From Burkholderiaceae bacterium (lineage in GTDB: Bacteria > Pseudomonadota > Gammaproteobacteria > Burkholderiales > Burkholderiaceae_F): a stretch of DNA of 64,000 nt. The notes under the pieces are model-generated. The model had not been told where the DNA came from and ran no database searches. It saw nothing but the letters and a program-made list of their open reading frames with translations. The position numbers and the translations under genes were made by a program. Within the stretch, counting starts at the first letter, position 1. Each line of letters begins with the position of its first letter. Shown here piece after piece: positions 1 to 64,000 of this stretch. The stretch is from NCBI GenBank assembly GCA_035498175.1, contig DATKAJ010000105.1, positions 9,482 to 73,481 on the forward strand, written 5' to 3'.

Positions 1-80
1 CGCCGTTGCGTTCCACAGTCTCATCGTAGTCCTCGTCGAGCTCAGCGACGGCCAGCATAACGGCCCGCCGGACTCTCTGT

Positions 81-1124
81 TCAGCGGAAGAACTGCGCCG
101 GATACTGGCCGCGCGGACCCATGCAGACACCCGTGTACGAACGATTGTCCGGCGCCCCGTTCATGTTGCAGTTGATGTTGATCGGGATACCGTTGGCGTT
201 GATCGTCATTGCGAACTGCAGGTTGGCGCCATTCACCAACCCCTGCCCGCCCCCGACGACGACCCCGTTCATTGCGGCGGCCATCACGATGCGCGTGCCG
301 TCCTGCTGGAATTCATAGATCTCGCCGGTGGTCGTGCGCCAGAGGCCAGAGACGTCTCTGATCGAACTGCGGGCAGTGGTCACCACCGGCGCGGCCGGAG
401 GTGGCGCAGGTTCGGTGACCATGTTCGCCGCCGGGGGCGGTGACGTCATCTTCTGCGCCGCGGTTCCGGATCCAGTGCCGCGCTGAAGCGTATCCGGAAC
501 TGCGCGTGTTGATCCCGTGTCGACGTTCTCCTGCATCTGCGACCCGATCGCCCACAACGCGATCACCCCTGCGACCGCACCGCCGATGATGAGTCCCTTG
601 CGCGAGCCGGCGGGTTTGGGGGCGGAGGGCGGCGCCGCCTCCGTTCGTGCACGCTTGCGCATGCCGGGGATCTGCACGAGGCGATCGACCAGGTGGTCGA
701 CGTCGTAGCGCCAGCGGTTGTTGTCGATCTCGATCGCCTGCCGCCGTGCAAGCGCAGCCAGATCCTCCGGCAGGTCCTTCGTTTCCGGCATCCTGGCGCC
801 GCGGCAGGTGACCGGAATCACACGCACGTCGCGCTTCAGGCCGGTGGCGATCTCCAGACGTGTCCAGTCGGCGGCGTCCTCCAAACGGCGCTTGCCGTCG
901 GCATCGCGCGTTTCCAGCCAGGTCGGCCCGATCATCACCAGCATGACCGCGCATTCGTCCAGTGCCCGCTCCAGCGCGACGATGAAGTCCTCGCCCGGCG
1001 CGATGTTCTCCACATCGCGGAAGATCTGCACGCCTTCGAGGCCGTCCCGCAGGTCTTCGGACAGTCGGCTGGCTTCGCCCTCGGTGTCCCTGCGCCGATA
1101 GCTGATGAAAATGCCATTCCGCAT
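81..1124 (-). CDS. TIR-domain protein with one TM helix and a C-terminal extracytoplasmic Gly/Asn-rich domain
   Basis: 347-aa ORF. The N-terminus (FISYRRRD...IFRDV..APGEDF...VMLVMIGPTWL...DWTRLEIATGL...VIPV) matches the bacterial TIR_2-type pattern. A hydrophobic span (LIIGGAVAGVIALWAIG) is followed by a Pro-rich linker and a ~90-aa beta-looking tail (GLWRTTTGEIYEFQQDG...NINCNMNG). Confidence 0.8.
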   Translation of the reverse strand: MRNGIFISYRRRDTEGEASRLSEDLRDGLEGVQIFRDVENIAPGEDFIVALERALDECAVMLVMIGPTWLETRDADGKRRLEDAADWTRLEIATGLKRDVRVIPVTCRGARMPETKDLPEDLAALARRQAIEIDNNRWRYDVDHLVDRLVQIPGMRKRARTEAAPPSAPKPAGSRKGLIIGGAVAGVIALWAIGSQMQENVDTGSTRAVPDTLQRGTGSGTAAQKMTSPPPAANMVTEPAPPPAAPVVTTARSSIRDVSGLWRTTTGEIYEFQQDGTRIVMAAAMNGVVVGGGQGLVNGANLQFAMTINANGIPININCNMNGAPDNRSYTGVCMGPRGQYPAQFFR

Positions 1125-1207
1125 GCGCGCCTCCGCTCAGTGGGGCACTTGCAGTATGGCAGTGCCGGCCGCGCGTTGCAGCCGAACATTCGCAGGGGAA
1201 CTGCGGC

Positions 1208-1786
1208 TTAGCCGAACGGCCGCACGCCGATCAGCCAGCCGTGCAGCCAGAACGCAAAGGCAACCCACGCGACGATGCCAATCGCAACGGCTGCGACGTC
1301 GCGCGTGGTGGGACCGACGATGTAGACGACTCCAGCCGCGCGGTCACGCCTTCGCGCCGAGACGTAGTCGGCGATAGCCCAGGCCAGGAACGACCCGAAG
1401 AGGACCACATCGGCGAGCGTGCCGTTCGCCAGCAGGTGGGCAAAGGCCCAGGTCTTGACCGAGGCGACCATCGGATGGCCCACTGCGCGCTTGATTCGGG
1501 TGCCCGGCACGTAAGCCGCGGCCAGCAGCACGAAGGCCGGCAACATCAGGACCCCGGCTAGATGCCGCGTCCACACCGGCGACGCGTACAGCATCACGGG
1601 CGCCTGGCGCGCGAGGCCGTAGCCCCAGACGATCAGCACGAAGCCGATCAGCGAGACGAGCGTGACCATGCCCTTCCACGGCTTGAGCCCCATCTGCGCG
1701 ACACGCGCTCCGCGCCAGCCCTCCGCAACGATGCGGACGGAATGGACGCCCAGGAAAAGCACCAGCCCGAGGATCAGCAGCGTCAT
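1208..1786 (-). CDS. NnrU family membrane protein
   Basis: 192-aa polytopic ORF starting MTLLILGLVLFLGVHSVRIV, with ...HPMVASVKTWAFAHLLANG typical of NnrU. Confidence 0.7.
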   Translation of the reverse strand: MTLLILGLVLFLGVHSVRIVAEGWRGARVAQMGLKPWKGMVTLVSLIGFVLIVWGYGLARQAPVMLYASPVWTRHLAGVLMLPAFVLLAAAYVPGTRIKRAVGHPMVASVKTWAFAHLLANGTLADVVLFGSFLAWAIADYVSARRRDRAAGVVYIVGPTTRDVAAVAIGIVAWVAFAFWLHGWLIGVRPFG

Positions 1787-1885
1787 GAGCGATCAGCCCC
1801 ACAGACGGCCAGTATGCCGCAGCACGAGCGCGGCGGTGCACCTAGGATTCGGCTCCGCGGGCAGGCTCTGACGCCCACGTGATCC

Positions 1886-2119
1886 CTATTCCGACCGCCT
1901 CGAAGACTTTCCCGACGGCGACTTGCCGGAACATCTCCGCGAAGGTTTCCGGTCAGGAACCTTTGCCCCGGCCGCGCGCGCTTCGGACAGCCCGATCGCG
2001 ATGGCCTGCTTCGGATTGGTCACCTTGCGGCCCGACCGTCCGCTCTTCAGGCGGCCTTCCCTGTACTCGTGCATGGCCCGTTCGACCTTGCGTTGAGCCT
2101 TCTTACCGTACTTCGCCAT
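1886..2119 (-). CDS. small basic protein (DUF6496-like)
   Basis: Sequence MAKYGKKAQRKVERAMHEYREGRLKSGRSGRKVTNPKQAIAIGLSEARAAGAKVP. The internal ATG at 2119 was chosen because the upstream 69 codons of the track ORF are Arg/Cys-rich junk. Confidence 0.5.
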   Translation of the reverse strand: MAKYGKKAQRKVERAMHEYREGRLKSGRSGRKVTNPKQAIAIGLSEARAAGAKVPDRKPSRRCSGKSPSGKSSRRSE

Positions 2120-2204
2120 GGTTGCAATCACATCGAGAGGCACACATGGACGGCTGAGCAACCGGCTTGCCCGCGCCGCGACGGCAGCCCAAATCGGCGG
2201 AAAT

Positions 2205-2522
2205 TCAGCTGCGCGACTTACTGTCGCGCGGGTGGTCGAGGTCCTTCTGCGCCGCTTCATACATCGCCGGCGTGGCTCCGCCTCGTGCCAGCAGCTCGCG
2301 CAGGTGCTGCACTGAGCTGCGGTCAAGCGTGTTGCCGCCGTGGTGCGGCCGGTGCAGGATGCCCTCGGCGTGACCGAGCTTGACGCGGATGCGCGCGCCC
2401 GACAGCGACTCCACGTCCGCGCCGAGATGCTTCAGCAACGATTCGATCTCGCGCCAGTGGATGTTGGTATTGATCGGATCGTGAAAGATGTCGCGCAGCA
2501 GGTTGGCGTGCTTGTGACTCAT
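2205..2522 (-). CDS. HicA/YcfA-like small protein (possible orphan toxin)
   Basis: 105 aa from the internal ATG. NIHWREIESLLKHLGADVE..GARIRVKLG....LHRPHHGGNTL resembles the HicA mRNA-interferase fold pattern. No HicB-like partner is seen. Confidence 0.4.
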   Translation of the reverse strand: MSHKHANLLRDIFHDPINTNIHWREIESLLKHLGADVESLSGARIRVKLGHAEGILHRPHHGGNTLDRSSVQHLRELLARGGATPAMYEAAQKDLDHPRDSKSRS

Positions 2523-2610
2523 GGCGGGCAGAACGGCTCGGGCGGTGTGCGGACGAGACGATACCCGCGTTCGCCTCCCGGGGTCGTGGCGCCACCCCGG
2601 GCCGCCCCGG

Positions 2611-3210
2611 TCAGCGCGGCAGGCGGTAGGGCGGCGGGGTATCGGGCGGCGGGATCGCCGCGTTCGGCGGCGGTGCCGAATTCGACACGGCGTCAGGAGG
2701 CGGCGCGTCGCGCGGTGGAATCGCCGCATTGGGCGGCGGAGCCGGACGCGGCGCTACCGATGCGCGGGCCATGTAGCCGGCCGGCGCAGGAACACGATTG
2801 CCCAGCCCGTACATGCATTGGTAGTAGGCGGTGTCGTAGCGCTGCTGCGTCACCGACCCGGCGGCCTGCGCGTTACCGACGCCGACGGCAGAGCCAGTGA
2901 AGAGGCCCATGCCCGCGCCGACCGCGGCGCCCTGGTTGCCGCCGAGCAAACCACCGATCGCCGCGCCGATGACGGTTCCCGCCACAGCGCTGCCGACTCC
3001 CGCCTGCGCTGCCGCGTCATTGGGCGACCCGCTGATGCTCACCGCGTAGCCGCGGCAGGACGCGTCATCAGCCTGGAACTGATCCCAGGATTTCCTGGAG
3101 CCCGGCAGGGCGCCGACCGTCGGACCGGCCGGAACGGTGACGCACGCCGCCAGCGAAAGCGTCGTCAGCGCCGCACCGATTTTCAGCAATGAGCGGAATC
3201 GAGTGATCAT
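2611..3210 (-). CDS. glycine-zipper lipoprotein with Pro-rich repeated tail
   Basis: Lipobox LSLAAC. Glycine-zipper run GVGSAVAGTVIGAAIGGLLGGNQGAAVGAGMGLFTGSAVG. The C-terminus carries a duplicated APPPNAAIPPxDxPPP unit. The ATG lies 1 nt after the stop of the upstream gene. Confidence 0.7.
   Translation of the reverse strand: MITRFRSLLKIGAALTTLSLAACVTVPAGPTVGALPGSRKSWDQFQADDASCRGYAVSISGSPNDAAAQAGVGSAVAGTVIGAAIGGLLGGNQGAAVGAGMGLFTGSAVGVGNAQAAGSVTQQRYDTAYYQCMYGLGNRVPAPAGYMARASVAPRPAPPPNAAIPPRDAPPPDAVSNSAPPPNAAIPPPDTPPPYRLPR
2629..2742 (-). repeat. imperfect tandem duplication (~66-nt period) encoding APPPNAAIPP(R/P)D(A/T)PPP twice
   Basis: Two near-identical peptide units, 22 residues apart, at the C-terminus of the lipoprotein. 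The DNA units GGnATCGCCGCnTTnGGCGGCGG are visible twice. Confidence 0.6.
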
Positions 3211-3211
3211 G

Positions 3212-3817
3212 TCATCGCGACGGCGGCACGCGCGGTTCGACTCTCTGCCAGCCTTCGGCGCAGCTCTGCACGTACGGGTAGTACGCGCGCGCGCCGGCGC
3301 ACCAGTACCACCATTGCTGAGTTGTGGCGGCGGGCGGTGCCGAAGAAGGCGCGGGCGTTTCAGTGTCCTGCTCAATGTAGAAGCCGCCGGCACTCGGTGG
3401 CAGGTTCCATGCCGAAACCGCCGGCGCGACAACGACCGGCGCGCCCACGCCCCAGCCCCAGGTGCCCCAGCCTGGATACCAGCCGACACCCCAGCCCCAA
3501 CCACCCCAGCCCCAGCCGCCCCAGCCCCAGCCCCAGCCCCAACCCCAGCCGGCACGCCAGTATGGATTCCAAGGACGGCCCCAGCCCCAGCCGCCGTTCC
3601 AGCCGCCGCGCCATACGCCACCGTTCCAAGCACCACCATTCCAGCCGCCACGCCAGCCACCCCCGTAGTACGCGCCACCGGGAGGCGGCCCACCGCGGTA
3701 GCCGCCACCGTAGCCTGCGCCGGAAGGACCTCCGCGCCCCTGCGCATCCGCAGGCGCAGCACTGGCGGCAAGCGCCAGCCCTAGGGCCAGCGCAACGGCA
3801 GACAGGGCGGTCTTCAT
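3212..3817 (-). CDS. secreted Gly/Trp-repeat protein with Cys-containing aromatic C-terminal motif
   Basis: Signal peptide MKTALSAVALALGLALAASAAPADA. Long GGW/GW repeat (GWGWGWGWGWGGWGWGGWGWGVGW). C-terminal motif WWYWCAGARAYYPYVQSCAEGWQRV. Confidence 0.7.
   Translation of the reverse strand: MKTALSAVALALGLALAASAAPADAQGRGGPSGAGYGGGYRGGPPPGGAYYGGGWRGGWNGGAWNGGVWRGGWNGGWGWGRPWNPYWRAGWGWGWGWGWGGWGWGGWGWGVGWYPGWGTWGWGVGAPVVVAPAVSAWNLPPSAGGFYIEQDTETPAPSSAPPAATTQQWWYWCAGARAYYPYVQSCAEGWQRVEPRVPPSR
3489..3550 (-). repeat. CCCCAG/CCCCAA hexanucleotide microsatellite-like tract (codes for the GW dipeptide repeats)
   Basis: Directly visible run ccccagccccaaccaccccagccccagccgccccagccccagccccagccccaaccccagcc. 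The unit length of 6 keeps the reading frame. Confidence 0.85.
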
Positions 3818-4003
3818 CAGCGGTCTCCTCGGGCGATAAACGATCGCGCCAGCCGTTTCGATGACGCGGACCGACCGGCGGTCCCCTCAGCCAGCCATCC
3901 CGCGGCGCAACTACGGTTTTGAGCCGCGTCCAGCGGGAAAATTCCCGGCGCACGATGGCGTTGGCGCAAACAGATCACAGATCGCAACCCCTAGACTTGT
4001 CCA

Positions 4004-4675
4004 ATGCGACTGCTGCTGGTCGAGGACGATCCTACGCTTGGCGACGGGCTGGCGAGCGGCCTGCGTGCGCTCGGTTTCACCGTCGACTGGATGCGTACTG
4101 GCGCCGATGCCGACGGTTCACTCGCCAGCGTGGCCTACGACGCGGTGATCCTAGACCTCGGCCTGCCGGACGAAGACGGCCTGGCCTGGCTCAGGCGCTG
4201 GCGTGATCGCGGCGACACCTGCCCCGTGCTGATCCTCACGGCGCGCGACGCGGTCGAGAGCCGCGTCGGCGGCCTCGATACCGGCGCCGACGACTATCTG
4301 GTCAAGCCCGTGGCCCTGGCCGAGCTGGCAGCCCGGCTGCGCGCCCTCATGCGGCGCGCGCGCGGCACGGCCGAGCCGGTATGGCGTCACGGTGCGCTCG
4401 AATTCGATCCGGGCACGCGCGCCGTCCGCTACCGCGGTCAGCGCATCGAACTCACCGCGCGCGAAGCGGGTGTGCTGGAAGTGCTGCTGCTCAATCCGGG
4501 CCGCGTGCTGTCCAAGTCGCAAATCGAGGAGAAGCTCTTCGGCTGGGACGAGGACGTCGACAGCAACGCGCTCGAAGTCTGGATTCACAGGCTGCGCCGC
4601 AAGATTGCACAGGGTGTCGTGCGCACCGTCCGCGGCGTGGGCTACGTCATCGGGCCGGCTGAAGAACTCACGTGA
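4004..4675 (+). CDS. OmpR-family response regulator (QseB/PmrA-like)
   Basis: MRLLLVEDDPTLGDGL...AVILDLGLPDEDG receiver domain plus a C-terminal winged-helix (LTAREAGVLEVLL...VRGVGYV). Confidence 0.9.
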   Translation: MRLLLVEDDPTLGDGLASGLRALGFTVDWMRTGADADGSLASVAYDAVILDLGLPDEDGLAWLRRWRDRGDTCPVLILTARDAVESRVGGLDTGADDYLVKPVALAELAARLRALMRRARGTAEPVWRHGALEFDPGTRAVRYRGQRIELTAREAGVLEVLLLNPGRVLSKSQIEEKLFGWDEDVDSNALEVWIHRLRRKIAQGVVRTVRGVGYVIGPAEELT

Positions 4676-5997
4676 CGCTGCAGCGGCGACTGCTGCTTCT
4701 GCTGCTGATCGGCGTGCCACTGATCTGGCTCGTCTCCCTCGGCGCGGCGATCCTCCACGCGCGCAAGGAAATCAACGAACTGTTCGACACGCAGGAAGTC
4801 CGGCTTGCGCAGCAGGTGATGGCCCTGCTGCCCGGCGACGCACTCGCCACCGACCCGCCCGTGCTGCGTGGCGACCCAGGCGAAGCCGACCTCGAAACCA
4901 TGGCGGTCTCCGTCTGGATCGACGGCCAGCGCGTGGCCGCGGACCGCGAGGGCAGCGCGATTCCCTATCCGCCCGGCGCCTCCGGATTCGCGATGCCGCA
5001 CATCGCGCGCGAGCGCTGGCGCATCTTCTACCTGCCGTCGGCCGACGGCCGCCGCGTCGTCGCGGTTGGACAAAGCATGAACGAGCGCCGCAACCTTCTC
5101 GGCGGACTGATCATGAGCCAGCTGTTGCCCTGGCTGCTGTCGCTGCCGGTCCTTGCGCTGGTCATGACCTGGGCGGTGCGCCACGCGCTTGGACCGGTGC
5201 GACAGCTGGCCCAGCAGATCGAGCGCCGCCGCGCGGATGATCTGTCGCCGCTCGATCGCGGCACGGCGCCTGCGGAACTGCAGCCGCTGGTGGATTCGAC
5301 CAATGCGCTGTTCGCGCGGCTGCAGCGCATGCTCGACAACGAACGGCGCCTGACGGCCGATGCTGCACACGAACTGCGCACACCACTGGCAGCGCTGCGA
5401 GCGCAGTGGGATGCCGCCAGGCTCGCGCCGGACACCACGGCCCGCACGCACGCGATGGAGCGCATCGGTACGGGGCTCGATCGCCTGACCCGGCTGGTCG
5501 AGCAGCTGCTGTCGCTGGCTCGCGCAGATGGAGCCGCGCTCGCCGCGAACGCGCATCCGGTCGACTGGCGCGCGGTTGCTGAACAAGCGGTGTCGGCGTG
5601 CCTGCCGCTGATCGATTCGACCGGCAGCGAGATCGAGGTCGAGTGGCCCGAAACGGGTGTGCCGCTGCCGCTACGCGGCGACGAAGCCTTGCTGGCGACG
5701 CTGATTCGCAACCTGATCGACAACGCGTTGCGCTACTCGCCGCCGCAGTCGCAGGTCACGATCCGCTTCGAAAACGACCGGCTGCTCGTGCAGGATCGCG
5801 GGCCCGGCATCGACGACCGCATTCGCAGTCAGCTCGGCGAGCGTTTCGTGCGTTCGCCTGGCGCGGGAAATCCCGGCAGCGGGCTCGGCATTTCGATCGT
5901 ACGTCGCATCGCCGAACTGCATCGGCTCGACGTCGGGTTCGCGGCGCGCCCCGGTGGCGGATTGCAGGTGACTCTGCGGCCCTCCGCGACTTCCTGA
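4672..5997 (+). CDS. sensor histidine kinase (QseC-like)
   Basis: Two TM segments, H-box AAHELRTPLAAL, and N/G boxes LIRNLIDNALRYS, QDRGPGI, GSGLGISIV. The start overlaps the regulator stop by 4 nt. Confidence 0.9.
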   Translation: MTLQRRLLLLLLIGVPLIWLVSLGAAILHARKEINELFDTQEVRLAQQVMALLPGDALATDPPVLRGDPGEADLETMAVSVWIDGQRVAADREGSAIPYPPGASGFAMPHIARERWRIFYLPSADGRRVVAVGQSMNERRNLLGGLIMSQLLPWLLSLPVLALVMTWAVRHALGPVRQLAQQIERRRADDLSPLDRGTAPAELQPLVDSTNALFARLQRMLDNERRLTADAAHELRTPLAALRAQWDAARLAPDTTARTHAMERIGTGLDRLTRLVEQLLSLARADGAALAANAHPVDWRAVAEQAVSACLPLIDSTGSEIEVEWPETGVPLPLRGDEALLATLIRNLIDNALRYSPPQSQVTIRFENDRLLVQDRGPGIDDRIRSQLGERFVRSPGAGNPGSGLGISIVRRIAELHRLDVGFAARPGGGLQVTLRPSATS

Positions 5998-6121
5998 GTC
6001 CGCACGTCGCCCGTTGCTCTGGCGTCTGCCATCAGACGCGACGCGAGTTCATGCATCGACCCGAAGCAACGTCACGCAAGCATGCGGCGAAATCGCGTGG
6101 CCTTCGCGCTACGCTTGGCGC

Positions 6122-6328
6122 ATGGCTGCAGTCGATGCCACGCCGATGACGCGGCGCTGTCCTTTGTGTGGCGCGATGTTCGCCTGCGGCGCGAACACCG
6201 ACACTTGCTGGTGCGCGACCCTGCCGCCCCTGCCCGCGGAGCAACGGCTGCCGACGTCCGCCTGTTTCTGCCCGGCCTGCCTCACGGCACGGCTCCGGAC
6301 CGGAGAGCTGCGTCCCCCAGCGCAATGA
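6122..6328 (+). CDS. cysteine-rich CWC family protein
   Basis: CPLCGAMFACG...CWCATLP...CFCPACL pattern. ATGA overlap with the next gene. Confidence 0.55.
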   Translation: MAAVDATPMTRRCPLCGAMFACGANTDTCWCATLPPLPAEQRLPTSACFCPACLTARLRTGELRPPAQ

Positions 6329-6801
6329 ACGCCGTCGTTGTCTCGATCGACCAGCTGCGCGAACGCGTCGGCCGCGAAGTCGCGGTCAGCGAATGGATCG
6401 AAATACCGCAGACGGTCATCGACGAGTTCGCGGAGGCGACGCGCGACGCGCAGTGGATCCACGTCGACAGCGAGCGCGCCGCGCGTGAATCGCCGTTTCG
6501 CGACAGCAACGGGCGGCGCTGCACCGTCGCCCACGGCTTTCTGACGCTGTCGCTGCTCACGCACTTCATCGAAAGCTGTCTGCGCATCACCGGCGCGCGC
6601 GCTGGCATCAATGTCGGATTCGATCGCGTGCGCTTCGTCACGCCAGTACCGTCCGGAAGCCTGTTGCGCGGGCGTTTTGCGCTCGCGCGATTCAAGGACC
6701 TTCGCGGCGGCGTCCAGCTGTCCTGGCTGGTGACGATCGAACGCCGTGGCGAAGAGCGGCCCGCGCTGACGGCCGAGTGGGTGACCCGGCTCATGCTCTG
6801 A
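6325..6801 (+). CDS. MaoC-like (R)-specific enoyl-CoA hydratase/dehydratase (hotdog fold)
   Basis: AQWIHVDSERAARESPF....TVAHGFLTLSLL motif; 158 aa from the internal ATG. Confidence 0.75.
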   Translation: MNAVVVSIDQLRERVGREVAVSEWIEIPQTVIDEFAEATRDAQWIHVDSERAARESPFRDSNGRRCTVAHGFLTLSLLTHFIESCLRITGARAGINVGFDRVRFVTPVPSGSLLRGRFALARFKDLRGGVQLSWLVTIERRGEERPALTAEWVTRLML

Positions 6802-6806
6802 AGCGG

Positions 6807-6840
6807 GGGTGCGCGCGGCCGGATTCGATCGCGCGCACCC
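6807..6840. terminator. GC-rich hairpin between convergent genes (possible bidirectional terminator)
   Basis: Perfect 11-bp stem gggtgcgcgcg/cgcgcgcaccc with a 12-nt loop. No clear U-tract. Confidence 0.35.
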
Positions 6841-6897
6841 GGGAACGTTCGACGGCGCGCGCGTCCGCGAGCGGGTCGCGCCAGGTTCTGCCGGCGC

Positions 6898-7242
6898 TCA
6901 ACGCGTTGCGCCGGTCGCGTCGTTCGCCTTCGCGGTCGTCGACGGCCGCTTCAGCTGCGGCGTGGCGCCGAGCTCGTCGTAGGTGAAGTCCGAGAGCCGA
7001 GCGGGCACGGTCTTGGCAGTCGCGGCATTGCCGGCTGCCGCATTGGCATCCTTGGCGACCGGCGTCGCAGCGGCGGGCTTGGCCGAGGATTGCCGCTGCG
7101 GCAGGCGGATCGACGGCGTCGCTCCAAGCGCTTCCCAGACGAACGCGCTGGTGTCGGACTCCATGCGGACCTGGGCGTGTGCCCCGGTGGCCGCCAGCGC
7201 GGCCGCAAGCAGCGCGGGGACCAGTGTGTGGCGCAGTGTCAT
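6898..7242 (-). CDS. secreted hypothetical protein
   Basis: Signal peptide MTLRHTLVPALLAAALAATGAHA. Internal duplication of the ..LGATP.. motif. Confidence 0.5.
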   Translation of the reverse strand: MTLRHTLVPALLAAALAATGAHAQVRMESDTSAFVWEALGATPSIRLPQRQSSAKPAAATPVAKDANAAAGNAATAKTVPARLSDFTYDELGATPQLKRPSTTAKANDATGATR

Positions 7243-7341
7243 CTCTTTCTCCTTCCGGTTGCGAAGCAGCTGTGCGCTGCTCTCGATGGGCGTATCGTGC
7301 GTTCTCCGGTACGAAGAAAAAGGCTGCTTTAACCTCTTTTT

Positions 7342-8349
7342 ATGTCGAAACGTTCAGGATCGAGTGCCTCCGGGCGCAGCAGGTCGCGCAGTGTGATCTC
7401 CGCGCCGCGCTTCGACGTGCTGACCGATGTCATCGACCAAGTGCATCTCGAAGGCATGGTGTATTTCTGCGCCGAGCTGCACGCACCATGGGGTATCGCG
7501 ATCGCGCGCCGCGGCCGCACGCCGTTCTATCTCGTACGCGAAGGACGCGCCGAGCTCCAGGTCGACGGCCGCGGGCGCGTGTATCGCCTCGACGCCGGGG
7601 ACTTCGTGCTGCTGCCCAACGCGGCGCCTCATGTCGTGCGCTCGGGGCCCGGTGCACAGGTGGTTCCCTTCGACGACTGGATGGCACTGCACCCGATGGA
7701 TGCGGAGGGCCGCTCGCTGCATGCGGGGCGGGGGCCGATCACGCGCGTCATCGGCGGCTTCTTTTCGTCTGGCGGCAGCGCCGCGAATCCGCTGTTCGCG
7801 GCACTGCCGCCGATCATCGTGCAGCGCGGATCCGATCCGCGCGTACGCCGCTGGCTCGAGCCGACGCTGGCCTTCATCGAAGCGGAGATCGACTCGGGCG
7901 CCCAGGGCGGCAAGGCGGTCCTGCAGCGCATGGCCGACGTGCTCTTCATCCAGGCGGTGCGTGCGCACGCCGCGCAGGCCAACGGCGCCACCGGCTGGCT
8001 GCGCGGCATGTCGGATCGCCGCATCGCGCACGCGCTCGCGCTGCTGCACGAGCACTACGACGAGACCTGGACGCTCGATCGCCTCGCGCGCGAGTCGGGC
8101 ATGTCACGAACCGCGCTGGCGGTCCGCTTCCGCGAACTCGTCGGCGAGGCCCCGATGGCCTACCTGACGCGGTGGCGCATCACACGTGCGGCAAACCTGC
8201 TGCGCTCACAAGGTCTCGACCTCGAACGCGCGGCGTCGCTTGTAGGCTATGGTTCGGGAACGGTGTTCGCCAAGGCGTTCAAGCGTGTCACCGGCGAAGC
8301 GCCGGGCCGCTATCGGCGCAGCGCCGACGCGGCGCCCGCCCTGCAGTGA
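7342..8349 (+). CDS. AraC family transcriptional regulator with N-terminal cupin domain
   Basis: C-terminal double HTH (WTLDRLARESGMSRTALAVRFRELVG...YLTRWRITRAANLL...VGYGSGTVFAKAFKR). Confidence 0.85.
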   Translation: MSKRSGSSASGRSRSRSVISAPRFDVLTDVIDQVHLEGMVYFCAELHAPWGIAIARRGRTPFYLVREGRAELQVDGRGRVYRLDAGDFVLLPNAAPHVVRSGPGAQVVPFDDWMALHPMDAEGRSLHAGRGPITRVIGGFFSSGGSAANPLFAALPPIIVQRGSDPRVRRWLEPTLAFIEAEIDSGAQGGKAVLQRMADVLFIQAVRAHAAQANGATGWLRGMSDRRIAHALALLHEHYDETWTLDRLARESGMSRTALAVRFRELVGEAPMAYLTRWRITRAANLLRSQGLDLERAASLVGYGSGTVFAKAFKRVTGEAPGRYRRSADAAPALQ

Positions 8350-8378
8350 ATCCGATCTCGCCACCGACGGAGTGATCC

Positions 8379-8813
8379 ATGCCGCTCAACATCCTGTACA
8401 CCACCCACGCCATTGCCGTGGGCGGCCGCAACGGCCACACGCGCAACCACGATGGACTGATCGACCTCGATCTATCGGTACCGAAATCGATGGGCGGCCC
8501 GGGCAAGCCCAACACGACCACGCCGGAAGACCTGTTTGCCGCCGGCTATGCCGCCTGCTTCGGCAGCGCCTGCGACTTCGTCGCGAAGTCGATGCTCAAG
8601 CTCAATCCGACAAAGATCACAGTCGACTGCGCCGTCGGCATCGGCCGCGACGAGGCGCAGCGCTTCGGGCTGAAGGTCGATCTCACCGCGACGCTGGAAG
8701 GCCTGACCCAGGCCGACGCCGACCGCCTCGTCGCCGAGGCGCACAAGGTCTGTCCCTACAGCAACGCGACGCGCAACAACGTCGAGGTGACGTTGAAAGC
8801 CAGGGCTGCGTAG
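8379..8813 (+). CDS. ohr: organic hydroperoxide resistance protein (Ohr/OsmC family)
   Basis: PEDLFAAGYAACF and VCPYSNATR motifs carrying the two catalytic Cys; 144 aa. Confidence 0.9.
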   Translation: MPLNILYTTHAIAVGGRNGHTRNHDGLIDLDLSVPKSMGGPGKPNTTTPEDLFAAGYAACFGSACDFVAKSMLKLNPTKITVDCAVGIGRDEAQRFGLKVDLTATLEGLTQADADRLVAEAHKVCPYSNATRNNVEVTLKARAA

Positions 8814-9187
8814 CGCTCCTCTGGCGCGAGCGCCGCGCGCTCGCACCTGTACTCGTCGGAACGGAGAGCCGGTCGATGCCACTCCGCAACGCGGCGCGCA
8901 CTCCGTCAGTCACTTCACCCGCAGACGCGAGATGTACTCGATCAGCGCCAGGGTCCGGGCACGGACTAAGGCATTCGGGTCATACGGCGTGTCGGCATCG
9001 GGGTGGGCGCAATGGGTACGGGAAGAGTGCTCGCCTTTGTACTTCGGCGAAGCGCGCGGCTGCTCCGGAGCGGAGCCGACTCTTCAGTCTCGAACGTGCA
9101 CGCAGTGCGCGTAACCGTCGCCACTGCACGCTGCACTGGCCGACGCTGTCGGCCATGGCGTACACGAGCGACGAACTGCGAGGAGCG

Positions 9188-9853
9188 CTATCTCTTTCGC
9201 GCCAACGTCAGCCCGTCGCCGAGAGGCAACAGTGCGAGGTCCACTCGCTCGTCACGCACGAGCTTGGCGTTCAGCGCCTGGAGGGCCGCGGTGTCGGCAT
9301 CCTGGGCCGGATCGACGGGCTGCGCGACGCGACCGCTCCACAGCACGTTGTCGATCGCGATCAGCCCGCCGGTGCGCAGTAGCTGCAGGCAGCGCTCATA
9401 GTAGGCGTCATAACCGCTCTTGTCGGCGTCGATGAACGCGAAGTCGTAGCGGCCCGCCTCGCCCGCGGCGAGGCGCGCGTCGATGGTCTGCACCGCCGGC
9501 TGCAGCACGAGCTCGATCTTGCCGGCAACGCCCCCGCGGTCCCAGTAGGGACGACCGATGCGCGTGAACTCGTCACTGATGTCGCAGGCGAGGATGCGGC
9601 CATCGGCCGGCAGCGCCAGCGCCACGGCGAGCGCGCTGTAGCCGGTGAAGACGCCGATCTCGATCGTGCGGCGAGCGCCGATCAGCTTGACCAGCATCTG
9701 CAGCGCCGCGCCCTGCTCCGGGGAGATCTGCATCTGCGCGCGCGGGTGCGATGCCGTCGCCTCCCGCAGTTTCGCAAGCTCGGGGTGCTCGCGGTTGTGC
9801 TTCAGCACGTAGTCGTGCAGCTTGTCGTCGATCGTCAGCGTGCGTCGGCTCAC
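9188..9853 (-). CDS. class I SAM-dependent O-methyltransferase (caffeoyl-CoA OMT-like)
   Basis: IEIGVFTGYSALAVALAL, FAFIDADK and GGLIAIDNVLW motifs. GTG start at 9853, 6 nt after AGGAAGGA. Confidence 0.8.
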   Translation of the reverse strand: MSRRTLTIDDKLHDYVLKHNREHPELAKLREATASHPRAQMQISPEQGAALQMLVKLIGARRTIEIGVFTGYSALAVALALPADGRILACDISDEFTRIGRPYWDRGGVAGKIELVLQPAVQTIDARLAAGEAGRYDFAFIDADKSGYDAYYERCLQLLRTGGLIAIDNVLWSGRVAQPVDPAQDADTAALQALNAKLVRDERVDLALLPLGDGLTLARKR

Positions 9854-9912
9854 TCGACATCCTTCCTCGGTTGATATTCGGCACCCGGCATCAAGGGGCG
9901 CCGGTCGTGCCG

Positions 9913-10935
9913 CTACTTGCCGTAGCGCTGACGCGCAAGCTCGACACCCTTGCCGAGTGCGGCGAGCTTGGCCAGCGCGACCTCGCGCTTCATCGGCGCC
10001 ATCCCGCAGTTGGTGCAGGCGAGCAGGTGCTCCCGGCCGACGAACTGCAGCGCCTTGCCGATCGTATCGGCCACCTGCTCCGGCGTTTCGACGACGTCGG
10101 ACGCGACATCGATGACGCCGACCAGCACGTCCTTGCCTTCGAGCAGCTTCATCAACTCCATCGGCACTTTCGAGTTCATGCACTCGAGCGACACCGCCTG
10201 GATCGTGCTCTTCGCGAGCGCCGGGAAGATTTCCTCGTACTGCCGCCACTCGGAGCCCAGCGTCGCCTTCCAGTCGACATTGGCCTTGATGCCGTAGCCG
10301 TAGCAGATGTGCACGACCGTGCGGCAGGTGAGTCCCTGCGCCGCGCGATCGAGCGCGCGGATGCCCCAAGCCTTCACGTCGTCCATGTAGACGTTGAAGG
10401 CCGGCTCGTCGAACTGGATCACGTCGACGCCATCGGCCTGCAGCGCGCGCGCCTCCTGGTTCAGCAACTCGGCGAAGGCCATCGCCATCTTGGCGCGGTC
10501 ACCGTAGTAGCGGTCGGCGACCGTGTCGACGATCGTCATCGGGCCGGGCAGCGTGATCTTCAGTTTCTTCTTCGTGTGCTGGCGCGCGAGCTTCGCCTCG
10601 ACCTGGTGCACCCGTCCCTTGAGCTTCAACGGGCCGACGACCTGCGGCACCATCGCCTTGTAGCGCTCCTTGCGGATGCCCATCTCGACCTTGTGCTCGA
10701 AGTCGATGCCGTCAACGGACTCAAGAAAGCCGTGCACGAAGTGCTGGCGCGACTGCTCACCGTCGCCAACGATGTCGAGACCGGCGTCTTCCTGCTCTTT
10801 CAGCCACAGCAGCGTCGCATCGCGCTTCGCAGCGGCGAGTTCGGCACCGGAAAGCTTCCACTGCGGCCAGAGCTTGTCGGTTTCGGCGAGCCAGCCGGGC
10901 TTGGGCAGGCTGCCGGCGATCGTGGCTTCGAACAT
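9913..10935 (-). CDS. cobalamin-independent methionine-synthase-like methyltransferase (MetE C-terminal domain family)
   Basis: 340 aa. MFEATIAGSLPKPGWL, VVHICYGYG and ACTNCGMAP (Zn-ligand His/Cys pattern). Confidence 0.8.
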   Translation of the reverse strand: MFEATIAGSLPKPGWLAETDKLWPQWKLSGAELAAAKRDATLLWLKEQEDAGLDIVGDGEQSRQHFVHGFLESVDGIDFEHKVEMGIRKERYKAMVPQVVGPLKLKGRVHQVEAKLARQHTKKKLKITLPGPMTIVDTVADRYYGDRAKMAMAFAELLNQEARALQADGVDVIQFDEPAFNVYMDDVKAWGIRALDRAAQGLTCRTVVHICYGYGIKANVDWKATLGSEWRQYEEIFPALAKSTIQAVSLECMNSKVPMELMKLLEGKDVLVGVIDVASDVVETPEQVADTIGKALQFVGREHLLACTNCGMAPMKREVALAKLAALGKGVELARQRYGK

Positions 10936-10965
10936 CGTTTGCTCCCGGATTGAGGAGCAAACGAT
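10934..10965 (-). promoter_or_regulatory. 12-bp perfect hairpin sequestering the SD and start codon of the MetE-like gene
   Basis: mRNA sense: AUCGUUUGCUCC-UCAAUCCG-GGAGCAAACGAU-G. The 3' arm holds GGAG and the AU of the AUG. Confidence 0.45.
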
Positions 10966-10980
10966 ACAGGCCCGGAACGA

Positions 10981-11841
10981 TCAGGCCGCGCCCTGCAGCT
11001 CACCGATCAGTTCGTCCTTCTGCTCCCACAGGGTGTTGATCCACGCCTGCATGCCATTCCGGAACGCCGCATCTCCGGCATAGTCGCCCGCGAGCAGCGC
11101 CTGCGGAATCTCGCGCTGCTGCACGCGCACGGTGACCCGGCGCAGCCGCCCCGACAGCAGCGTCCAGAAGGTCGGCGCGCCATCCGGGTAGACGATCGTC
11201 ACGTCGAGCAGCCGATGGAACTGGCTGCCGAGCGTCGTCAGCGCGGTGGCGATGCCACCGACCTTCGGCTTCAGCAGGTGCGCGTAGGGGGAACGCTGGG
11301 CGTCGTGCTTCGCCGGCGTGAAGCGCGTGCCCTCGAGGAAACTGATCACCGAGGTCGGCACGGTACGGAACTTCTCGCAGGCCTTGCGCGCGCGCTCGAG
11401 GTCCTGGGCACCCGCAAGGCCGCCGCGGCGCCGCATGAACGGGAAGTCGAGCGCCCACCACGCCAGCCCGATGACCGGCACCCAGATCAGTTCGCGCTTG
11501 AGAAAGAACTTCAGCAGCGGAATGCGGCGATTGAAGATTCTCTGCAGCACCAGGATATCGGCCCAGCTCTGGTGATTGCTCGACACCAGGTACCAGCCGC
11601 GCGGCTCGAGCCCGTCGACACCCCGCACGTCCCAATGCGCGGTAGCGGGCGCGACCCAGGCGTTGTTGACCGAGATCCAACTCGTGGCGATCGCATTCAT
11701 CGCCCGGTCAGTCACCTGCCGCACCGCGTGAAATGGCAGCGCGATCTTCAGCAGGACAAACGGGACCATGCAGACCACGCCCGCCAGCGTGTTCAGCATC
11801 AGTACCAGCGTGGCCAGTACGCCGCGCATCGTCTGCAGCAT
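10981..11841 (-). CDS. lysophospholipid/1-acyl-glycerol-3-phosphate acyltransferase family (YihG-like)
   Basis: HQSWADILVL (HX4D) and FLEGTRF motifs. Start uncertain (ATG at 11841 or 11829, or the ORF start at 11913). Confidence 0.75.
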   Translation of the reverse strand: MLQTMRGVLATLVLMLNTLAGVVCMVPFVLLKIALPFHAVRQVTDRAMNAIATSWISVNNAWVAPATAHWDVRGVDGLEPRGWYLVSSNHQSWADILVLQRIFNRRIPLLKFFLKRELIWVPVIGLAWWALDFPFMRRRGGLAGAQDLERARKACEKFRTVPTSVISFLEGTRFTPAKHDAQRSPYAHLLKPKVGGIATALTTLGSQFHRLLDVTIVYPDGAPTFWTLLSGRLRRVTVRVQQREIPQALLAGDYAGDAAFRNGMQAWINTLWEQKDELIGELQGAA

Positions 11842-12092
11842 GGTCCGCGAAGGGTACGTGAAGGGTACGCGGAAACCCGAGCGCCGGTCATGCGGACGGT
11901 TGAGGCAGCGCAATGCCTGGCGTCGTCGCCGCCGCGGGTGCGAGCCACCACTTCAAAAAAGGCCGCTCCCGCCCGCCCTTTTTGCAGGTTGGGGCTTCGC
12001 CTACCCACGCGAACATGCGATCTCGAATGATTCCGTTCGGCGGGAACGGACCGCGGCGCAAGCGCCGGCCGGGCCCCCGGGCAGGACGCAGG

Positions 12093-13244
12093 ATGCAGCA
12101 AGTGTCTTCCGCCGTGGCCGAGCCTTCGAGCCCTCCGCTCGAGGTGCCTCTGCGCTATCGCCATACGGTCACCTACGGCGACAAGGTGCGGTGGCTGCCA
12201 CCGTACCGCCTGATTCCCTCGTTCGCCAGCGCCGACGGGCAAAGTGCCGTGTACCGGCGCCGGTCGCAGGTCGTGCTGACCAGTGACAGCGAGAACGATT
12301 CCGGCGGGCAGGCGACGAGCTTTGCGCTGCCTGACAGCGAAATGAAGGTGCGCATCGACCAGTACGGCTATGCGCGCTTGATCCGGCCCACGCGCTCGTC
12401 CCAGCATGTCGATCCGCTTTCGAACCTCGTCGACGGCGCGGCCGACATGGAGCGCGAAGCCGCGCTCGCGGTCTGCGCGCACCTGAATGAGCACGTCGAT
12501 GCGATGGCGCTGCCCCAGCGCTGGACGCCGACGCCCGACATGCAGCTGGTGCCGCTTTCCGTGCGGCCGTTTGCCGAGACGGCCCCCGAAATGCCGAAGC
12601 CGATCGGCACGCGGGCGGGCAAGCACGTCTACGACCAGCAGGCGATGACCGACTACCTCGACGATCGTGCGCGCTGGACCAAGCGCAAGTTCGCATGGGA
12701 ATCCGGGCAGAAGGATCTGCAGGCGCACAGCCAGCGCGCCGCCGCGGGCGACCTGCAGGCGATGCACGATCACCTGCTCACCTGCCTGAAGGACATCCTG
12801 TGGCCGCTGCCGGCCACTGTCAGCTTCCAGTTCGACGACGTCACCGGCGTGCGCATGGACGTGCAGCTGCCACTGCTGCCGACGCTGCCGGATCGCGAAG
12901 CCGCGATCGACTACGGCAACCGCGTGATCGTGCGCCGCATGTCAGAGGTGATTCACACCAAGCTGCACAACCGCCACGCGCTCGGCCTGATGCTGCGGCT
13001 GACCGGCGAGGCCTTCGCCGCACTTCCGACCGTGCAGCAGGTGACGATCTCCGGGCGGCAGCAGCCACCGGACCGTCGCCCGCCACGCTACGTCGTCACG
13101 GCACGCGTGCAGCGCAAGACCTGGCACACGCTATTCCAGCGCGGCGTTGCCACCGGCGATGCGGCCCAGTGCCTCGAGCAGATCGAGTCGCGCGTAAACC
13201 TCACGGGCCTCGGCGCCTTCCTGCCGATCGAAGCTTTCGACTGA
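12093..13244 (+). CDS. hypothetical protein (no family recognised)
   Basis: Long ORF with coding-like GC3. Start uncertain (11913, 12015 or 12093). Confidence 0.5.
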   Translation: MQQVSSAVAEPSSPPLEVPLRYRHTVTYGDKVRWLPPYRLIPSFASADGQSAVYRRRSQVVLTSDSENDSGGQATSFALPDSEMKVRIDQYGYARLIRPTRSSQHVDPLSNLVDGAADMEREAALAVCAHLNEHVDAMALPQRWTPTPDMQLVPLSVRPFAETAPEMPKPIGTRAGKHVYDQQAMTDYLDDRARWTKRKFAWESGQKDLQAHSQRAAAGDLQAMHDHLLTCLKDILWPLPATVSFQFDDVTGVRMDVQLPLLPTLPDREAAIDYGNRVIVRRMSEVIHTKLHNRHALGLMLRLTGEAFAALPTVQQVTISGRQQPPDRRPPRYVVTARVQRKTWHTLFQRGVATGDAAQCLEQIESRVNLTGLGAFLPIEAFD

Positions 13245-13376
13245 GGGCGGCAGCGCCCAGGCGCAGCGCCCGGCCACTCCGGTATTCGATTCGACCGCCC
13301 TCTGCGGTCCACTCGCTCGGCTGCTCACGCACTCGGCTTGGTGGCGGTCACAACGCTCAGCACAGTCTTGTCCAGA

Positions 13377-14999
13377 ATGGGCGGCATGAACCCGCCCAGA
13401 ACTCCACAGGCTCCGCAGGCGCGCATGGTTACAGCCCTGGCCGCTGTGGGACATCTGATCGAGACGCACATCTCGTACGTCGTCCTGACGGGCACGCGCG
13501 CGTACAAGATCAAGAAGGCGATCCGGCTGCCCTTTCTGGACTTCACGAGCCTCGAAGCACGCCGCAAGTACTGCGAGCAGGAGCTGCTGCTGAACCGCCG
13601 ACTCGCACCGTCGATCTATCTCGACGTCGTCCCGGTCACAGGCACCGTCGACGATCCCGAGCTGAACGGCACGGGCCCGATCCTCGACTACGCGGTGAGG
13701 ATGCGCGAGTTTCCGCAGTCGGCGCTGCTGAGCAGCACGCTCGGCAGGCGCGAGCTCACCCCGGCGCACGTTGACGCATTGGCGCGCCGGGTCGCGAACT
13801 TTCACCTCGGGATTCCCGCTGCAGCGGCCGATTCACCCTACGGCGACCCCGACGACCTGCTTCGTCTCGCGCTCGACAACTTCGACGAGATCCGGTCATC
13901 GACCCGGGGGGCACTTGAGCGCGGCGAGGTCGCGGAGCTCGAACGCTGGACCCGGCGACAGCATGCCGCCCTGCGCAGGATCCTTGAATGCAGACGTGAA
14001 AGCGGGTTCGTTCGCGAAGGCCACGGCGACCTGCATCTGGGCAACATGGCACTGGTCGACGACTCGATCACGATCTTCGATTGCATCGACTTCAACGATC
14101 GACTGCGGTGGATCGACGTCATGAACGACGCGGCGTTCACCGTGATGGATCTGGTCGACCGGCGCCGGCCGGACTTCGCCAACCGGTTTCTCAACGAATA
14201 CCTCGAAGTCACCGGCGACCACGGCGGGTTGCCGCTGCTGCCGTTCTATCTCGTCTACCGCGCGATGGTCCGGGCCAAGGTGGCCTGCGAGCGGGCCATG
14301 CAACTGCCCGCGGGCGCTGCCCGGGGGCAGGTGCTCGACGAATATCGCGACCATCTGCAACTCGCGGCCGGCTTCGCGAGCGCGCGCCGCCCCGGGCTGA
14401 TCCTGATGCACGGCTACTCGGGCTCCGGCAAGACGACGCTCGCGCGGGCGTTGCGCGAGCGCCTCGGCGCCATCCACCTGCGCTCCGATATCGAGCGCAA
14501 GCGACTGCACGGGCTGCGCAGCGGGGCGCGCACGGAAAGCGCCATCGAAAATGGCCCGTACTCGGCGGCGTCGACGCGTGCGACGTACGAACGGCTGCTC
14601 GATCTCGCGTTGCAGGTCACCGCCGCCGGCCTCGTCGCGCTGGTCGATGCCGCCTTCCTCCAGCGATGGCAACGCGACCTGTTCCGGCAACGGGCCGCGC
14701 AGGAGCATCTGCGGATCTGCATCGTCTCGGTCCGCGTCCCGGAGCCGACACTGCGCGCGCGCGTCGCGCAGCGCTCGCTACGTCAGGACGATGCCTCCGA
14801 GGCCAACGTCGACGTGCTCGCGCACCAGCTGCGAACGGCTGATCCCATCGGTACCGAAGAGGCCGCGAACGTTGTCGTGCACGATGGGTGCACCGATTGC
14901 GCGGACTCTCGCCTGACCGAGCTCTCGCAGACGCTGTCCGAGCGACTGTTCCTCGGCGGTGCGAGCATCTTTGCGCGGAGCGACGGCGGCGTCGGCTGA
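13377..14999 (+). CDS. bifunctional aminoglycoside-phosphotransferase-like kinase / P-loop ATP-binding protein
   Basis: APH-type catalytic loop HGDLHLGNM...DCIDF, then Walker A HGYSGSGKTTLA. Start uncertain (the track ORF begins at TTG 13338). Confidence 0.75.
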   Translation: MGGMNPPRTPQAPQARMVTALAAVGHLIETHISYVVLTGTRAYKIKKAIRLPFLDFTSLEARRKYCEQELLLNRRLAPSIYLDVVPVTGTVDDPELNGTGPILDYAVRMREFPQSALLSSTLGRRELTPAHVDALARRVANFHLGIPAAAADSPYGDPDDLLRLALDNFDEIRSSTRGALERGEVAELERWTRRQHAALRRILECRRESGFVREGHGDLHLGNMALVDDSITIFDCIDFNDRLRWIDVMNDAAFTVMDLVDRRRPDFANRFLNEYLEVTGDHGGLPLLPFYLVYRAMVRAKVACERAMQLPAGAARGQVLDEYRDHLQLAAGFASARRPGLILMHGYSGSGKTTLARALRERLGAIHLRSDIERKRLHGLRSGARTESAIENGPYSAASTRATYERLLDLALQVTAAGLVALVDAAFLQRWQRDLFRQRAAQEHLRICIVSVRVPEPTLRARVAQRSLRQDDASEANVDVLAHQLRTADPIGTEEAANVVVHDGCTDCADSRLTELSQTLSERLFLGGASIFARSDGGVG

Positions 15000-15105
15000 C
15001 TCGGCGCCGAGAGGATCACGCCCGGGTCGGCCCGTTGACTCCGGTCAACAGCACCGTGGCGGCGGCTCCTAGGCTGGAATCGGGAATTGTCTCCGGCCCA
15101 GGGAG

Positions 15106-15600
15106 GTGCCCATGAAGGTCGGAACCGTGGCAAGCCGTGTGGTGATCACCGCGCCTCGCAACATGCCGGTCGCATCTGCGGCGCGATTGATGCGCGAGCA
15201 TCACCTCGGAACGCTGGTCGTCATCGACGAGTCCGGATCAACGGTCCAGCCGGTCGGTCTCGTGACCGACCGCGATTTCATGATGGAGGTGCTGGCGCAG
15301 GGCGTGGACCCGGACGTTGTCACCGTCGGTGACCTGCTCAGCCGTCCGCTGGTGACCGTCGCCGAGGAAGCTTCACTGGTCGAGGCCATCCACCTGATGA
15401 ACCGCAACGGCATCCGACGGCTGGTCGTCGTCGACGCAGCCGGCAACCTGGCTGCACTGCTGTCAATGGACGACATCGTCGGTGTACTGGCGGAGGAACT
15501 GACCGGTATCTCGCAGGCCATCGAGAGCGAGCAGCGCACCGAGCGTCGTCAGCGTCCGGCCACCGACAGAAGAGCCATGCGAAGCGAGGTGAGAACATGA
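15106..15600 (+). CDS. CBS domain pair protein
   Basis: Two CBS-like repeats (VVITAPRNMPVASAARLMREHHLGTLVVID... and LVTVAEEASLVEAIHLMNRNGIRRLVVVD). GGGAGG SD. Confidence 0.8.
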   Translation: MPMKVGTVASRVVITAPRNMPVASAARLMREHHLGTLVVIDESGSTVQPVGLVTDRDFMMEVLAQGVDPDVVTVGDLLSRPLVTVAEEASLVEAIHLMNRNGIRRLVVVDAAGNLAALLSMDDIVGVLAEELTGISQAIESEQRTERRQRPATDRRAMRSEVRT

Positions 15601-15899
15601 CGCGCAAGATGCACAAAGCTGATTCAGTGGAGCCGGCACCGCCGGCCGATGCCGAGCCGTCGCGCGTCGTTGCGCGGCCCGATGGGTACTACTGGGTTGC
15701 GGATGACGGCAGGCAGGAATTCGGGCCGTTCGCGACAGCGGCCATGGCGCTGCTGGCGATGAGGGAGGGTCTGGAAACCGCGCTGGAAGCCGGCGAATCC
15801 GTCGCCGAGGCTGAAGCAGAGATCGGCATCGCCGACTGGGGCGATCCCGAGACCGGCGAGCCCGCCGAGGACAGCATCACGCGCATCGAAGAGCATTAG
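15597..15899 (+). CDS. acidic hypothetical protein
   Basis: 100-aa ORF with a 4-nt overlap on the CBS gene. Asp/Glu-rich C-terminus. Confidence 0.45.
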   Translation: MTRKMHKADSVEPAPPADAEPSRVVARPDGYYWVADDGRQEFGPFATAAMALLAMREGLETALEAGESVAEAEAEIGIADWGDPETGEPAEDSITRIEEH

Positions 15900-15967
15900 C
15901 GGGCGCGGTCCCGCCATGCTGTTCCTCCCGACGGCGAAGCGTGCGGCTTCCGCACCGCGATCGAGCA

Positions 15968-17314
15968 ATGAACGGGCCGTGCGCGTCGGCGCTCACGACT
16001 GACCTGTACCAGCTGACGATGTTGCAGGCCTACTGGCACCATCGGATGGATGGCGTCGCCGTGTTCGAACTCTTCGTGCGCAAGCTTCCAAGCGAGCGCG
16101 CGTTCCTGGTCGCGGCGGGACTCGAACAGGCGCTCGACTTCATCGAGCAGGCGCGCTTCGACGCCGAGGAGCTCGCATGGATCGAGCACTGCGGCACGTT
16201 CGCGCCGGGATTCGCCGAGTGGCTCGCCTCGATGCACTTTCGAGGTGACGTCTGGGCGATGCCCGAGGGCACGGTGTTCTTCCCCAACGAGCCCATCCTG
16301 CGCGTGGTCGCGCCGATCGCCGAGGCGCAGTGGCTCGAGACGCGCATCCTCAACCTGATCCACTTCCAGACCGTCGTCGCGAGCAAAGCGGCGCGCGCGG
16401 TGCTTGCTGCTGACGGCCATGGCCTCATCGATTTCGGCCTGCGACGCGCGCACGGCGCCGAGGCCGGCGTGCTGGCCGCGCGTGCCTCGTACCTGGCGGG
16501 ATTCGACGGAACCGCCACCGCCTGTGCCGGGCCGCGCTTCGGGATCCCGGTGTTCGGCACGATGGCGCATTCGTTCGTGCAGGCACACGACGACGAGGCG
16601 GCGGCGTTCAGCGATTTTGCCGAATCCTTTCCCGCCAATGCGGTGTTGCTGATCGACACCTATGACACGGTTGCAGGCGCGCGCCGCGTCGCCGAACTTG
16701 CGCCGCGGCTCGCCGCACGCGGTATCCATGTCAAGGGCGTGCGTCTCGACAGCGGTGACCTCAATGCGCTGTCACGCCAGGTGCGCGCTGTGCTCGACGA
16801 TGCCGGGCTCAGCGACGCCATCATCTTCGCGAGCGGCAACCTCGACGAGCATCGCGTCGGCGCGCTGATCGCAGCCGACGCGCCGATCACAAGCTACGGC
16901 ATCGGCACCAGCCTGACCACGAGCAGCGATGCGCCCTACCTCGATGCAGTCTACAAGCTGCAGGAATACGCGGGCCGCGCGCGGCGCAAGCGCTCGTCGG
17001 GCAAGGCGACCTGGCCGGGCCGCAAGCAGGTATTCCGCCGCATCGGTGCCGATGGCCGCTGCGCAGACGACACCGTGGCGCTCGATTCCGAGCGCCTGCC
17101 AGGCGAGCCACTGCTGGTGCAGGTGATGCGCGGCGGCGTGCGCGTGACGATGCCAACCTTGCCGGAGGCACGCGCACACTGCAAAGCGCAGCTCGCGACG
17201 TTGCCGGCCGAACTGCGAAGGCTCGACCCGCCGTGGCCCGTGTACCCGGTTGCAATCTCCGCGGCGATCGCGGCGCTCGCCGACGAGGTCGACCGCGCCA
17301 CGTCCGCGCGGTGA
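15968..17314 (+). CDS. pncB: nicotinate phosphoribosyltransferase
   Basis: LTTDLYQLTMLQAYW N-terminus, ...FGTMAHSFVQAH..., LLIDTYDT and GVRLDSGD motifs. Confidence 0.85.
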   Translation: MNGPCASALTTDLYQLTMLQAYWHHRMDGVAVFELFVRKLPSERAFLVAAGLEQALDFIEQARFDAEELAWIEHCGTFAPGFAEWLASMHFRGDVWAMPEGTVFFPNEPILRVVAPIAEAQWLETRILNLIHFQTVVASKAARAVLAADGHGLIDFGLRRAHGAEAGVLAARASYLAGFDGTATACAGPRFGIPVFGTMAHSFVQAHDDEAAAFSDFAESFPANAVLLIDTYDTVAGARRVAELAPRLAARGIHVKGVRLDSGDLNALSRQVRAVLDDAGLSDAIIFASGNLDEHRVGALIAADAPITSYGIGTSLTTSSDAPYLDAVYKLQEYAGRARRKRSSGKATWPGRKQVFRRIGADGRCADDTVALDSERLPGEPLLVQVMRGGVRVTMPTLPEARAHCKAQLATLPAELRRLDPPWPVYPVAISAAIAALADEVDRATSAR

Positions 17315-17352
17315 ATTCGCGTTGGGGAGAGAATGGCGCAGGATCTTCCGCG

Positions 17353-17775
17353 ATGCCCGCCGGGCTGCCTCGCTACGACTACTTCGACCACGATGCCGAC
17401 ACCGGCGTGATCGGCCGCGGTGAATCGGTGCCACAAGCCTTCTTGCGCGCGGCCGAGGCGACGTTTGCGCTGATGTGCGACCCGCTGACGATCGAGCCGC
17501 GTGAGCGGATCGACGTCGACTTCGATGAGGACGATGTGGAGCTTGCGCTCGTCACCTGGCTCAACCTGCTCCTCGCGCATGCCAGCGCGCGCGGGCTCGC
17601 ACTCGGTCGCTTCGAGTTGCAGAAAGAGAACAACCATTGGCGCGGCAGCGCCTGGGGTGAGCCCTGGCGCTGCGGGATGGATCGTGGCACGCAGGTCAAG
17701 GGCGCGACGCTGACCGCGCTGCGGGTCACGCGGCAGGGGCGCGGCTGGGAAGCGCGCTGCGTCGTCGACCTCTAG
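17353..17775 (+). CDS. archease
   Basis: YDYFDHDADTGVIGRGES...FDEDDVELALVTWLNLLL...GTQVKGATLTALRV typical of archease; 140 aa. Confidence 0.8.
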   Translation: MPAGLPRYDYFDHDADTGVIGRGESVPQAFLRAAEATFALMCDPLTIEPRERIDVDFDEDDVELALVTWLNLLLAHASARGLALGRFELQKENNHWRGSAWGEPWRCGMDRGTQVKGATLTALRVTRQGRGWEARCVVDL

Positions 17776-17779
17776 GACC

Positions 17780-19213
17780 ATGGATATCCAGCGGCTGCAT
17801 CGCATCGACGACACAACCTGGACCGTGCCGTCGGCGGCGGCCGAGCGACGCCACGAAGCGCGCTTGTACGGCAGCCGCCCGCTGCTCGAAGCGATGGACG
17901 ACAAGGTGCTCGAACAGATCACCAACGTCGCGCGGCTGCCGGGATTGGTGGGCGCGGCGCTCGCGATGCCGGACGCACACTGGGGGTATGGCTTCCCCAT
18001 CGGCGGCGTGGCGGCGTTCGATCCGGACCAGGGCGGAATCATCAGCGCCGGCGGCGTCGGTTTTGACATCTCCTGCGGCATCCGCTGCCTGCGCTCCAAC
18101 CTCACCGCAGAAGACATTGCGCCGAAGGCCGAGAAGCTTGCGGATGCGCTGCACCGTGACATCCCGGCCGGTGTCGGTGTCGAGGGCGGACTGCGCCTGG
18201 AGGCCGACGAACTCGACGCCGTGATGCGCGGTGGCGCACGCTGGGCGGTCGAGCAGGGCTACGGCGATGCCGAGGACCTGCCCTTCATCGAGGAGCACGG
18301 GCGTGTCGACGGCGCGGTTCCGACGAACGTCTCGGTGCTCGCGAAGAAGCGCCAGCGCGGCGAGATGGGCACCCTCGGCTCGGGCAATCACTATCTCGAG
18401 GTGCAGCGCGTGGCGCGGATCCACGACGCGCGGGCCGCGGCCGCGTATGGTCTGCGGGAGAATCAGATCCTCGTGTCGATTCACTGCGGCTCGCGCGGGC
18501 TCGGGCACCAGATCGGCACCGAGTTCCTGGTCAGCCTCGCCAAGGCGGCGTCCCGGCTCGGCATCGCGCTGCCCGACCGCGAGCTCGCCTGCGCGCCGAT
18601 CCGCTCGCCCGAGGGCCAGCAATACCTCGGGGCCATGAATGCTGCGATCAACTGCGCGCTGGCCAATCGGCAGATCCTCGCGCATCTGGCGCGCGACACC
18701 TTCGACCGCCGCTTTCACGGCGTACGGCTCGAGACGCTGTACGACGTGTCGCACAACACCTGCAAGGTGGAGCGCCATCAGGTCGACGGCCGTGACCGCC
18801 TGCTGTACGTACATCGCAAGGGAGCGACGCGTGCCTTCGGCCCGGGCCATCCGAGCCTGCCGGCCGCGTACCGCGAGGTCGGACAGCCCGTGATCATCGG
18901 CGGCAGCATGGGCACGGGGTCCTACATCCTCGCTGGCGTTGCCGAAAGCGAGGCCCGCTCGTGGAGTTCGGCCAGCCACGGCGCCGGCCGCGCAATGAGC
19001 CGCAACCAGGCACTGAAGCGCTGGCGCGGCCAAGCGGTCGTCGACGAACTCGGCGCGCGCGGGATCATCATCCGCTCGCACTCGATGCGCGGCGTGGCCG
19101 AAGAAGCGCCCGGCGCCTACAAGGACATCGAGGAAGTCGCAGAGGCGACCGAGCGCGCCGGACTCGCGCGCCGCGTCGCCGCGCTGCGACCCGTCATCTG
19201 CGTCAAGGGCTGA
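17780..19213 (+). CDS. rtcB: RNA ligase RtcB
   Basis: MPDAHWGYGFPIGGV, GGVGFDISCG, GSGNHYLEV, HCGSRGLGHQ and SHGAGR motifs; 4 nt after archease. Confidence 0.92.
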   Translation: MDIQRLHRIDDTTWTVPSAAAERRHEARLYGSRPLLEAMDDKVLEQITNVARLPGLVGAALAMPDAHWGYGFPIGGVAAFDPDQGGIISAGGVGFDISCGIRCLRSNLTAEDIAPKAEKLADALHRDIPAGVGVEGGLRLEADELDAVMRGGARWAVEQGYGDAEDLPFIEEHGRVDGAVPTNVSVLAKKRQRGEMGTLGSGNHYLEVQRVARIHDARAAAAYGLRENQILVSIHCGSRGLGHQIGTEFLVSLAKAASRLGIALPDRELACAPIRSPEGQQYLGAMNAAINCALANRQILAHLARDTFDRRFHGVRLETLYDVSHNTCKVERHQVDGRDRLLYVHRKGATRAFGPGHPSLPAAYREVGQPVIIGGSMGTGSYILAGVAESEARSWSSASHGAGRAMSRNQALKRWRGQAVVDELGARGIIIRSHSMRGVAEEAPGAYKDIEEVAEATERAGLARRVAALRPVICVKG

Positions 19214-19222
19214 TGCGGCCGT

Positions 19223-19423
19223 TCAGGCAGGCGGGTCGCGATCGCGCACCGGCAGGCCGTGCCGCGCGGCCCAGGCTTCGGCGCGGGCAATCCCGATGCG
19301 TATCGCGCGGCCTTCTTCCATGCCTTCGTCGAGCAGCGCGTTGGCGATGTCGATCGCCTTGGCGCGCGTCACCTCGCTCAGGTGGCGCATCGACGAGGGG
19401 AAGCGCTCCAGGGTCCAGGGCAT
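19223..19423 (-). CDS. small conserved protein (family not confidently named)
   Basis: The pattern MPWTLERFPSSMRHLSEVTRAKAIDIANALLDEGMEEGRAIRIGIARAEAW recurs in small bacterial proteins, from memory. Confidence 0.45.
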   Translation of the reverse strand: MPWTLERFPSSMRHLSEVTRAKAIDIANALLDEGMEEGRAIRIGIARAEAWAARHGLPVRDRDPPA

Positions 19424-19724
19424 GACACCTCACTCGCAGTCCAGGTCGCGCCATGAAGGTGCTGGCAGCCGGTCGATAAATCGGTCCGGGTCAGCGCGGG
19501 TCAGCAAGCAGATTCCCGCCGCTGCGACACACGAGAATCATCTGTTCGCCGATCAGGCCGGCAGCATCGCCCGCGGCGTGGACGCGCGCACTGTCGTGCC
19601 GCTGCACTTTTCTCACTGCGACTAGCGCCGGGCGGACGACGTGACCGGGGAACTGAACGCGGCCCGGCGGTGCTCAGTCACTTCGGTACTTCATTGAATA
19701 CCGTCGCGCGGATGCGCGGTCGGT

Positions 19725-20129
19725 TCAGGCGGCGTGCTCTTCCGGTGCCGTCGAGGTCTTCAGCATCGCGAGCGAATGCTCGGCGCGATACAGCTGCGAC
19801 TTGATCGTGACCACGCGCTCGGGCACGTGCCGGCGCGCGAGCGACAGCGCGTCGCCGAGGCGCTCGACCGCATGCGGCAGCAGCGAAGGCTTGTGCCGCT
19901 CCGCCAGAGTCAGCAGCGTGCTGCCATACATGTAGTTCAGCTTCGCGCGCTCGATAGGGTCGCTGGCAGGCGCAGCTTCGTGCCGGTCGTTCAGCAGCGC
20001 TGCGAGCTGCTCGCACATATTCGCAAGCTCTTCGGCCATCACGGCGGCGGAGCGGCGCGGCCAGTTCCACAGCGCGTCTTCGTCGCGCGCGATCAGTTCC
20101 GCATGAAACGAATGAAGTTCAGAACTCAT
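19725..20129 (-). CDS. hypothetical helical protein
   Basis: 134 aa from the internal ATG (MSSELHSFHAELIARDE...). The upstream part of the track ORF is junk. Confidence 0.45.
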   Translation of the reverse strand: MSSELHSFHAELIARDEDALWNWPRRSAAVMAEELANMCEQLAALLNDRHEAAPASDPIERAKLNYMYGSTLLTLAERHKPSLLPHAVERLGDALSLARRHVPERVVTIKSQLYRAEHSLAMLKTSTAPEEHAA

Positions 20130-20501
20130 GCTGCCTCGTCCTGATCCGGTGTCGCTGCCCCATCGCGGCGTGCTGCTGAAGTGTGGGGCTGGAGTGCTTC
20201 TGCTTGATGACTGCAGAGCGACAGTAACGGGCGCGCCTCGATCGCGCATCCCCAATATGCGCAACTCAAGATGTGAATCGAATGCACGATGGAGCCCGCG
20301 CATCCGCTTGCGCCGCCGCGCCGCAACAAATACGCAAGCGCTTAACCCGGCAGCAACAGATGAACCCTGTGCGCCGCGCCGCCAACCCTGCGACGCAGCG
20401 CGCGTGCTGTCCGCGCGCACTCGGTATCCTCGCGCCTCGTGCGGTCGCGCAAGAACGACTCAACACTGCGGCCGTATCCGTGAAACCAGAGAGGGAATTG
20501 C

Positions 20502-21458
20502 ATGTCCTTGCCGCCATTGCTGCGCGACCACCTGCGCCTGCCCGTCATCGGCGCACCGATGTTCATCGTCAGCGGGCCCGAACTCGTGCTGGCGCAGTGC
20601 CGCGCAGGAATCGTCGGCAGCTTCCCCGCGCTGAACGCGCGGCCGCCGGAACTGCTCGATACATGGCTCACGCGCATAAGCAAAGAACTGGAGGTCATGA
20701 AGGCCACGTATCCCGCCGCGCGCATCGCGCCCTTCGCGGTCAACCAGATCGTGCACACCAGCAATGTCCGGTTGCAGCACGACATCGACCTCTGCGTGAA
20801 GCATCGAGTGCCGATCATGATCACCAGCCTGCGCGCGCCGGATGCGGTGGTCGCGGCCGCGCATTCCTATGGCGGACTCGTGTTCCACGATGTGACCACG
20901 CTCGCGCATGCGAAGCGCGCGCTTGCAGCTGGCGTCGACGGATTGATTCTCGTTGCGACCGGCGCCGGCGGCCACGCGGGCCGGCTCTCGCCGTTCGCCT
21001 TCGTGCCCGAGGTGCGTGCGTTCTATGACGGCACCATCATCCTGTCCGGCAGCATCGCGAGCGGCGGCGCGATCCTCGCGGCGCTGGCGCTCGGTGCCGA
21101 CCTCGCGTACGTCGGCACGCGCTTTATCGCCAGCGAAGAGGCCAACGCACCGGCAGCCTACAAGGAGATGATCATCGACAGCCGCGCCGAAGACATCGTC
21201 TACACCAACCTCTTCACCGGCGTGCACGGCAACTACCTGAAGGGCAGCATCGTTGCTGCGGGCATGGACCCCGACAACCTGCCCGAGAGCGACAAGAGCA
21301 AGATGGACTTCGGTTCCGGCAGCGCAAAGGCCAAGGCGTGGCGCGACATCTGGGGCGCGGGCCAGGGCGTGGGCCAGGTGACGAGCGCACCGCCCGCCGG
21401 CGAGATCGTCGACCAGTTCGAGCGCGAATACACCGCCGCGCGCACCGCGCTGAGGTAG
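20502..21458 (+). CDS. nitronate monooxygenase (NMO / 2-nitropropane dioxygenase family)
   Basis: PVIGAPMFIVSGPELV, GLILVATGAGGH and GADLAYVGTRFIAS motifs. Confidence 0.85.
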   Translation: MSLPPLLRDHLRLPVIGAPMFIVSGPELVLAQCRAGIVGSFPALNARPPELLDTWLTRISKELEVMKATYPAARIAPFAVNQIVHTSNVRLQHDIDLCVKHRVPIMITSLRAPDAVVAAAHSYGGLVFHDVTTLAHAKRALAAGVDGLILVATGAGGHAGRLSPFAFVPEVRAFYDGTIILSGSIASGGAILAALALGADLAYVGTRFIASEEANAPAAYKEMIIDSRAEDIVYTNLFTGVHGNYLKGSIVAAGMDPDNLPESDKSKMDFGSGSAKAKAWRDIWGAGQGVGQVTSAPPAGEIVDQFEREYTAARTALR

Positions 21459-21494
21459 CGCGCAGCGCGCCGGGCGATTCGTGAAGAGCGCGGA

Positions 21495-22184
21495 ATGACG
21501 GCCGCTTCGATCGCGCGCGCGGAGCCGTGGATCGACTTCCTCACGGCCGGCGCGTTCGATTACGCATGGCTGCTCGCCGCGGTAGCGCTGCTGCTGCTGG
21601 CGATCGGATTCGTGCTGAGTGCCCTCTTCGCACTGCTGCGGCTGCGCCCGTTCTCGTTCGTGTTTCGCGTCGTCTTCGGCGCCGCGCTGCTCGTGGCGGG
21701 CGCGCTGGCAGCAGTGGTCGCGGTCGGCACTGCCGGCTACCAGGCGCTGACCCACGAGGAAGTCGCGGCGACGATCCGCGTCGAGCCCTCCGGCCCACAG
21801 CGCTTCACCGCGATCGTGCGGCTGCCTGACGGCCGCAGCGAGCGCTTCGATCTCGCCGGTGACGAGATCTACGTCGATGCGCACATCCTGAAGTGGAAGT
21901 CGATCGCCAACCGCTTCGGCCTGCACACCGCCTACGAACTCGACCGCATCGCCGGCCGCTACCAGGCGCTGAAGGACGAACAGTCGCAGCCACGCACCGT
22001 GCACGCGCTCGCTGCGCCGAAGCCGCTGGATCTCTTCACCCTGCGGCGCCGCTACGTCGCGCTGGCGCCGCTGCTCGACGCCGATTACGGCTCGGCCTCC
22101 TTCGTGACAGTGACGCACCCGGTCGACCTCGAGGTCCGGGTTTCGAACACCGGCTTGCTGATCCGCGAGCGGCCGAAGCAGTGA
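21495..22184 (+). CDS. conserved two-TM membrane protein of unknown function
   Basis: Two N-terminal hydrophobic spans, then a soluble domain (YVDAHILKWKS..FGLHTAYELDRIAGRY). Confidence 0.55.
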   Translation: MTAASIARAEPWIDFLTAGAFDYAWLLAAVALLLLAIGFVLSALFALLRLRPFSFVFRVVFGAALLVAGALAAVVAVGTAGYQALTHEEVAATIRVEPSGPQRFTAIVRLPDGRSERFDLAGDEIYVDAHILKWKSIANRFGLHTAYELDRIAGRYQALKDEQSQPRTVHALAAPKPLDLFTLRRRYVALAPLLDADYGSASFVTVTHPVDLEVRVSNTGLLIRERPKQ

Positions 22185-22258
22185 GGTCCGGGGCTGGCGT
22201 TCGCGGGCGCCCGGGTGTTCAATTCCGCCACCAACCACTCCAGCGCGGGGGCAGGGAG

Positions 22259-23227
22259 ATGCGGTTGCGGGTTTCCCTTCTGGTCGTTGGTTTCTGCGGA
22301 GTCGCCGGGCGAGTGCTCGCGCAGGAGGCGTCGCCATCGATCGGCAGTCATGCCTCGCTGCTCGCCGCCCTGCCACTTGGGCCGCTGCTGACCGTCATCG
22401 TCGCCTTCGGAGTGCTGTTCAAGGTGTTTTCGCGTTGGCCCGAGCTGGAGCGCTGGCTCGTCGGCGGGTCGCTTCTGATGCTGCCACCGGTGGCAACGTA
22501 CGTGATGCGTTGGTTCTTCTTCGCCGGCAGTGACTCTCCGGTGCGCGACACCGGGATCTTCTGGGCCGTCGTCGCACTGCTGCTCGCGATTGCATGGTGG
22601 GCGCTGAAGCACCAGACCACTCTGCTGGCCACGCCGGCCGTGGAGCCCACGCCAGCGAATGTCGCCGCTCCGCGGCCGGCTCCCCAGGCGGAACGGCGCG
22701 AGCCGCCGCCCCCGGCTCGCGAGCCACCACCGGAGTCGAAGCCTGCCTCGGTCGCGAGCCCCAGCGACGCGATCTTCATCTCGTACCGCCGCCAGGACAG
22801 CGCGGACGCGACCGGCCGCATCTACGACCGCCTGATCCAGCACTTCGGCCGCGGGCAGGTGTTCAAGGACGTCGACTCGATTCCGCTCGGAGTGGACTTC
22901 CGCGAACACCTCGGCAACGTGGTCGGCCGCTGCACGACGCTGATCGCAGTGATCGGGCCGCAGTGGGCATCAGTTGTCGGCGCGAACGGACGCCGCCTCG
23001 ACGACAAGTCCGACTTCGTGCGGGTCGAGATCGAGGCCGCGCTCGCGCGCAACATCCCGGTGATTCCGGTGCTGGTCGGCGGCGCCGCGCTGCCTGCGGA
23101 TACCGATCTGCCGCCGAGCCTCGGCGCGATCACTTACCGAAACGGCATCAGTGTGCGTCCGGACCCGGACTTTCACCGCGACATGGACCGGCTGATCGCC
23201 GGGCTGGAGCAGCGCGGCCGCGGCTGA
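22259..23227 (+). CDS. polytopic membrane protein with C-terminal TIR domain
   Basis: ATG after GGGAG. 3-4 hydrophobic spans and a Pro-rich linker, then IFISYRRQDSADATGRIYDRL...VFKDVDSIPLGVDF...LIAVIGPQW...DFVRVEIEAAL...VIPVLV (TIR_2 pattern). Confidence 0.8.
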   Translation: MRLRVSLLVVGFCGVAGRVLAQEASPSIGSHASLLAALPLGPLLTVIVAFGVLFKVFSRWPELERWLVGGSLLMLPPVATYVMRWFFFAGSDSPVRDTGIFWAVVALLLAIAWWALKHQTTLLATPAVEPTPANVAAPRPAPQAERREPPPPAREPPPESKPASVASPSDAIFISYRRQDSADATGRIYDRLIQHFGRGQVFKDVDSIPLGVDFREHLGNVVGRCTTLIAVIGPQWASVVGANGRRLDDKSDFVRVEIEAALARNIPVIPVLVGGAALPADTDLPPSLGAITYRNGISVRPDPDFHRDMDRLIAGLEQRGRG

Positions 23228-23505
23228 CTTTCGCTGCACCCCGCGGCTATGTCTCGCGCGCCGCGCCATCCGCTCTGCTTCGGGCCTTGCGCAGCACGGC
23301 CGCGTGCAGGGCTTCACCATCCCGTAGCCGCGCGCTGGAACCGGCCAGCACGCGAGCGCATAGTGCAGGCGGCCGATGGCTTGGCCATCCAACCCGGGCT
23401 GCAACGTCTTCGAGCAACCGGCCCGGACTCCAGCAACCGACGCGTTCCGCGCACGGCAGCTCGGATTCCGCGAGCGATCGCGGAGCGCGTATCCGGGGAG
23501 GCGCC

Positions 23506-24906
23506 ATGTCCAGGTTTATCGCCCTGCTCTGCTCGCTCGTGCCGCTCGCCTGCGTCGTCGTGCCGGTGCCGCCCAACCTCGGCACCGAATCCGATGTTCC
23601 CAGCACCGGCGCGCAGGAGGCGCCGGCCGCGTTCGACGACCAGACCAACGGCTTCGTCGAGCAGGCCACCTTCGACGGCGACCAGGCCGTCTTCAACGAC
23701 GTCGAGGTGATCTCGGACGGACTCGGCCCGCTCTTCAACGCGGCTTCGTGCCTGGCCTGCCACCAGAACCCCGTGTCCGGTGGCGGCAGCCAGGTCTCCG
23801 AGCTGCGCGCTGGCAAGCGTGACGCGTACGGACACTTCGAGCCGGCGCGCGTGCCGATCGCGCGCGGGACGGTCATCATCGAAGGCCGCACGCTGATCAA
23901 CGATCGCGCGATCTGCCCGAACGGCGCGTTCCCTGACCAGGAGATCCAGGAGCACGTCCCCGACAGCGCCAACATCCGCACCTTCCGCCTGTCGGTGAGC
24001 GTGCTCGGCGACGGGTTCGTCGAGGCGGTTGCCGACGAATCGCTGCGAACGTACGCAGCGCGCCAGTGCAAGGAGACGCAGGGCCAGATCTGCGGCCACG
24101 CGTTCGAGGTGCCGGTGCTCGAGGCGCCGGGCATGAACCGCGTCGGCCGCTTCGGCTGGAAAGGACAGCAGGCGAGCCTGCTGTCGTTCTCCGCCGACGC
24201 ATATCTGAACGAGATGGGGATCACGAGCCGGCTGCTGCCCGACGAAGTGACGAAGCTCTGCGACACCGTCCCCGATCCTGAGGACAAGCCCGAGAGCCCG
24301 GCGGTCGCACGCCGGGCGCAGGCGCGCTCGCGGGCGGCCGTCGCGCGCGCACCGGCCCCGCCGACGCCCGCGGAGTTCGCCGACATCGACCGCTTTGCGC
24401 GCTTCATGCGCGCAACCAAGGCACCACCGCGCGACGTAGTACTCGCGCAGACCGATGCCGCGCGCAAGGGCTCGGGCCTCTTCGACTCGATCGGCTGCGC
24501 AACCTGTCACGCGCGCAACCTGGTCACCGCCCCGGCGGGGACGAAGATCAACGGCGGCACGTTCACCGTCCCGCCCGCACTCGGCAACCGGCTCTTCCAT
24601 CCGTTCAGCGACTTCCTGATGCATGACGTCGGCACCGGCGACGGCATCGAGATAGCGACGGCCGAGCACTTCGGCAAGCGCTTTGCACACATGCAGCAGC
24701 AGATGTCGCCGACAGCCGACCGCATCCGCACCGCGCCGCTTTGGGGCGTACGCACGCGCAGCCGGCTGATGCACGACGGCGCGTCGCTGACGCTGCGCGA
24801 CGCAATCGACCGCCATGCGGGCGAAGCGAAAAGCGCGCGCAACCGCTACACGTCGCTAAGTGCGGAAGAGCAGGAGACCCTGCTGACCTTCCTGCGATCG
24901 CTCTAG
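23506..24906 (+). CDS. di-haem oxidoreductase/peroxidase-like protein (DUF1111 family)
   Basis: Signal/lipoprotein-like N-terminus. Two CXXCH motifs (CLACH, CATCH). RFGWKGQ and APLWG motifs. Confidence 0.8.
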   Translation: MSRFIALLCSLVPLACVVVPVPPNLGTESDVPSTGAQEAPAAFDDQTNGFVEQATFDGDQAVFNDVEVISDGLGPLFNAASCLACHQNPVSGGGSQVSELRAGKRDAYGHFEPARVPIARGTVIIEGRTLINDRAICPNGAFPDQEIQEHVPDSANIRTFRLSVSVLGDGFVEAVADESLRTYAARQCKETQGQICGHAFEVPVLEAPGMNRVGRFGWKGQQASLLSFSADAYLNEMGITSRLLPDEVTKLCDTVPDPEDKPESPAVARRAQARSRAAVARAPAPPTPAEFADIDRFARFMRATKAPPRDVVLAQTDAARKGSGLFDSIGCATCHARNLVTAPAGTKINGGTFTVPPALGNRLFHPFSDFLMHDVGTGDGIEIATAEHFGKRFAHMQQQMSPTADRIRTAPLWGVRTRSRLMHDGASLTLRDAIDRHAGEAKSARNRYTSLSAEEQETLLTFLRSL

Positions 24907-25083
24907 CGGCACGGTGCCACAAAGAGCAACCGCGCCGCACGTGGCGTGGCTCGATCGCCGCTGGCGCAGCCGCGACCAAAGGTGTTCAATTCCGCCTCCA
25001 GCGAATTGCGGAGGTGCGGTTTTCGCGCCTCCGGGCACCGGGGGCACGCGGCGGCATTGTTGCCACGCGCGCGCACGCACACG

Positions 25084-25761
25084 ATGAAGCACCTGCTCGA
25101 CAACATCGTCTGGCACTCGCTGTCCGGCCCGCAGGCGATGTTCTCCGCCGGCAACGACAGCGCACGCCGCTATGCGCCGGGCTTCTCGCCGATCGTCGGC
25201 TTCCCCGATCAGGCGCAACCCGACTTCGCCGCGCTCGAGCCGTTCTGCCAGCCCGACGAACGTCTCTATTCAGACGGTTGGTCCGGCGCCGCGCCGAGCG
25301 GCTGGCAGATCGAAGTCGAAACAACGATGTTCAAGATGATCTGGGAAGCCGAGACGCCGGCATCCGACGAGGCACCCGACGCGGTCCCGCTCGGGGCCGA
25401 GCACGCGGCGCAGGCACTGGAGCTCGCGCAGCTCACGCGCCCCGGCCCGTTCGGGCTGCGCACGATCGAGCTCGGCGACTACTTCGGCTACTTCCGCGGC
25501 AACCGCCTCGTCGCGATGGCGGGCGAGCGCATGCAGGCCGGCCCGCTGCGCGAGATCAGCGGCGTGTGCACGCATCCGGACTACCAGGGCCGCGGCCTGG
25601 CGAAGAAGCTGATGCTGAAGCTCGTGCGCCGCCAGCTGCTGCGCAACGAAACTCCATTCCTGCACGTGATGAGCGCCAACACCGGCGCGCGCGGGCTGTA
25701 CGAGCGGATGGGCTTCCGCAACTACAGGGAATCGGTCGTGCGCGTCATCTCGCGCCACTGA
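25084..25761 (+). CDS. GNAT family N-acetyltransferase
   Basis: THPDYQGRGLAKKLM...GLYERMGF acetyl-CoA-binding pattern. Confidence 0.75.
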   Translation: MKHLLDNIVWHSLSGPQAMFSAGNDSARRYAPGFSPIVGFPDQAQPDFAALEPFCQPDERLYSDGWSGAAPSGWQIEVETTMFKMIWEAETPASDEAPDAVPLGAEHAAQALELAQLTRPGPFGLRTIELGDYFGYFRGNRLVAMAGERMQAGPLREISGVCTHPDYQGRGLAKKLMLKLVRRQLLRNETPFLHVMSANTGARGLYERMGFRNYRESVVRVISRH

Positions 25762-25906
25762 GATGATCTGCGCAATCACCGGCCGCGCAATCGCGATCGG
25801 GCGGCAACGATGGTGACGAGGATGAGCAACGCGAAGCGCTCTTTGCTGTACGACACCGCCCGTTCGATCGCGCGCAGGATCGGCGGCTGATGATGCGGAG
25901 GACACC

Positions 25907-26437
25907 ATGCGACTGAAAGGCTCATGCCATTGCCGCGCCGTGCGCTTCACACTCGAATCGGACTCGCCGGTGCCGTTCATGCACTGTCACTGCTCGGTCT
26001 GCGTCAAGACTGCCGGATCCGGCGGCTACGCGATCAACCTCGGCGGCGACGCCGCGAGCATGAAGGTGACAGGCAGCAAGAACGTCACGCGCTTCCATGC
26101 GCTGATCCGCGAACCCGGCCAGCGCACCACGCGCTCGACCGCGTGGCGCCACTTCTGCAAGAAGTGCGGCAGCCCTCTCTGGCTCTGGGACAAGCGCTGG
26201 CCCGAGCTGGTCCACCCCCACGCCTCGGCGATCGACACGCCGCTGCCGAAGCCGCCCGAAGTGGTCGAGGCCGCGCTCGCTTATGCACCGGGCTGGGTCG
26301 ACGTGCCGGGCGGCAAGGGGCATGCGCACTGTGAGACGTGGCCGAAGGAGTCGCTGCGCGAGTGGCATGTCCGCCACGGGCTGCTGGCGAGCCGGACCAC
26401 CTCGGCGCGGAAGCGAAGGAGTGCGCAGCCGGCATAG
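25907..26437 (+). CDS. GFA (glutathione-dependent formaldehyde-activating) family protein
   Basis: GSCHCRAVRF...CHCSVC...FCKKCGSPLW Cys pattern. Confidence 0.8.
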   Translation: MRLKGSCHCRAVRFTLESDSPVPFMHCHCSVCVKTAGSGGYAINLGGDAASMKVTGSKNVTRFHALIREPGQRTTRSTAWRHFCKKCGSPLWLWDKRWPELVHPHASAIDTPLPKPPEVVEAALAYAPGWVDVPGGKGHAHCETWPKESLREWHVRHGLLASRTTSARKRRSAQPA

Positions 26438-26580
26438 GGTTTTCGGGCATTACCGCAGGATGAAATTGAACACGCCTTGTTCAGCTTTCATGGTTCCCGC
26501 ACACACACGGAGCGCGCGGTGTGGCGCTGCGCGCGCGCCCGGAGGGCACCCCTGCACTCGTAGCCGCGCAGCAAGCATGC

Positions 26581-26610
26581 AAAGCCCGGTTTTGGCCGGG
26601 CTTTCGTTTC
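26581..26610 (+). terminator. Rho-independent-type terminator
   Basis: aaagcccgg-ttttgg-ccgggcttt perfect 9-bp stem, followed by cgtttcc. Confidence 0.5.
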
Positions 26611-26796
26611 CTGCGGCAGGCAGCGGCGCGGTGGCACACGAACCGGGGTCGCGCGAGGGCTGACCTCGCGCCGAGGTCGCGGCACCGCGGCCGGTCCAGA
26701 TCTGTGCCGGATCAATGCGCACTCCGGGGCAAGGTCTAGGGTGGGGAACAAATGGCTCGCCTGTTTGCGCCGAGCCCCGCCTGCGAGGAGGTCGCG

Positions 26797-28323
26797 ATGA
26801 AACTCAAGCCCATGTCCCCCGGGGATGCCGCGTGGTTCCACATGGACGGGCCCGCCAACACGGCAGTGATCACCAGCATCATGCTCACCCGCACGCCGGT
26901 CGACTTCGAGGCGGTCAAGCGCCTCTACAAGGAGCGGCTGCCGCGCTTCGAACGCTTCACCCAGCGCGTGGTCGAGCGTGGCCTGCCGTTCGCGACGCCG
27001 CACTGGGAGGCGATGCCTGACTTCTCGGTTGAGCAGCAGATGCATCACGTGGCGTTGCCGCCGCCGGGCGACGACGCTGCGCTGGTCGAGCTGATCAGCG
27101 ACCTCGCCAGCACGCCGATAGACCGCACGCGCCCGCTGTGGGATGTGCACCTGGTCGATGGCGTGGGTGGCGGCAGCGCACTGATCACGCGCATGCATCA
27201 CTGCATTGCCGACGGCACCGCCACCAAACTGATCACCGACGCGCTGTTCGGCAATGGGATCAACACCTCGAACGTGCCGGCGCGGGAAGCACCCGCCGCC
27301 GGCCGCGCAGAGAACTCGCCGGGCGTGGTCGAACAATTACTGGCGCCGGTGCTCGACACCGCGCAGCGTTCGGTCGGGCAACTGCGCGACGCGCTCAGCG
27401 CCACCGTCGAGGCCGCCTCGCACCCGCAGGAGTCGCTGCGCAAGGCGGGCTTCGCACTCGCGGGCGCCGGCATGTTGGCCGGCGAACTACTGCGCACGGA
27501 CGACCCGCCCTCGCCGCTGAAAGGCGAGTTCGGGCTGAAGAAGCGCGTGGCGTGGTCCGCGCCGGTGGCGCTCGCTGACGTGAAGGCGATCGGCGCGCCG
27601 CTGGGCGCGAAGATCAACGATGTGCTGGTTGCCGGCATGACCGGGGCCCTGCGTACCTATCTGCGCCGGCGCGGCGAGGACGTCGACCACACGACGGTGC
27701 GCGCGATGGTCCCTGTGGACCTGCGCCCGCCCGAGCGCGCGAACGAGCTCGGCAACTACTTCGGCATCGTGCTGCTGGATCTCGCTATTCGCAGCAGGCA
27801 ACGGCTGCAGCGCGTGCGGGCCACCAAGGCCAACATGAGCGCGCTGAAACAATCGCCCGAGCCGCTGGCCGCGCTGATGCTGTTCAACGTGATGGGCCGC
27901 GTGCCCAAGGCGCTTGAAGACCTGTCGGGGCGGATGTTCCAGCGCAAGGCGAGCGTGGTCATGACCAACGTCGCCGGGGCCACTGAGCCGCTGCACCTGG
28001 TCGGCGTGCCGATCGAGCGCGTGATGTTCTGGGTACCGCACCCTGGCACGGAGCTGGGCGTGGGCATCAGCATCCTGAGCTACTGCGGTAGCGCCACGCT
28101 GGGGGTGATCTCCGATGCACGGCTCCTGCCGGACCCGGAAGCGATCACGCAGGAGTTCAACCGCGAATTCGCGGCAATGCTCAAGGCGGTGCGGGAGAAG
28201 CAGGAGACCACGAACAAGGCAGCGAGCCGCGGTGAGCCCGCGATCAGAAAGCGCGCCGCGCGAACGACGCCAGTCGCCCAGCGCACGAAGCCTGCGCGGC
28301 CGCGTCAGCGCGCCGCAGCCTGA
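26797..28323 (+). CDS. wax ester synthase/diacylglycerol acyltransferase (WS/DGAT) paralogue 1
   Basis: HHCIADG active-site motif, PLWDVHLV, basic C-terminal tail. Confidence 0.85.
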   Translation: MKLKPMSPGDAAWFHMDGPANTAVITSIMLTRTPVDFEAVKRLYKERLPRFERFTQRVVERGLPFATPHWEAMPDFSVEQQMHHVALPPPGDDAALVELISDLASTPIDRTRPLWDVHLVDGVGGGSALITRMHHCIADGTATKLITDALFGNGINTSNVPAREAPAAGRAENSPGVVEQLLAPVLDTAQRSVGQLRDALSATVEAASHPQESLRKAGFALAGAGMLAGELLRTDDPPSPLKGEFGLKKRVAWSAPVALADVKAIGAPLGAKINDVLVAGMTGALRTYLRRRGEDVDHTTVRAMVPVDLRPPERANELGNYFGIVLLDLAIRSRQRLQRVRATKANMSALKQSPEPLAALMLFNVMGRVPKALEDLSGRMFQRKASVVMTNVAGATEPLHLVGVPIERVMFWVPHPGTELGVGISILSYCGSATLGVISDARLLPDPEAITQEFNREFAAMLKAVREKQETTNKAASRGEPAIRKRAARTTPVAQRTKPARPRQRAAA

Positions 28324-28596
28324 CGCACGTGTGCCCGTCAGTGGGGTCGTACATCGGACCGTCGATCAGCGCGCCCGTCGGAAAGGATGACACTGCCGAC
28401 CTCGCAATAGGCGCCGCCACTTCAGCGCCGTGCCGCAGGCATCGAGCGGAGCGCGTACCGAGGCGCCGCCAGGCTGAGCCGCTCGTCGAGCGGCCGAGGA
28501 ACGTCTTAGTGTGATTCGAGTGATGCCTCAATTGACCGTTCGGAGGGTGAGGATGCGAGGTACGCTTGATCAGTCCGATCAGGGACCTGGAACCAG

Positions 28597-29418
28597 ATGA
28601 CGAAGAGACAGACCTACGTCGGCAAGCCGCGCCTGCTGCACCAGGTGATCGAGCCGCGTGCCCTTCTCGAGGTGGCAGCGCTGCCATGGAACCTTCCCAT
28701 GCTCGCGCGGACGCCGCGCGGCGACGGCCACCCGGTGCTGCTGTTGCCCGGCTTCATGGCGGACGAGGGCACGCTGATCGTGCTCAAGCTCTTTCTGCAG
28801 AACCGCGGCTACGAGGTCCAGACGTGGGGCTTCGGGCGCAACGTCGGATTCAGCAGCAGGCACGCCAGCGCGCTCGAGCAGAAGATCCGCTACATGCACT
28901 ACAAGAGCGGCCGCAAGGTGAGCCTCGTGGGCTGGAGCCTGGGCGGCATGTTCGGCCTGTACGCCGCGCATCAGGCCGCGGAGTGCGTCCGTTCCGTGAT
29001 CACGCTCGGCAGTCCGGTGAGCCATGACCGCGGCGGCAGCCAGTCGCCGTCGCTCGTCAAGGCACTTTATCGGCTCATTTCTCATCCGATGGGAACATCG
29101 GCACACCTGGCGCAGGCGCGCGCCAAATATCTCCATCAGCCGAAGACGCTGCCGGTGCCGATCTCGTGCATCTACTCCCTGACAGACGGCGTCGTGCCGC
29201 CACAGGAGGCGACCATCGACGGCAACCCAGCGCTGCACGAAAACATCCGTGTGCCGGGCAGCCACCTCGGTCTGGGGTTCAACCCGCTCGTGCTCTGGGT
29301 CGTCGCTGACCGACTCGCGCAGCCCGAGGACCAGTGGCGGCCGTTCGCGCCACCGGCCGGGCTGCTCGGGCGGATCTACCGCCTGACGACTTCTTCGCTC
29401 CGCGCCGCACCCGGCTAG
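28597..29418 (+). CDS. alpha/beta hydrolase (esterase/lipase-like)
   Basis: HPVLLLPGF, nucleophile elbow GWSLGG, GSH near the C-terminus. Confidence 0.75.
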   Translation: MTKRQTYVGKPRLLHQVIEPRALLEVAALPWNLPMLARTPRGDGHPVLLLPGFMADEGTLIVLKLFLQNRGYEVQTWGFGRNVGFSSRHASALEQKIRYMHYKSGRKVSLVGWSLGGMFGLYAAHQAAECVRSVITLGSPVSHDRGGSQSPSLVKALYRLISHPMGTSAHLAQARAKYLHQPKTLPVPISCIYSLTDGVVPPQEATIDGNPALHENIRVPGSHLGLGFNPLVLWVVADRLAQPEDQWRPFAPPAGLLGRIYRLTTSSLRAAPG

Positions 29419-30865
29419 CAGCTGGCCTGGCGGCCGCCTTCGACCGCGCACGCTTGCGGGCAAGGGCCAGGTACTCCTGGAAGCAGTCGCGCACGCACTG
29501 CGCGAAGGCCTCCGGATCCGGCATCTGCTCGCGGCACGACGTGGGCGATACGATGATCTTCCCGTCGTAGCTCGTCACCGCGAAGACCAGGCCGAGTCCG
29601 TCGTTGATCGGCATGATCGCGGAGAAGTACGTCATGCGGGCGCCGTTGAGGTAGAGCGGAACAGACGGGCCCGGCACGTTGGTAAACGCGCAGTTCGCGA
29701 TTGGCGCGCGCCGACCCGCCCCGAGCAGCGCGCTGCCGAGCAATTTGCCCGTGATCGCCAGCGTGGCCGCCGGTGCCTGCGTTCCGATGTCGGTGAGCTC
29801 GCGCGCGCCGATCGCTCGCGCGATGAGCGCTGAAGACGCGGTCTGCCCCTTGATGAACGCCAGTCGCTTCACCGGGTCGACGATGTTCATGCCCAGCATC
29901 ACGTGCTCCCACTGCACTCCGGGTCGGCTGCCGGGCGCGGCCTCCGGGTCGGGCACGTAGAAGGGAATCAGCGTCGACAGATCCTTCGCCGGCAGCTCGT
30001 CGTTGGCTTCGAGGTACCGGCGCAGCCCGCCTGCGCATACGGCGAGAACGGCATCGTTGATCTTGGCGCCGGGGACGAGCCGGCGAATCTCGCGGAACTC
30101 GCTGAGCAGGAAGCGCCGGGTCTCGAACACCCGGTAGGGCGACACGATGGCATTGAAGCGCGTCACCGGCAGCGCTTCGTGCCTTTGCAGCAACTCGGCG
30201 GCGAACGAACGGGCGGCCGGAGCCAGGCTCCCGAGCACATTCGCGAACGGGCGCACCAGCCGTTGCGGCGAGGTCACCGTGTGCATGACGCCACGGCAGA
30301 CGAGCTCGAGCGCACCCGGCGATGACTCCGGGAACCACGGCTCGGGCGGCTCCGACTTCGGCGGCTGCGCCGTCGTGTCGTGCAGCAGCGTGATGATCGC
30401 GGTGCCGCGCCTGACATCGATCGCCGCGTGGTGCAGTTTGGTCAGCAACGCGAAGCTGTCCTTCGGCAGGTCGAGCAGGCTGTCGAGGCCTTCGATCAGG
30501 TAGATCTCCCACAGAGGCCGCTTGAGGTCGAGCGGCCGCGCGTGGATGCGCGAGGTCTGGATGCAGAACTGGCGCCAGTCACCCGGCTTCGGCAGCGCGA
30601 CGTGGCGCACGTGATATTCGAGGTCGAAGTTCTCGTCCTCGATCCAGTAAGGCTCGTCGAGCCCGAACGGCACGTTGCGAAGTTTCTGCCGGAAGACCGG
30701 CGAGCGGTGCAGCCGGCTCTGCACGAGCGCCAGCAGGCTCTTGAACTGGAGCCTGCCGCCGGGTGCCGTCGACGGGTCGTAGATCTGGATGAGACTGACG
30801 TTCGAATTGGCATGGGCGCTCTCGGAAGCGACGAAGAGCGCATCGTCATGGCTGAGCTGGCGCAT
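29279..30865 (-). CDS. WS/DGAT paralogue 2
   Basis: HHAAIDV (HHxxxD with Gly replaced by Val), PLWEIYLIEG, NVPGP. The basic tail overlaps the converging hydrolase gene by 140 nt. Confidence 0.8.
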   Translation of the reverse strand: MRQLSHDDALFVASESAHANSNVSLIQIYDPSTAPGGRLQFKSLLALVQSRLHRSPVFRQKLRNVPFGLDEPYWIEDENFDLEYHVRHVALPKPGDWRQFCIQTSRIHARPLDLKRPLWEIYLIEGLDSLLDLPKDSFALLTKLHHAAIDVRRGTAIITLLHDTTAQPPKSEPPEPWFPESSPGALELVCRGVMHTVTSPQRLVRPFANVLGSLAPAARSFAAELLQRHEALPVTRFNAIVSPYRVFETRRFLLSEFREIRRLVPGAKINDAVLAVCAGGLRRYLEANDELPAKDLSTLIPFYVPDPEAAPGSRPGVQWEHVMLGMNIVDPVKRLAFIKGQTASSALIARAIGARELTDIGTQAPAATLAITGKLLGSALLGAGRRAPIANCAFTNVPGPSVPLYLNGARMTYFSAIMPINDGLGLVFAVTSYDGKIIVSPTSCREQMPDPEAFAQCVRDCFQEYLALARKRARSKAAARPAASRVRRGAKKSSGGRSARAARPVARTAATGPRAARVGQRRPRARAG

Positions 30866-30933
30866 GTGGGCGGGTTCCTGCTGCGGCCGGCCGGCGCCGC
30901 ACTGTCGAGGTGTCGATTATCAATGCCGGGAGG

Positions 30934-32409
30934 TTACGCAAAGCCCGGAGAAAGCCGCCCCGGACGCCCGGCGGCGGGCCGGCGGGCACTGCGAGGCTTC
31001 GCCATGTGGGATTTCCCGATCAGTTCGTCAAAGGTCACTGCGAGCGCGTGCGACAACTCGCGCGCATCGGGCACTGCGCTGCGTGCCGTCGTGAACCCGA
31101 AATCCATCGCTCCGGCATAACTCATCATCGTGATATTGAGCCCCACGCCATGTTCGACGATCGACATCGGCCAGTAAGTGCGCATGCGCGCGCCAGCCGC
31201 GTACAGCGGAACCTGCGGCCCCGGGATATTGGAGACGACCACGTTGGCGAGCGGCGGCATCACTCCGCTGATTCTCGAGCGCTCGAACAGCGTGGCGAGT
31301 CCCTGCAATGCCCACGGCGTCGCGATCGACGGAAAGTCCGTCGGCATGACGCCCTTGGCACGCTGCACCATCGCCTTGACCGCACCGGCCGAGTCGCGGA
31401 TTGCGCGCAGGCGCCGTACCGGATCGGCGATGTTCGAGTGCAGATTCACCACCGGCATCGTGGCCTGGGTGGTGTATTCGGTGTTGTCGGCCGCGCGTAG
31501 CGAGATCGGCATCGCCGCGGTCAGCGGCTTCTCCGGGATGCCGCCGTGATGCGCGAGGTAGCGCCGCAGCGTACCGCTGCACAGCGCGAGCATGATGTCG
31601 TTGAGCTTAGCGTCGTGAGCCGCTGCGAGCTGCTTGAGGACGTCGAGCGGCAGCGAGAGCCCGGCGAAACCGCGCTCAGCCGTGATCGGCACGTTCAGTG
31701 GCGTGCGCGGGCCGAACGCGAAGTTCTGCCCCAGTGGCCCTTTGCCAGCGTCACCCGGTCCCGACGCGCCGAACATGCCGGCCAGCGTGCGCACGACATC
31801 GGGCAGGTGGCGCACGAGCTTCACGTACTGGCCGGCATCGTGCCGGAGCGCGGCGGCGGCGAGTTCGGCCATCCCCGGGTGCTCGCCGTGGCCCGCGTCG
31901 GTGCGTTGCGGGCGCGACACGGCACGCGGCCGCGGCGTCAGGTCATACATTGCGCGCGCCAGCAGCACGGCGGCCTGACCGTCGAGCGCGGCGTGGTGCG
32001 CCTTCATGTAATAGCCGACCTGCCCGCTCTGCAACCCGTCGATCACGTGCACGCGCCACAGCGGCCGGCTGCGATCCATCAGTTCGGAGTGCAGGCGCGC
32101 CGCGCAGTCCTCGAACTGCGCCAGCGTGCCCGGCGGCGGCAGCGTCACGCGCTGCACGTGATAGTCGAGGTCGACGTCATCGTCATGGATCCACACCGGG
32201 CCGGCGAACTGCAACGGCATCGGCGCGAGCTTGCGCTGGAAAAGCGGCACCAGATGCAGGCGCCTGGCGAGCTGCCGTTTGATCCTTGCCTGAAAGTCGC
32301 CGCGGTAGCCCCGCGGCAGGTCAAACAGGTGCAGCGAAGCGACGTGCATCGGTGTCGCGGGTGTTTCCAGGTACAGAAACGCGCTGTCGATACCGCTCAA
32401 GGATTTCAT
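30934..32409 (-). CDS. WS/DGAT paralogue 3
   Basis: Start at the internal ATG (MKSLSGIDSAFLYLE). HHAALDG, PLWRVHVIDG, SNIPGP. Confidence 0.85.
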   Translation of the reverse strand: MKSLSGIDSAFLYLETPATPMHVASLHLFDLPRGYRGDFQARIKRQLARRLHLVPLFQRKLAPMPLQFAGPVWIHDDDVDLDYHVQRVTLPPPGTLAQFEDCAARLHSELMDRSRPLWRVHVIDGLQSGQVGYYMKAHHAALDGQAAVLLARAMYDLTPRPRAVSRPQRTDAGHGEHPGMAELAAAALRHDAGQYVKLVRHLPDVVRTLAGMFGASGPGDAGKGPLGQNFAFGPRTPLNVPITAERGFAGLSLPLDVLKQLAAAHDAKLNDIMLALCSGTLRRYLAHHGGIPEKPLTAAMPISLRAADNTEYTTQATMPVVNLHSNIADPVRRLRAIRDSAGAVKAMVQRAKGVMPTDFPSIATPWALQGLATLFERSRISGVMPPLANVVVSNIPGPQVPLYAAGARMRTYWPMSIVEHGVGLNITMMSYAGAMDFGFTTARSAVPDARELSHALAVTFDELIGKSHMAKPRSARRPAAGRPGRLSPGFA

Positions 32410-32681
32410 CAGCCTCGACTCCTCCCGGGGTCCGCGGCAAGCCTGTTGCGGGCTTGCCCGCTCGGCACTCACCGGGCAGATGATCATGCTGCTCGCCCCT
32501 GACGTTGAGGCCATGAGGACGGTCAAGCGCAGGCGACTGTTACGGACATCGGCCGTAGCCGCGGCGCGTTGTCCGTGTATGCGGCGCAAAGCCCGCCGTG
32601 CGCTGAGCCAGATCAAGGCCAGCCGCCGAAGCTGCCCGGCCTCGGCCTCCCGGGCGCGCGACCGCGCGCCACAATCGCCGC

Positions 32682-33812
32682 ATGGCCGCACGCCTCGTGT
32701 TCCTGGTGCCGGGCTTCTTTGGTTTCACTTCGGTCGGCGCGGTGAGTTATTTCGAGGACGTGGAGCAGACACTCGGCCGCGCGCTGAAGCTGCGCGGTGC
32801 CGAGGCGCGCATCGTGCGCTGCCAGACCCAGCCGACTGCCTCGATTCCGCGCCGTGCGGACGCCCTGCGGCGCCAGGTGCTGCGCAGCGGCGGCCTGGCC
32901 GCCAGGGAACTGCACTTCATCGGCCACTCCACCGGCGGGCTCGACGTGCGCATGCTGCTGGCCCCGGGCGTGAAGATCGCGAGCGATGGCGCCGAGCGCA
33001 TCGCCCGCCTCACGCGGACCGCGATCTCGGTGGCCACGCCCCACCACGGCACGCCGCTCGCCAACGACTTCGTCACCGTGCAGGGGCAGCGGCTGCTGCT
33101 GGTGCTCAGCGCGCTGGCGACCTCCGGCGAGGGGCGCGGGATCATCCTCGCCGCGGCCCGGGCGCTCGCGGCGATCGCGCGGCTCGATGACTGGTTCGGG
33201 CGCGGCGAAGGCCCGCTCGATCGCATCGCCGAGGCGCTGCTGCGCAAGATCCGCCTCGGCCGCGGCAGCGCGTTGTGGCGGTACCTGGACGAGATCAAGC
33301 GCGACCAGGGGGCCGTGCTGCAGCTAACGCCCGAGGGCATAGCGCTCTTCGATGCCGCGGTGGTCGACCGCAGCGCCATCGACTACGCCTGCGTCGTCGC
33401 CGGCGTGCCCAAGCCGCGCATAGAGCTGGCGCCCGCGCAGTTGCTCGACCCGGAGTACATCGCGCTGCGCGCGCTGTTCAGGGTGCTGCACGCGCTGACC
33501 GCGCTTCCGCACCCGCACTACCCTTACCCGAAGCCGGGCGCGCCCGTACAGCGGCGGCTCGACCGTGCGCTGGGCTTTGCGGTGACGCAGGCCACCAATG
33601 ACGGCATCGTGCCGACGCTGAGCCAGCTCCAAGGCCGCCTGCTGCACGCGGCACGCGCCGACCACCTCGACGTGGTGGGGCACTACACGCTGGCCAGCGG
33701 ACGCACCGCGGACTGGCTGCCCTCCGGCGCCGGCTTCACGCCGGAGAAATTCAGCGCCACCTGGGAGGCCGTCGCCGCCGCGATCGCGGCCAACCGCCGC
33801 AAGACGCGCTGA
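32682..33812 (+). CDS. triacylglycerol-lipase-like alpha/beta hydrolase
   Basis: VFLVPGFFGF and nucleophile elbow GHSTGG. Confidence 0.7.
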   Translation: MAARLVFLVPGFFGFTSVGAVSYFEDVEQTLGRALKLRGAEARIVRCQTQPTASIPRRADALRRQVLRSGGLAARELHFIGHSTGGLDVRMLLAPGVKIASDGAERIARLTRTAISVATPHHGTPLANDFVTVQGQRLLLVLSALATSGEGRGIILAAARALAAIARLDDWFGRGEGPLDRIAEALLRKIRLGRGSALWRYLDEIKRDQGAVLQLTPEGIALFDAAVVDRSAIDYACVVAGVPKPRIELAPAQLLDPEYIALRALFRVLHALTALPHPHYPYPKPGAPVQRRLDRALGFAVTQATNDGIVPTLSQLQGRLLHAARADHLDVVGHYTLASGRTADWLPSGAGFTPEKFSATWEAVAAAIAANRRKTR

Positions 33813-33988
33813 CCGATAGGCAAGACCAGCACCAGGCGGTGAGGGCGGCGTGAGCTTGCGCCGCGCCGGCCGTGATCCGGGTTACTCATCTGGACCCCGG
33901 GGTACCACTCCTCATTGCTTACCGACAGAACGATCCCGTTCGCGGCCCAGTACTATCGCGCGCGGCATCTGAGAGGGAGCCGGCCCGG

Positions 33989-36047
33989 ATGGCAACGGCC
34001 GAACAGCGCGCGCGGGTCAACATCGACAGGCTTCTGCAGCAGGCCGGCTGGTCAGTTCAGGATTTCAAAGCGGCCGACATCCATGCCGCGCGCGGTGTGG
34101 CGCTGCGCGAGTTCCTGCTGAACGAGGGCTTCGGCAAGGCTGATTACCTGCTGTACGTCGACGGCAAAGCCGCGGGCGTAATAGAAGCCAAGAAGGCGGG
34201 AGCGACGCTCACCGGCGTCGAAGTCCAATCCGGCAAGTACGCACAAGGCCTGCCCGCGAGTCTGCCGGCGTGGCGCCGCCCGTTGCCCTTCATCTACGAG
34301 AGCACCGGCGCCGAGACCCACTTCACCAACGCGCTCGACCCCGAGCCGCGCGCCCGTAAACGTCTTCGCTTTCCACAAGCCCGAAACGCTGGCCGAGTGG
34401 CTGAATGAACTGCCGCAGGCCACCGTCCTGACGACAGGCAGCGGCCCGGCGGCCAATCAAGCCGAGTTCGCTCCCGCCACGTTCCTCGCCCGCGTCCGCG
34501 CGATGCCCGAGTTGGTGACCGAATGGGGCGGCCACCATCTCTGGCCTGCCCAGATCACCGCGATCCGCAACCTGGAGAAGAGCCTCGCGCAGGGTCGCCC
34601 GCGTGCGCTGATCCAGATGGCCACCGGCTCCGGCAAGACCTTCACCGCCATCAGCTTCATCTACCGACTCATCAAGTACGCCGGCGCGCGGCGCGTGCTA
34701 TTCCTGGTGGACCGCGGCAACCTCGGCCGCCAGACCAAGAAGGAGTTCGACCAGTACGTCTCGCCCGTCAACAACTTCAAGTTCGGCGAGGAGTACATCG
34801 TCCAGCACCTGAGCGACAACAATCTGGACAAGACCGCACGCGTGGTCATCAGCACCATTCAGCGCATGTTCAGCATGCTCAAGGGCCGCGAGTTGCCCGA
34901 AGACCTGGACGAAGCCTCAGGCTCCGCACTCGACAGCCTGGTGTCCGCGCAAGAGCCCATCGACTACAACCCCGCCATCCCGATCGAAACCTTCGACATC
35001 ATCGTCACCGACGAAGCGCACCGCTCCATCTACAACCTGTGGCGGCAGGTGCTTGAGTATTTCGACGCCAGCCTGATCGGTCTCACCGCCACGCCCAGCA
35101 AGCAGACCTTCGGCTTCTTCAACCAGAACCTGGTGATGGAGTACGGCCACGAGCAGGCTGTGGCCGACGGCGTCAACGTCAACTATGACGTCTACCGCAT
35201 CCGCACCCAGGTGAGCGAGGCCGGCGGCAAAGTCGACGCCGGCTTCTTCATCGACTACCGCGACAAGCTCACCCGCAAGACCCGTTGGGAAGAACTCGAC
35301 GAGGAGTTCGCCTACGACCCCAACCAGCTCGACCACGACGTGGTGGCAGTGGACCAGATCCGCACGTTGGTGCGCACCTTTCGCGGCAGACTGCCCACCG
35401 AGATCTTTCCCGGCCGCACCGAGGTGCCCAAGACGCTGATCTTCGCCAAGGACGACAGTCACGCAGAAGACATCGTCAAGATCGTGCGCGAAGAGTTCGG
35501 CAAGGGCAACGAGTTCGCGCAGAAGATCACCTACCGCACCACGGGCGAAACGCCCGAGCGCCTGATCGCTGCCTTCCGCAACAGCTAGCACCCGAGAGTC
35601 GCCGTCACCGTCGACATGATCGCCACCGGCACCGACATCAAGCCGCTGGAGATCGTGATGTTCATGCGCGCGGTGAAGAGCCGCACCTTCTTCGAGCAGA
35701 TGAAGGGCCGCGGCGTGCGCGTGATCAACCCGGCCGATCTGCAAAGCGTCACGCCCGACGCCAAGGCCAAGGATCACTTCGTCATCGTGGACTGCGTGGG
35801 CGTGTGCGAGCGGGACATGACCGACTCCCGCCCGATGGACCAGCAGAAGTCCGTGCCGCTGGAAAAGCTGCTGCAGGCCGTCGCACTCGGCAACACCGAG
35901 CCCGACGTGCTCTCCTCGGTGGCCGCCCGCCTCGCCCGCCTGGAGAAAGACTTGCCCGCCACCGCCCAGGCCCGCATCGCCCAGGGCCACAGTGGCGACG
36001 CGAAACAGTCTGGGCGCTATCGCCACGCTCCTTCAACTTCCGCCTGA
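33989..36047 (+). pseudogene. disrupted restriction-type SF2 helicase (HsdR-N-like domain + DEAD/ResIII helicase)
   Basis: Three collinear pieces. The N-terminal piece (VNIDRLLQQAGW...ADYLLYVDGKAAGVIEAKK) switches frame near 34355-34362 (VFAFHKPETLAEWL continues in the frame of ORF 34503). Walker A is MATGSGKT and the DEAH box is TDEAH. An in-frame TAG lies at 35586-35588 (NS*HPRVAVTVDMIATGTDI). Confidence 0.8.
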
Positions 36048-36615
36048 CGCGGCGGAGGAGATCGAGCGCTTGCTTTCCGGCCAGCCGCCACTGAAGGGTG
36101 TAATCGCGCCGCCCCATGAGGAGGATGAAACACAGGTCGACCTCCTCTACAAGGACGTTCAGGGGAAGGCATTCGAGTTCATGAAGGACAAGGTGAGCAA
36201 GCTTCAATGGGACGAATTGCAGGAGCTGGTTGCAGGCCTGCTGCGCGCGATGGGCTACAAGACACGCGTTTCGCCCAGCGGCCCTGACCGGGGCAAAGAC
36301 ATCGTTGCTTCCCCCGACGGGTTTGGGTTCGAAAGCCCGCGCATCATCGTCGAGGTGAAGCACCGTACCGGCAGCGCGATGGGCTCACAGGAAGTCCGGA
36401 GCTTTCTCGGAGGCCGGCACAAGGACGACAAAGGTCTGTACGTCAGTACGGGTGGGTTCTCGAAAGACGCACGCTACGAAGCCGAACGCGCGAGTATCCC
36501 GCTGACGTTGATGGATCTCGATGATCTGGTCACGGCCGTTCTTGAGCACTACGAGCAGATGGACGCTGATGCTCAAAGGCTCTTAGCGCTCCGCAAGATC
36601 TACTGGCCGGGCTGA
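35992..36615 (+). CDS. Mrr-like (PD-(D/E)xK) restriction endonuclease domain protein
   Basis: ELVAGLLRAMGYKTRVSPSGPDRGKDIVA...IIVEVKHR...VRSFLGG...GLYVSTGGFSKDA is the Mrr_cat pattern. The track start is a GTG, so the true start is uncertain. Locally lower GC. Confidence 0.7.
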   Translation: MATRNSLGAIATLLQLPPDAAEEIERLLSGQPPLKGVIAPPHEEDETQVDLLYKDVQGKAFEFMKDKVSKLQWDELQELVAGLLRAMGYKTRVSPSGPDRGKDIVASPDGFGFESPRIIVEVKHRTGSAMGSQEVRSFLGGRHKDDKGLYVSTGGFSKDARYEAERASIPLTLMDLDDLVTAVLEHYEQMDADAQRLLALRKIYWPG

Positions 36616-36646
36616 CCAGACATCCCGACCGCCAGACTTGCTGGTT

Positions 36647-36684
36647 GATCTCAATTTGAGTACATTTGCTCTCAAACTGAGATC
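36647..36684 (+). promoter_or_regulatory. 14-bp inverted repeat (putative operator) abutting the MNT-HEPN operon start
   Basis: GATCTCAATTTGAG-N10-CTCAAACTGAGATC (1 mismatch), ending 2 nt before the ATG at 36687. Confidence 0.45.
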
Positions 36685-36686
36685 AC

Positions 36687-37316
36687 ATGAAGCCTCTTGC
36701 CTCTGAACTTCTGGGTGCGTCGCGGGCGGCGATTCTCGCCACGCTGTTCCTTCGCCCTGAGCGAGAGCTCCATGCGCGGGAACTCGCGCGCGTCACGGGG
36801 GTGTCCATCGGAACCCTGATCCGCGAGCTTCGCACTCTCCACGCGTTGGGTCTGGTCAAGCGCCGGGAAGTCGGACGGCAAGTCTTTTTCTCCGCAGAGA
36901 CAGCCTCGCCGACGTTCGACGATCTTGCCAGCCTGCTGCGCAAGACCGTAGGCCTGGGGGATCGGCTGCGCGAGGCGCTGCTGCCTCTCGCGGAGAAGAT
37001 GGCGGTCGGATTCATCTATGGGTCGATGGCTGCCGGAACCGCGGGCCCCCACAGTGACGTGGATGTGATGGTCATCGGCGACGCTTCGTTTTCTGATGTC
37101 GCGCGCGCACTGCATCCGGCACAGTCGGCGCTCGGCCGGGAAATCAACCCAACCGTGATGAGCGCGGCCGAGTTCAAATCGCGGCGGCGGGCACGTGATG
37201 GGTTTGTGCAGGCGGTGATCAAGGGGCCGAAGATCTGGCTCTACGGGGGCGAGGATGAGTTTGCAGAACTTGTCAAAGATCGGCCAACTGCATCCGCACG
37301 AGGCGCGGGCCGATGA
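36687..37316 (+). CDS. wHTH + minimal nucleotidyltransferase (MNT-type antitoxin-like)
   Basis: N-terminal ArsR/MarR-like wHTH (LHARELARVTGVSIGTLIRELRTL), then the G-S...DxD NTase motif (YGSMAAGTAGPHSDVDVMVIG). Confidence 0.7.
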   Translation: MKPLASELLGASRAAILATLFLRPERELHARELARVTGVSIGTLIRELRTLHALGLVKRREVGRQVFFSAETASPTFDDLASLLRKTVGLGDRLREALLPLAEKMAVGFIYGSMAAGTAGPHSDVDVMVIGDASFSDVARALHPAQSALGREINPTVMSAAEFKSRRRARDGFVQAVIKGPKIWLYGGEDEFAELVKDRPTASARGAGR

Positions 37317-37698
37317 AGTCGCGCGATTGCTTGCCGCTGCGAATCGCAACCTGACGGACGCCCGCCGCGGCGAAAACAGCGCGGAGACGCGCTTCGATTG
37401 CGCTTACAAAGCGATCATGCAGTGTGCATTGATCGCGCTGATGGCGGCCGGATACCGGCCCGCGAGCAATGCTCCTGGCCATCATCAGACGATGATCCAG
37501 TCATTGCCGCTGACTCTCGGAATCAGCGATGCCACGTGGATCACCCTGGATGGGTTTCGCAAGAAACGAAACCAGAACGATTACTTGGGAGTGGCGATTT
37601 CCCAGGCGGAAGCCCAGGAGGTGATTGCTCAGGCGACGAGCCTGCTTGATGTCGTTCGGTCGCACTTGAAGTCACACCATCCGCGCGTGCTGGGATAA
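37255..37698 (+). CDS. HEPN-domain-like protein (toxin-like partner of the MNT)
   Basis: Helical bundle pattern AYKAIMQCALIALMAAGYRP...HH and FRKKRNQNDYLG (R..RN...Y). No canonical Rx4-6H His is seen. The start overlaps the MNT gene by up to 62 nt. Confidence 0.55.
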   Translation: MSLQNLSKIGQLHPHEARADEVARLLAAANRNLTDARRGENSAETRFDCAYKAIMQCALIALMAAGYRPASNAPGHHQTMIQSLPLTLGISDATWITLDGFRKKRNQNDYLGVAISQAEAQEVIAQATSLLDVVRSHLKSHHPRVLG

Positions 37699-37720
37699 CT
37701 CATCGCTCTGAGGAGATCAC

Positions 37721-37840
37721 GTGCTCAGTCTGGACGGCAAGGTCGCGCTGGTGACTGGTTGCAGCTCGATCGGCGCGGGCTGGGGTAACGGCAAGGCGAC
37801 TGCCGTCCTGCTTGCCAGGCAGGGCGCCAGCGTCTTCGGC
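37721..37840 (+). pseudogene. 5' remnant of a short-chain dehydrogenase gene
   Basis: GAGGAG SD plus GTG, then LSLDGKVALVTGCSSIGAGWGNGKATAVLLARQGASVFG (SDR Rossmann N-terminus). The frame then degenerates and runs into the 3' end of the converging LysR gene. Confidence 0.4.
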
Positions 37841-37929
37841 CGACGGGCGAGTTCGTCTGGGACGAGCAGATGGACGTGGGGCGCGGCGACGGGTCGCGCC
37901 CTGTGGACGCGAAGCCCGCCGCTGCGGCG

Positions 37930-38826
37930 CTACTCGCCGAATCGTCCCGCGCGCAGGCGCGGCACGGCCCAGTCGACGAACGCGCGCACGTTGGCCGAGA
38001 GCAGGCGGGCCTGCGGATAGACGACATGGATCGGGACGGCGGGCGGTTCGTACGCCTGCAGCACGCGCTTCAGCTTTCCCGCGGCAAGCAGCGCCTGCGC
38101 CTGGTAGCCGAGCAACTGGGCGGGCCCGACACCACGCAGGCAGGCGTCGATCCCGGCCTCGATCTGGTTGGTCACCAGCGCCGGCGTGATCGCCTGCTGA
38201 ACGGGGCGATCGCCGCCAAAGCTCCACAGGTTGCCGGCGCCGAGACCGGTGAAGTTCACGACACGATGTGACTCCAGGTCCTTGGGGTGCTTCGGCGTGC
38301 CGCAGCGTTTCAGGTAGGCGGGCGACGCGCAGACGACGCGGCGCGTCTCGCCGACGCGGACCGCGACCAGGCTCGAATCCGGCAGCTGGCCGATGCGCAC
38401 GCCGGCATCGATGCCTTCTTCGACGAGATCGATGACGCGATCGAGCAGCAGCAGTTCGATCTGCAGCGCCGGGTGCCTGAGCATGAACTCCGTGACGAGC
38501 GGCGCGACGTGCAGCCGACCGAACATCACCGGCGCGGTCAGGCGCAGCCGACCCTTGGGTTGGACGCGTCGCGCGGAGAGCGCGGCCTCGGCTTCATCGA
38601 TCTCGGCCAGCACGCGCCGGCAGCGCTCGAGGTAATCACGGCCTTCGTCGGTCAGTGACAGGCGCCGCGTCGTGCGGTTCAGCAGCCGGACGTCGAGCTC
38701 GGCCTCGAGCGCAGCCAGCGTGCGGACCACCGACGGCAGCGACATCGAAAGCGAGTCGGCCGCCGCGGTCAGGCTGCCGCTGTCGACGATGCGGACGAAG
38801 GTTTCCATCGCGCGCAGCTTGTCCAT
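37930..38826 (-). CDS. LysR family transcriptional regulator
   Basis: N-terminal HTH MDKLRAMETFVRIVDSGSLTAAADSLSMSLPSVVRTL; 298 aa. Confidence 0.9.
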   Translation of the reverse strand: MDKLRAMETFVRIVDSGSLTAAADSLSMSLPSVVRTLAALEAELDVRLLNRTTRRLSLTDEGRDYLERCRRVLAEIDEAEAALSARRVQPKGRLRLTAPVMFGRLHVAPLVTEFMLRHPALQIELLLLDRVIDLVEEGIDAGVRIGQLPDSSLVAVRVGETRRVVCASPAYLKRCGTPKHPKDLESHRVVNFTGLGAGNLWSFGGDRPVQQAITPALVTNQIEAGIDACLRGVGPAQLLGYQAQALLAAGKLKRVLQAYEPPAVPIHVVYPQARLLSANVRAFVDWAVPRLRAGRFGE

Positions 38827-38960
38827 GTGGTGACATTACTCCATTTGACACAGTAATTTCCTGCTGCGTGCGGCATTTATTTACGCCTGAGAAGCAATCA
38901 AGCTTCGCTCCCTGCTGCCGTCGAACCGGCGCTGCCGATCCCCAACTGAAGGAACTCACC

Positions 38961-39515
38961 ATGTCACGCATCCCAGCCATCGATCCCAAAACCGCCAGCG
39001 GCGCCGCAAAGCCTCTGCTCGACGCTGTGCAGTCCGCGCTCGGTGTCACGCCGAATCTGTTTCGCGTGCTGGCGCAATCGCCGAAGGCTCTCGAAGGCTT
39101 CCTCGGCCTGTACGGCGCGGCGGCCGGCTTCACGCTCGACAAGGCGACGCAGGAGCGCATCGCGCTCGCGGTCGCGGAATCCAACGCCTGCGACTACTGC
39201 CTCGCCGCGCATACCGCGATCGGGCGGGGCGCGGGACTCTCGAGCGAGGAAGTGCGGCTCAACCGCCGTGGCACGTCCGCCGATTCCCGCGCGGCCGCGT
39301 TCGTCGCGCTCGCGAAGGCCGTCAACGACAAGGTCGGAGCCGTAAGCGAAGCCGAGTTCGACGCCGCCCGCGCCTCCGGCATCTCGGATGCGGAGATGGT
39401 CGAGGTCGTCGCCGCGGTCGCGATCAACGTGTTCACGAATGCGCTGAACAAGCTTGCGCGCACCGACATCGACTTCCCGCGTGTCGCGCCGCTCGCGGCG
39501 CTGCGCGCGGCCTGA
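38961..39515 (+). CDS. carboxymuconolactone decarboxylase/AhpD-like family protein
   Basis: ESNACDYCLAAH CxxC motif. Divergent from the LysR gene. Confidence 0.8.
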   Translation: MSRIPAIDPKTASGAAKPLLDAVQSALGVTPNLFRVLAQSPKALEGFLGLYGAAAGFTLDKATQERIALAVAESNACDYCLAAHTAIGRGAGLSSEEVRLNRRGTSADSRAAAFVALAKAVNDKVGAVSEAEFDAARASGISDAEMVEVVAAVAINVFTNALNKLARTDIDFPRVAPLAALRAA

Positions 39516-39573
39516 ACTCCGCACTCACGGCCGGCCCGAGCGGCCGGCCGTCGCAACTCTCCCGGAGGCAACG

Positions 39574-40131
39574 ATGAGCCAATTCGCCGACATCGCATTC
39601 ACGCCCGCGGTGCAGGAACTGCAGCAGCGCCACGGCTCGCGCGCGCAGTACGCACGCCTGCAGCAGCGCGCGCGGGATGACGCCGAGCTAAGTTCGCTCG
39701 AAGCCGGGTTCCTGGCGGACGCCGACAGCTTCTTCCTCGCGACCGTCAGCGAGACCGGCTGGCCCTATGTGCAGCATCGCGGCGGTCCACGCGGCTTCGT
39801 GAAGATCGTCTCGCCGGGCCGGATCGCCTTCGCGGACTTTCGCGGCAACCGCCAGTACGTCAGCGCCGGCAATGTGGTTCACAACGATCGCGCGGCGCTG
39901 ATCTTCGTCGACTACGCCGAGCGCCGGCGGCTGAAGCTGTTCGGCCACCTGCGATTCATCGACGTGGCCGATGCCGCCCCCGCACTGCTACGCCAGGTCG
40001 AGCTGCCCGGATACCGCGCGCACATCGAGTGGGTCGCGCTCATCGACGTCGTGGCGTTCGACTGGAACTGTCCGCAGCACATCCCGCAGCGGTTCGCGCT
40101 CGAGGACGTCGCCGCCGCGAGCGCGCGCTGA
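39574..40131 (+). CDS. pyridoxamine 5'-phosphate oxidase family protein
   Basis: FFLATVSETGWPYVQHRGGPRGF...FADFRGNRQYVSAGN pattern. Confidence 0.75.
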   Translation: MSQFADIAFTPAVQELQQRHGSRAQYARLQQRARDDAELSSLEAGFLADADSFFLATVSETGWPYVQHRGGPRGFVKIVSPGRIAFADFRGNRQYVSAGNVVHNDRAALIFVDYAERRRLKLFGHLRFIDVADAAPALLRQVELPGYRAHIEWVALIDVVAFDWNCPQHIPQRFALEDVAAASAR

Positions 40132-40262
40132 CGCGCACCAGAAGCCGATCAATGGAGCCCATGAGCCCGGGCTTGGCCGCTGCGTCTCGCGCTTCTTTCT
40201 GGGGCACGCTGCCGGCTTCCGGTTCTGCTAAAGTAAGGAATCCTTGTTTCCTTGTATTCGCC

Positions 40263-40583
40263 ATGCTCGCCAAGATCACCTCGAAGAACCAGCTCACCCT
40301 GCCCAAGGCCGCGGTGCAGGCAGTGGGGGCTGCGGAGTATTTCGATGTCACCGTGCGCGCAGGGCAGATCGTGCTGACGCCGGTGCGCATCCAGCGCGGC
40401 GAGGCGGTGCGCGCCAAGCTGGCCGAGCTCGGCCTGGCCGAGGCCGACGTGGGGGACGCCGTGCGCTGGGCACGGTCGGCGCCGGCAGGAAAAGCAGCGC
40501 CCAAGGCAGCTGAGCCCGCCGCGGGATATAAGGCGCGCGGCGCCACACCGGCGAAGGGCAAAAAGCCTGCGCGCCGCGCATGA
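40263..40583 (+). CDS. AbrB/MazE/SpoVT-family antitoxin
   Basis: MLAKITSKNQLTLPKAAV swapped-hairpin motif. 4-nt overlap with the PIN gene. Confidence 0.7.
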   Translation: MLAKITSKNQLTLPKAAVQAVGAAEYFDVTVRAGQIVLTPVRIQRGEAVRAKLAELGLAEADVGDAVRWARSAPAGKAAPKAAEPAAGYKARGATPAKGKKPARRA

Positions 40584-41017
40584 CGGCCAAGGCGCCGCCG
40601 CGCGTGGTGCTGGACACCAACGTTGTGTTGTCGGCGCTGCTGTTCGGCGCTGGGCCGGCGGCACGCCTACGTGCGGGCTGGCAGTCCGGGCGCTTCGTGC
40701 CCCTGGCAAGCAGGGCCACGGCGCAGGAACTGGTGCGGGTGCTCGGCTACCCGAAGTTCAAGTTGTCCGCCGCCGAGCAGGAGGAACTGCTCGCAGATCT
40801 CATGCCTTGGGTCGAGGTCGTACGCCTTCCCGATCCGCCGCCGGTCGCGCCCGCTTGCCGCGACCCGTTCGACCTACCGTTCCTGCACCTGGCCATTGCC
40901 GGCCGCGCGCGGGCACTCGTGTCGGGCGACCGCGATTTACTCGCGCTGGCCGGCACGCCGAGGCTATGCCCGGTGCTCGGCATCGACGCCTTCTGCCGGC
41001 AGTTCCTGGGCGACTGA
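40580..41017 (+). CDS. PIN-domain toxin (VapC-like)
   Basis: VVLDTNVVLSALL, DPFDLPFLHLA and ALVSGDRDLL acidic-residue pattern. Confidence 0.75.
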   Translation: MTAKAPPRVVLDTNVVLSALLFGAGPAARLRAGWQSGRFVPLASRATAQELVRVLGYPKFKLSAAEQEELLADLMPWVEVVRLPDPPPVAPACRDPFDLPFLHLAIAGRARALVSGDRDLLALAGTPRLCPVLGIDAFCRQFLGD

Positions 41018-41255
41018 CGGGCGCCGCGATGAACGCCCCTCTTCGTCCGGAAGTCCGAGTCCTGGTGCAGTGTGCGTCGCGACGGACCTTCTCCGCGCAG
41101 GTGCCCATGGCACCCGAGGGCCGAGGCCGAAGGCGCGCTTTCTCAGGAGCGGGCCGAGGCACGCTTGGCCAAATGGGTCGAAGTAGGATGGTCGCCGGAG
41201 GCGATTTAGGAGACTGTACGAAGACCTTCGCTCACAACCGGACGATCGCAGCCTG

Positions 41256-41849
41256 ATGCGCTTCGAAGGCAAGCTCGAGAAGTGGAACGAAGACCGCGGG
41301 TTCGGGTTCATCATGCCCACGCGGGGTGGCGACACGGTGTTCGTGCACATCTCCGCGTTCCCGCGCGACAGCGGGCGGCCGAAGGTGGGCGAGCCGTTGT
41401 CGTTCGAGGTGGAGCCCGCAGGAGACGGCAGGCGGCGCGCGATCAACGTGCAGCGGCCCGGACAGCGGCCGGTATCGCGGCCGTCGGCGGTCACTCGGGA
41501 TGCGCCACCCAATGTGCGTGAAGGCCGCGGCGGGTCGGGCTTCCTCGGCCGCCTGATCCCGGTCGTGCTCGTGGCCGCGCTCGGCGTGTACGGCTACACG
41601 GTTTACTCCGACAAGCGCGCGCAGGCCACGAGGGCGGTCGCGGACGAGGCGCCCGCCGCGCCGGCGGCGCTGCCCGTTGCGCCCGCTGCAAGCCCATACC
41701 GGTGCGACGGCCGCACGCATTGCTCGCAGATGACCTCGTGCGAAGAAGCGATCTTCTTCCTCCGCAACTGCCCCAACGCGCAGATGGACGGCGACGGCAA
41801 CGGCATCCCGTGCGAGCGCCAGTGGTGCAAGGGGCCGTCGCGCCGCTGA
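41256..41849 (+). CDS. cold-shock domain - TM - Excalibur domain protein
   Basis: GKLEKWNEDRGFGFI...VFVHISAF (CSD). TM span LIPVVLVAALGVYGYTVY. C-terminal CSQMTSCEEAIFFLRNCPNAQMDGDGNGIPCE (Excalibur). Confidence 0.8.
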   Translation: MRFEGKLEKWNEDRGFGFIMPTRGGDTVFVHISAFPRDSGRPKVGEPLSFEVEPAGDGRRRAINVQRPGQRPVSRPSAVTRDAPPNVREGRGGSGFLGRLIPVVLVAALGVYGYTVYSDKRAQATRAVADEAPAAPAALPVAPAASPYRCDGRTHCSQMTSCEEAIFFLRNCPNAQMDGDGNGIPCERQWCKGPSRR

Positions 41850-41933
41850 CTCAGGACGGGCGCGCAGCGGGCCCGGCTTCACGACCCGCACCACAAGCGG
41901 CGGCGCCGCAGCCAACGGTCACCGCCGGCAGTC

Positions 41934-42571
41934 TCAACCGCTATCAGCAGGCGGACTGGTGCCATCGAGAGTGATGATGGCACCGACCAGTTTCGAGGCC
42001 GACACAAGCGCTGGCCCTCCGGCGGCAACCGCCGCGATGTTCGCCGCCGCGATGGCCATGCCGCCCACATTCCATATCGCTTCTTGAATTTCTTGTAGGT
42101 CTGCTGGGTCCAGAGGACGGTTCCGCCCCTTGGCACCGAGCACACCTCCTCGATGGCATTGTTCACATGCCGCATGAACGTCGCCTCGGCAAAATGCGGC
42201 CATTCACGCAGCAGCTTGCTGTCCTGGAAGGCGGTCAGCAAATCGTCGGCCGCCCCCTCGGTGAGCTTGAAGGCGCCGAGCAGCCCGCGCTCGAATTTCA
42301 GAATCGTTTCGATGTCGGCTCGGATGACGTCGATCGACACCTTTCCGCCCTTCAGCTCCTTTTCTACGTCACCCGCCAGCGCCTTGAACAGGCCGCGCCG
42401 GTTGATCTCGCGCAGAGCCTCGCACAGGTCGGACGCCATCAGCGCCACGTCACCTGCTTTCTGTGCATCCGAGCGTTTTGGGTCCTGCAAATTGTGCGCG
42501 ACCTGATTGAGTCGACCGAAGAGCCGGTTCGCTTCATCGCGCAACCATTCGACGTCCTGCTCGAGTCCCAT
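41934..42571 (-). pseudogene. hypothetical protein with an apparent frameshift near 42066-42085
   Basis: The frame of ORF 41879-42571 has coding-like codons down to ...KKFKKR, then turns Arg-rich. The frame of ORF 41934-42203 becomes GC3-rich from GGMAIAAANIAAVAAGG onward. Confidence 0.4.
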
Positions 42572-42583
42572 GGTTTGCTCCAG

Positions 42584-44149
42584 TCAGTGCGGGGCGATAT
42601 GTTCGGCGAAATACCGCTGCAGCAACCCGGCCTGCAACCGCGTGCCGGCGAGGCCGATGTACCCGTCCGGCCGCAGCAGAAAGTAGCTCGGCCCGCGAAT
42701 GCCCGCGCGCGCGAGCGCGGCGATGGTGGCGGGAACGTTCGGAATCTCGAGGACGCTGATCGGCAGCCCGGACGGGACCTCTTCGGCCGACTGGTCGATG
42801 AGGATCAGCGTGAACCGCGTGTCGTCGAGCTTCACGAACAGATCCTCGGCCGGCGCATTCGGTGTGAAGCTGAGCTTCATCCACGGGAAGCGATCGCCGG
42901 CGCGCGGCGAATCGTCGGGCAGGCCGGCATTCGTCTGCGAGACCGGGCTCTGCCGATAGTTGATGCCCAGTTGCGAGATCGCGCCGAAGGCGGCCTTGCG
43001 CGCGGCGTCGAAGCGCATCGCGAGTGCAGGGACGTGTGCGATCACGCGCGTACGCAGGATCGTGCTCACCCAGTTGTCGGACACGGCGAACGAGAACAGG
43101 CGGTCAGTGGTCGCGAGCAGACGCTCGGCCACCGGCTCGCGCTCGGCGGCGTAGCTGTCGAGCAGCTTGTCGCCCGCCTTGCCGTTGAGGACGTACGCAA
43201 GCTTCCACGCGAGGTTGTAGGCGTCCTGCAGGCCGGTGTTCATGCCCTGCGCGCCGACCGGGCTGTGGATGTGCGCGGCGTCGCCGAGCACGAAGCAGCG
43301 GCCGGCCCGGAAGGGCGCTGCCTTGCGGTGGTGGATGCGATAAGTGGAAAACCAGCGGCACTCGCCGAACGCCAGGTCCTGCACCGCCTGCGCACGCAGC
43401 CTCGGCACCAGTTGCTCGAACGTCAGGCCGTCACGCTCGCGCAGGTCTTCCGGCAGGATGCCGACCAGGCGCCAGTGGTCCTGCCTGCGCATCGGAAAGA
43501 ACAGGTGAAAGCCGTCGACGAGCAGGAAGATGTTGATCTCGTCGGGCGTCATCGCCCCGGTGACGGTGACGTCAGCGACGAAGAACACGTGCTCGTAAGG
43601 CGCACCGGGAAAGGCGATGCGGTTGAGCTCGCGCACCGCGCTCTTGGCGCCGTCGCAGCCGGCGACGTAGCGCGCGGTGACGACCTGCTCGCCGCCCGGC
43701 GTACGGATCGTGGCGCGCACGCCGTCGGGCTGCGGGTAGAGCGCGCTCAGCTCGTGCTGCCACTGCACGTCGCGCCCGTGGGTGCGCAGCGCGTCGCCGA
43801 GGAGTTTCTCGTTGTCGTCCTGGCCGAGGATCAGCAGGAACGGATACGCGGAAAGGTTGCGTCCGATGTCGCCGAGCGGGATGCGCACGGTGCGCCGCCC
43901 GCGCGCCCACATGTTGGCGCCGGTGGCGACCTTGCCGAGCGCCAGCGCGCGCTCCATCAGCCCGAGGTGGGCGTAGATCTCCATCGTGCGCGCCTGCACG
44001 CCGAGCGCGCGCGACTCGCGCGCCGGGCCGGCATGGCGGTCGATGATCAGCGCATCGGTGCCGTGGCGCGCGAGCTGGTTGGCGAGCATCAGCCCGCTCG
44101 GGCCGGCACCGACGATCAGGACGTCGCACTGCGCGGGCAGGGCTGCCAT
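42584..44149 (-). CDS. FAD-dependent aromatic-ring monooxygenase (PheA/TfdB-like)
   Basis: DVLIVGAGPSGL, the DG fingerprint CDGAKSAVR and GDAAHIHSPVGAQGMNTGLQDA motifs. Confidence 0.85.
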   Translation of the reverse strand: MAALPAQCDVLIVGAGPSGLMLANQLARHGTDALIIDRHAGPARESRALGVQARTMEIYAHLGLMERALALGKVATGANMWARGRRTVRIPLGDIGRNLSAYPFLLILGQDDNEKLLGDALRTHGRDVQWQHELSALYPQPDGVRATIRTPGGEQVVTARYVAGCDGAKSAVRELNRIAFPGAPYEHVFFVADVTVTGAMTPDEINIFLLVDGFHLFFPMRRQDHWRLVGILPEDLRERDGLTFEQLVPRLRAQAVQDLAFGECRWFSTYRIHHRKAAPFRAGRCFVLGDAAHIHSPVGAQGMNTGLQDAYNLAWKLAYVLNGKAGDKLLDSYAAEREPVAERLLATTDRLFSFAVSDNWVSTILRTRVIAHVPALAMRFDAARKAAFGAISQLGINYRQSPVSQTNAGLPDDSPRAGDRFPWMKLSFTPNAPAEDLFVKLDDTRFTLILIDQSAEEVPSGLPISVLEIPNVPATIAALARAGIRGPSYFLLRPDGYIGLAGTRLQAGLLQRYFAEHIAPH

Positions 44150-44349
44150 GGCGGACTCCCGGGTGCGCTGCGGTGGCAGATTGTGATCTCAGACCAGCGC
44201 GGATGGGACTCGCTGCATGCCCGGGCGATTATCGGGAAGTCCATCCTTTCCCTTGGGCTATTTTAGGAAACGGGCTTATCGTGAAATAAGGGCGTTCGTT
44301 ATTTCAGGATTCCTCGCCCATGCTCCGCCCACCGCCCGGCCGTTAGGCG

Positions 44350-45207
44350 ATGATCGAGTGCTTTTCGGCGCTGCGCGAGCGTTGGCGCAACGACATCAGC
44401 GAGTCGCTCGAGTTTCTCGACATCGGCACCGGCGTCGCCACCGGCACGGTGACGCTGTGCACGCTGGGCAGTGAGCAGGTGCGCGAATTCACCGCGGTCG
44501 GCCGTGCGGTCAACCTCGCTTCGGTGCTGGTGCACAACGCGCGTAAAGGCAAGCAGCTGCTGACGGACCACCAGACCTTCCGCAACGCGGCCGCGGTGAT
44601 CGAGCAGTGGAAGGAGCCGTTCAAGATTCAGATCGAGAGCGTCGGCGAAAGCGGCCCCGATTACGATGTCTATCAGGTCTTGCGGCTGCGGGCTGATGGC
44701 ACGGAACCGTCGCCGGCGGCAGCGCCGTCGACGCCGGTCGCTCCGCCGATGCCGGCCTCGCGGCCACAGGTCTTCATCAGCTACGCGCACGCGGACCGCG
44801 ACTGGCTGGACCAGCTGCACACGCACCTGCGCCCGTTCTTGAAGCGCGAGGACTTCGAGCTGTGGGACGACACGCGCATCGCGGCCGGGCAGATGTGGCG
44901 CAGCGAGATCGAGACCGCGCTCGCCCATGCGGGCGCCGCGGTGCTGCCGGTGACGCCGAAGTTCCTGTCGTCGGAGTTCATAGACCGGCACGAGCTGCCG
45001 CCGCTGTTCGAGGCGGCGCGCAAGCGCGGCCTGCGCATTTTCTGGCTGCCGGTATCGGCCTCGGCATACGAAGTGACCGAAATTGCCGGCTTCCAGGCGC
45101 TGCACGATCCGCGCACGCCGCTGGACCAGATCGGCCCCGCCGAGCGCAACGCGGCGCTGGTGGAGGTGTGCCGGCAGATCGCCGGGGCGCTGAAGAGGAG
45201 CGGCTAG
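44350..45207 (+). CDS. truncated class III cyclase-homology remnant fused to a TIR domain
   Basis: DIGTGVATGTVTLCTLGSEQVREFTAVGRAVNLASVL is the C-terminal half of a nucleotidyl cyclase fold, with Arg of VNxAxR replaced by Val. In-frame TAG at 44344-44346. Pro-rich linker. TIR: VFISYAHADRDWLDQLHTHL...WDDTRIAAGQMW...FIDRHELPPLF. Confidence 0.75.
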   Translation: MIECFSALRERWRNDISESLEFLDIGTGVATGTVTLCTLGSEQVREFTAVGRAVNLASVLVHNARKGKQLLTDHQTFRNAAAVIEQWKEPFKIQIESVGESGPDYDVYQVLRLRADGTEPSPAAAPSTPVAPPMPASRPQVFISYAHADRDWLDQLHTHLRPFLKREDFELWDDTRIAAGQMWRSEIETALAHAGAAVLPVTPKFLSSEFIDRHELPPLFEAARKRGLRIFWLPVSASAYEVTEIAGFQALHDPRTPLDQIGPAERNAALVEVCRQIAGALKRSG

Positions 45208-45358
45208 CGCCGCGACGTCGCGAAAACGCGACTTATCCATTAGAAGGTTCTACCTCGAATGGAACGCGCCTGACGCAGCACAGGGCGGTTCTGCGCTCCT
45301 GACCCAGTATGGAAGCGTCCGATGAAGGTGGTCGGATGCAGCTGGAAAGGAGGTCCCA

Positions 45359-45733
45359 ATGGTCAGGCGTCAAGTCAAGACAAAAGGCACGGGAGTCCGG
45401 CGGCAGGTCACCGAGGCGGCCCGGCACGCGCCGACCGCCCTTGCGGTACCGCCGAAGACGAAGGCGATGATGAAGGCCAGGCTCGAGACTGCGGGGCGCA
45501 AGCTCCAGGCCACGGGCAACGCTGCCGGCAAAGTCGCGCGCAGTTCGATGCGCGAGATGACCGTCGCGGTGAAGGCCTCGCGTGAGCCGATGGCGATGCT
45601 CTGGCGCAATGTCAGGCTCGCAGGCCGCCACATCGCGCGCAGCGCCGCCGAGGCGTGGAATGAAGTCGCGCCCGCGCGCAAAGAGGTGATGAAACTGCCT
45701 GTTGCGCGTCCGGCTCGTCGACCGGCTGCGTAG
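45359..45733 (+). CDS. small strongly basic hypothetical protein
   Basis: Perfect AAGGAGG SD 6 nt upstream; GC3-rich codons; Lys/Arg/Ala-rich, 124 aa. Confidence 0.55.
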   Translation: MVRRQVKTKGTGVRRQVTEAARHAPTALAVPPKTKAMMKARLETAGRKLQATGNAAGKVARSSMREMTVAVKASREPMAMLWRNVRLAGRHIARSAAEAWNEVAPARKEVMKLPVARPARRPAA

Positions 45734-45938
45734 TGGCGCAGTAGCTCGGCGCCGGCGGCACCCTCCCTTCGCAGCCAGAAGGCGGGCGCCGGCGGCGCCG
45801 TTGTTTTCACAACGACGCTGCGCCGCCCAGGGCCGTCACGGCACTGGATCGGCGACCGGCTGCAGTGGAGAATCAGCCGCCCGCGCGCGAACCCGCAGTT
45901 CGGCCCGATCGCGGCCACTCCACTGGCAGGATGACCTC

Positions 45939-46742
45939 ATGTCGCTGACCCATATCCTCGTCGACTTCGACAACGTCAAGCCGAGCGCGTCTGACATCGC
46001 GCTGGCACACGGCGCCAGCCTGCGGCTGGCCATCGTGCGCGGCCCGCAGCCGACACGCTACGAAGCCGATCTGGCCGAAACGCTGCACGCGATGGGCGAT
46101 CACGTGAGTTTCAGCCGCTGTGCCAAGGCGGGCAAGAACGCGGCCGACATGCAGATCGCGTTCCATATCGGCGAGATCGTCGCCGCGCTGGATTCGGGTG
46201 CGGAGAGAACGACGCGCTTCATCGTCATCTCGCGCGACAAGGGCTTCGAGCCGCTGATGGCCTATCTGCGCGGCAAGGGCTTCAGCGCTGCGCTGGCGCC
46301 GAGCTTCAAGGCCGCACTCGGCGGGGCAGTCGCTGCGGAGAAGGTCGCGCACAAACCGGCGAAGAAGCGCGCAGCCAAGACACCGGCAGCTAAAGCCGCA
46401 GCACCGGTGAAGGCCCCCGCACCCAGGGCGCCAGCCGCGAAGAAGGCGGTGAAGAAGAAGGCTGAGGCACCGGCCAAGGCCGCGCCGCCGCCCAAGAAGA
46501 GCGCGCACGCCGCCAAGCCGGCGGATGACCAGCTCGCGCGCGTGATCGAGAGCCTGCAGCGCATGGGCGACAACAAGCGCCCGGCCAAGCGCAAGGGGCT
46601 GGTGCGGCACATTGAATCGCATCTCGGCCGCACGCTGACGCCGCAGCAGCTCGAGGCGCTGGTCGATCGCCTCGCCCACGACGGCGTGCTGGCCTTTGAC
46701 GGCAACAAGGTCGACTACCGGCTGCCGAAGGCGAGACGCTAG
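45939..46742 (+). CDS. NYN/PIN-like domain protein with Ala/Lys/Pro histone-H1-like tract
   Basis: ILVDFDNV, GKNAADMQIAFHIG and FIVISRDKGFEPL (NYN-like acidic pattern). Then AKKRAAKTPAAKAAAPVKAPAPRAPAAKKAVKKKAEAPAKAAPPPKK and a small C-terminal domain. Confidence 0.65.
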   Translation: MSLTHILVDFDNVKPSASDIALAHGASLRLAIVRGPQPTRYEADLAETLHAMGDHVSFSRCAKAGKNAADMQIAFHIGEIVAALDSGAERTTRFIVISRDKGFEPLMAYLRGKGFSAALAPSFKAALGGAVAAEKVAHKPAKKRAAKTPAAKAAAPVKAPAPRAPAAKKAVKKKAEAPAKAAPPPKKSAHAAKPADDQLARVIESLQRMGDNKRPAKRKGLVRHIESHLGRTLTPQQLEALVDRLAHDGVLAFDGNKVDYRLPKARR

Positions 46743-46837
46743 GCTGTTACCGAAGGTTACGAACTGCCGTCGGCTGCGCACCAGCGCGGACCGTTGGATC
46801 GACATGGGCGCGCTTCGCGCCGCTCAAGGAGTCGTCG

Positions 46838-47038
46838 ATGCCAGGCAAGTTCATGACCATCACCCTCGCTGCCGCCGGCGCGGCCCTGCTTTCAGCCTGT
46901 GTCGTGGTACCCGCGCCCGGGCCCGGACCCTACGCATACCGCCCCGCGCCGGTTTATGCGGGCGTGGTGGTGCCGCCGGCCGCGGTCGTCGTCGCGACAC
47001 CGCCGCCCCGCTGGGGCTGGTATGGCCGGCACTGGTGA
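46838..47038 (+). CDS. small lipoprotein
   Basis: AAGGAG SD; lipobox LLSAC; Pro/Val-rich; ends RWGWYGRHW. Confidence 0.5.
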   Translation: MPGKFMTITLAAAGAALLSACVVVPAPGPGPYAYRPAPVYAGVVVPPAAVVVATPPPRWGWYGRHW

Positions 47039-47148
47039 TCGGGCCTTCGTGAGAACGAAAGGGTCTGAGGAGGTATCCATCGCGCGGACGCTGTCGAGCA
47101 CATGAAGGAAGGCCGGTGTAGATTCGCTCGGTAGCGGCTTCCGCAGCG

Positions 47149-48444
47149 ATGAGCACACGGCCTTTCGATCTGGTGTTGTACGGCGCGACCGGTTTCGTCG
47201 GTCGCCGCGCGGCCGCGTATCTCGCGACGCGTCGCCTGCGCCGGAAACTGCGCTGGGCGATTGCCGGCCGCGACCCGGCGAAGCTGGCCGCACTGCGCGA
47301 TGAGATCTCCCGCGACAAGGGCACGCTGCAGCCGCCGGGGATTGTCCTCGCCGACAGCGGTGATGTCGCGGCAGTCGAGGCGATGGCGGCGTCGACCCGC
47401 GTGCTGATCACAACGGCCGGGCCGTTCGCGCTCTATGGCGACGCGATCGTCGATGCCTGCGCGCAGCACCGCACACATTACGCCGACATCACCGGCGAGA
47501 CGACCTGGGTGCGACGCGTGATCGATCGCCTGCATGCACGCGCGGCGCGCGACGGCACGCGCATCGTGCCGTTCTGTGGCTTCGACTCGGTGCCCTCGGA
47601 TCTCGGCGCGCTGCTGCTCGCGCGCTACATCGAGTCGGAATACAGCGCGCCCTGCGTCGAAGTCAGGGGCTATTTCCGCATGATGGGCGGGTTCAACGGC
47701 GGCACGCTGGCAACCAATGCCCATCGCTTCGAGGCCGGCGAAGTCGAAACCGGCCGGGATCCGTTCCTGCTGAATCCGCGTTCCCGCCATTCGGCGAGCG
47801 AGCTGGTGGCCAACCAGGACGTGCGCACACCGCACTACGACGAGGCGGTCGGCGGGTGGGTCGCGCCGTTCATCATGGGCTCGATCAACACCCGCGTGGT
47901 CCGGCGCAGCGCTGCGTTGAATGCCGCTTACGGCACGCCGTACGGACCGCACTTCAGCTACCAGGAGTACATGCGGATGGGCGGGTCGCTCGCCGGTGCG
48001 AAGGCGGTTGCGTTCACCGTCGGCCTGCGCACGTTCGAGCGCGTGATGGAACACCGGAGCGCGCGCACGGTGCTCGGCGCGATGCTGCCGCGGCCGGGAG
48101 AGGGACCGTCCGAGGAGGCCATGGCGCGCGGCTGGTTCAAGACCGATCTCGTGGGTCGCACGGCCGACGGCCGCAGCGCGTGGGCGCGGATCGGGTACGA
48201 CGGCGATCCGGGCAATCGCGCGACGCTGCGCATCCTGTGCGAGGGCGGGCTGGCGCTGGCCTTCGACGGAGCGAAGCTGCCCGGCGGACCGAAGCGCGGC
48301 GGCGTGCTGACGCCTGCGACCGCGATCGGCGAAACGCTGGTGCCACGGCTGCGCGCAGCCGGATTCGAAATCAGCGTCGGGCGCGAACCGATCGCCGGAC
48401 GACGGCGTCAGGACACTTCGCGCGCGAGCGCACCCATCACGTAG
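47149..48444 (+). CDS. saccharopine dehydrogenase family protein (enoyl-reductase-like)
   Basis: DLVLYGATGFVGR Rossmann N-terminus; 431 aa. Confidence 0.8.
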   Translation: MSTRPFDLVLYGATGFVGRRAAAYLATRRLRRKLRWAIAGRDPAKLAALRDEISRDKGTLQPPGIVLADSGDVAAVEAMAASTRVLITTAGPFALYGDAIVDACAQHRTHYADITGETTWVRRVIDRLHARAARDGTRIVPFCGFDSVPSDLGALLLARYIESEYSAPCVEVRGYFRMMGGFNGGTLATNAHRFEAGEVETGRDPFLLNPRSRHSASELVANQDVRTPHYDEAVGGWVAPFIMGSINTRVVRRSAALNAAYGTPYGPHFSYQEYMRMGGSLAGAKAVAFTVGLRTFERVMEHRSARTVLGAMLPRPGEGPSEEAMARGWFKTDLVGRTADGRSAWARIGYDGDPGNRATLRILCEGGLALAFDGAKLPGGPKRGGVLTPATAIGETLVPRLRAAGFEISVGREPIAGRRRQDTSRASAPIT

Positions 48445-49256
48445 CGCACCCACGACTTTGGTGCCGACCGCGTCGCGAGCACCGTCGCTCGATTCAGGAT
48501 GCCCGGCACCACGATGTCGTCGCCACGCAGGCAGGCCCGGTAGCCTTGCGCTGCCACCTCGTCGACGTCGCTGACGAGCAGACCTGGAATGCGATCGAGC
48601 CCCGCCTGCTTGCGCCGTGCGGTGGCGAGCATGTTGGTCGCGGTGATGCCCGGGCAGAGCGCGGTCACGGTCACGCCACTGCCGCGCAGTTCCTCGCGCA
48701 GTGATTCCGACAGCGACAGCACGTACGCCTTGGTCGCCGCGTAGGTGGCGAGCATCGGCACCGGCTGGAACGAAGCGATCGAAGCGACGTTCAGCACTCG
48801 GCCGTGGCCGCGTTTGACCATCGCCGGCACGAACTGCGCCAGCATCGCCGTCAGGCCGGCGACGTTGAGGTCGATCAGCGCCCGATGGGTCGCCGCGGTC
48901 ATGCGGACGAAGCGGCCCGACTCCAGCACGCCGGCGTTGTTCACGAGGACGTCGATCGCAAAGCGGTGCCGGCTAAGCTGAGCGGCGAGGCGGCCCGCGG
49001 CCAGAGGCTGCGCGAGGTCCGCAGGCAGCACCAGGACCTGCGCGCCGGTTGCCTTGTGCAGCTCGTCCGCGAGTGCGCGCAGCTTGTCCACGCTGCGGGC
49101 CACCAGCACGATGCGATGTCCGTCGCGCGCGAAGCAGCGCGCCAGCGCCGCACCGATGCCCGACGACGCGCCGGTGATCAGCACATTTTCATGCGCTCGC
49201 GCGGCTGCGGAGCGCTTCGCGCCGCCGCGCGTTTTTCCCGCCTTCGTGCGTGCCAT
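48408..49256 (-). CDS. SDR family oxidoreductase
   Basis: ITGASSGIGAAL, NNAG and YAATKAY catalytic motifs. Internal ATG (MARTKAGK...). Confidence 0.85.
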   Translation of the reverse strand: MARTKAGKTRGGAKRSAAARAHENVLITGASSGIGAALARCFARDGHRIVLVARSVDKLRALADELHKATGAQVLVLPADLAQPLAAGRLAAQLSRHRFAIDVLVNNAGVLESGRFVRMTAATHRALIDLNVAGLTAMLAQFVPAMVKRGHGRVLNVASIASFQPVPMLATYAATKAYVLSLSESLREELRGSGVTVTALCPGITATNMLATARRKQAGLDRIPGLLVSDVDEVAAQGYRACLRGDDIVVPGILNRATVLATRSAPKSWVRYVMGALAREVS

Positions 49257-50142
49257 CGCGCCTCCCCATATTTGTCTTCCGGTGGCGCCCGTCGCCGATC
49301 GCTTCGGCCAGCGCCCGCACGCGAGCGGAGGGCGCCTCGCGCCGCCACACCAGCAGCGTACGCGCGCTGCGATAGCGGCCCTGCATCGGGTACACGGAAA
49401 GTTGACGGCGCTCAGTGAACGTGTCGAGCACGATCTTCGGCAGCATCGCGATGCCCATGCCGGCCACCGCGCAGCCGAGGATCGCGTGATACGAGCCCAT
49501 CTCGATGACACGCTCGACCTGCACGCCGTGCTCGGCGAACCACGCCTCGAGCCGCATGCGATGCGGGCAGCCGTGCTCGAACACCAGCAGCGTGCGGCCA
49601 TGCACATCCTTGGGCGTGCGGATCGGCGGATGGTCGGGGCCGGCCACAATCACGTAGTCCTCGATCCACGCGACCTCGGATGCAAGGCGCTCGTCACTGA
49701 CGGGCTCGGCGACCAGCGCTGCATCGAGCTCACCGGAGACTACCGCCGGGACAAGCTCGCGCGGCGCCCCGGTGCGCAACTCGACCGTGATCGCCGGATG
49801 GCGCTTCGCCAGCAGTGCCAGCGGGCGCGGCAGGCGCGCCGCCGCGGTGCTTTCCATCGATCCCAGCCGCAGCACGCCGCGCGGGCCAGTTTCCTGCAGC
49901 GCCTCGCGCGCCTCGGTCGCGAGTGCGAGCAGTCGGTCGGCGTAGCCGAGCAAAACGTTGCCGGCCGGGGACAGCTGCAGGCGCCGGCCTTGACGCACGA
50001 AGAGCTCGACGCCGAGATCCTCCTCGAGCTTGCGCACCCGGGTCGTCACGTTCGACTGCACGCGGTGCAGCCGGTCGGCCGCGCGCGTAACGCCGCCGGC
50101 CGATACCACCGTGCGAAAGACAAGCAAGTCAGACAGTTCCAT
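49189..50142 (-). CDS. LysR family transcriptional regulator
   Basis: MELSDLLVFRTVVSAGGVTRAADRLHRVQSNVTTRV HTH. The 3' end overlaps the SDR start by 68 nt. Confidence 0.88.
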   Translation of the reverse strand: MELSDLLVFRTVVSAGGVTRAADRLHRVQSNVTTRVRKLEEDLGVELFVRQGRRLQLSPAGNVLLGYADRLLALATEAREALQETGPRGVLRLGSMESTAAARLPRPLALLAKRHPAITVELRTGAPRELVPAVVSGELDAALVAEPVSDERLASEVAWIEDYVIVAGPDHPPIRTPKDVHGRTLLVFEHGCPHRMRLEAWFAEHGVQVERVIEMGSYHAILGCAVAGMGIAMLPKIVLDTFTERRQLSVYPMQGRYRSARTLLVWRREAPSARVRALAEAIGDGRHRKTNMGRRDGTHEGGKNARRREALRSRASA

Positions 50143-50192
50143 TGATGGTTCCCTTCGCCAAGGCGCGTCGCGCTCTTGCGCTCCAGCCTTGC

Positions 50193-50213
50193 TTCATCTC
50201 GAAACAAGATGAA
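50193..50213. promoter_or_regulatory. LysR-type box (ATC-N9-GAT inside a 7-bp inverted repeat)
   Basis: TTCATCT-CGAAACA-AGATGAA, ~50 bp upstream of the LysR start, in the LysR/bufferin divergent region. Confidence 0.4.
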
Positions 50214-50617
50214 CCTGATCCAAATAATTCATTTTTCAGGAATCGAATCCTTGCATAGATTGCGGCCATCGTCACTCGCCCCTCCAGGAGACAGCGATGA
50301 ACCCGAGCCCCGTCACAGACAGCACCGCCCTGTACCACTCCGCGCGCCGGGCACGCGCACTGGCGGTCGGCGACGCGTTGGCGCATTTCGCGACCGCCGC
50401 AGGGCGCGCCTGGACCCGCGTTGTAGTGCGTGGCCGCCGCCGGCTGCGGCTGCGTGGGGTTGCCGGCGCCTGAGCAGGCATGAAACCCGCGATGCGGCGC
50501 ACCAAGATGTGCCGCATTTTTTCGGCCGACTGTAATGCCAACCCCGGAATCTCCGACTACGCTGCCGTACCGCCCCGGCCATCGGGCGCGGGACGCCAAC
50601 CCGACAGGAGATCACCG

Positions 50618-50908
50618 ATGAATCATCGTCATTCACTGGCCGTCACCGCGTTCGCGCTCGCGGCCGTCGTCGCGGGCGCCGTCATGGCCCAGGAAAAGGG
50701 CCCGGTCAAGCCGCAAACCGACAAGGAGAAGTGCTACGGCGTGGCCAAGGCCGGGCAGAACGACTGCGAGGCCGGGCCGGGCACCACCTGCGCCGGGACC
50801 TCGAAGACAGACTACCAGGGCAACTCGTGGAAGTACGTGGCGAAGGGCACGTGCACGTCGATGACGACGCCGAAGGGCAAGGGATCGCTCACCCCCGTCA
50901 AGATGTGA
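50618..50908 (+). CDS. bufA1: DUF2282 / BufA1-type bufferin precursor peptide
   Basis: Sec signal peptide, then [43 protein letters not shown] with four conserved Cys. Confidence 0.85.
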
Positions 50909-50956
50909 TCGCCTGATTGAGAGAGCGCCGCGGCCGCCCACACGGACGGCCGCGGA

Positions 50957-51817
50957 ATGATGCTGATGTCGACCCACGCCATGCTGACCGGCGGTCTCGG
51001 ACTCAAGCCGCAGCACTTCGAAGCGGCGGACGCCTGCGCTGCGCCGGGGCTGTGGTTCGAGGTCCACGCCGAGAACTACATGGTCGACGGCGGGCCGCGG
51101 CTCGCGTGGCTCGAACGCATCCGCGCATCGCATCCGCTGTCGCTGCACGGCGTCTCGCTGTCGCTCGCGGCCGATGCGCCGCCGGACCCACGACAGCTCG
51201 AGCGTCTCGCGGCGCTGGTCGATCGCGTCGAGCCCGCGCTGGTGTCCGAGCACCTCGCCTGGAGCACGTGGCGCGGCGCCTATCGGCCGGACCTCCTGCC
51301 CGTCCCGCGCAGCCGCGAAGTTCTGCAGCGCGTGGTCGACAACATCACCTGCGTGCAGCAGCGACTAAGGCGCCGAATCGCTCTCGAGAACCCGTCGCAT
51401 TACCTGCGCTTCGATGCGCACGAGTATGGCGAAATCGAATTCCTGGTCGAGATCGCGCGCCGCAGCGGCTGCGCGCTGCTGCTCGACGTCAACAACGTGC
51501 ACGTCAGTGCCAACAACCTAGAATACTCGGCCGCGGAGACCCTCGATGCGGTGCCCGCAGAATGGGTCGAGGAGATCCACCTGGCCGGCCACAGCGCTGA
51601 CCCGAACCTCGGAGACGTGCTGCTGATCGACTCCCACGACGCTCCGGTTGCGGCCGCCGTATGGGCGCTGTACGAGCGCTTGATCAACCGCATCGGCCCG
51701 CGCCCGACGCTGGTCGAGCGCGACGAGAACGTGCCCGGCTTCGATGAACTGCTGAGCGAGCGCGATCACGCGCACTCGCTGCTGTCGCTGCATCAGCCGC
51801 TCGCGCAGGCCGCCTGA
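50957..51817 (+). CDS. bufB: DUF692 / MNIO-family enzyme (BufB-like)
   Basis: [51 protein letters not shown] and VERDENVP motifs. Confidence 0.88.
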
Positions 51818-52620
51818 TGCAGCTCGCCCTGCACGCCTATCAGGACGCGTTCGCGGCCGCGTTGCTCGCCGACGATCCTGCGGCCGACGCACCGGAGGAG
51901 CTGCGATCGTTGCTGGCGCAGCCCGGCTTTGCCGTCTACCGCAATACGGTGCTGAAAGGCTGCATCGACGCGCTGCAGGCGAACTTCCCGACGGTCGATC
52001 GGCTGGTCGGTGACGAGTGGTTCCGCGCCGCGGCGGCGATCCACGCGCGCGCGACGCTGCCGTCGCAGGTGTCACTGCTGGTCTACGGCGAGTCGTTCCC
52101 GGACTTCCTCGCCGCGTTCGAACCGGCGCAGGAGCTGCCGTACCTCGCGGATGTCGCGCGCGTCGACCGCGCGTGGACCGAGTCGCATGTTGCCGCGGAC
52201 GATCCGCTGCTCGAACCCCCGGCGGTCGTGGCGCTCTCGCCCGCGCAGATGGCCACGACCGGCCTGCAGCTGCATGCCGCGACGCGCTGGCACTGGAGCG
52301 ACGCCTGGCCGATCCACGCACTGTGGAGCCGCAATCGCAGCGAGTCGAGCGAAGAGCCCGCCGAGATTGTCTGGGCCGGCGAAGGCGTGCTGCTGACGCG
52401 ACCGTACGGCGCGGTGCACTGCGCCGCGCTGTCGGGCGCCGGTGCCGCGTTTCTGGCCGCGTGCGCCACGGGTGCGAGCATCGAGCAGGCCGTGCTGGCC
52501 GCGCTGAGCGCCGAACCCGCGGCGGATATCGCTGCACTGATCCATCAACTGCTGGATGCCGGCGCGTTCAGCGCGCTGCAGCCCGCACAGCGCGACACCG
52601 CGCGCAAGGAGGAGGAATGA
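51817..52620 (+). CDS. bufC: DUF2063-family partner protein (BufC-like)
   Basis: TGATG overlap with bufB. FAVYRNTVLKGCIDAL..NFP pattern. Confidence 0.75.
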   Translation: MQLALHAYQDAFAAALLADDPAADAPEELRSLLAQPGFAVYRNTVLKGCIDALQANFPTVDRLVGDEWFRAAAAIHARATLPSQVSLLVYGESFPDFLAAFEPAQELPYLADVARVDRAWTESHVAADDPLLEPPAVVALSPAQMATTGLQLHAATRWHWSDAWPIHALWSRNRSESSEEPAEIVWAGEGVLLTRPYGAVHCAALSGAGAAFLAACATGASIEQAVLAALSAEPAADIAALIHQLLDAGAFSALQPAQRDTARKEEE

Positions 52621-53090
52621 ACACGATGCCTGCCGATGCCGCATTCGCGACGCGCGGCCCACGCGCGCTGTACAACCGCGCGGCCGAGCACCTCGAAGCG
52701 TGGATCGGCGCCGACCTGATCGCGCTGGCGGCCCGTTTCGGCATCGGCGCGGTATTCTGGCTGTCGGGCCGCACGAAGGTCGAGGGCTGGCTCAGCGTCA
52801 GCGAAAACGCTGTCGCCCTGTTTGCCGACGAGTACCGGCTGCCGCTGCTGTCACCCGATCTTGCGGCCCATCTTGCCGCGTATGCCGAGCACCTGTTTCC
52901 GATCCTGCTGGTGCTTGGGCTCTTCACCCGCGGCGCGGCGCTCGCCCTGCTCGGCATGACCGCCGTGATCGAGATCTTCGTCTACCCGCTCGCGTGGCCC
53001 ACACATCTGGTCTGGGCGGCGTGCCTGCTGTATCTCGCGGGACGCGGGGCAGGGCGGTTCTCGCTGGACCGTGTTTTGGGCCTGCGCTGA
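52617..53090 (+). CDS. DoxX family membrane protein
   Basis: ATGA overlap with the previous gene. GIGAVFWLSGRTK...LFPILLVLGLFTR pattern. Confidence 0.75.
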   Translation: MNTMPADAAFATRGPRALYNRAAEHLEAWIGADLIALAARFGIGAVFWLSGRTKVEGWLSVSENAVALFADEYRLPLLSPDLAAHLAAYAEHLFPILLVLGLFTRGAALALLGMTAVIEIFVYPLAWPTHLVWAACLLYLAGRGAGRFSLDRVLGLR

Positions 53091-53097
53091 GGCCGGG

Positions 53098-53664
53098 TCA
53101 GCGCGCCGGACGCAACTGCGGCCACATCAGCCGCAGCGTGTTGTCGCGCATCAGGTAGTGGTGCACCAGCGCGGCGGCGGCATGCAGGCCGACCAGCGCG
53201 TAGCCGAAATTGGCGAGCACCTGATGCACTTCCTTGATGGAATGCGCCAGCGCCTTGTCCGGTGACAGCAGCGTCGGCAGCTGCACACCGAACCAGACGA
53301 CCTCCTTGCCACTGGCATTGAACATCAGCCAGCCGGAAAGCGGCAGCAGGAACATCAGGCCATAGAGCGCGATGTGCACGACCGTCGCCGCGAGCGCCTG
53401 CCAACGCGGCGGCTCGGGCCGGATTGCCGGCGCGCGGCTGAATGCTCGCACGAGCAGGCGGAGTGCCACGAGGCCAAGCACGCTGATGCCAAGAATCGTG
53501 TGCCATGTCGTCAATGCGGTCCGACTGGCACTGCCCTTGGGGAAAACATCGTGCAGTTCGATCGCCAGGCAGGCGGTACCCATTAGCAGCAGCGTTACCC
53601 AGTGCAGGGTGATCAGCAGCCAGTTGAAGCGGGGTGACGGCATCGCGTCCACAGGGATGGCCAA
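53098..53664 (-). CDS. cytochrome b561 family protein
   Basis: Four TM spans with the His pattern (LHWVTLLL...WHTILG...HIALYG...HHYLM). Confidence 0.8.
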   Translation of the reverse strand: MAIPVDAMPSPRFNWLLITLHWVTLLLMGTACLAIELHDVFPKGSASRTALTTWHTILGISVLGLVALRLLVRAFSRAPAIRPEPPRWQALAATVVHIALYGLMFLLPLSGWLMFNASGKEVVWFGVQLPTLLSPDKALAHSIKEVHQVLANFGYALVGLHAAAALVHHYLMRDNTLRLMWPQLRPAR

Positions 53665-53739
53665 CTCTGTAAAAGAACGCCGGAAGCAGCGACTGGCGTT
53701 GCTCCCGGCGGCTAATTGAACTACGACGTCAGACGGCGA

Positions 53740-55428
53740 TTATGCCGGCACCGTTCCCTTGGGCGCTGTCGCCTTGCGCAGCTCGCGCCGCAGGATCTTG
53801 CCGATGTTGGTCTTCGGCAGCGGCTCGGTGCGGAACTCGACCAGCTTCGGCATCTTGTAGGCCGTCAGATTCTTCCTGCAGTGCTCGAGCAGTGCCTCGG
53901 CGGAAAGCGCCTCGTCCTTCTTCACGACGACGATTTTCACGGCCTCACCCGAACGCTCGTCGGGCTCGCCAATCGCCGCGACCTCGAGCACGCCGGGATG
54001 CATCATCACGACGTCTTCGATCTCGTTCGGGAATACCTTGAACCCGGACACGATGATCATGTCCTTCTTGCGGTCGGTGATCTTGACCCGGCCGTCCTCA
54101 TCCATGAAGCCCATGTCGCCGGTCCGCAGCCAGCCGTCGCGCGTGAACACCTTCGCGGTCTCGTCCGGCCGCTGCCAGTAGCCCTTCATCACCTGCGGGC
54201 CGCGGATCACGATTTCGCCCACTTCACCGACAGGCAGGAGCGCCCCGTTGTCGTCGAAGATCGCGGCGTCGGTCGAAGGAATCGGCACACCGATGTTGCC
54301 GGTCCAGTCCTTGATGTTGAGCGGGTTGGAGATGACAACCGGTGCGGTCTCGGTCAGGCCGTAGCCTTCGATGATCGGCACCCCGGTCGCCTGCTTCCAG
54401 CGCTCCGCAACCGCGCGCTGCACGGCCATGCCGCCCGCCGACGTCACTTTCAGCCGGTGCAGGTTGAGCTCGCTGAAACCGGGCGCGTTGAGCAGCGCGT
54501 TATACAGCGTGTTCACGCCGATCATCGTCGTAAACGGCACCTTCTTAAGCGTTGCGATGAAGGCAGGAACGTCGCGCGGGTTGGTGATCAGCTCGACGCG
54601 TGCGCCAATCTTCATGTACACGAGACTGCAGGTCAGCGCGAAGATGTGATACAGCGGCAATGGAACGACCGCGACTTCCTTGCCGTCCAGGAGGTCGCGC
54701 GCGATCCAGGCAGCCACCTGCTGGACGTTGGCGACCATGTTGGCCTGCGTCAGCATCGCGCCTTTGGCCACACCAGTCGTACCGCCGGTGTACTGCAGGA
54801 ACGCCAGGTCCTCGTGCTCCACCGGCACGTCGTCGAGCGTCTCGGCGTGTCCGGCCGCGAGCGCATCACTGAACGTGATGGTCTGCGCCAGGTGCCATTC
54901 GGGCACCATCTTCTTGACGTGCTTGACCACGAGATTGGTCAGCATCCGTTTGAAGGCCGGCATCATGTCGCCGATCTGCGTCGTGATCACAGTGCGCACC
55001 GACGTGCGGGCGATGACCTGCTCGAGCGTGTGCGCGAAGTTCTCGAGCACGACGATCGCTGCCGCGCCGGAGTCCTTGAGCTGATGCTCGAGTTCGCGTG
55101 GCGTATACAGCGGGTTGGTGTTGACGACGACGACGCCCGCCCGCTGCGCGCCGAAGAGCGCAATCGGGTACTGGATCAGATTCGGCAGCATGATCGCCAG
55201 CCGGTCGCCTTTCGCCAGCCCGGCGACTTTCCGCAGGTAAGCGGCAAAGTCGCGGGACAGTTCATCGAGTTCGCGGTACGTGATCGTCTGACCCATGTTC
55301 CCGTAGGCCGGCAGGTCCGCAAAGCGCACGCAGCTCGATTCGAGGATGCTCTTCAGGGACCGGAACGCGGTCGTATCCACTTCCGCCGGGATTCCTTCTG
55401 GGTAGAGCTTCAACCAGGGTCGTTGCAT
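53740..55428 (-). CDS. fadD: long-chain-fatty-acid--CoA ligase
   Basis: MQRPWLKLYPEGIP N-terminus, AMP-binding LQYTGGTTGVAKGAML, GYGLTET, TGDMGFMDEDG. GGAGAAG SD. Confidence 0.9.
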   Translation of the reverse strand: MQRPWLKLYPEGIPAEVDTTAFRSLKSILESSCVRFADLPAYGNMGQTITYRELDELSRDFAAYLRKVAGLAKGDRLAIMLPNLIQYPIALFGAQRAGVVVVNTNPLYTPRELEHQLKDSGAAAIVVLENFAHTLEQVIARTSVRTVITTQIGDMMPAFKRMLTNLVVKHVKKMVPEWHLAQTITFSDALAAGHAETLDDVPVEHEDLAFLQYTGGTTGVAKGAMLTQANMVANVQQVAAWIARDLLDGKEVAVVPLPLYHIFALTCSLVYMKIGARVELITNPRDVPAFIATLKKVPFTTMIGVNTLYNALLNAPGFSELNLHRLKVTSAGGMAVQRAVAERWKQATGVPIIEGYGLTETAPVVISNPLNIKDWTGNIGVPIPSTDAAIFDDNGALLPVGEVGEIVIRGPQVMKGYWQRPDETAKVFTRDGWLRTGDMGFMDEDGRVKITDRKKDMIIVSGFKVFPNEIEDVVMMHPGVLEVAAIGEPDERSGEAVKIVVVKKDEALSAEALLEHCRKNLTAYKMPKLVEFRTEPLPKTNIGKILRRELRKATAPKGTVPA

Positions 55429-55599
55429 AACTTCTCCTTCGCTTTTCGCATCTCTGGGGATGTTGTAGGCCGCCGGCAGCCGCGCGGAATGTCCAAGGTC
55501 AAACGGGCCTGCCGCTCGAGCGCCAGGCCACGGGTGCGCGAGCCGAGGGTTATCCTCGGCGGCGGAATTCACGCCCGCCGCCCCAGACTTTCAGACCCG

Positions 55600-56100
55600 A
55601 TGAATACCCCCGCGCCGGCCCTCGGATGGCCACCGGACGAACGCGAGCGCCTGGTGGCGATCGAAACCTTTGCGCTGATCGCCCGGCCGGCAGCCGAGGT
55701 GTTCGATTTCGTGACGAACGCCTCGCTCTGGCACCACTGGCACCCTGCCACGGAGTCCGTTACAGCGGCCCCTCGACCGCTGAAGCTGGGCGACCAGGCG
55801 ACGGCGGCGATACGCGCAGGCCGCCGCCGCTTCAGCGCCACCTGGACCGTGCTCGCGTGTGAACCACCGGCACTCTGGGTCATAGGTGCGTCGCCGCCGG
55901 GCGGCGACGCGCGCATCGTCTACGAACTGCGCAGCGACGGCGGCGAACTGACGCGCTTCTTCCGGACGCTGTCGTACCGGTCGCGGCGTTGGCCCTGGAC
56001 GATGTTCGACCGCAACCTGACGCGATCGATCCTGACGAAGCAGTCGGAACGCGCGCTCGCCAACCTCAAGCGCGTGCTGGAAGCCGACCGCCGGCGCTGA
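55600..56100 (+). CDS. SRPBCC (polyketide cyclase/dehydrase-like) family protein
   Basis: 166 aa from the internal ATG. VFDFVTNASLWHHWHP pattern. Only this 3' part of the 794-aa track ORF looks coding. Confidence 0.6.
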   Translation: MNTPAPALGWPPDERERLVAIETFALIARPAAEVFDFVTNASLWHHWHPATESVTAAPRPLKLGDQATAAIRAGRRRFSATWTVLACEPPALWVIGASPPGGDARIVYELRSDGGELTRFFRTLSYRSRRWPWTMFDRNLTRSILTKQSERALANLKRVLEADRRR

Positions 56101-56141
56101 AACGGCGGCGCGCCGCGGCGTGCTGCAAGGGCGTCATCCGA

Positions 56142-57248
56142 TCAGACCGCTGCGAGCGCGCGCTCGACCGCGCGCCACAGCGCCTCGCCCGGCTCGCAAC
56201 CGACCGAGACGCGGATGAAGCCCTCGGCGACTGCGTCGCCCCAGCGCGCACGACGTTCGGCGCTGGTGTGCACGCCGCCGAAGCTGGTCGACGCCCGCAT
56301 CAGGTCACAGCGTTCGATGAAGCGCTCGGCGGCCGCGCGGTCGGCCAGCGTCAGCGCGATCAGGCTGCCGCCGGTACTCATCTGCGCGCGCGCCAGCGCG
56401 TGCGCCGGGTGCGACGCGAGCCCCGGATACCCCAGCGCGCGCACCTTCGGATGCGCGCTCAGCCGTTCGGCGAGCAGCAGGGCGTTGGCGCTGGCGCGCG
56501 CGAAGCGCACTTCGAGCGTTTCCAGGCCGCGGTGCACGAGCCACGCTTCGAACGGCCCCGGAATCGCACCGGCGACGCGGCGCCAGTCACGCACCGCGCC
56601 GATCAGCTCCGTCTTGCGCGAACTGACATGGCCGAACAGCACGTCCGAGTGACCGTTGAGCGCTTTGGTGTCGGCCGAGACGATGAGGTCGGCGCCGAGG
56701 TCGAGCGGCCGCTGCCCGAGCGGCGTCATCGTCGTGTTGTCCACGACGAGCAGTGCGCCCGCCGCCTTTGCGTTGCGCGCGATCGCGACGATGTCTGCCA
56801 GATCGAGGCCCGGATTCGACGGCGTCTCGACCCACACCATGCGGTAGCCGTCGAGCGCGCGGCTGGCCGCGCCGGCAGTCCCAACCTGATCCACCGCGAC
56901 GCCGAACGACGCAAGGAACTTCTCCGCGAACACCCGCACCGTGTAGTAGCCGTCCGAAGGCAGCAGCACGCGGTCGCCGGGCTTGAGCAGCGCGTAGAAG
57001 ACCGCGGCGATCGCCGCCATGCCCGACGGAAAGGTGACCGTCTCGGCATCCTCGAGCAGCGCGAGCGTCTCCTCGAGCGCGGTCCACGTCGGATTGCCCC
57101 AGCGCGCGTACTGATAGGGGCCGCTAGGATCGGCTTGCAGCCGGTAGACGCTGGTGTTGACGATCGGCGGCGTAAAGGCCTCGCCGAAAGCCGTCGATTG
57201 ACTCGCGTGATGCAGCGCGCGCGCGAAGCGCTCTTCGAGGTCGGACAT
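56142..57248 (-). CDS. Cys/Met-metabolism PLP-dependent enzyme (cystathionine beta-lyase/gamma-synthase family)
   Basis: YARWGNPT, FPSGMAAI and SADTKALNGHSD (PLP-lysine) motifs. Confidence 0.85.
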   Translation of the reverse strand: MSDLEERFARALHHASQSTAFGEAFTPPIVNTSVYRLQADPSGPYQYARWGNPTWTALEETLALLEDAETVTFPSGMAAIAAVFYALLKPGDRVLLPSDGYYTVRVFAEKFLASFGVAVDQVGTAGAASRALDGYRMVWVETPSNPGLDLADIVAIARNAKAAGALLVVDNTTMTPLGQRPLDLGADLIVSADTKALNGHSDVLFGHVSSRKTELIGAVRDWRRVAGAIPGPFEAWLVHRGLETLEVRFARASANALLLAERLSAHPKVRALGYPGLASHPAHALARAQMSTGGSLIALTLADRAAAERFIERCDLMRASTSFGGVHTSAERRARWGDAVAEGFIRVSVGCEPGEALWRAVERALAAV

Positions 57249-57329
57249 GCGAGGCTCCCGGCGTTAGCCGACACATTATCCGCGCCGCGTGCCGACAGGC
57301 GCTGTTAGCGCGGCACCGTGCGGTTCGCC

Positions 57330-57464
57330 CTACCTCTTCGCGTATGCCTCGAGCAGCAGGCTGCGATCGGGCATGTCCTGCAGCACCAGACGGCCGAGCG
57401 AGGTGTCAGCCTGCAGTCGTCCCGACGACTGGGGTTGAGCGTCGTCGCCGTTGGCGCGAGTCAC
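57330..57464 (-). CDS. possible 44-codon small ORF (GTG start) trailing the exported-protein operon
   Basis: ~82 percent GC3 by hand count, 21 nt after the stop of the upstream gene. Sequence VTRANGDDAQPQSSGRLQADTSLGRLVLQDMPDRSLLLEAYAKR. No family recognised. Confidence 0.2.
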   Translation of the reverse strand: MTRANGDDAQPQSSGRLQADTSLGRLVLQDMPDRSLLLEAYAKR

Positions 57465-57485
57465 TTCTTCGTCATCGACTCACGC

Positions 57486-58034
57486 CTAGCAGATCCATCC
57501 TTTGTTGCGTTGCGGCTCCATCTCGAAGCTCGTGTAGTCCCCGCTCTTGTCGTCGCTCACCGACTGCGCGTGCAGGTAGAGCGGCTTGCGCCCGGCGAGC
57601 GTGACGCGATAGATGCGCGAACCGCCCGACGCCTCGCCCGGACATGCACCGCGGACCTGCTCGAACTTCGTGTTCGCCGGAAACTGCGACGTCACCGCCT
57701 GCTGGATCTTCGGCAGCTCGATCTTCTTCTGCACGCCCGCCGTTGCCGAGGTGACGTTCTTCTGCGTGCCGACAAGGGCCAACTCTCCGGTGCCAAGCCC
57801 GTCGAGCGGCAGATTTGCGTTCCAGTAGTACTGGTTGCCGCCGCGCTGCGGCGCCTTGCCCTTCCACTGCGTGCCTTTGAGTTTGGAGAAGGCGGACCAG
57901 TCGTTGGTGGGCTGCGGTGAGGCCGCCGGCGCGGCCAGCGCCGCAGCAATTTCGCCGAGCGTCGCGGCCGTGGCGCAGGGCGCCACAAGCACAGCAGTAC
58001 ACGCGGCCACCGCCGCGACAATGAGCCTCTTCAT
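57486..58034 (-). CDS. secreted hypothetical protein
   Basis: Signal peptide MKRLIVAAVAACTAVLVAPCATAA; 182 aa; ends in Cys. Confidence 0.6.
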   Translation of the reverse strand: MKRLIVAAVAACTAVLVAPCATAATLGEIAAALAAPAASPQPTNDWSAFSKLKGTQWKGKAPQRGGNQYYWNANLPLDGLGTGELALVGTQKNVTSATAGVQKKIELPKIQQAVTSQFPANTKFEQVRGACPGEASGGSRIYRVTLAGRKPLYLHAQSVSDDKSGDYTSFEMEPQRNKGWIC

Positions 58035-58072
58035 GTCGCTCCCCCTGCCCTGTGTGTAGGTGATCCGGACGG

Positions 58073-58495
58073 CTACCCCTGCCGCCATTGCTTCTTCCAC
58101 AGCGCGCTCAGTTCGGTCGCCACCGCGCCCGGCGGATCACCGATCAGCGTCGTCTTGCCTCTCTCGTAGATCGTGCCGTAAACGACCTTCTTCTCGGGCG
58201 AGTACAAAATCACCGCGTTGTTGTCGCCGCAGTCGTGGTCCTTGCAGAACGCGCTCAGCACATAGCGCTGACCCGCGACGGTGACAAAGGTGTCTTCGGG
58301 CGCCGGTCCGTTGCGCCTGGCGATCCATGGCGTGTTGGCCCGCGGGCCAATCGCCTTCATGTAGGCCGACTTGAACGCCGGCTCCTTCAGGTACTCCCAG
58401 GCCTGCTTCTGCTTCTGCGCGCTCGCAGGCGCGACGAGCGCCACGAGCATCAGGCCGAAGCAAGCGCCTGCGATCCCGATCCACCTCGACATCAC
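58073..58495 (-). CDS. Ivy-family (inhibitor of vertebrate lysozyme)-like periplasmic protein
   Basis: Signal peptide. The loop FCKDHDCGDNN closely matches the Ivy CKPHDC inhibitory loop. Confidence 0.65.
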   Translation of the reverse strand: MMSRWIGIAGACFGLMLVALVAPASAQKQKQAWEYLKEPAFKSAYMKAIGPRANTPWIARRNGPAPEDTFVTVAGQRYVLSAFCKDHDCGDNNAVILYSPEKKVVYGTIYERGKTTLIGDPPGAVATELSALWKKQWRQG

Positions 58496-58524
58496 GCCCC
58501 CGCTCCGCCGCGATTCGCTCGCAT

Positions 58525-59007
58525 TCAGAACTTCGGCGGCGGCAGGCTGTTCGGGTCCGCCTTCTCGCAGCGCATCCTGAAGGTCGCCAGGATCGTGTCG
58601 TCGGCGTTGCGGTAATCGCCCTCGAGATTGCCGGTCTGGCGATCGATCGACACGCGGATGTACGCGAGGCGCTTCAGACTCGGATCCCAGGCAAACAGCG
58701 CGCCACGATACCAGTCGTAGTACAGCTGCGTGCGCGCCTGCGGCGAGCGATAGGTCATGCTGTACGCCGCGGGCGAGACCTCGTACTTCATCTTGTCGCC
58801 GACCGGCAGAACATTCGAGCGCTGGATCAGCGCGGTCTGATTGTTGTCACGCAGCGCGAGGTCGAGATTGGCCGGCGCCCTTCCCTTGGGCGACGACACC
58901 TCGCCGTCGCACTTCACGTACAGCGAGAAATAGTCCGCCGAGGCGCTGATCGGCAGCGCCAGCACTGCGATGCCGATCAGCACATCGAAGCCGCGATGGG
59001 GTTTCAT
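58525..59007 (-). CDS. secreted hypothetical protein
   Basis: Signal peptide ...LALPISASA. Two Cys (KCDGE, RCEKA). 4-nt gap after the upstream gene. Confidence 0.6.
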   Translation of the reverse strand: MKPHRGFDVLIGIAVLALPISASADYFSLYVKCDGEVSSPKGRAPANLDLALRDNNQTALIQRSNVLPVGDKMKYEVSPAAYSMTYRSPQARTQLYYDWYRGALFAWDPSLKRLAYIRVSIDRQTGNLEGDYRNADDTILATFRMRCEKADPNSLPPPKF

Positions 59008-59011
59008 CGGG

Positions 59012-59902
59012 CTACTGCTTCACTTCGCGCGAGGCATCGGTGCTGCCGCCCTGCACGCCGAGCCGACCTCCCGTGCCCAGGCCGCCACGCACCGTCTGCG
59101 CCTTGTAGTTGCGCAGCGCGCGGACCATCTTGTTGTACGAATCTGTAAACGCCGCAAAGATGACCTTGCCCTGCGGCGTGCTGGTGTAGGCGCCCGCGCC
59201 GCCGGCTGCGCCCCCACCGAAGAAGCCGCCCATGCCGGCAAAGTCGACATTCTTCGAGTAGCCCTCGGCCGCGGCCAGTTGCACCGTGGAACGGTTGTCG
59301 ATCAGCGTCAGGATCGCGCCGGCTTCATTGGTCGACATCGACCCGGCGATGCCGCCGACCACCGCGCCGACACCGGTACGCCCGAGCAACCCGCCGAGAC
59401 CGCCACCGGCACGCTGGCCGCCGCGGTCCGACAGGATCACTTCGGGGATCATCGTGTAGTCGGCCGCAGCGATCTGGCCCTTGCCCATGTTGCTGCCCGC
59501 ACGGCCTTCTTCGCCGCGAATCAGATCGGCTTCACGATTACGCGCCGCGAGGCCGCGGCCGCGGTCGACGATCACGAAGCAATTCGACTGCTGGATGATC
59601 AGCCGCAGCGCGGGGACCGTCGAGCCCATCTTGTACTGGCTCTGATACGCCGAGTACCAGCCGGCGTTTGTTTGCTCGTCGATCATGATCGTGCCGAGCG
59701 TTTCGGGACAGGTCTCGAGTCCGGGATTGGACTCGGTGGTGCTGCCGCCGGCCGCTGCACCCTGCGCCTGCGTGGCATGTCCGCCACCTGGCTGCGGGTC
59801 TGCGGCGAGGCAGTTCCAGGGCGCAAGCGCCGCCCCGCCCAGCAGCAGAACGGGGGCGAGCCAGCGGGCGCCGACCGCCGCACCGATTGCCTTTGCGTTC
59901 AT
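59012..59902 (-). CDS. CsgG/HfaB-family outer-membrane secretion-channel-like protein
   Basis: Signal peptide. LIIQQSNCFVIVDRG...AADYTMIPEVI...Gly-rich loop...AGAILTLIDNRS pattern typical of the CsgG fold. Confidence 0.65.
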   Translation of the reverse strand: MNAKAIGAAVGARWLAPVLLLGGAALAPWNCLAADPQPGGGHATQAQGAAAGGSTTESNPGLETCPETLGTIMIDEQTNAGWYSAYQSQYKMGSTVPALRLIIQQSNCFVIVDRGRGLAARNREADLIRGEEGRAGSNMGKGQIAAADYTMIPEVILSDRGGQRAGGGLGGLLGRTGVGAVVGGIAGSMSTNEAGAILTLIDNRSTVQLAAAEGYSKNVDFAGMGGFFGGGAAGGAGAYTSTPQGKVIFAAFTDSYNKMVRALRNYKAQTVRGGLGTGGRLGVQGGSTDASREVKQ

Positions 59903-59974
59903 CGCACTCTCCTCCTCGAAAGCCGCCGCGCGGCACGCCTGCAACGTAGCGAGCAGGGCGTTACCGAGCCGTTA

Positions 59975-62900
59975 CTACAGACGCGTCGCCGCTGTCAGGA
60001 CACCCCGGTGGACCGGATTACGGTCCAGGAAACTGTCGCGAAACGCCTCCGGGACCTGGCTCGCGGCCTGGCGCAGCCAGGCCACCGCGGGCGCCAGCGC
60101 CGCCGCGGCCCGCTCGTGCTCGCCGGCAGCCCGCAGCACCTCGAAGCCAACGGCCGCCGCGAAGACCGGAGAACAATCGGCCGCCTGCTGCGATGCCAGC
60201 GACGGTTGCAGCGCGGCCCAGCGCGCGGCCGCCGCCCCGACATCTCCACCATGCAACGTGGAGCGCACGGCGAGCAGCCGCGCCTTGAGCGCGATCCCGC
60301 CGTATTCGCGCTGCTCGGCATCGCCGGCGATCGCATCGCACGTTCGCAGCGCCTCGTGGGCATCGAGCATCTCAGTCCGCTCGAGGCCGAGCAGCGCACC
60401 GATGTAAAAGTCCTCGCTCAGCGCAAGCTCGTCCGCCGCTCGCGCCAGGTCCGTCGCCGGAGAAGATCCCAGCAGCCGCGCGATACGTCCCGACAGCAGC
60501 GCGCCGCGCGCGGCGACGTGGCTCACCGAGGGCGACTGGTACTCAAGCGCACGGCGCGCGCGCGTGTACTGCCCGAGCTCGATCAGCGTCATCGCGAGGT
60601 TGTTGCTGCAGACGGCGATCCAGAGCGTCTGTCCGTCGCGCCGGAAGCACTCGAGTGCGCTGTCGAACGCCTGCAGGCTGATCGAGTAATGCCCGCGCGC
60701 CGCGGCATACAGCGCAACGTGCGCCTCGATGACGCCAGCAATCGGCCCGGCCGCGCCGCCGAGCTCGACCTGCAGGGCGCGCGCGCGCAGAGCGTGCTCG
60801 TACGCCTGATCGGCGTGGCCGAGGTTGCCGTAGACGGTGGCCAGATTGGTCGTCAGCATCGCGAGCTCCGCCAGATCGCCGAGTTCGCGCGCGCACTCGA
60901 TCGCACGCGTCAACGCCGCGGCCGTGCGCCGCAGTCGCCGTTCCGAATTCAACACGTACGCCAGATCCGACCAGTAGTGCCCGCGCTGTTGCAGCGATCC
61001 CTCGTTCTCGATCATCGACTCGAACGGCGCCAGGACGGCCTCGGCTTCGGTCGTCTTTCCCTGCTGCGCGAGGCCAACCGCGATCAAGCGCGCTGCCTCG
61101 AACCGCAGCGCGGGCTGCCCGAGCGCCTCCGCCAACGCCAGCGCCTCGCGCGCGCTGGCGATTCCAGTGACGTGGTCGGCTGCCATCAGCGCCGCATTGG
61201 CGCGCGCGGTCAGCGCGGCCGCCTTCTGCGCATCCGTGCGTGCGACCGCGATCATGCCTTCGATCACCGTCTGCGCATGCTCGACGCCGCGCACCAGGAT
61301 AAGACCCTCGATGCTTGCCGCACGCGCCTCGAACGCGGCGTCGGCGTCGCCTGCGCGATCGAAGCAGTGCGTCGCCGCCTCGCGCTGCTCGACTTCCTCG
61401 CCGCGTCGCGACGCGCGCCGCGCTGCCTCGGCGGCGCGCACGTGGCAGCGCGCAGCCAGCAGCCACGCTCCGGACTCTGCGAAATGCTGTGCAACTCGCG
61501 CCGGTGGTGCCGACTGTGCATCGAGATACTCGGCGATACCACGGTGGAGCAGGCGGCCGATTGGCCCCGGCACGCCACGCAGCGCCACGTCGCGCACCAG
61601 ATCGTGTGCAAAGCCGTCGCCCTGCAGCACGTGCGCGCGCTCGAGTTCGGACCAGGCCTCGGCCAAGTCGAGCGGATGGGCCTGCAGCACATGCGCCGCG
61701 AGCGCAGCGCTGAATTCGGGGCCTGCGAGCGCCGCGATCCGCGCCAGCCGCAGCGCTGCGGGGCTCAACTGCGCCAGGCGGCGCTCGATCAGCGCGCCGA
61801 CACTGGGCGCCGTCGGCAGCGGCCCGCGCAGCGCGTCAGGCTGCACCACCATGGCTCCCAACGTTTCAAGCACGAAGTACGGATTGCCCCCGGTGTGACG
61901 GGTGAGCGGCCCGGCGATCGCCGCCGAATCGATTCCAGCCAGCGCGAGCGTATCCAGCAGCTGCCGCACGTCGGCCTCGCTCAGCGCCGGCAGCGCGATC
62001 TCGATCAGCGTGGTTCCGGTCTCGACCCCTTCCCAGGCGGCGAGGGCGGGCGGCATCTCCGCCCCGCGCACCGCGAGCGCGAAGCGCAGGCCCGATGTCA
62101 CGAGCGCGGGCAGCAGCTCGAGCGAGGCCGAGTCCGCGAAGTGCAGGTCGTCCAGCGCCACGCCGGCCAGCCCGCCGGCGGCCTGCGCGGCGCAGGCCTG
62201 CGCGACAGCCTGGCGGAAGCGCGCTTCGTTCAGCGGCTCCGACGGCGCCGACCCGATCTCCGGCAGCACGCGCGCAAGTTCGGCACGCAGCGGGTCGACA
62301 ACCGTCTTGGCGACACCGGTGTCGCCACCGAGGAGGGAACGCAGCAGGCGCGCGAGCAGCGCATACGGAACGCGCTCATCCCCGGGGCGTGCACCGACCA
62401 GGGGAATGCCGCGCGTCTGCGCGAAGTCGCCGAGCAGGCGTGTCTTGCCCATCCCTGCGTCGGCAATCACGACGGCGACACGCTGCTGTTCCCACGCCTC
62501 TTCGAGTGCACGGAACTGCCGCTCGCGCCCGACTCGCACCGGCGGGCGTGCAATCGCCGTCGGCAGGCGCCGCGCGGCACTGCCTGGCAGTTCGCCCGAG
62601 CGCTCGATCAACTGGGCCAGCTCACGCGTCTCGGTGCTCGGTTCGGCGTCGAGCTCGCGCCGCAGCCATTGCTCGCAGCGCGCGTAGGCGGCAAGCGCCG
62701 CCGAGCGATCGCCGCGCCGGTAGTGCAGCCGCATCACCATGCGATGCGCCTGCTCGGACAGCGGCTCGTCGACAACCAGGCGGTCCGCGTAGACGAGCGC
62801 GCGCGCGATGTGTCCGCCGGCTTCCTCGGCCGCCGCGGCTGCTGCGATGGCGTCGCGCCGCTGTGCGCGAAAGCGCTCGCGCGCGGCGCGAACCCAGTCG

Positions 62901-63370
62901 TCGAGCTCGGCGCAGTCCTCATAGCCGAAACTGCCGAGCAGCTCGCCGGCGGCCGCCGTCGGATCCTGCGCCAGCTGGGCGCGCACCGAGAGGTCGTGCA
63001 TGACCCCGGCCGCGAGCGCAAGCGCCGCGCTTTCGTCGACGACGTCGCGATCGGCGGCGCGGCGCAGCCGGAACAGGCGTTGCCGCAGGCTGTTGCGGGC
63101 CTTCTGCGATTCCGAATCGGGCCAGAGCAGCGCCGCCGCGTGCTGCCGTGAGGTCGGTCCGTCGAGCGCCAGCAGGGCGAGCAGCGCAGCGTCCTTGCGT
63201 TCGAGAGCGACGAGCCCACCGTCGGCGCGCAGCAGCGCCGGCGCCGCCAGCAGGCGCAGATGGATGACGGCAGCAGCTGTCGAGGGTTCGTGCACCGCCA
63301 GCTCCGCGGGCCGCAACCAGCGATGCAGCCCGGTCGCTGCAGGCCTACGGCGCGCCTCGATCCCGTGCAC
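59975..63370 (-). CDS. large STAND-type regulator: OmpR/PhoB-like wHTH + BTAD + P-loop NTPase + TPR
   Basis: RNSLRQRLFRLRR (wHTH), BTAD helices (AHRMVMRLHYRRGDRSAALAAYARCEQWLRRELDAEPSTET), Walker A ADAGMGKTRLL, long helical repeat tail. The true start may be downstream of 63370. Confidence 0.8.
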   Translation of the reverse strand: MHGIEARRRPAATGLHRWLRPAELAVHEPSTAAAVIHLRLLAAPALLRADGGLVALERKDAALLALLALDGPTSRQHAAALLWPDSESQKARNSLRQRLFRLRRAADRDVVDESAALALAAGVMHDLSVRAQLAQDPTAAAGELLGSFGYEDCAELDDWVRAARERFRAQRRDAIAAAAAAEEAGGHIARALVYADRLVVDEPLSEQAHRMVMRLHYRRGDRSAALAAYARCEQWLRRELDAEPSTETRELAQLIERSGELPGSAARRLPTAIARPPVRVGRERQFRALEEAWEQQRVAVVIADAGMGKTRLLGDFAQTRGIPLVGARPGDERVPYALLARLLRSLLGGDTGVAKTVVDPLRAELARVLPEIGSAPSEPLNEARFRQAVAQACAAQAAGGLAGVALDDLHFADSASLELLPALVTSGLRFALAVRGAEMPPALAAWEGVETGTTLIEIALPALSEADVRQLLDTLALAGIDSAAIAGPLTRHTGGNPYFVLETLGAMVVQPDALRGPLPTAPSVGALIERRLAQLSPAALRLARIAALAGPEFSAALAAHVLQAHPLDLAEAWSELERAHVLQGDGFAHDLVRDVALRGVPGPIGRLLHRGIAEYLDAQSAPPARVAQHFAESGAWLLAARCHVRAAEAARRASRRGEEVEQREAATHCFDRAGDADAAFEARAASIEGLILVRGVEHAQTVIEGMIAVARTDAQKAAALTARANAALMAADHVTGIASAREALALAEALGQPALRFEAARLIAVGLAQQGKTTEAEAVLAPFESMIENEGSLQQRGHYWSDLAYVLNSERRLRRTAAALTRAIECARELGDLAELAMLTTNLATVYGNLGHADQAYEHALRARALQVELGGAAGPIAGVIEAHVALYAAARGHYSISLQAFDSALECFRRDGQTLWIAVCSNNLAMTLIELGQYTRARRALEYQSPSVSHVAARGALLSGRIARLLGSSPATDLARAADELALSEDFYIGALLGLERTEMLDAHEALRTCDAIAGDAEQREYGGIALKARLLAVRSTLHGGDVGAAAARWAALQPSLASQQAADCSPVFAAAVGFEVLRAAGEHERAAAALAPAVAWLRQAASQVPEAFRDSFLDRNPVHRGVLTAATRL

Positions 63371-63376
63371 GACGAA

Positions 63377-63398
63377 CTCCGTCGAAAGGTCGACGGAG
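63377..63398 (-). terminator. hairpin downstream of the molybdoenzyme gene
   Basis: ctccgtcga-aagg-tcgacggag perfect 9-bp stem, followed on the minus strand by UUCGUCGU. Confidence 0.35.
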
Positions 63399-63465
63399 CA
63401 ATGGTTCGACGTGCAGCGTTACCGGGACGTTATAGAGAGCGAAACAGGCCGTCCAGCGCAGCGCG

Positions 63466-64000
63466 TCAGCTGCGGGCCACACGAATGGCTCGCCAGACCC
63501 GCTCGGGCGTCGCTGGCATGGCGATATCGGTCACTCCCAGCGGGCGCAAGGCATCAACCACCGCATTGATCACGGTTGGCGTCGCGCCGACCGTGCCGAG
63601 TTCGCCGACGCCCTTCGCGCCCAGCGGATTGATCTTGCACGGCTGCGACTCGTCCGTATGTGTCGCGAACGCCGGCAGGTCCTCCGCCCGCGGCAGGCCG
63701 TAGTCCATGAAGGAGCCCGTCAGCAACTGGCCGTCCGCGTCGTAGACGACCCGCTCATGCAGCGCCTGGCCGACGGCCTGCGCGATGCCGCCATGGACCT
63801 GCCCGGCGACGATCAGCGGGTTGATGACGCGCCCGACGTCGTCGTAGGTGGTGTAGTGCACGATCTCGACCTGGCCGGTTTCGGGTTCGACCTCGACCTC
63901 GCAGACGTGGCAGCCGTTCGGCCACGAGGGGCCTCCGACCTTCTGCACGGTCGTCACCGCGATGCGCTTCTCGGGCTGCTGCCGCGCCAGCGCAGCGAGG
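63466..64000 (-). CDS. xanthine dehydrogenase/CO dehydrogenase-family molybdopterin-binding subunit (3' part; continues beyond the window)
   Basis: CEVEVEPETGQVEIVHYTTYDDVGRVINPLIVAGQVHGGIAQAVGQAL...NPLGAKGVGE pattern. Confidence 0.85.
   Translation of the reverse strand, partial: LAALARQQPEKRIAVTTVQKVGGPSWPNGCHVCEVEVEPETGQVEIVHYTTYDDVGRVINPLIVAGQVHGGIAQAVGQALHERVVYDADGQLLTGSFMDYGLPRAEDLPAFATHTDESQPCKINPLGAKGVGELGTVGATPTVINAVVDALRPLGVTDIAMPATPERVWRAIRVARS

What the first reader, a model, noticed from the sequence alone, without database searches (positions are those of the whole stretch)
44150..46742. Cyclase-remnant-TIR fusion followed by a basic protein and an NYN/PIN-like H1-like protein: candidate uncharacterised TIR module
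Seen in the sequence:
- The ORF at 44350-45207 is bounded upstream by an in-frame TAG (44344-44346). It starts with only the C-terminal half of a class III nucleotidyl-cyclase fold (DIGTGVATGTVTLCTLGSEQVREFTAVGRAVNLASVL).
- The metal-binding N-terminal half is absent, and the Arg of the VNxAxR motif is Val.
- A Pro-rich linker joins this to a complete-looking TIR domain (VFISYAHADRDW...FIDRHELPPLF).
- Two co-directional genes follow. One is a 124-aa very basic protein with a perfect AAGGAGG SD. The other is a 267-aa protein with NYN/PIN-like acidic motifs plus an Ala/Lys/Pro histone-H1-like tract.
- The upstream intergenic DNA is visibly AT-richer than its surroundings.

Established: bacterial TIR domains act as NAD-consuming or signal-producing immune modules in Thoeris, CBASS and Pycsar. 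Pycsar pairs class III-like cyclases with TIR or TM effectors encoded as separate genes.

Inference: a cis fusion of a catalytically dead cyclase remnant to TIR, next to a putative RNase/DNA-binding protein, matches no defence architecture I know. It could be a new TIR-based module or a decaying one.
Basis: partly seen in the sequence, partly recalled or inferred. Interest (0 to 1): 0.75.

Follow-up and report, generated by a model that had tools for sequence, protein, structure and literature searches.

The report
Truncated remnant of a GAF-cyclase-TIR gene
The "half-cyclase plus TIR" gene is the surviving back half of a longer three-domain gene (GAF sensor, cyclase-like domain, TIR) that lost its front half here, and the two genes after it are an unrelated conserved pair, so this is not a new three-gene immune module.

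Summary
Every sequence-level observation holds. ORF 44350-45207 has an in-frame TAG just upstream. It carries only the C-terminal half of a class III cyclase domain, then a Pro-rich linker and an intact TIR domain. A pI-12 124-aa protein and a PIN_7/NYN protein with an Ala/Lys/Pro tract follow.

- **The ORF is a truncated copy.** It is the 3' half of a ~540-580 aa GAF + class III cyclase-like + TIR gene family. That family includes soil-metagenome members up to 70% identical and at least 9 full-length representatives, all three domains above Pfam cut-offs. About 290 N-terminal codons are missing. The window ORF starts at a family-conserved internal Met. Nothing recognisable of the missing half remains in the 200-bp intergenic region or elsewhere in the window.
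- **The Arg-to-Val change is a family trait.** It is shared across the family and is not decay of this copy.
- **The downstream genes are not partners of the TIR gene.** In six related Burkholderiaceae genomes the PIN_7 gene is syntenic with the saccharopine-dehydrogenase-like gene (5 of 6) and the basic gene (5 of 6). None carries the TIR gene or the flanking monooxygenase. Sequence conservation resumes about 30 nt after the TIR stop codon.
- **Functional status is undecided.** The TIR keeps its catalytic-type Glu and shows no accelerated evolution.

Interest is low to moderate. The undescribed parent family is the interesting by-product.

The parts
44150..44349 (.). Intergenic region between the divergent FAD-monooxygenase gene and the TIR ORF. 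It contains the in-frame TAG (44344-44346) and is where homology to the parent gene ends.
   Evidence: GC is 0.605. tblastn with full-length homologues extends upstream of the ATG only marginally, through two stop codons. That extension is no better than chance: 724 of 1000 shuffles score at least as well. No sigma-70-like promoter was found. The only purine-rich motif is AGG, 2 nt before the ATG.
44350..44694 (+). Residues 1-115: C-terminal half of a class III cyclase-homology domain, the remnant of the parent gene's cyclase-like domain.
   Evidence: PDB phmmer gives CyaB 3r5g residues 93-195 of 198, E=2.5e-6. The segment is 71% identical to the same part of P0002 and of the L010/L009 composite; the composite's whole cyclase domain passes Pfam Guanylate_cyc (28.8 bits, cut-off 21.9). 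AlphaFold pLDDT is below 50 for residues 1-54 and 54-76 for residues 55-125. Met1 aligns with a conserved internal Met (P0002 M109).
44695..44766 (+). Residues 116-139: Pro/Ala-rich linker.
   Evidence: Read directly from the sequence. The linker varies in sequence and length across the family. pLDDT is low for residues 126-131.
44767..45207 (+). Residues 140-285 plus the stop codon: complete TIR domain. The catalytic-type Glu215 codon is at 44992-44994. The unusual Pro200 codon is at 44947-44949.
   Evidence: TIR_2 E=2.5e-12. pLDDT is above 90. Foldseek matches TIR structures with probability 1.0. E215 is conserved in at least 90% of 57 relatives. L200P falls at a position where 53 of 55 relatives have Leu.
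42584..44149 (-). FAD-dependent aromatic-ring monooxygenase gene. It is the left neighbour and lies in the same lineage-specific segment. It is not part of the TIR gene.
   Evidence: FAD_binding_3 E=7e-85. NCBIfam PRK06184-like E=8.5e-101, though the 338.2-bit score is below that model's curated cut-off of 476. It is absent from all six related loci.
45238..45358 (+). Conserved non-coding leader or promoter region of the basic-protein gene. It marks the right edge of the variable segment that holds the TIR fragment.
   Evidence: It aligns across the window and five of the six related loci. It includes the near-invariant motif TTAGAnGGyTCTACCTyGAATG. Conservation stops 5' of about 45238.
45359..45733 (+). 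Conserved 124-aa, very basic hypothetical protein. It is unrelated to the TIR gene.
   Evidence: pI is 12.0 and the SD is AAGGAGG. There are 50 homologous clusters of about 123-125 aa with no Pfam family. It is syntenic with PIN_7 in 5 of 6 loci.
45748..45808 (+). Long GC-rich hairpin followed by GUUGUUUUC. It is terminator-like and lies between the basic gene and the PIN_7 gene.
   Evidence: Terminator scan. The 106-nt fold has dG -63 kcal/mol and z=-3.65, with 0 of 200 shuffles as stable.
45939..46742 (+). 267-aa PIN_7/NYN-like domain, then a disordered Ala/Lys/Pro (H1-like) linker, then a C-terminal winged-helix-like domain. It is a conserved betaproteobacterial gene unrelated to the TIR gene.
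   Evidence: PIN7 E=5e-18 and NYN E=7e-6. At least 190 homologous clusters were found, and most of those listed span the whole query. AlphaFold gives pLDDT 80-95 for residues 1-128, below 50 for 130-192 and 84-92 for 194-262. The C-terminal domain resembles cullin and KAT6A winged-helix domains, but only at E 0.03-0.07.

Best explanation
ORF 44350-45207 is the 3' half of a single-polypeptide GAF + class III cyclase-like + TIR gene. The whole GAF domain and the metal-binding first half of the cyclase-like domain, about 290 codons, were lost here by a deletion or rearrangement. The breakpoint lies at or within a few bases of the present ATG, which is a family-conserved internal Met codon that the gene caller picks up after the upstream TAG.

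The fragment sits at the right edge of a lineage-specific segment, together with the FAD-monooxygenase gene and an unknown 230-aa ORF. Immediately next to it is a conserved chromosomal block: leader, basic protein, PIN_7 protein and saccharopine-dehydrogenase-like gene. The fragment has no functional link to that block.

**Shown**
- Homology to the full-length family.
- Absence of the N-terminal half.
- Absence of synteny with the downstream genes.

**Inferred for the parent family**
- The GAF domain senses a small ligand.
- The dimeric cyclase-homology domain keeps both metal-binding Asp motifs but lacks the Asn/Arg transition-state pair in every member inspected. It therefore probably acts mainly as a nucleotide-binding or dimerising transducer.
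- It controls assembly of the C-terminal TIR into an NAD-cleaving oligomer.

**Inferred for the window copy**
- Without the sensor and half of the dimerisation domain, the copy is most likely a recently made, poorly expressed gene remnant (about 60%).
- Less likely, it is a working orphan TIR.
For: **Full-length relatives**
- P0002 is 70% identical over 99% of the ORF and carries Guanylate_cyc + TIR_2, with a GAF ORF overlapping it upstream.
- P0006/L001 is GAF-cyclase-TIR.
- The L010/L009 composite scores GAF_2 3e-17, Guanylate_cyc 1.1e-6 (above cut-off) and TIR_2 9e-13.
- P0179 is 570 aa and 68% identical. Nine of nine further representatives of 541-579 aa have all three domains above Pfam cut-offs.

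**Truncation**
- The window Met1 aligns to the internal Met of the family.
- tblastn with full-length proteins finds no other piece in the 64-kb window.
- The upstream extension is at chance level.
- Only 200 bp separate the ORF from the next gene.
- There is no usable SD before the ATG, unlike ORF2 and ORF3.
- The remnant part folds with low confidence.

**No module**
- Six related loci carry PIN_7, with the basic gene in 5 of 6 and the saccharopine-dehydrogenase-like gene in 5 of 6. None has the TIR or monooxygenase gene.
- DNA conservation starts about 30 nt after the TIR stop codon.
- There is a strong terminator-like hairpin between ORF2 and ORF3.
- Neighbours of the full-length homologues differ.
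Against: - The ORF shows no sign of decay. It has no frameshifts, GC3 is 0.90 as in neighbouring genes, and relative-rate tests show no acceleration.
- It deviates at only 3 of 41 conserved TIR columns, although one of these is L200P.
- The catalytic-type Glu is retained.
- So the data equally fit a recent truncation or a fragment kept by selection.
- The junction rests on a single MAG contig and could not be checked against reads.
- No IS element, repeat or tRNA marks the breakpoint, so the mechanism of loss is unknown.
- The proposed mechanism for the parent family is inference only.
Confidence: 0.78

Rival explanations
1. The 285-aa protein is a live, selected orphan TIR effector. It would be transcribed from the intergenic region shared with the monooxygenase gene, with the half cyclase domain serving as a new N-terminal appendage.
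For: The ORF is intact with native codon bias (GC3 0.90). Rate is not accelerated in either the cyclase remnant or the TIR. Glu215 and nearly all conserved TIR positions are kept. The TIR is modelled with pLDDT above 90.
Against: Half of a cyclase fold is unlikely to fold on its own (pLDDT below 50 for residues 1-54). There is no SD and no promoter-like site. An in-frame stop lies 3 nt upstream. No independent second occurrence of this short form was found; the other short forms (P0005, P0189) come with frameshifts downstream in the TIR coding region. Pro200 sits in a beta-strand position that is Leu in 53 of 55 relatives. Open reading frames persist easily by chance in 68% GC DNA; the opposite strand also has a 313-aa ORF here.
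Confidence: 0.25
2. One reading: the TIR fusion, the basic protein and the PIN/NYN protein form one new three-gene TIR defence module.
For: The three genes are co-directional and adjacent. TIR and PIN/NYN domains both occur in defence systems. There are PADLOC domain-level hits to ThsB, SAVED-TIR and PycC.
Against: The basic gene and the PIN_7 gene recur together in 5 of 6 related loci with no TIR gene, and their homologue tables share at least 10 contig lengths, suggesting more shared contigs. TIR homologues never have these neighbours. The conserved leader of the basic gene begins right after the TIR stop codon, so the TIR gene lies outside the conserved block. A 151-bp AT-richer gap and a terminator-like hairpin separate the genes. 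PADLOC finds nothing for ORF2 or ORF3.
Confidence: 0.03
3. The truncation is an assembly artefact. The MAG contig would be chimeric near 44340, and the real genome would carry a full-length GAF-cyclase-TIR gene.
For: The sequence is known from a single metagenome-assembled contig. Other assemblies of this family contain obvious frameshift errors.
Against: The left side is a normal 200-bp divergent intergenic region next to an intact monooxygenase gene. There is no repeat at the junction that would favour a mis-join. GC3 and composition are continuous across it.
Confidence: 0.07
4. It is a degenerate member of a known cyclic-nucleotide defence system (Pycsar, CBASS or Thoeris).
For: Weak PycC hits for the fragment (2.8e-4). 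Stronger PycC hits for full-length relatives (1e-17 to 4e-18). ThsB1 and SAVED-TIR hits on the TIR.
Against: There is no cNMP-binding, SAVED or SLOG/SIR2 partner, either in the protein or nearby. By sequence the cyclase domain is closer to housekeeping class III cyclases than to the solved PycC: Cya2 2w01 scores 55.6 bits and CyaB 52 bits, against 32.5 bits for PycC 7r65. The TIR hits cover the TIR domain only.
Confidence: 0.03

Closest known systems
Pycsar (PycC cyclase plus cNMP-binding-domain-TIR or TM effector)
   Same: Both combine a class III-type cyclase fold with a TIR output domain. The PADLOC PycC and TIR models hit the parent family.
   Different: Pycsar is a two-gene system whose effector senses the signal through a cNMP-binding domain (10.64898/2026.08.12.744502, PMC11224242). 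Here all parts are in one chain and the sensor is a GAF domain. The cyclase lacks the Asn/Arg pair and is closer to housekeeping cyclases than to PycC 7r65. The window copy lacks the catalytic half altogether. No antiphage data exist.
GAF-regulated class III adenylate cyclases (for example cyanobacterial CyaB1/CyaB2; from my own knowledge)
   Same: An N-terminal GAF domain is followed by a dimeric class III cyclase domain. The best PDB sequence matches are bacterial class III cyclases Cya2 and CyaB, and PDE-type GAF domains.
   Different: The parent family adds a C-terminal TIR. It has lost the canonical transition-state Asn/Arg pair in all 12 members inspected. The window copy has neither the GAF domain nor the first half of the cyclase.
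Stand-alone and fused bacterial TIR NADases (AbTir, BtTir, ThsB-type)
   Same: TIR_2 fold with the conserved Glu in the 'S..F...HEL' segment.
   Different: There is no coiled-coil, STAND, SAVED or other known partner domain. The only N-terminal part is a broken cyclase domain. NADase activity is untested.
PIN_7 family of NYN-like PIN domains (Matelska et al. 2017, PMC5499597)
   Same: ORF3 matches PF18475 at E=5e-18. It has the expected acidic residues (D9, D11, D70, D100), read directly from the sequence.
   Different: That paper lists the family as function unknown. The H1-like Ala/Lys/Pro linker and the C-terminal winged-helix-like domain are features of this betaproteobacterial subgroup. 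Nothing links it to the TIR gene.

Membership tests
TIR domain (Pfam TIR_2) | Profile match above the curated cut-off, and a flavodoxin-like TIR fold | tested here: met
   47.8 bits against a cut-off of 28. pLDDT is above 90, and Foldseek matches TIR structures with probability 1.0.
TIR domain (NADase-type) | Conserved catalytic Glu in the alpha-C region | tested here: met
   E215 ('DRHELPP') is conserved in at least 90% of 57 relatives. It aligns with the 'YEL' Glu of BtTir 7uxr. Enzymatic activity cannot be tested with these tools.
Class III nucleotidyl cyclase catalytic domain | Complete catalytic domain with the two metal-binding Asp motifs | tested here: not met
   Only profile positions 96-149 of 183 (E=0.039, below cut-off) and CyaB residues 93-195 of 198 are present. 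The FxDxxGF and GDG motifs of full-length relatives have no counterpart in the window.
Class III nucleotidyl cyclase catalytic domain | Transition-state Asn and Arg (VNxAxR) | tested here: not met
   The window has N and V. None of 12 family members has both residues.
GAF-cyclase-like-TIR fusion family (unnamed; defined here) | Collinear homology across the cyclase C-half, linker and TIR to ~540-580 aa proteins with GAF + Guanylate_cyc + TIR_2 | tested here: met
   66-71% identity over all 285 residues to P0002, L010/L009 and P0179. The domain content of full-length members is confirmed.
GAF-cyclase-like-TIR fusion family (unnamed; defined here) | Full three-domain architecture in the window copy | tested here: not met
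   The GAF domain and the cyclase N-half are absent. There is an in-frame stop 3 nt upstream and nothing else in the window.
Pycsar | Separate PycC cyclase gene next to an effector with a cNMP-binding domain fused to TIR or TM | tested here: not met
   No cNMP-binding domain was found in ORF1, and no cyclase gene among the Pfam-scanned ORFs between about 38 and 52 kb. The PycC hit on the fragment is 2.8e-4 and partial.
Thoeris | ThsB TIR protein together with a ThsA (SIR2 or TM plus SLOG) gene | tested here: not met
   The ThsB1 model hits the TIR only (1.4e-10). There is no ThsA-like neighbour.
CBASS (TIR-SAVED effector) | SAVED domain and an adjacent CD-NTase | tested here: not met
   The SAVED_TIR model matches only its TIR part (profile positions 5-148 of 404). 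No CD-NTase was detected nearby.
PIN_7 / NYN-like nucleases (ORF3) | Profile match above the cut-off and conserved acidic residues | tested here: met
   PF18475 scores 66 bits against a cut-off of 34, and NYN 27 bits against 24.2. D9, D70 and D100 are invariant in 59 homologues. Nuclease activity cannot be tested here.

The most novel reading that the evidence does not exclude
The parent family may be a previously undescribed one-protein signalling or immune device. In it, a GAF sensor and a catalytically atypical cyclase-homology dimer would gate a TIR NADase in cis. The window fragment might then be a naturally 'unleashed' or re-purposed TIR that is still expressed and selected, not dead DNA.
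Probability: 0.2. Interest if true: 0.55.

Novelty: new variant of a known kind. Interest (0 to 1): 0.3.

Why it matters
For this window the result is mainly a correction. There is no new three-gene TIR system here. What looks like an odd 'dead-cyclase-TIR' fusion is a broken copy of a longer gene sitting next to unrelated conserved genes.

The useful by-product is the parent family. Dozens of soil-bacterial proteins of about 540-580 aa join a GAF sensor, a cyclase-like domain and a TIR domain in one chain. The cyclase-like domain keeps its metal ligands but lacks the transition-state Asn/Arg pair. I found no description of this architecture in the literature I could search.

If it is a regulated NADase, it would be a compact cis version of the cyclase-plus-TIR logic of Pycsar-type systems. 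It would also be a good model for how a cyclase-homology dimer can control TIR assembly. The truncated copy would serve as a natural control lacking the regulatory half.

Tried and rejected
- **Remnants of the missing cyclase half upstream.** tblastn extends through two stops to 'LGNGLI'. Shuffling shows this is chance: 724 of 1000 shuffles for P0002 and 277 of 1000 for P0006. Rejected.
- **Missing half elsewhere in the window.** None found.
- **Repeats, IS ends or tRNA at the breakpoint.** Only chance GC-rich matches, and no tRNA in the window.
- **Rfam scan of 40-48 kb.** One sub-threshold miRNA-model hit on the hairpin after ORF2. This is a chance match.
- **Relaxed-selection tests.**
  - Window-specific changes at family-invariant sites number 8, against 5, 5, 3 and 1 in the comparably close lineages (the divergent L012 has 42).
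  - Tajima relative-rate tests show no consistent acceleration.
  - The window deviates at 3 of 41 conserved TIR columns, which is mid-range.
  - Inconclusive overall, so pseudogene status cannot be proven this way.
- **Pycsar affinity.** PADLOC PycC models hit full-length relatives at 1e-17. PDB sequence search scores housekeeping cyclases higher than PycC 7r65. I therefore do not call the family Pycsar-like in the membership sense.
- **Phage or plasmid carriage.** No viral-contig relatives. No plasmid record covers 80% or more of a full-length member.
- **Foldseek of the PIN_7 protein.** No hit at E <= 0.001, only generic alpha/beta folds and weak winged-helix matches.
- **Family libraries.** NCBIfam and PADLOC give nothing for ORF2 or ORF3.
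- **Genomic context of P0002.** The gene list was available but the DNA was not.
Full report
**1. What is in the sequence**

- The ORF list and the raw sequence confirm three co-directional ORFs:
  - 44350-45207, 285 aa
  - 45359-45733, 124 aa
  - 45939-46742, 267 aa when read from the ATG preceded by AGGA
- All three have the high third-position GC expected of real genes in this 68% GC window: GC3 of 0.90, 0.80 and 0.86.
- A TAG lies in frame at 44344-44346.
- The 200-bp upstream intergenic region has GC 0.605. It is shared with a divergently transcribed FAD-dependent monooxygenase gene at 42584-44149 (FAD_binding_3 E=7e-85).

**2. Domain content of ORF1**

- Pfam finds TIR_2 (E=2.5e-12, residues 141-236).
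- Pfam finds only a sub-threshold Guanylate_cyc match (E=0.039) to profile positions 96-149 of 183.
- Against PDB sequences, residues 6-115 align to residues 93-195 of the 198-residue CyaB cyclase domain (3r5g, E=2.5e-6). 'GRAVNLASVL' lies opposite 'GREVNLASRL'.
- AlphaFold2 with a 57-sequence alignment models the TIR at pLDDT above 90. Residues 1-54 are below 50.
- Foldseek returns TIR structures such as AbTir, SARM1, RPS4 and SPARTA at probability 1.0.
- The Glu expected for NAD-cleaving TIRs, E215 in 'DRHELPP', is present. It is at least 90% conserved among relatives.

**3. ORF1 is a truncated copy of a longer gene family**

First evidence from the protein search:
- P0002 is 70% identical over 99% of ORF1 but 104 residues longer at the N-terminus. 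It has Guanylate_cyc + TIR_2, and a GAF ORF overlaps it upstream.
- P0006 is GAF + cyclase + the start of a TIR. In its locus L001 and in the related locus L002, the rest of the TIR coding sequence continues in other frames through assembly frameshifts.

A metagenome scan with the cyclase-remnant alignment found four more members, L009 to L012.
- The L010/L009 composite of 573 aa scores GAF_2 3e-17, Guanylate_cyc 1.1e-6 (28.8 bits, cut-off 21.9) and TIR_2 9e-13.

An exhaustive HMMER search of 1.84 billion representatives with P0002 gave further members.
- It returned P0179 (570 aa, 68% identity), P0180, P0182 and P0183 (about 40% identity), and about 15 more proteins of 514-562 aa that match through the cyclase and into the TIR.
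- Nine of nine that I scanned have GAF + Guanylate_cyc + TIR_2, all above Pfam cut-offs.

How the window copy relates to these:
- The window protein is collinear with the last 285 residues of these proteins.
- Its Met1 aligns with a conserved internal Met, 'SMIDRF' in P0002.
- The full-length proteins carry both metal-binding motifs, 'LFADMRGYS' and 'FLGDGLMALF', upstream of that point.

**4. Nothing of the missing half remains**

- tblastn of P0002 and P0006 against the whole window finds only the ORF1 region.
- The alignment creeps 30 codons upstream through two stops ('LGNGLIVK*GRSLF' against 'LGDGLMALF'). The added score is about 7 raw units.
- In a shuffle test, 724 of 1000 shuffled upstream sequences scored at least as well. 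I treat it as chance.
- With only 200 bp to the next gene, about 290 codons must have been removed.
- No repeat, IS end or tRNA marks the breakpoint.
- The ATG has no usable Shine-Dalgarno: only AGG 2 nt upstream. ORF2 has AAGGAGG at 5 nt and ORF3 has AGGA at 7 nt.
- No sigma-70-like promoter was found.

**5. The Arg-to-Val change is a family trait**

- At the VNxAxR position the family shows A, T, A, H, Y and F in place of Arg. Some members also lack the Asn: L012 has 'VGLAAF', P0180 'VVLAAR' and P0183 'VVRAAY'.
- None of the 12 members inspected has both residues.
- The nearest stand-alone cyclases (response-regulator-cyclases, about 40% identical) have 'VNLASRL'.
- The parent family therefore has an atypical, possibly non-catalytic, cyclase-homology domain. 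This is an inference from the established role of this Asn/Arg pair in class III cyclases.

**6. The three genes are not a module**

Searching one genome per species for the PIN_7 protein gave six loci in Burkholderiaceae and other betaproteobacterial MAGs. tblastn of window proteins against them shows:
- The basic protein is next to PIN_7 in 5 of 6 loci.
- The saccharopine-dehydrogenase-like gene (window 47149-48444) is downstream in 5 of 6.
- The small 66-aa ORF (46838-47038) is present in 2.
- ORF1 and the monooxygenase have no hit in any of them.

Other evidence for a pair that is independent of the TIR gene:
- Genes upstream of the basic gene differ from genome to genome.
- The PIN_7 protein has at least 190 homologous clusters, and most of those listed span the whole query.
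- The basic protein has 50 clusters. The two result tables also list at least 10 matching contig lengths, which suggests shared contigs.

A DNA alignment of the regions upstream of the basic gene shows:
- About 120 nt of conserved non-coding sequence, starting at window position about 45238, only about 30 nt after the ORF1 stop codon.
- Nothing alignable before that point.

ORF1 thus lies just outside a conserved chromosomal block, at the edge of a variable segment. Conversely, full-length ORF1 relatives have unrelated neighbours such as DUF3738, DUF4159, a sulfotransferase and an outer-membrane beta-barrel protein. A terminator-like hairpin (dG -63 kcal/mol, z=-3.65) also separates ORF2 from ORF3.

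**7. Is the fragment alive?**

I could not decide this.

For decay:
- Loss of the sensor and half of the cyclase fold.
- No SD.
- Low-confidence fold of the remnant.
- Pro200 in the beta-strand before the catalytic helix, where 53 of 55 relatives have Leu.
- D32G, R4C and R74H at positions invariant in the other compared family members.

Against decay:
- No frameshifts or stops.
- Native codon bias.
- Relative-rate tests with four ingroup and four outgroup choices show no consistent acceleration.
- Only 3 of 41 conserved TIR columns deviate, which is mid-range for the family.

An intact 285-codon ORF is weak evidence at 68% GC; the opposite strand has a 313-codon ORF over the same DNA. My estimates are about 60% recent non-functional remnant, about 25% expressed orphan TIR and under 10% assembly artefact.

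**8. Comparison with known systems**

- PADLOC gives only domain-level hits for ORF1: SAVED_TIR 4e-11 and ThsB1 1.4e-10, both on the TIR part only, and PycC 2.8e-4. It gives nothing for ORF2 or ORF3.
- The Pfam-scanned ORFs between about 38 and 52 kb include no cNMP-binding domain, SAVED, SLOG, SIR2 or CD-NTase. This stretch otherwise holds ordinary genes: LysR regulators, CMD, PNPOx, a PIN_3 toxin gene, a CSD-Excalibur protein, Sacchrp_dh, DUF2282 and an MbnB-like gene.
- Full-length family members hit PADLOC PycC models at 1e-17. In a PDB sequence search, housekeeping cyclases score higher than the solved PycC: Cya2 2w01 55.6 bits and CyaB 52 bits, against 7r65 at 32.5 bits. The family works with the same parts as Pycsar, but I do not file it as Pycsar.
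- Literature searches found no description of a GAF-cyclase-TIR fusion. A 2026 preprint surveying immune cNMP cyclases also does not mention one. The library is incomplete, so this is absence of evidence only.
- No relatives occur in viral contigs. No plasmid record carries a full-length member.

**9. The downstream pair**

- ORF3 has three parts:
  - a PIN_7/NYN-like domain, residues 1-128, pLDDT 80-95, with D9, D70 and D100 invariant
  - a disordered Ala/Lys/Pro linker, residues 130-192
  - a small winged-helix-like domain, residues 194-262, with Foldseek similarity to cullin and KAT6A winged-helix domains only at E 0.03-0.07
- PIN_7 is listed as function unknown in the PIN-superfamily survey (PMC5499597).
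- ORF2 is a conserved pI-12 protein without any family match.
- Their function remains unknown. Nothing ties them to TIR signalling.

**10. Verdict**

- The window feature itself is an ordinary gene remnant.
- The parent GAF-cyclase-like-TIR architecture is a new variant of known cyclase/TIR signalling and is worth a separate look.
- Interest is 0.3.

Noticed in passing
window 45238-45358 (and L003-L007 upstream of the basic-protein gene): About 120 nt of non-coding sequence upstream of the basic-protein gene is conserved in the window and five related loci. It includes the near-invariant motif TTAGAnGGyTCTACCTyGAATG. RNAalifold pairs that motif with the Shine-Dalgarno region about 100 nt downstream, which would make it a possible anti-SD or leader element. 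Both sides are invariant, so there is no covariation support. A small hairpin lies just 5' of the SD.
   Followed up: partly
window 45748-45808: A long GC-rich hairpin followed by GUUGUUUUC lies right after the basic-gene stop codon. The 106-nt fold has dG -63 kcal/mol and z=-3.65. It is probably an intrinsic terminator or attenuator between the basic gene and the PIN_7 gene. It also attracts a chance sub-threshold Rfam miRNA hit (28.5 bits against a gathering score of 66).
   Followed up: partly
window 41879-42571 (minus strand): A 230-aa ORF with no family hits and lower GC (0.625). Third-position GC shifts from one frame to another near 42100-42150. The alternative frame encodes a hydrophobic, TM-like segment (GGMAIAAANIAAVAAGGPALVSASKLVGAIITL). 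This may be a second damaged gene in the same lineage-specific segment as the TIR fragment.
   Followed up: partly
metagenome loci L009-L012, L001, L002; proteins P0179-P0221: A family of at least ~20 50%-identity clusters of GAF + cyclase-like + TIR proteins, 514-580 aa. All keep both metal-binding Asp motifs, and none of 12 inspected has the canonical Asn+Arg pair. The TIR part belongs to at least two different TIR subtypes across the family. I found no description in the literature I could search.
   Followed up: partly
window 40263-41017: A PIN_3 (VapC-like) toxin gene at 40580-41017 (E=1e-21). It overlaps by 4 nt an upstream 106-aa ORF whose N-terminus looks AbrB/SpoVT-like and whose tail is Ala/Lys/Pro-rich. 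The upstream ORF has no Pfam hit. Together they are probably a type II toxin-antitoxin pair.
   Followed up: partly
window 50615-52620: DUF2282 (E=5e-25), an MbnB/TglH/ChrH-family enzyme (E=1e-93) and a following 267-aa ORF form a cluster resembling the DUF2282/DUF692/DUF2063 gene sets. This last comparison is from my own knowledge. The cluster is unrelated to the finding.
   Followed up: no
L001 8001-9700 and L002 5534-6860: Both ENA contigs, which come from the same sample, carry the GAF-cyclase-TIR gene broken by several frameshifts. The reading frames can be stitched back into an intact protein. These are most likely assembly errors and not pseudogenes. Short 'truncated' database entries such as P0005 and P0189 are probably explained the same way.
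   Followed up: partly

Follow-up and report, generated by a model that had tools for sequence, protein, structure and literature searches.

A lineage-specific gene block in an uncultured soil Burkholderiaceae bacterium that appears to be an inducible envelope regulon under a SARP-type regulator

INTRODUCTION

That a SARP can govern genes of the cell envelope has a precedent in Mycobacterium tuberculosis, where the SARP-family protein EmbR regulates the arabinosyltransferase genes of the envelope. AfsR of Streptomyces coelicolor, a large SARP and NLR-like transcription activator with the domain order DNA-binding domain, BTAD, ATPase and TPR, has an operator of direct repeats in 11-bp units just 5′ of the −10 element, and SARP sites in the literature consist of directly repeated heptamers with an 11-bp unit, which overlap the −35 element at a distance of ~8 nt from the −10 element (PMC11301090, PMC10972967). 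Regulators of this large type are known mainly from Streptomyces, and SARPs have been described as essentially actinobacterial (PMC7040171).

Two other described systems bear on the locus reported here. CsgG, the curli channel of E. coli, and HfaB, the holdfast anchor exporter of Caulobacter, belong to the family PF03783, most of whose proteins are already known as non-curli paralogues of unknown role (PMC3521004). Ivy (YkfE in E. coli, IvyP1 in P. aeruginosa) is a periplasmic inhibitor of C-type lysozyme and of lytic transglycosylases; the E. coli protein, which inhibits the latter in part, belongs to the envelope-stress Rcs regulon (PMC10139938). In the present study we analysed a 64-kb stretch of DNA (the window) from an uncultured soil Burkholderiaceae bacterium, in which relatives of all three systems are encoded side by side. 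A literature search for a published account of this gene set found none, in agreement with an earlier note on the same DNA that knew of no described system of this composition.

RESULTS

The five genes lie on the minus strand and comprise gene A, encoding the regulator (63370–59975, 1131 aa), the CsgG/HfaB-like gene B (59902–59012, 296 aa), whose start is preceded by the ribosome-binding site GAGGAGGAG, gene C, encoding a partner of B (59007–58525, 160 aa), the Ivy-like gene D (58495–58073, 140 aa) and gene E (58034–57486, 182 aa). The gaps A–B, B–C, C–D and D–E are 72, 4, 29 and 38 nt respectively, and the open reading frames of the window bear out the gene positions and spacing that the earlier note had read. 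Judged by eye from their sequences, the N-termini of B, C, D and E each consist of a charged n-region, a hydrophobic core and an AxA-type site, consistent with the signal peptides proposed for the four small proteins, and we read all four as Sec-exported envelope proteins. Pfam matches to BTAD and AAA_16 (A), CsgG (B) and Ivy (D) likewise upheld the families assigned beforehand. No further Pfam family was found for B–E at E ≤ 0.1, and therefore the operon has no gene for a CsgA/B/E/F-like protein, its four proteins being in line with the reported absence of such genes.

In gene A the BTAD and AAA_16 matches are strong (E = 8.9e-16 and 2.9e-12 respectively); every TPR match fell under its Pfam gathering score, and the winged-helix family Trans_reg_C was not detected by Pfam. 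The P-loop NOD carries a Walker A motif, DAGMGKT, and a Walker B motif, VALDD. A profile of the N-terminal 300 aa matched two PDB entries, EmbR (2FEZ, E = 2e-7) and the SARP domain of AfsR (8HVR, E = 7e-6), with the AfsR alignment spanning the DNA-binding part. The wHTH–BTAD–P-loop–TPR architecture suggested earlier is thereby sustained, by Pfam for the BTAD and ATPase parts and by the AfsR alignment for the DNA-binding part, and the sequence marks A as an AfsR-type large SARP, i.e. a STAND/NLR-like ATPase with a predicted OmpR-type winged helix, BTAD, NOD and TPR-like C-terminal sensor.

A pattern search found GTAACG-N5-GTAACG at two sites in the 64-kb window, compared with 0.04 expected by chance, and both fall exactly in the two promoter gaps, before A and before B. 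Operator 1, at the gene A promoter (63417–63433, minus strand, ATAACGTCCCGGTAACG), has two repeats 11 bp apart, with a −10-like AACCAT 10 nt downstream (63406–63401) and an invariant TGGACG 22 nt upstream (63455–63450). Operator 2, at the promoter of the B–E operon (59959–59975, minus strand, GTAACGGCTCGGTAACG), overlaps the stop codon of gene A with its first repeat and has a −10-like TACGTT 10 nt downstream of the repeats (59948–59943). Both operators are kept in all seven related loci that span both promoters, and in alignments no other block of either intergenic region is as highly conserved as the motif: Operator 1 is an invariant block in 8/8 aligned sequences (the window and seven related loci) and Operator 2 lies upstream of B in 8/8 close loci, with a spacing of 12 nt instead of 11 nt in L007. 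The operator is also found upstream of B in four more distant loci (L020, L045, L061 and L086), which fall on separate parts of the B tree; a TAnnnT hexamer follows at an unchanged distance in each, and in three of the four an A-like STAND gene adjoins B. A relaxed pattern gave 26 matches in ~1.5 Mb of fetched loci, of which 19 directly precede an A or B gene and another lies just 3′ of the A-like gene in L061. By their conservation and by analogy with actinobacterial SARPs, the repeats before A and B appear to be SARP-type operators, and the regulatory link that they suggest between A and the B–E operon appears to be what is new here. The earlier note had placed the operon under the adjacent ATP-dependent regulator and had advised looking for shared motifs upstream of 59902; the GTAACG repeats found there and before A support that proposal.

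Gene B alone is widespread: it has >3000 protein clusters, and species-representative genomes contain at least 582 stretches that match it. It stands alone in most loci, in many unrelated contexts. B and C occur as a pair in a subset of Burkholderiales, including ~30 loci without A, D or E. The full A–B–C–D–E set was found only in one narrow clade, in eight fetched loci with B proteins that share at least 82% identity with that of the window; gene order and tight spacing are kept across these fetched loci, seven of which come from species-representative genomes. A, D and E thus join B and C only in this clade, and the full set is a local add-on of one narrow lineage, not a widely conserved system, and in this respect the reading of the earlier note is not supported as it stood.

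The B protein scores 27.2 bits against Pfam CsgG (gathering score 20.8, E = 2.8e-6) and aligns with E. coli CsgG by hhalign across its N-terminal half (E = 4.8e-4), and its sequence profile had no match among PDB sequences. The monomer model is of low confidence (pLDDT 58); only its core matches CsgG and the pore-forming segments are unmodelled. In a Foldseek search of the PDB with this pLDDT-58 model, the best 12 matches were all CsgG 4UV2 chains (E = 9e-6 to 4e-4, TM 0.30–0.50). Two inserts, residues 158–188 and 222–240, are extremely glycine-rich with GxxxG spacing and lie at the CsgG TM1 and TM2 positions, between β3 and β4 and between β5 and α3, which we take from the CsgG structure to be exactly where the transmembrane hairpins sit. 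These unmodelled inserts could be something other than β hairpins. The family alignment shows conservation of both inserts, which have aromatic ends and a middle of variable length, and B also has a conserved aromatic-rich loop where CsgG has its constriction loop and a conserved glycine-rich C-terminal tail. The lipobox L(S/A/T)GC of most family members is absent from the window's B and its closest relatives; E. coli CsgG reportedly needs its lipobox for outer-membrane targeting, a finding ascribed to Goyal et al. in 2014. From sequence and model together, B is probably a non-curli CsgG/HfaB-family protein that forms an outer-membrane ring or pore.

Alternatively, B might be no membrane pore, but form a ring or scaffold in the periplasm, with a fold of the CsgG/PelC/PqiC/LptE class, and act together with a different component of the outer membrane or cell wall; in the window's clade it would be soluble. 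We consider this unlikely, since the inserts are conserved and occupy the presumed hairpin positions, the aromatic loop falls at the constriction-loop position and Pfam assigns B to CsgG and to neither PelC nor LptE; what speaks for it is the loss of the lipobox, the composition of the unmodelled inserts, a best structural match to soluble pre-pore CsgG with PelC, PqiC-like, LptE, HpaA and FlgT proteins close behind, and the use of the common core fold by non-pore lipoproteins (PMC13631591). The CsgG-type channel of the earlier note keeps its family assignment and its plausibility, but is weakened by the low-confidence model, of which only the core matches CsgG, and by the missing lipobox. A secretion role for B is unsupported, because most of its homologues are solitary, with neither partner nor cargo in their vicinity.

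In every locus in which C was found, the gene lies directly 3′ of B, abutting or overlapping it. Its family is small (281 clusters, with 52 representatives among 1.84 billion proteins) and shows two invariant cysteines, C33 and C147, a conserved aromatic loop, YYDWxRGxLFxWxP, and an invariant C-terminal LPxPKF. The AF2 model (pLDDT 79) predicts an eight-stranded β fold with no significant match among PDB structures (best E = 5.8e-3), and no Pfam or NCBIfam family was found even at E up to 10. C is predicted to be disulfide-bonded, and so its probable role is that of a cap or adaptor which remains folded in the periplasm and docks on B, not that of cargo.

The D protein scores 42.2 bits against Pfam Ivy (gathering score 21, E = 1e-10), matches the P. 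aeruginosa Ivy structures 4PS6 and 1UUZ at E ~1e-11 and carries the loop FCKDHDCGDNN with the disulfide loop CKDHDC. The loop reads CK(D/N)(H/N/Q/R)DC among orthologues, in which the histidine position thus varies, and against the NCBIfam Ivy equivalog D reaches 32.6 bits, far under the cut-off of 180. Of the Ivy-like lysozyme inhibitor proposed earlier, the family stands, but lysozyme inhibition is called into question by the variable histidine and the equivalog score. The most likely binding target of D is an enzyme that cleaves the glycan of peptidoglycan, either one of the lytic transglycosylases or an external enzyme of the lysozyme kind. E, with an invariant Cys131 and a C-terminal Cys182, belongs to a family of 99 clusters and had no match in Pfam (E up to 10), NCBIfam, PADLOC or the PDB; the fetched loci with E are all in the close clade, four of whose eight fetched loci also contain an optional neighbour gene, I1.

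The D, I1 and E proteins, perhaps with C, could instead form a periplasmic inhibitor or immunity island directed against peptidoglycan-degrading toxins or lysozymes of competitors or predators, with B as a bystander sharing the promoter. D evolves much faster than B (44–77% compared with 82–94% identity across the same loci) and varies in its contact loop, gene content varies through I1, the sensor of A is swapped in L012 and divergent in L015, and D, I1, E and C are all small, predicted exported proteins bearing disulfides. Against this, C accompanies B and not D or E in the ~30 loci without an Ivy gene, the operator likewise goes with B in lineages without D and E, the genes with Pfam annotation in the close-clade locus L007 include no toxin or T6SS gene, and no known inhibitor family was matched by C or E. 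We therefore regard such an island as improbable, to about the same degree as a non-pore B.

DISCUSSION

We propose a lineage-specific regulon in which A switches on itself and B–E, coding for four exported envelope proteins, and give this proposal about an even chance of being correct. A trigger on the sensor of A would lead two SARP domains to bind side by side to the two GTAACG repeats 11 bp apart, which would substitute for a −35 element 10 nt upstream of the TAnnnT −10 hexamer. We infer that A recruits RNA polymerase in this way at two promoters, its own, giving positive autoregulation, and the one right after its stop codon, which would drive B–C–D–E. B, which most likely forms an outer-membrane ring or pore, and its dedicated periplasmic partner C would be the ancient core of the operon, and D and E additions made only in this clade. 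That D most likely binds a peptidoglycan-cleaving enzyme suggests that induction serves to remodel or protect the envelope, and the operon as a whole appears to be an inducible envelope regulon.

There is only a slight chance that the genes form no functional unit and are chance neighbours in one lineage, with a repeat motif that is conserved but unrelated to A. Such a reading would fit the confinement of the full block to one narrow clade and the many unrelated contexts of B, but it is opposed by the retention of order and spacing in the clade's fetched loci, by the prominence of the motif in both intergenic regions and its recurrence with A-like genes beside distant B homologues, and by its form, which is that of a textbook SARP site (PMC10972967). 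The CsgG match of B and the STAND NTPase of A might suggest amyloid secretion of the curli (type VIII) kind or an Avs-like STAND defence against phages. Both readings are already disfavoured and very improbable indeed, since Pfam detects only CsgG and Ivy among B–E and no curlin repeat, CsgE or CsgF, C and E appear to be folded, non-repetitive proteins, PADLOC gave no credible match and the effector part of A is a DNA-binding SARP domain and not a nuclease or other killing domain.

In comparison with CsgG and HfaB, the B protein belongs to the same family above the gathering score, has the same α/β core, a loop at the constriction-loop position and two inserts at the transmembrane-hairpin positions, and most members of its subfamily are, like those proteins, lipoproteins. 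It differs in having no CsgA/B/E/F or Hfa partners, in its very low sequence similarity, in the glycine-rich character of its inserts and its extra C-terminal tail and, in the window, in its want of a lipobox; its partner C has no counterpart in the curli system. D resembles Ivy in its Pfam and structure matches, in a disulfide-bridged loop at the same position, in its predicted periplasmic location and in its putative regulon control, which recalls the envelope-stress regulon of E. coli Ivy (PMC10139938). The D loop is CKDHDC and not the CKPHDC of Ivy, with N, Q or R for the histidine in orthologues, and D fails the equivalog model and has a shorter C-terminal part.

EmbR, the best PDB sequence match of the BTAD region of A, is actinobacterial, is under Ser/Thr kinase control and bears an FHA domain, in place of which A has NOD–TPR. 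With AfsR, A has in common the domain order, a match to the solved SARP domain and a putative operator built of direct repeats in 11-bp units a short way upstream of the −10 element. However, the host of A is a betaproteobacterium, the repeat sequence at its locus, GGTAACG, is another than that of AfsR, no kinase partner has been identified for A, which is apparently autoregulated, and its putative targets are envelope proteins, in contrast with antibiotic biosynthesis for AfsR.

Organization of the gene block

Re-reading the coordinates and gaps in the sequence bore out the five minus-strand genes and the spacing described in the earlier note. These are the regulator gene A at 63370-59975, the CsgG-like gene B at 59902-59012, which has a strong ribosome-binding site in front, gene C (160 aa) at 59007-58525, the Ivy-like gene D at 58495-58073 and gene E (182 aa) at 58034-57486, with intergenic gaps of 72, 4, 29 and 38 nt in that order. 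The family calls also held, with Pfam backing CsgG for B, Ivy for D and BTAD/AAA_16 for A. In the window, we found no tRNA gene and no Rfam match. On the minus strand at 57414-57431, 55 nt past the E stop codon, there is a 7-bp GC-rich hairpin (CAGTCGT/ACGACTG), which has no T-run and is only a weak candidate for an operon terminator.

Conservation of B, the B-C pair and the full block

The family of B is large, with more than 3052 clusters at 90% identity and at least 582 matching stretches in species-representative genomes, and its matches span Burkholderiales, Rhodocyclales, Xanthomonadales and other Gamma-, Delta- and Campylobacterota lineages. We searched 89 fetched loci with all five proteins, and added finer protein comparisons and further contigs. 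B is solitary amid unrelated genes in most of these loci, and clustering of the neighbours in 79 loci left C and the STAND regulator as the sole recurrent neighbours of B beyond local synteny. A C homologue directly follows B, abutting or overlapping it, in approximately 30 loci, e.g. in the Sphaerotilus, Aquabacterium, Rubrivivax and Leptothrix relatives and at the loci of the homologous proteins P0033, P0035 and P0047 (73-78% identical), and no C was seen without B among the loci examined. These pairs often lie amid housekeeping genes, with neither regulator, Ivy gene nor E.

The complete A-B-C-D-E order was found in only eight fetched loci (L007, L010-L015 and L036; hereafter the close clade), whose B shares at least 82% identity with the window protein and of which seven are from species-representative genomes. 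In half of the eight, C and D are separated by an additional gene, I1, that the window lacks. The five-gene set of the earlier note is thus lineage-specific. The C and E families are both small (281 and 99 clusters respectively), C having 52 representatives among 1.84 billion proteins and E being seen, among the fetched loci, in those of the close clade alone; a database protein identical to C comes from a 'Burkholderiaceae bacterium' MAG. In a rough neighbour-joining tree of B, the close clade forms a single branch nested within a B-C clade. From this tree and the three-layer pattern of solitary gene, pair and full block we therefore infer a recent accretion of the five genes round an older B-C pair, and this pair is itself an elaboration of the widespread stand-alone gene.

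Other settings of the family were also observed. Large plasmids of Burkholderia, Caballeronia and Paraburkholderia, among them one of Caballeronia (L097) and one of Burkholderia contaminans (L098), carry shorter stand-alone paralogues of 267-273 aa that are 44-51% identical over approximately 70% of B; RefSeq names the B-related plasmid genes 'CsgG/HfaB family protein' and no more. In one lineage (L095:1-5501 and L096), genes in the same orientation lie ahead of the B-C pair: one, truncated where the locus ends, encodes 700 aa or more with LysM, Peptidase_C39_2 and DUF1521 domains, and three smaller ones encode 130, 184 and 249 aa (the last a DUF6683 protein); for the LysM protein and these small genes a cell-wall link, or a role as cargo, is possible. 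In Massilia (L057, L070, L087 and L089), very large ORFs of ~1400-1800 aa, upstream of position 10000, precede in the same orientation a CsgG-like gene that stands alone, with an additional ~650-aa ORF between the two in L057, L070 and L089.

The exported proteins C, D and E and the extra protein I1

D matches Pfam Ivy (PF08816) with 42.2 bits against a gathering score of 21 and the Pseudomonas aeruginosa Ivy structures 4PS6 and 1UUZ with E values of 7e-12 and 1.2e-11 respectively, its CKDHDCGDNN aligning opposite CKPHDCGNN of the P. aeruginosa protein. The conserved CKPHDC loop as such is absent from the group: the window has CKDHDC and the orthologues CKNNDC, CKNQDC, CKNHDC or CKNRDC, so that C, K, D and C alone are invariant and the histidine slot is filled by H, N, Q or R. 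NCBIfam contributed a single match, that of D to the Ivy equivalog PRK09993 (Ivy family C-type lysozyme inhibitor), and its 32.6 bits are far below the cut-off of 180. The earlier proposal of an Ivy-like lysozyme inhibitor therefore stands as to family, and is weakened as to lysozyme inhibition by the variable histidine and this low equivalog score. Across one set of loci, D is 44-77% identical and B 82-94%; together with the loop variation, this lower identity implies that the classical Ivy mechanism may not fit the whole group and, judged from these sequences, the target of D may differ or be evolving.

Neither C nor E matched any Pfam family even at E values up to 10, and the C family members, taken singly, gave no Pfam match. 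The model of C (pLDDT 79) is a non-repetitive eight-stranded beta fold, for which the PDB offered only non-significant, generic matches to eight-stranded beta-barrel/lipocalin-like, TbpB-handle, NHBA and LolA-like structures, and a deep search for its relatives gave no tie to a known family. Two invariant cysteines lie near either end of the mature protein and probably form a disulfide; a conserved, poorly modelled aromatic loop and an invariant C-terminal LPxPKF are also present. As cargo of a narrow CsgG-type pore would need unfolding, the likely disulfide argues for C as a folded periplasmic partner of B rather than cargo. Apart from a signal peptide, an invariant Cys131 and a C-terminal cysteine, E showed nothing informative; searches of PDB sequences with E and its family profile returned nothing useful, and its family members gave a single weak Pfam match, to DUF2505 (E 0.014).

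I1 (178-197 aa, 94-96% identical) is encoded at L007:9561-10097, L010:4455-5048 and L014:11355-11942 and inside ORF 10879-12024 of L036; its precomputed Pfam Ivy label was not reproduced by our own hmmscan, which gave no family at E values up to 10. One rival reading takes the block for an island of periplasmic inhibitors, with B as a bystander; we consider it unlikely, and less well supported than the regulon proposed below.

The CsgG-like protein B

B matches Pfam CsgG/HfaB (PF03783) with 27.2 bits against a gathering score of 20.8 (E 2.8e-6), and the majority of its homologues have a precomputed match to the same family; at E≤0.1, Pfam showed nothing in B and D beyond CsgG and Ivy. CsgG is a nonameric 36-stranded pore, the barrel of which is built by two transmembrane beta hairpins. 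In a Foldseek search of the PDB with the AlphaFold2 monomer of B (mean pLDDT 58, core 70-87), the 12 best matches were all chains of 4UV2, the CsgG pre-pore (E 9e-6 to 4e-4, TM 0.30-0.50), which supports a CsgG-type alpha/beta core. A profile of B matched E. coli CsgG, the sequence of which had been verified against the PDB, over the N-terminal half (E 4.8e-4), and an invariant aromatic-rich loop (W82, Y83, Y86 and Y90) aligned with the CsgG constriction loop; the B-family profile found nothing useful among PDB sequences. Two conserved inserts rich in glycine and aromatic residues, at 158-188 and 222-240 (~31 and ~19 residues), sit at the positions of the CsgG transmembrane hairpins, between beta3-beta4 and beta5-alpha3, and are modelled with pLDDT below 50. 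The next Foldseek matches were PelC, HpaA, PqiC-like, LptE and FlgT, which have a common core fold with CsgG (PMC13631591).

Of the CsgG-type channel suggested in the earlier note, Pfam and Foldseek thus secure the place of B in the CsgG/HfaB family, and a role as a pore is plausible rather than proven. The constriction-loop alignment and the position of the inserts would suit a pore, and the GxxxG spacing of the inserts may leave room for other conformations; the shared core fold of the lower-ranking matches would fit a less probable rival reading in which B is a non-pore scaffold.

The N-terminus of B in the window, APWNC/LAADPQ (59805-59902), has no canonical L-[AST]-[GAS]-C lipobox. By the family alignment, most members have one; the nearest relatives of the window protein mostly have no cysteine there, and distant members have LSGC or LAGC. 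This loss is not tied to the gain of A, D and E, since it also occurs in P0033, whose locus has B and C only, and it implies a changed route or attachment of B to the outer membrane.

Curli, or type VIII, secretion was rejected as an assignment, as none of the four operon proteins has a curlin, CsgE or CsgF match in Pfam, in keeping with the absence of CsgA/B/E/F genes recorded previously. Non-curli paralogues have long been known to make up most of PF03783 (PMC3521004).

The regulator A and its putative operators

Pfam places a BTAD domain (PF03704, E 8.9e-16) and AAA_16 (E 2.9e-12) in A, with TPR matches below threshold (TPR_12, 20.5 bits against a cut-off of 30.1) and no detected Trans_reg_C winged helix. 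Its central P-loop NOD shows a Walker A motif, DAGMGKT, and a Walker B motif, VALDD, and its C-terminal tail is TPR-like; for AfsR, an autoactive mutant of the NOD switch has been made (bioRxiv 10.64898/2026.09.02.748808). Full-length A found nothing useful among PDB sequences. A profile built on the N-terminal 300 residues of A and of related proteins matched EmbR (2FEZ, E 2e-7), in BTAD, and the SARP domain of AfsR (8HVR, E 7e-6); the AfsR alignment covers A residues 56-255, including the DNA-binding segment LLWPD...NSLRQRLFRLRR, and a weak match to a stretch of the EmbR DNA-binding domain also appeared. Anti-phage STAND (Avs-type) defence was rejected for A, its sole PADLOC match having 12 bits (E 0.007) and its N-terminal part being a probable DNA-binding SARP domain.

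The C-terminal sensor region of A is only 28% identical between L012 (469-3903) and the window (59975-61510), and the C-terminal half of A in L015 is about 35% identical to that of the window, whereas in both loci the SARP part is near 70% and B is 86-88% identical; such sequence contrasts suggest a sensor-domain swap inside the close clade. In the leader of A (63365-63412, minus strand), we also observed a conserved stem-loop, CCGTCG/CGACGG, with one compensatory change in L012 and an outer stem in which CACG pairs with the CGTG that holds the start codon, GTG; as the 3′ arm contains the ribosome-binding site, translational control of A is possible.

A direct repeat was first noticed in the aligned A-B intergenic regions of related loci. 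Searching the 64-kb window for GTAACG-N5-GTAACG with one mismatch tolerated gave two sites, against 0.04 by chance. One, at 59959-59975 (minus strand), overlaps the A stop codon 57 nt ahead of the B start; the other, at 63417-63433 (minus strand), lies 47 nt ahead of the A start. Both putative operators have the architecture GGTAACG-N4-GGTAACG-N10-TAnnnT, the repeats are the best-conserved block of each intergenic region, and both sites are kept in all seven close loci that span both promoters. Always 10 nt after the second GGTAACG stands a hexamer whose second base is A and whose sixth is T, which before B is TACGTT, TACGGT, TACCCT, TACGCT, TAAATT or TAGCTT (AACCTT in L012 alone) and before A is AACCAT, AACGAT or AAGGAT. 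With a relaxed pattern, 19 of the 26 matches in ~1.5 Mb of fetched loci lay immediately 5′ of an A or B gene. The architecture also precedes B in L020, L045, L061 and L086, loci scattered over the B tree with B 53-59% identical to that of the window; in the last three an A-like STAND gene (38-49% identical) adjoins B. In L086, a Rubrivivax MAG, four tandem 11-nt units ending in GGTAACG (9660-9710) lie 5′ of the CsgG-like gene. There, the STAND gene is directly upstream, and two unrelated small genes with weak FG-GAP and GYF_2 matches follow downstream; the region after the second operator of L061 gave no clear gene call. Two helical turns (22 nt) 5′ of the first repeat of the A promoter, an invariant TGGACG (63450-63455, minus strand) may be a third half-site.

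Known SARP sites consist of heptamers, directly repeated in units of 11 bp, that overlap the −35 and lie ~8 nt from the −10; two SARP domains occupy them next to one another and bring in RNA polymerase (PMC10972967, PMC11301090). From the conservation of the repeats and this published layout we infer that A would activate its own promoter and that of B-E. The regulatory control suggested in the earlier note is thereby far better grounded, in a conserved SARP-type operator at both promoters. The weakest of the three rivals, that the genes are adjacent only and form no functional unit, would suit the restriction of the full order to one clade and sits poorly with this shared operator.

Interpretation and comparison with known systems

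An inducible envelope regulon is the best-supported reading of these data. A would act as an AfsR-like switch with positive autoregulation, driving a CsgG-family ring or pore, B, together with its partner C and, in this lineage only, also the Ivy-family inhibitor D and the exported E. In E. coli, the Rcs envelope-stress system induces Ivy, a partial inhibitor of lytic transglycosylases (PMC10139938); by analogy, cell-wall protection or remodelling is the most economical guess for the role of the regulon. The variable Ivy-like loop may signal targets besides C-type lysozyme.

Taken as a whole, we hold it only tentatively, and think it rather unlikely in every part, that A is the first proteobacterial AfsR-type activator with a sequence-readable operator and direct regulon, controlling an undescribed non-curli CsgG-type outer-membrane pore with a new, dedicated periplasmic partner, C, and a non-amyloid cargo or permeant, which would make it a new branch of CsgG-type machinery, coupled here to fast-evolving Ivy-like inhibitors as inducible envelope protection. 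To our knowledge, work on large SARP or NLR-like regulators has been confined almost entirely to Streptomyces, and their signals there are not known. A proteobacterial large SARP with a clear two-site envelope regulon would offer a simple setting in which to learn how these switches are set off. The B-C pair and its link to a regulator would also open the large and widespread B family to experiment for the first time, through an inducer pathway, a partner protein and a defined promoter.

Our literature search found neither this gene set nor characterized non-curli CsgG paralogues, only general statements. The components are known in kind, being a CsgG/HfaB family protein, a large SARP and an Ivy family protein, and the chief interest lies in a sequence-readable SARP regulon beyond Actinobacteria and in a handle on an uncharacterized CsgG subfamily. 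SARPs are essentially actinobacterial in the literature, and proteobacterial matches have been deemed atypical (PMC7040171); by analogy, A would carry the SARP promoter mechanism over to a betaproteobacterium, and its regulon would show that mechanism working outside Actinobacteria. The domain order of A is like that of AfsR (PMC11301090), and its putative operators, like the published SARP sites, are direct repeats of a heptamer in 11-bp units next to the −10.
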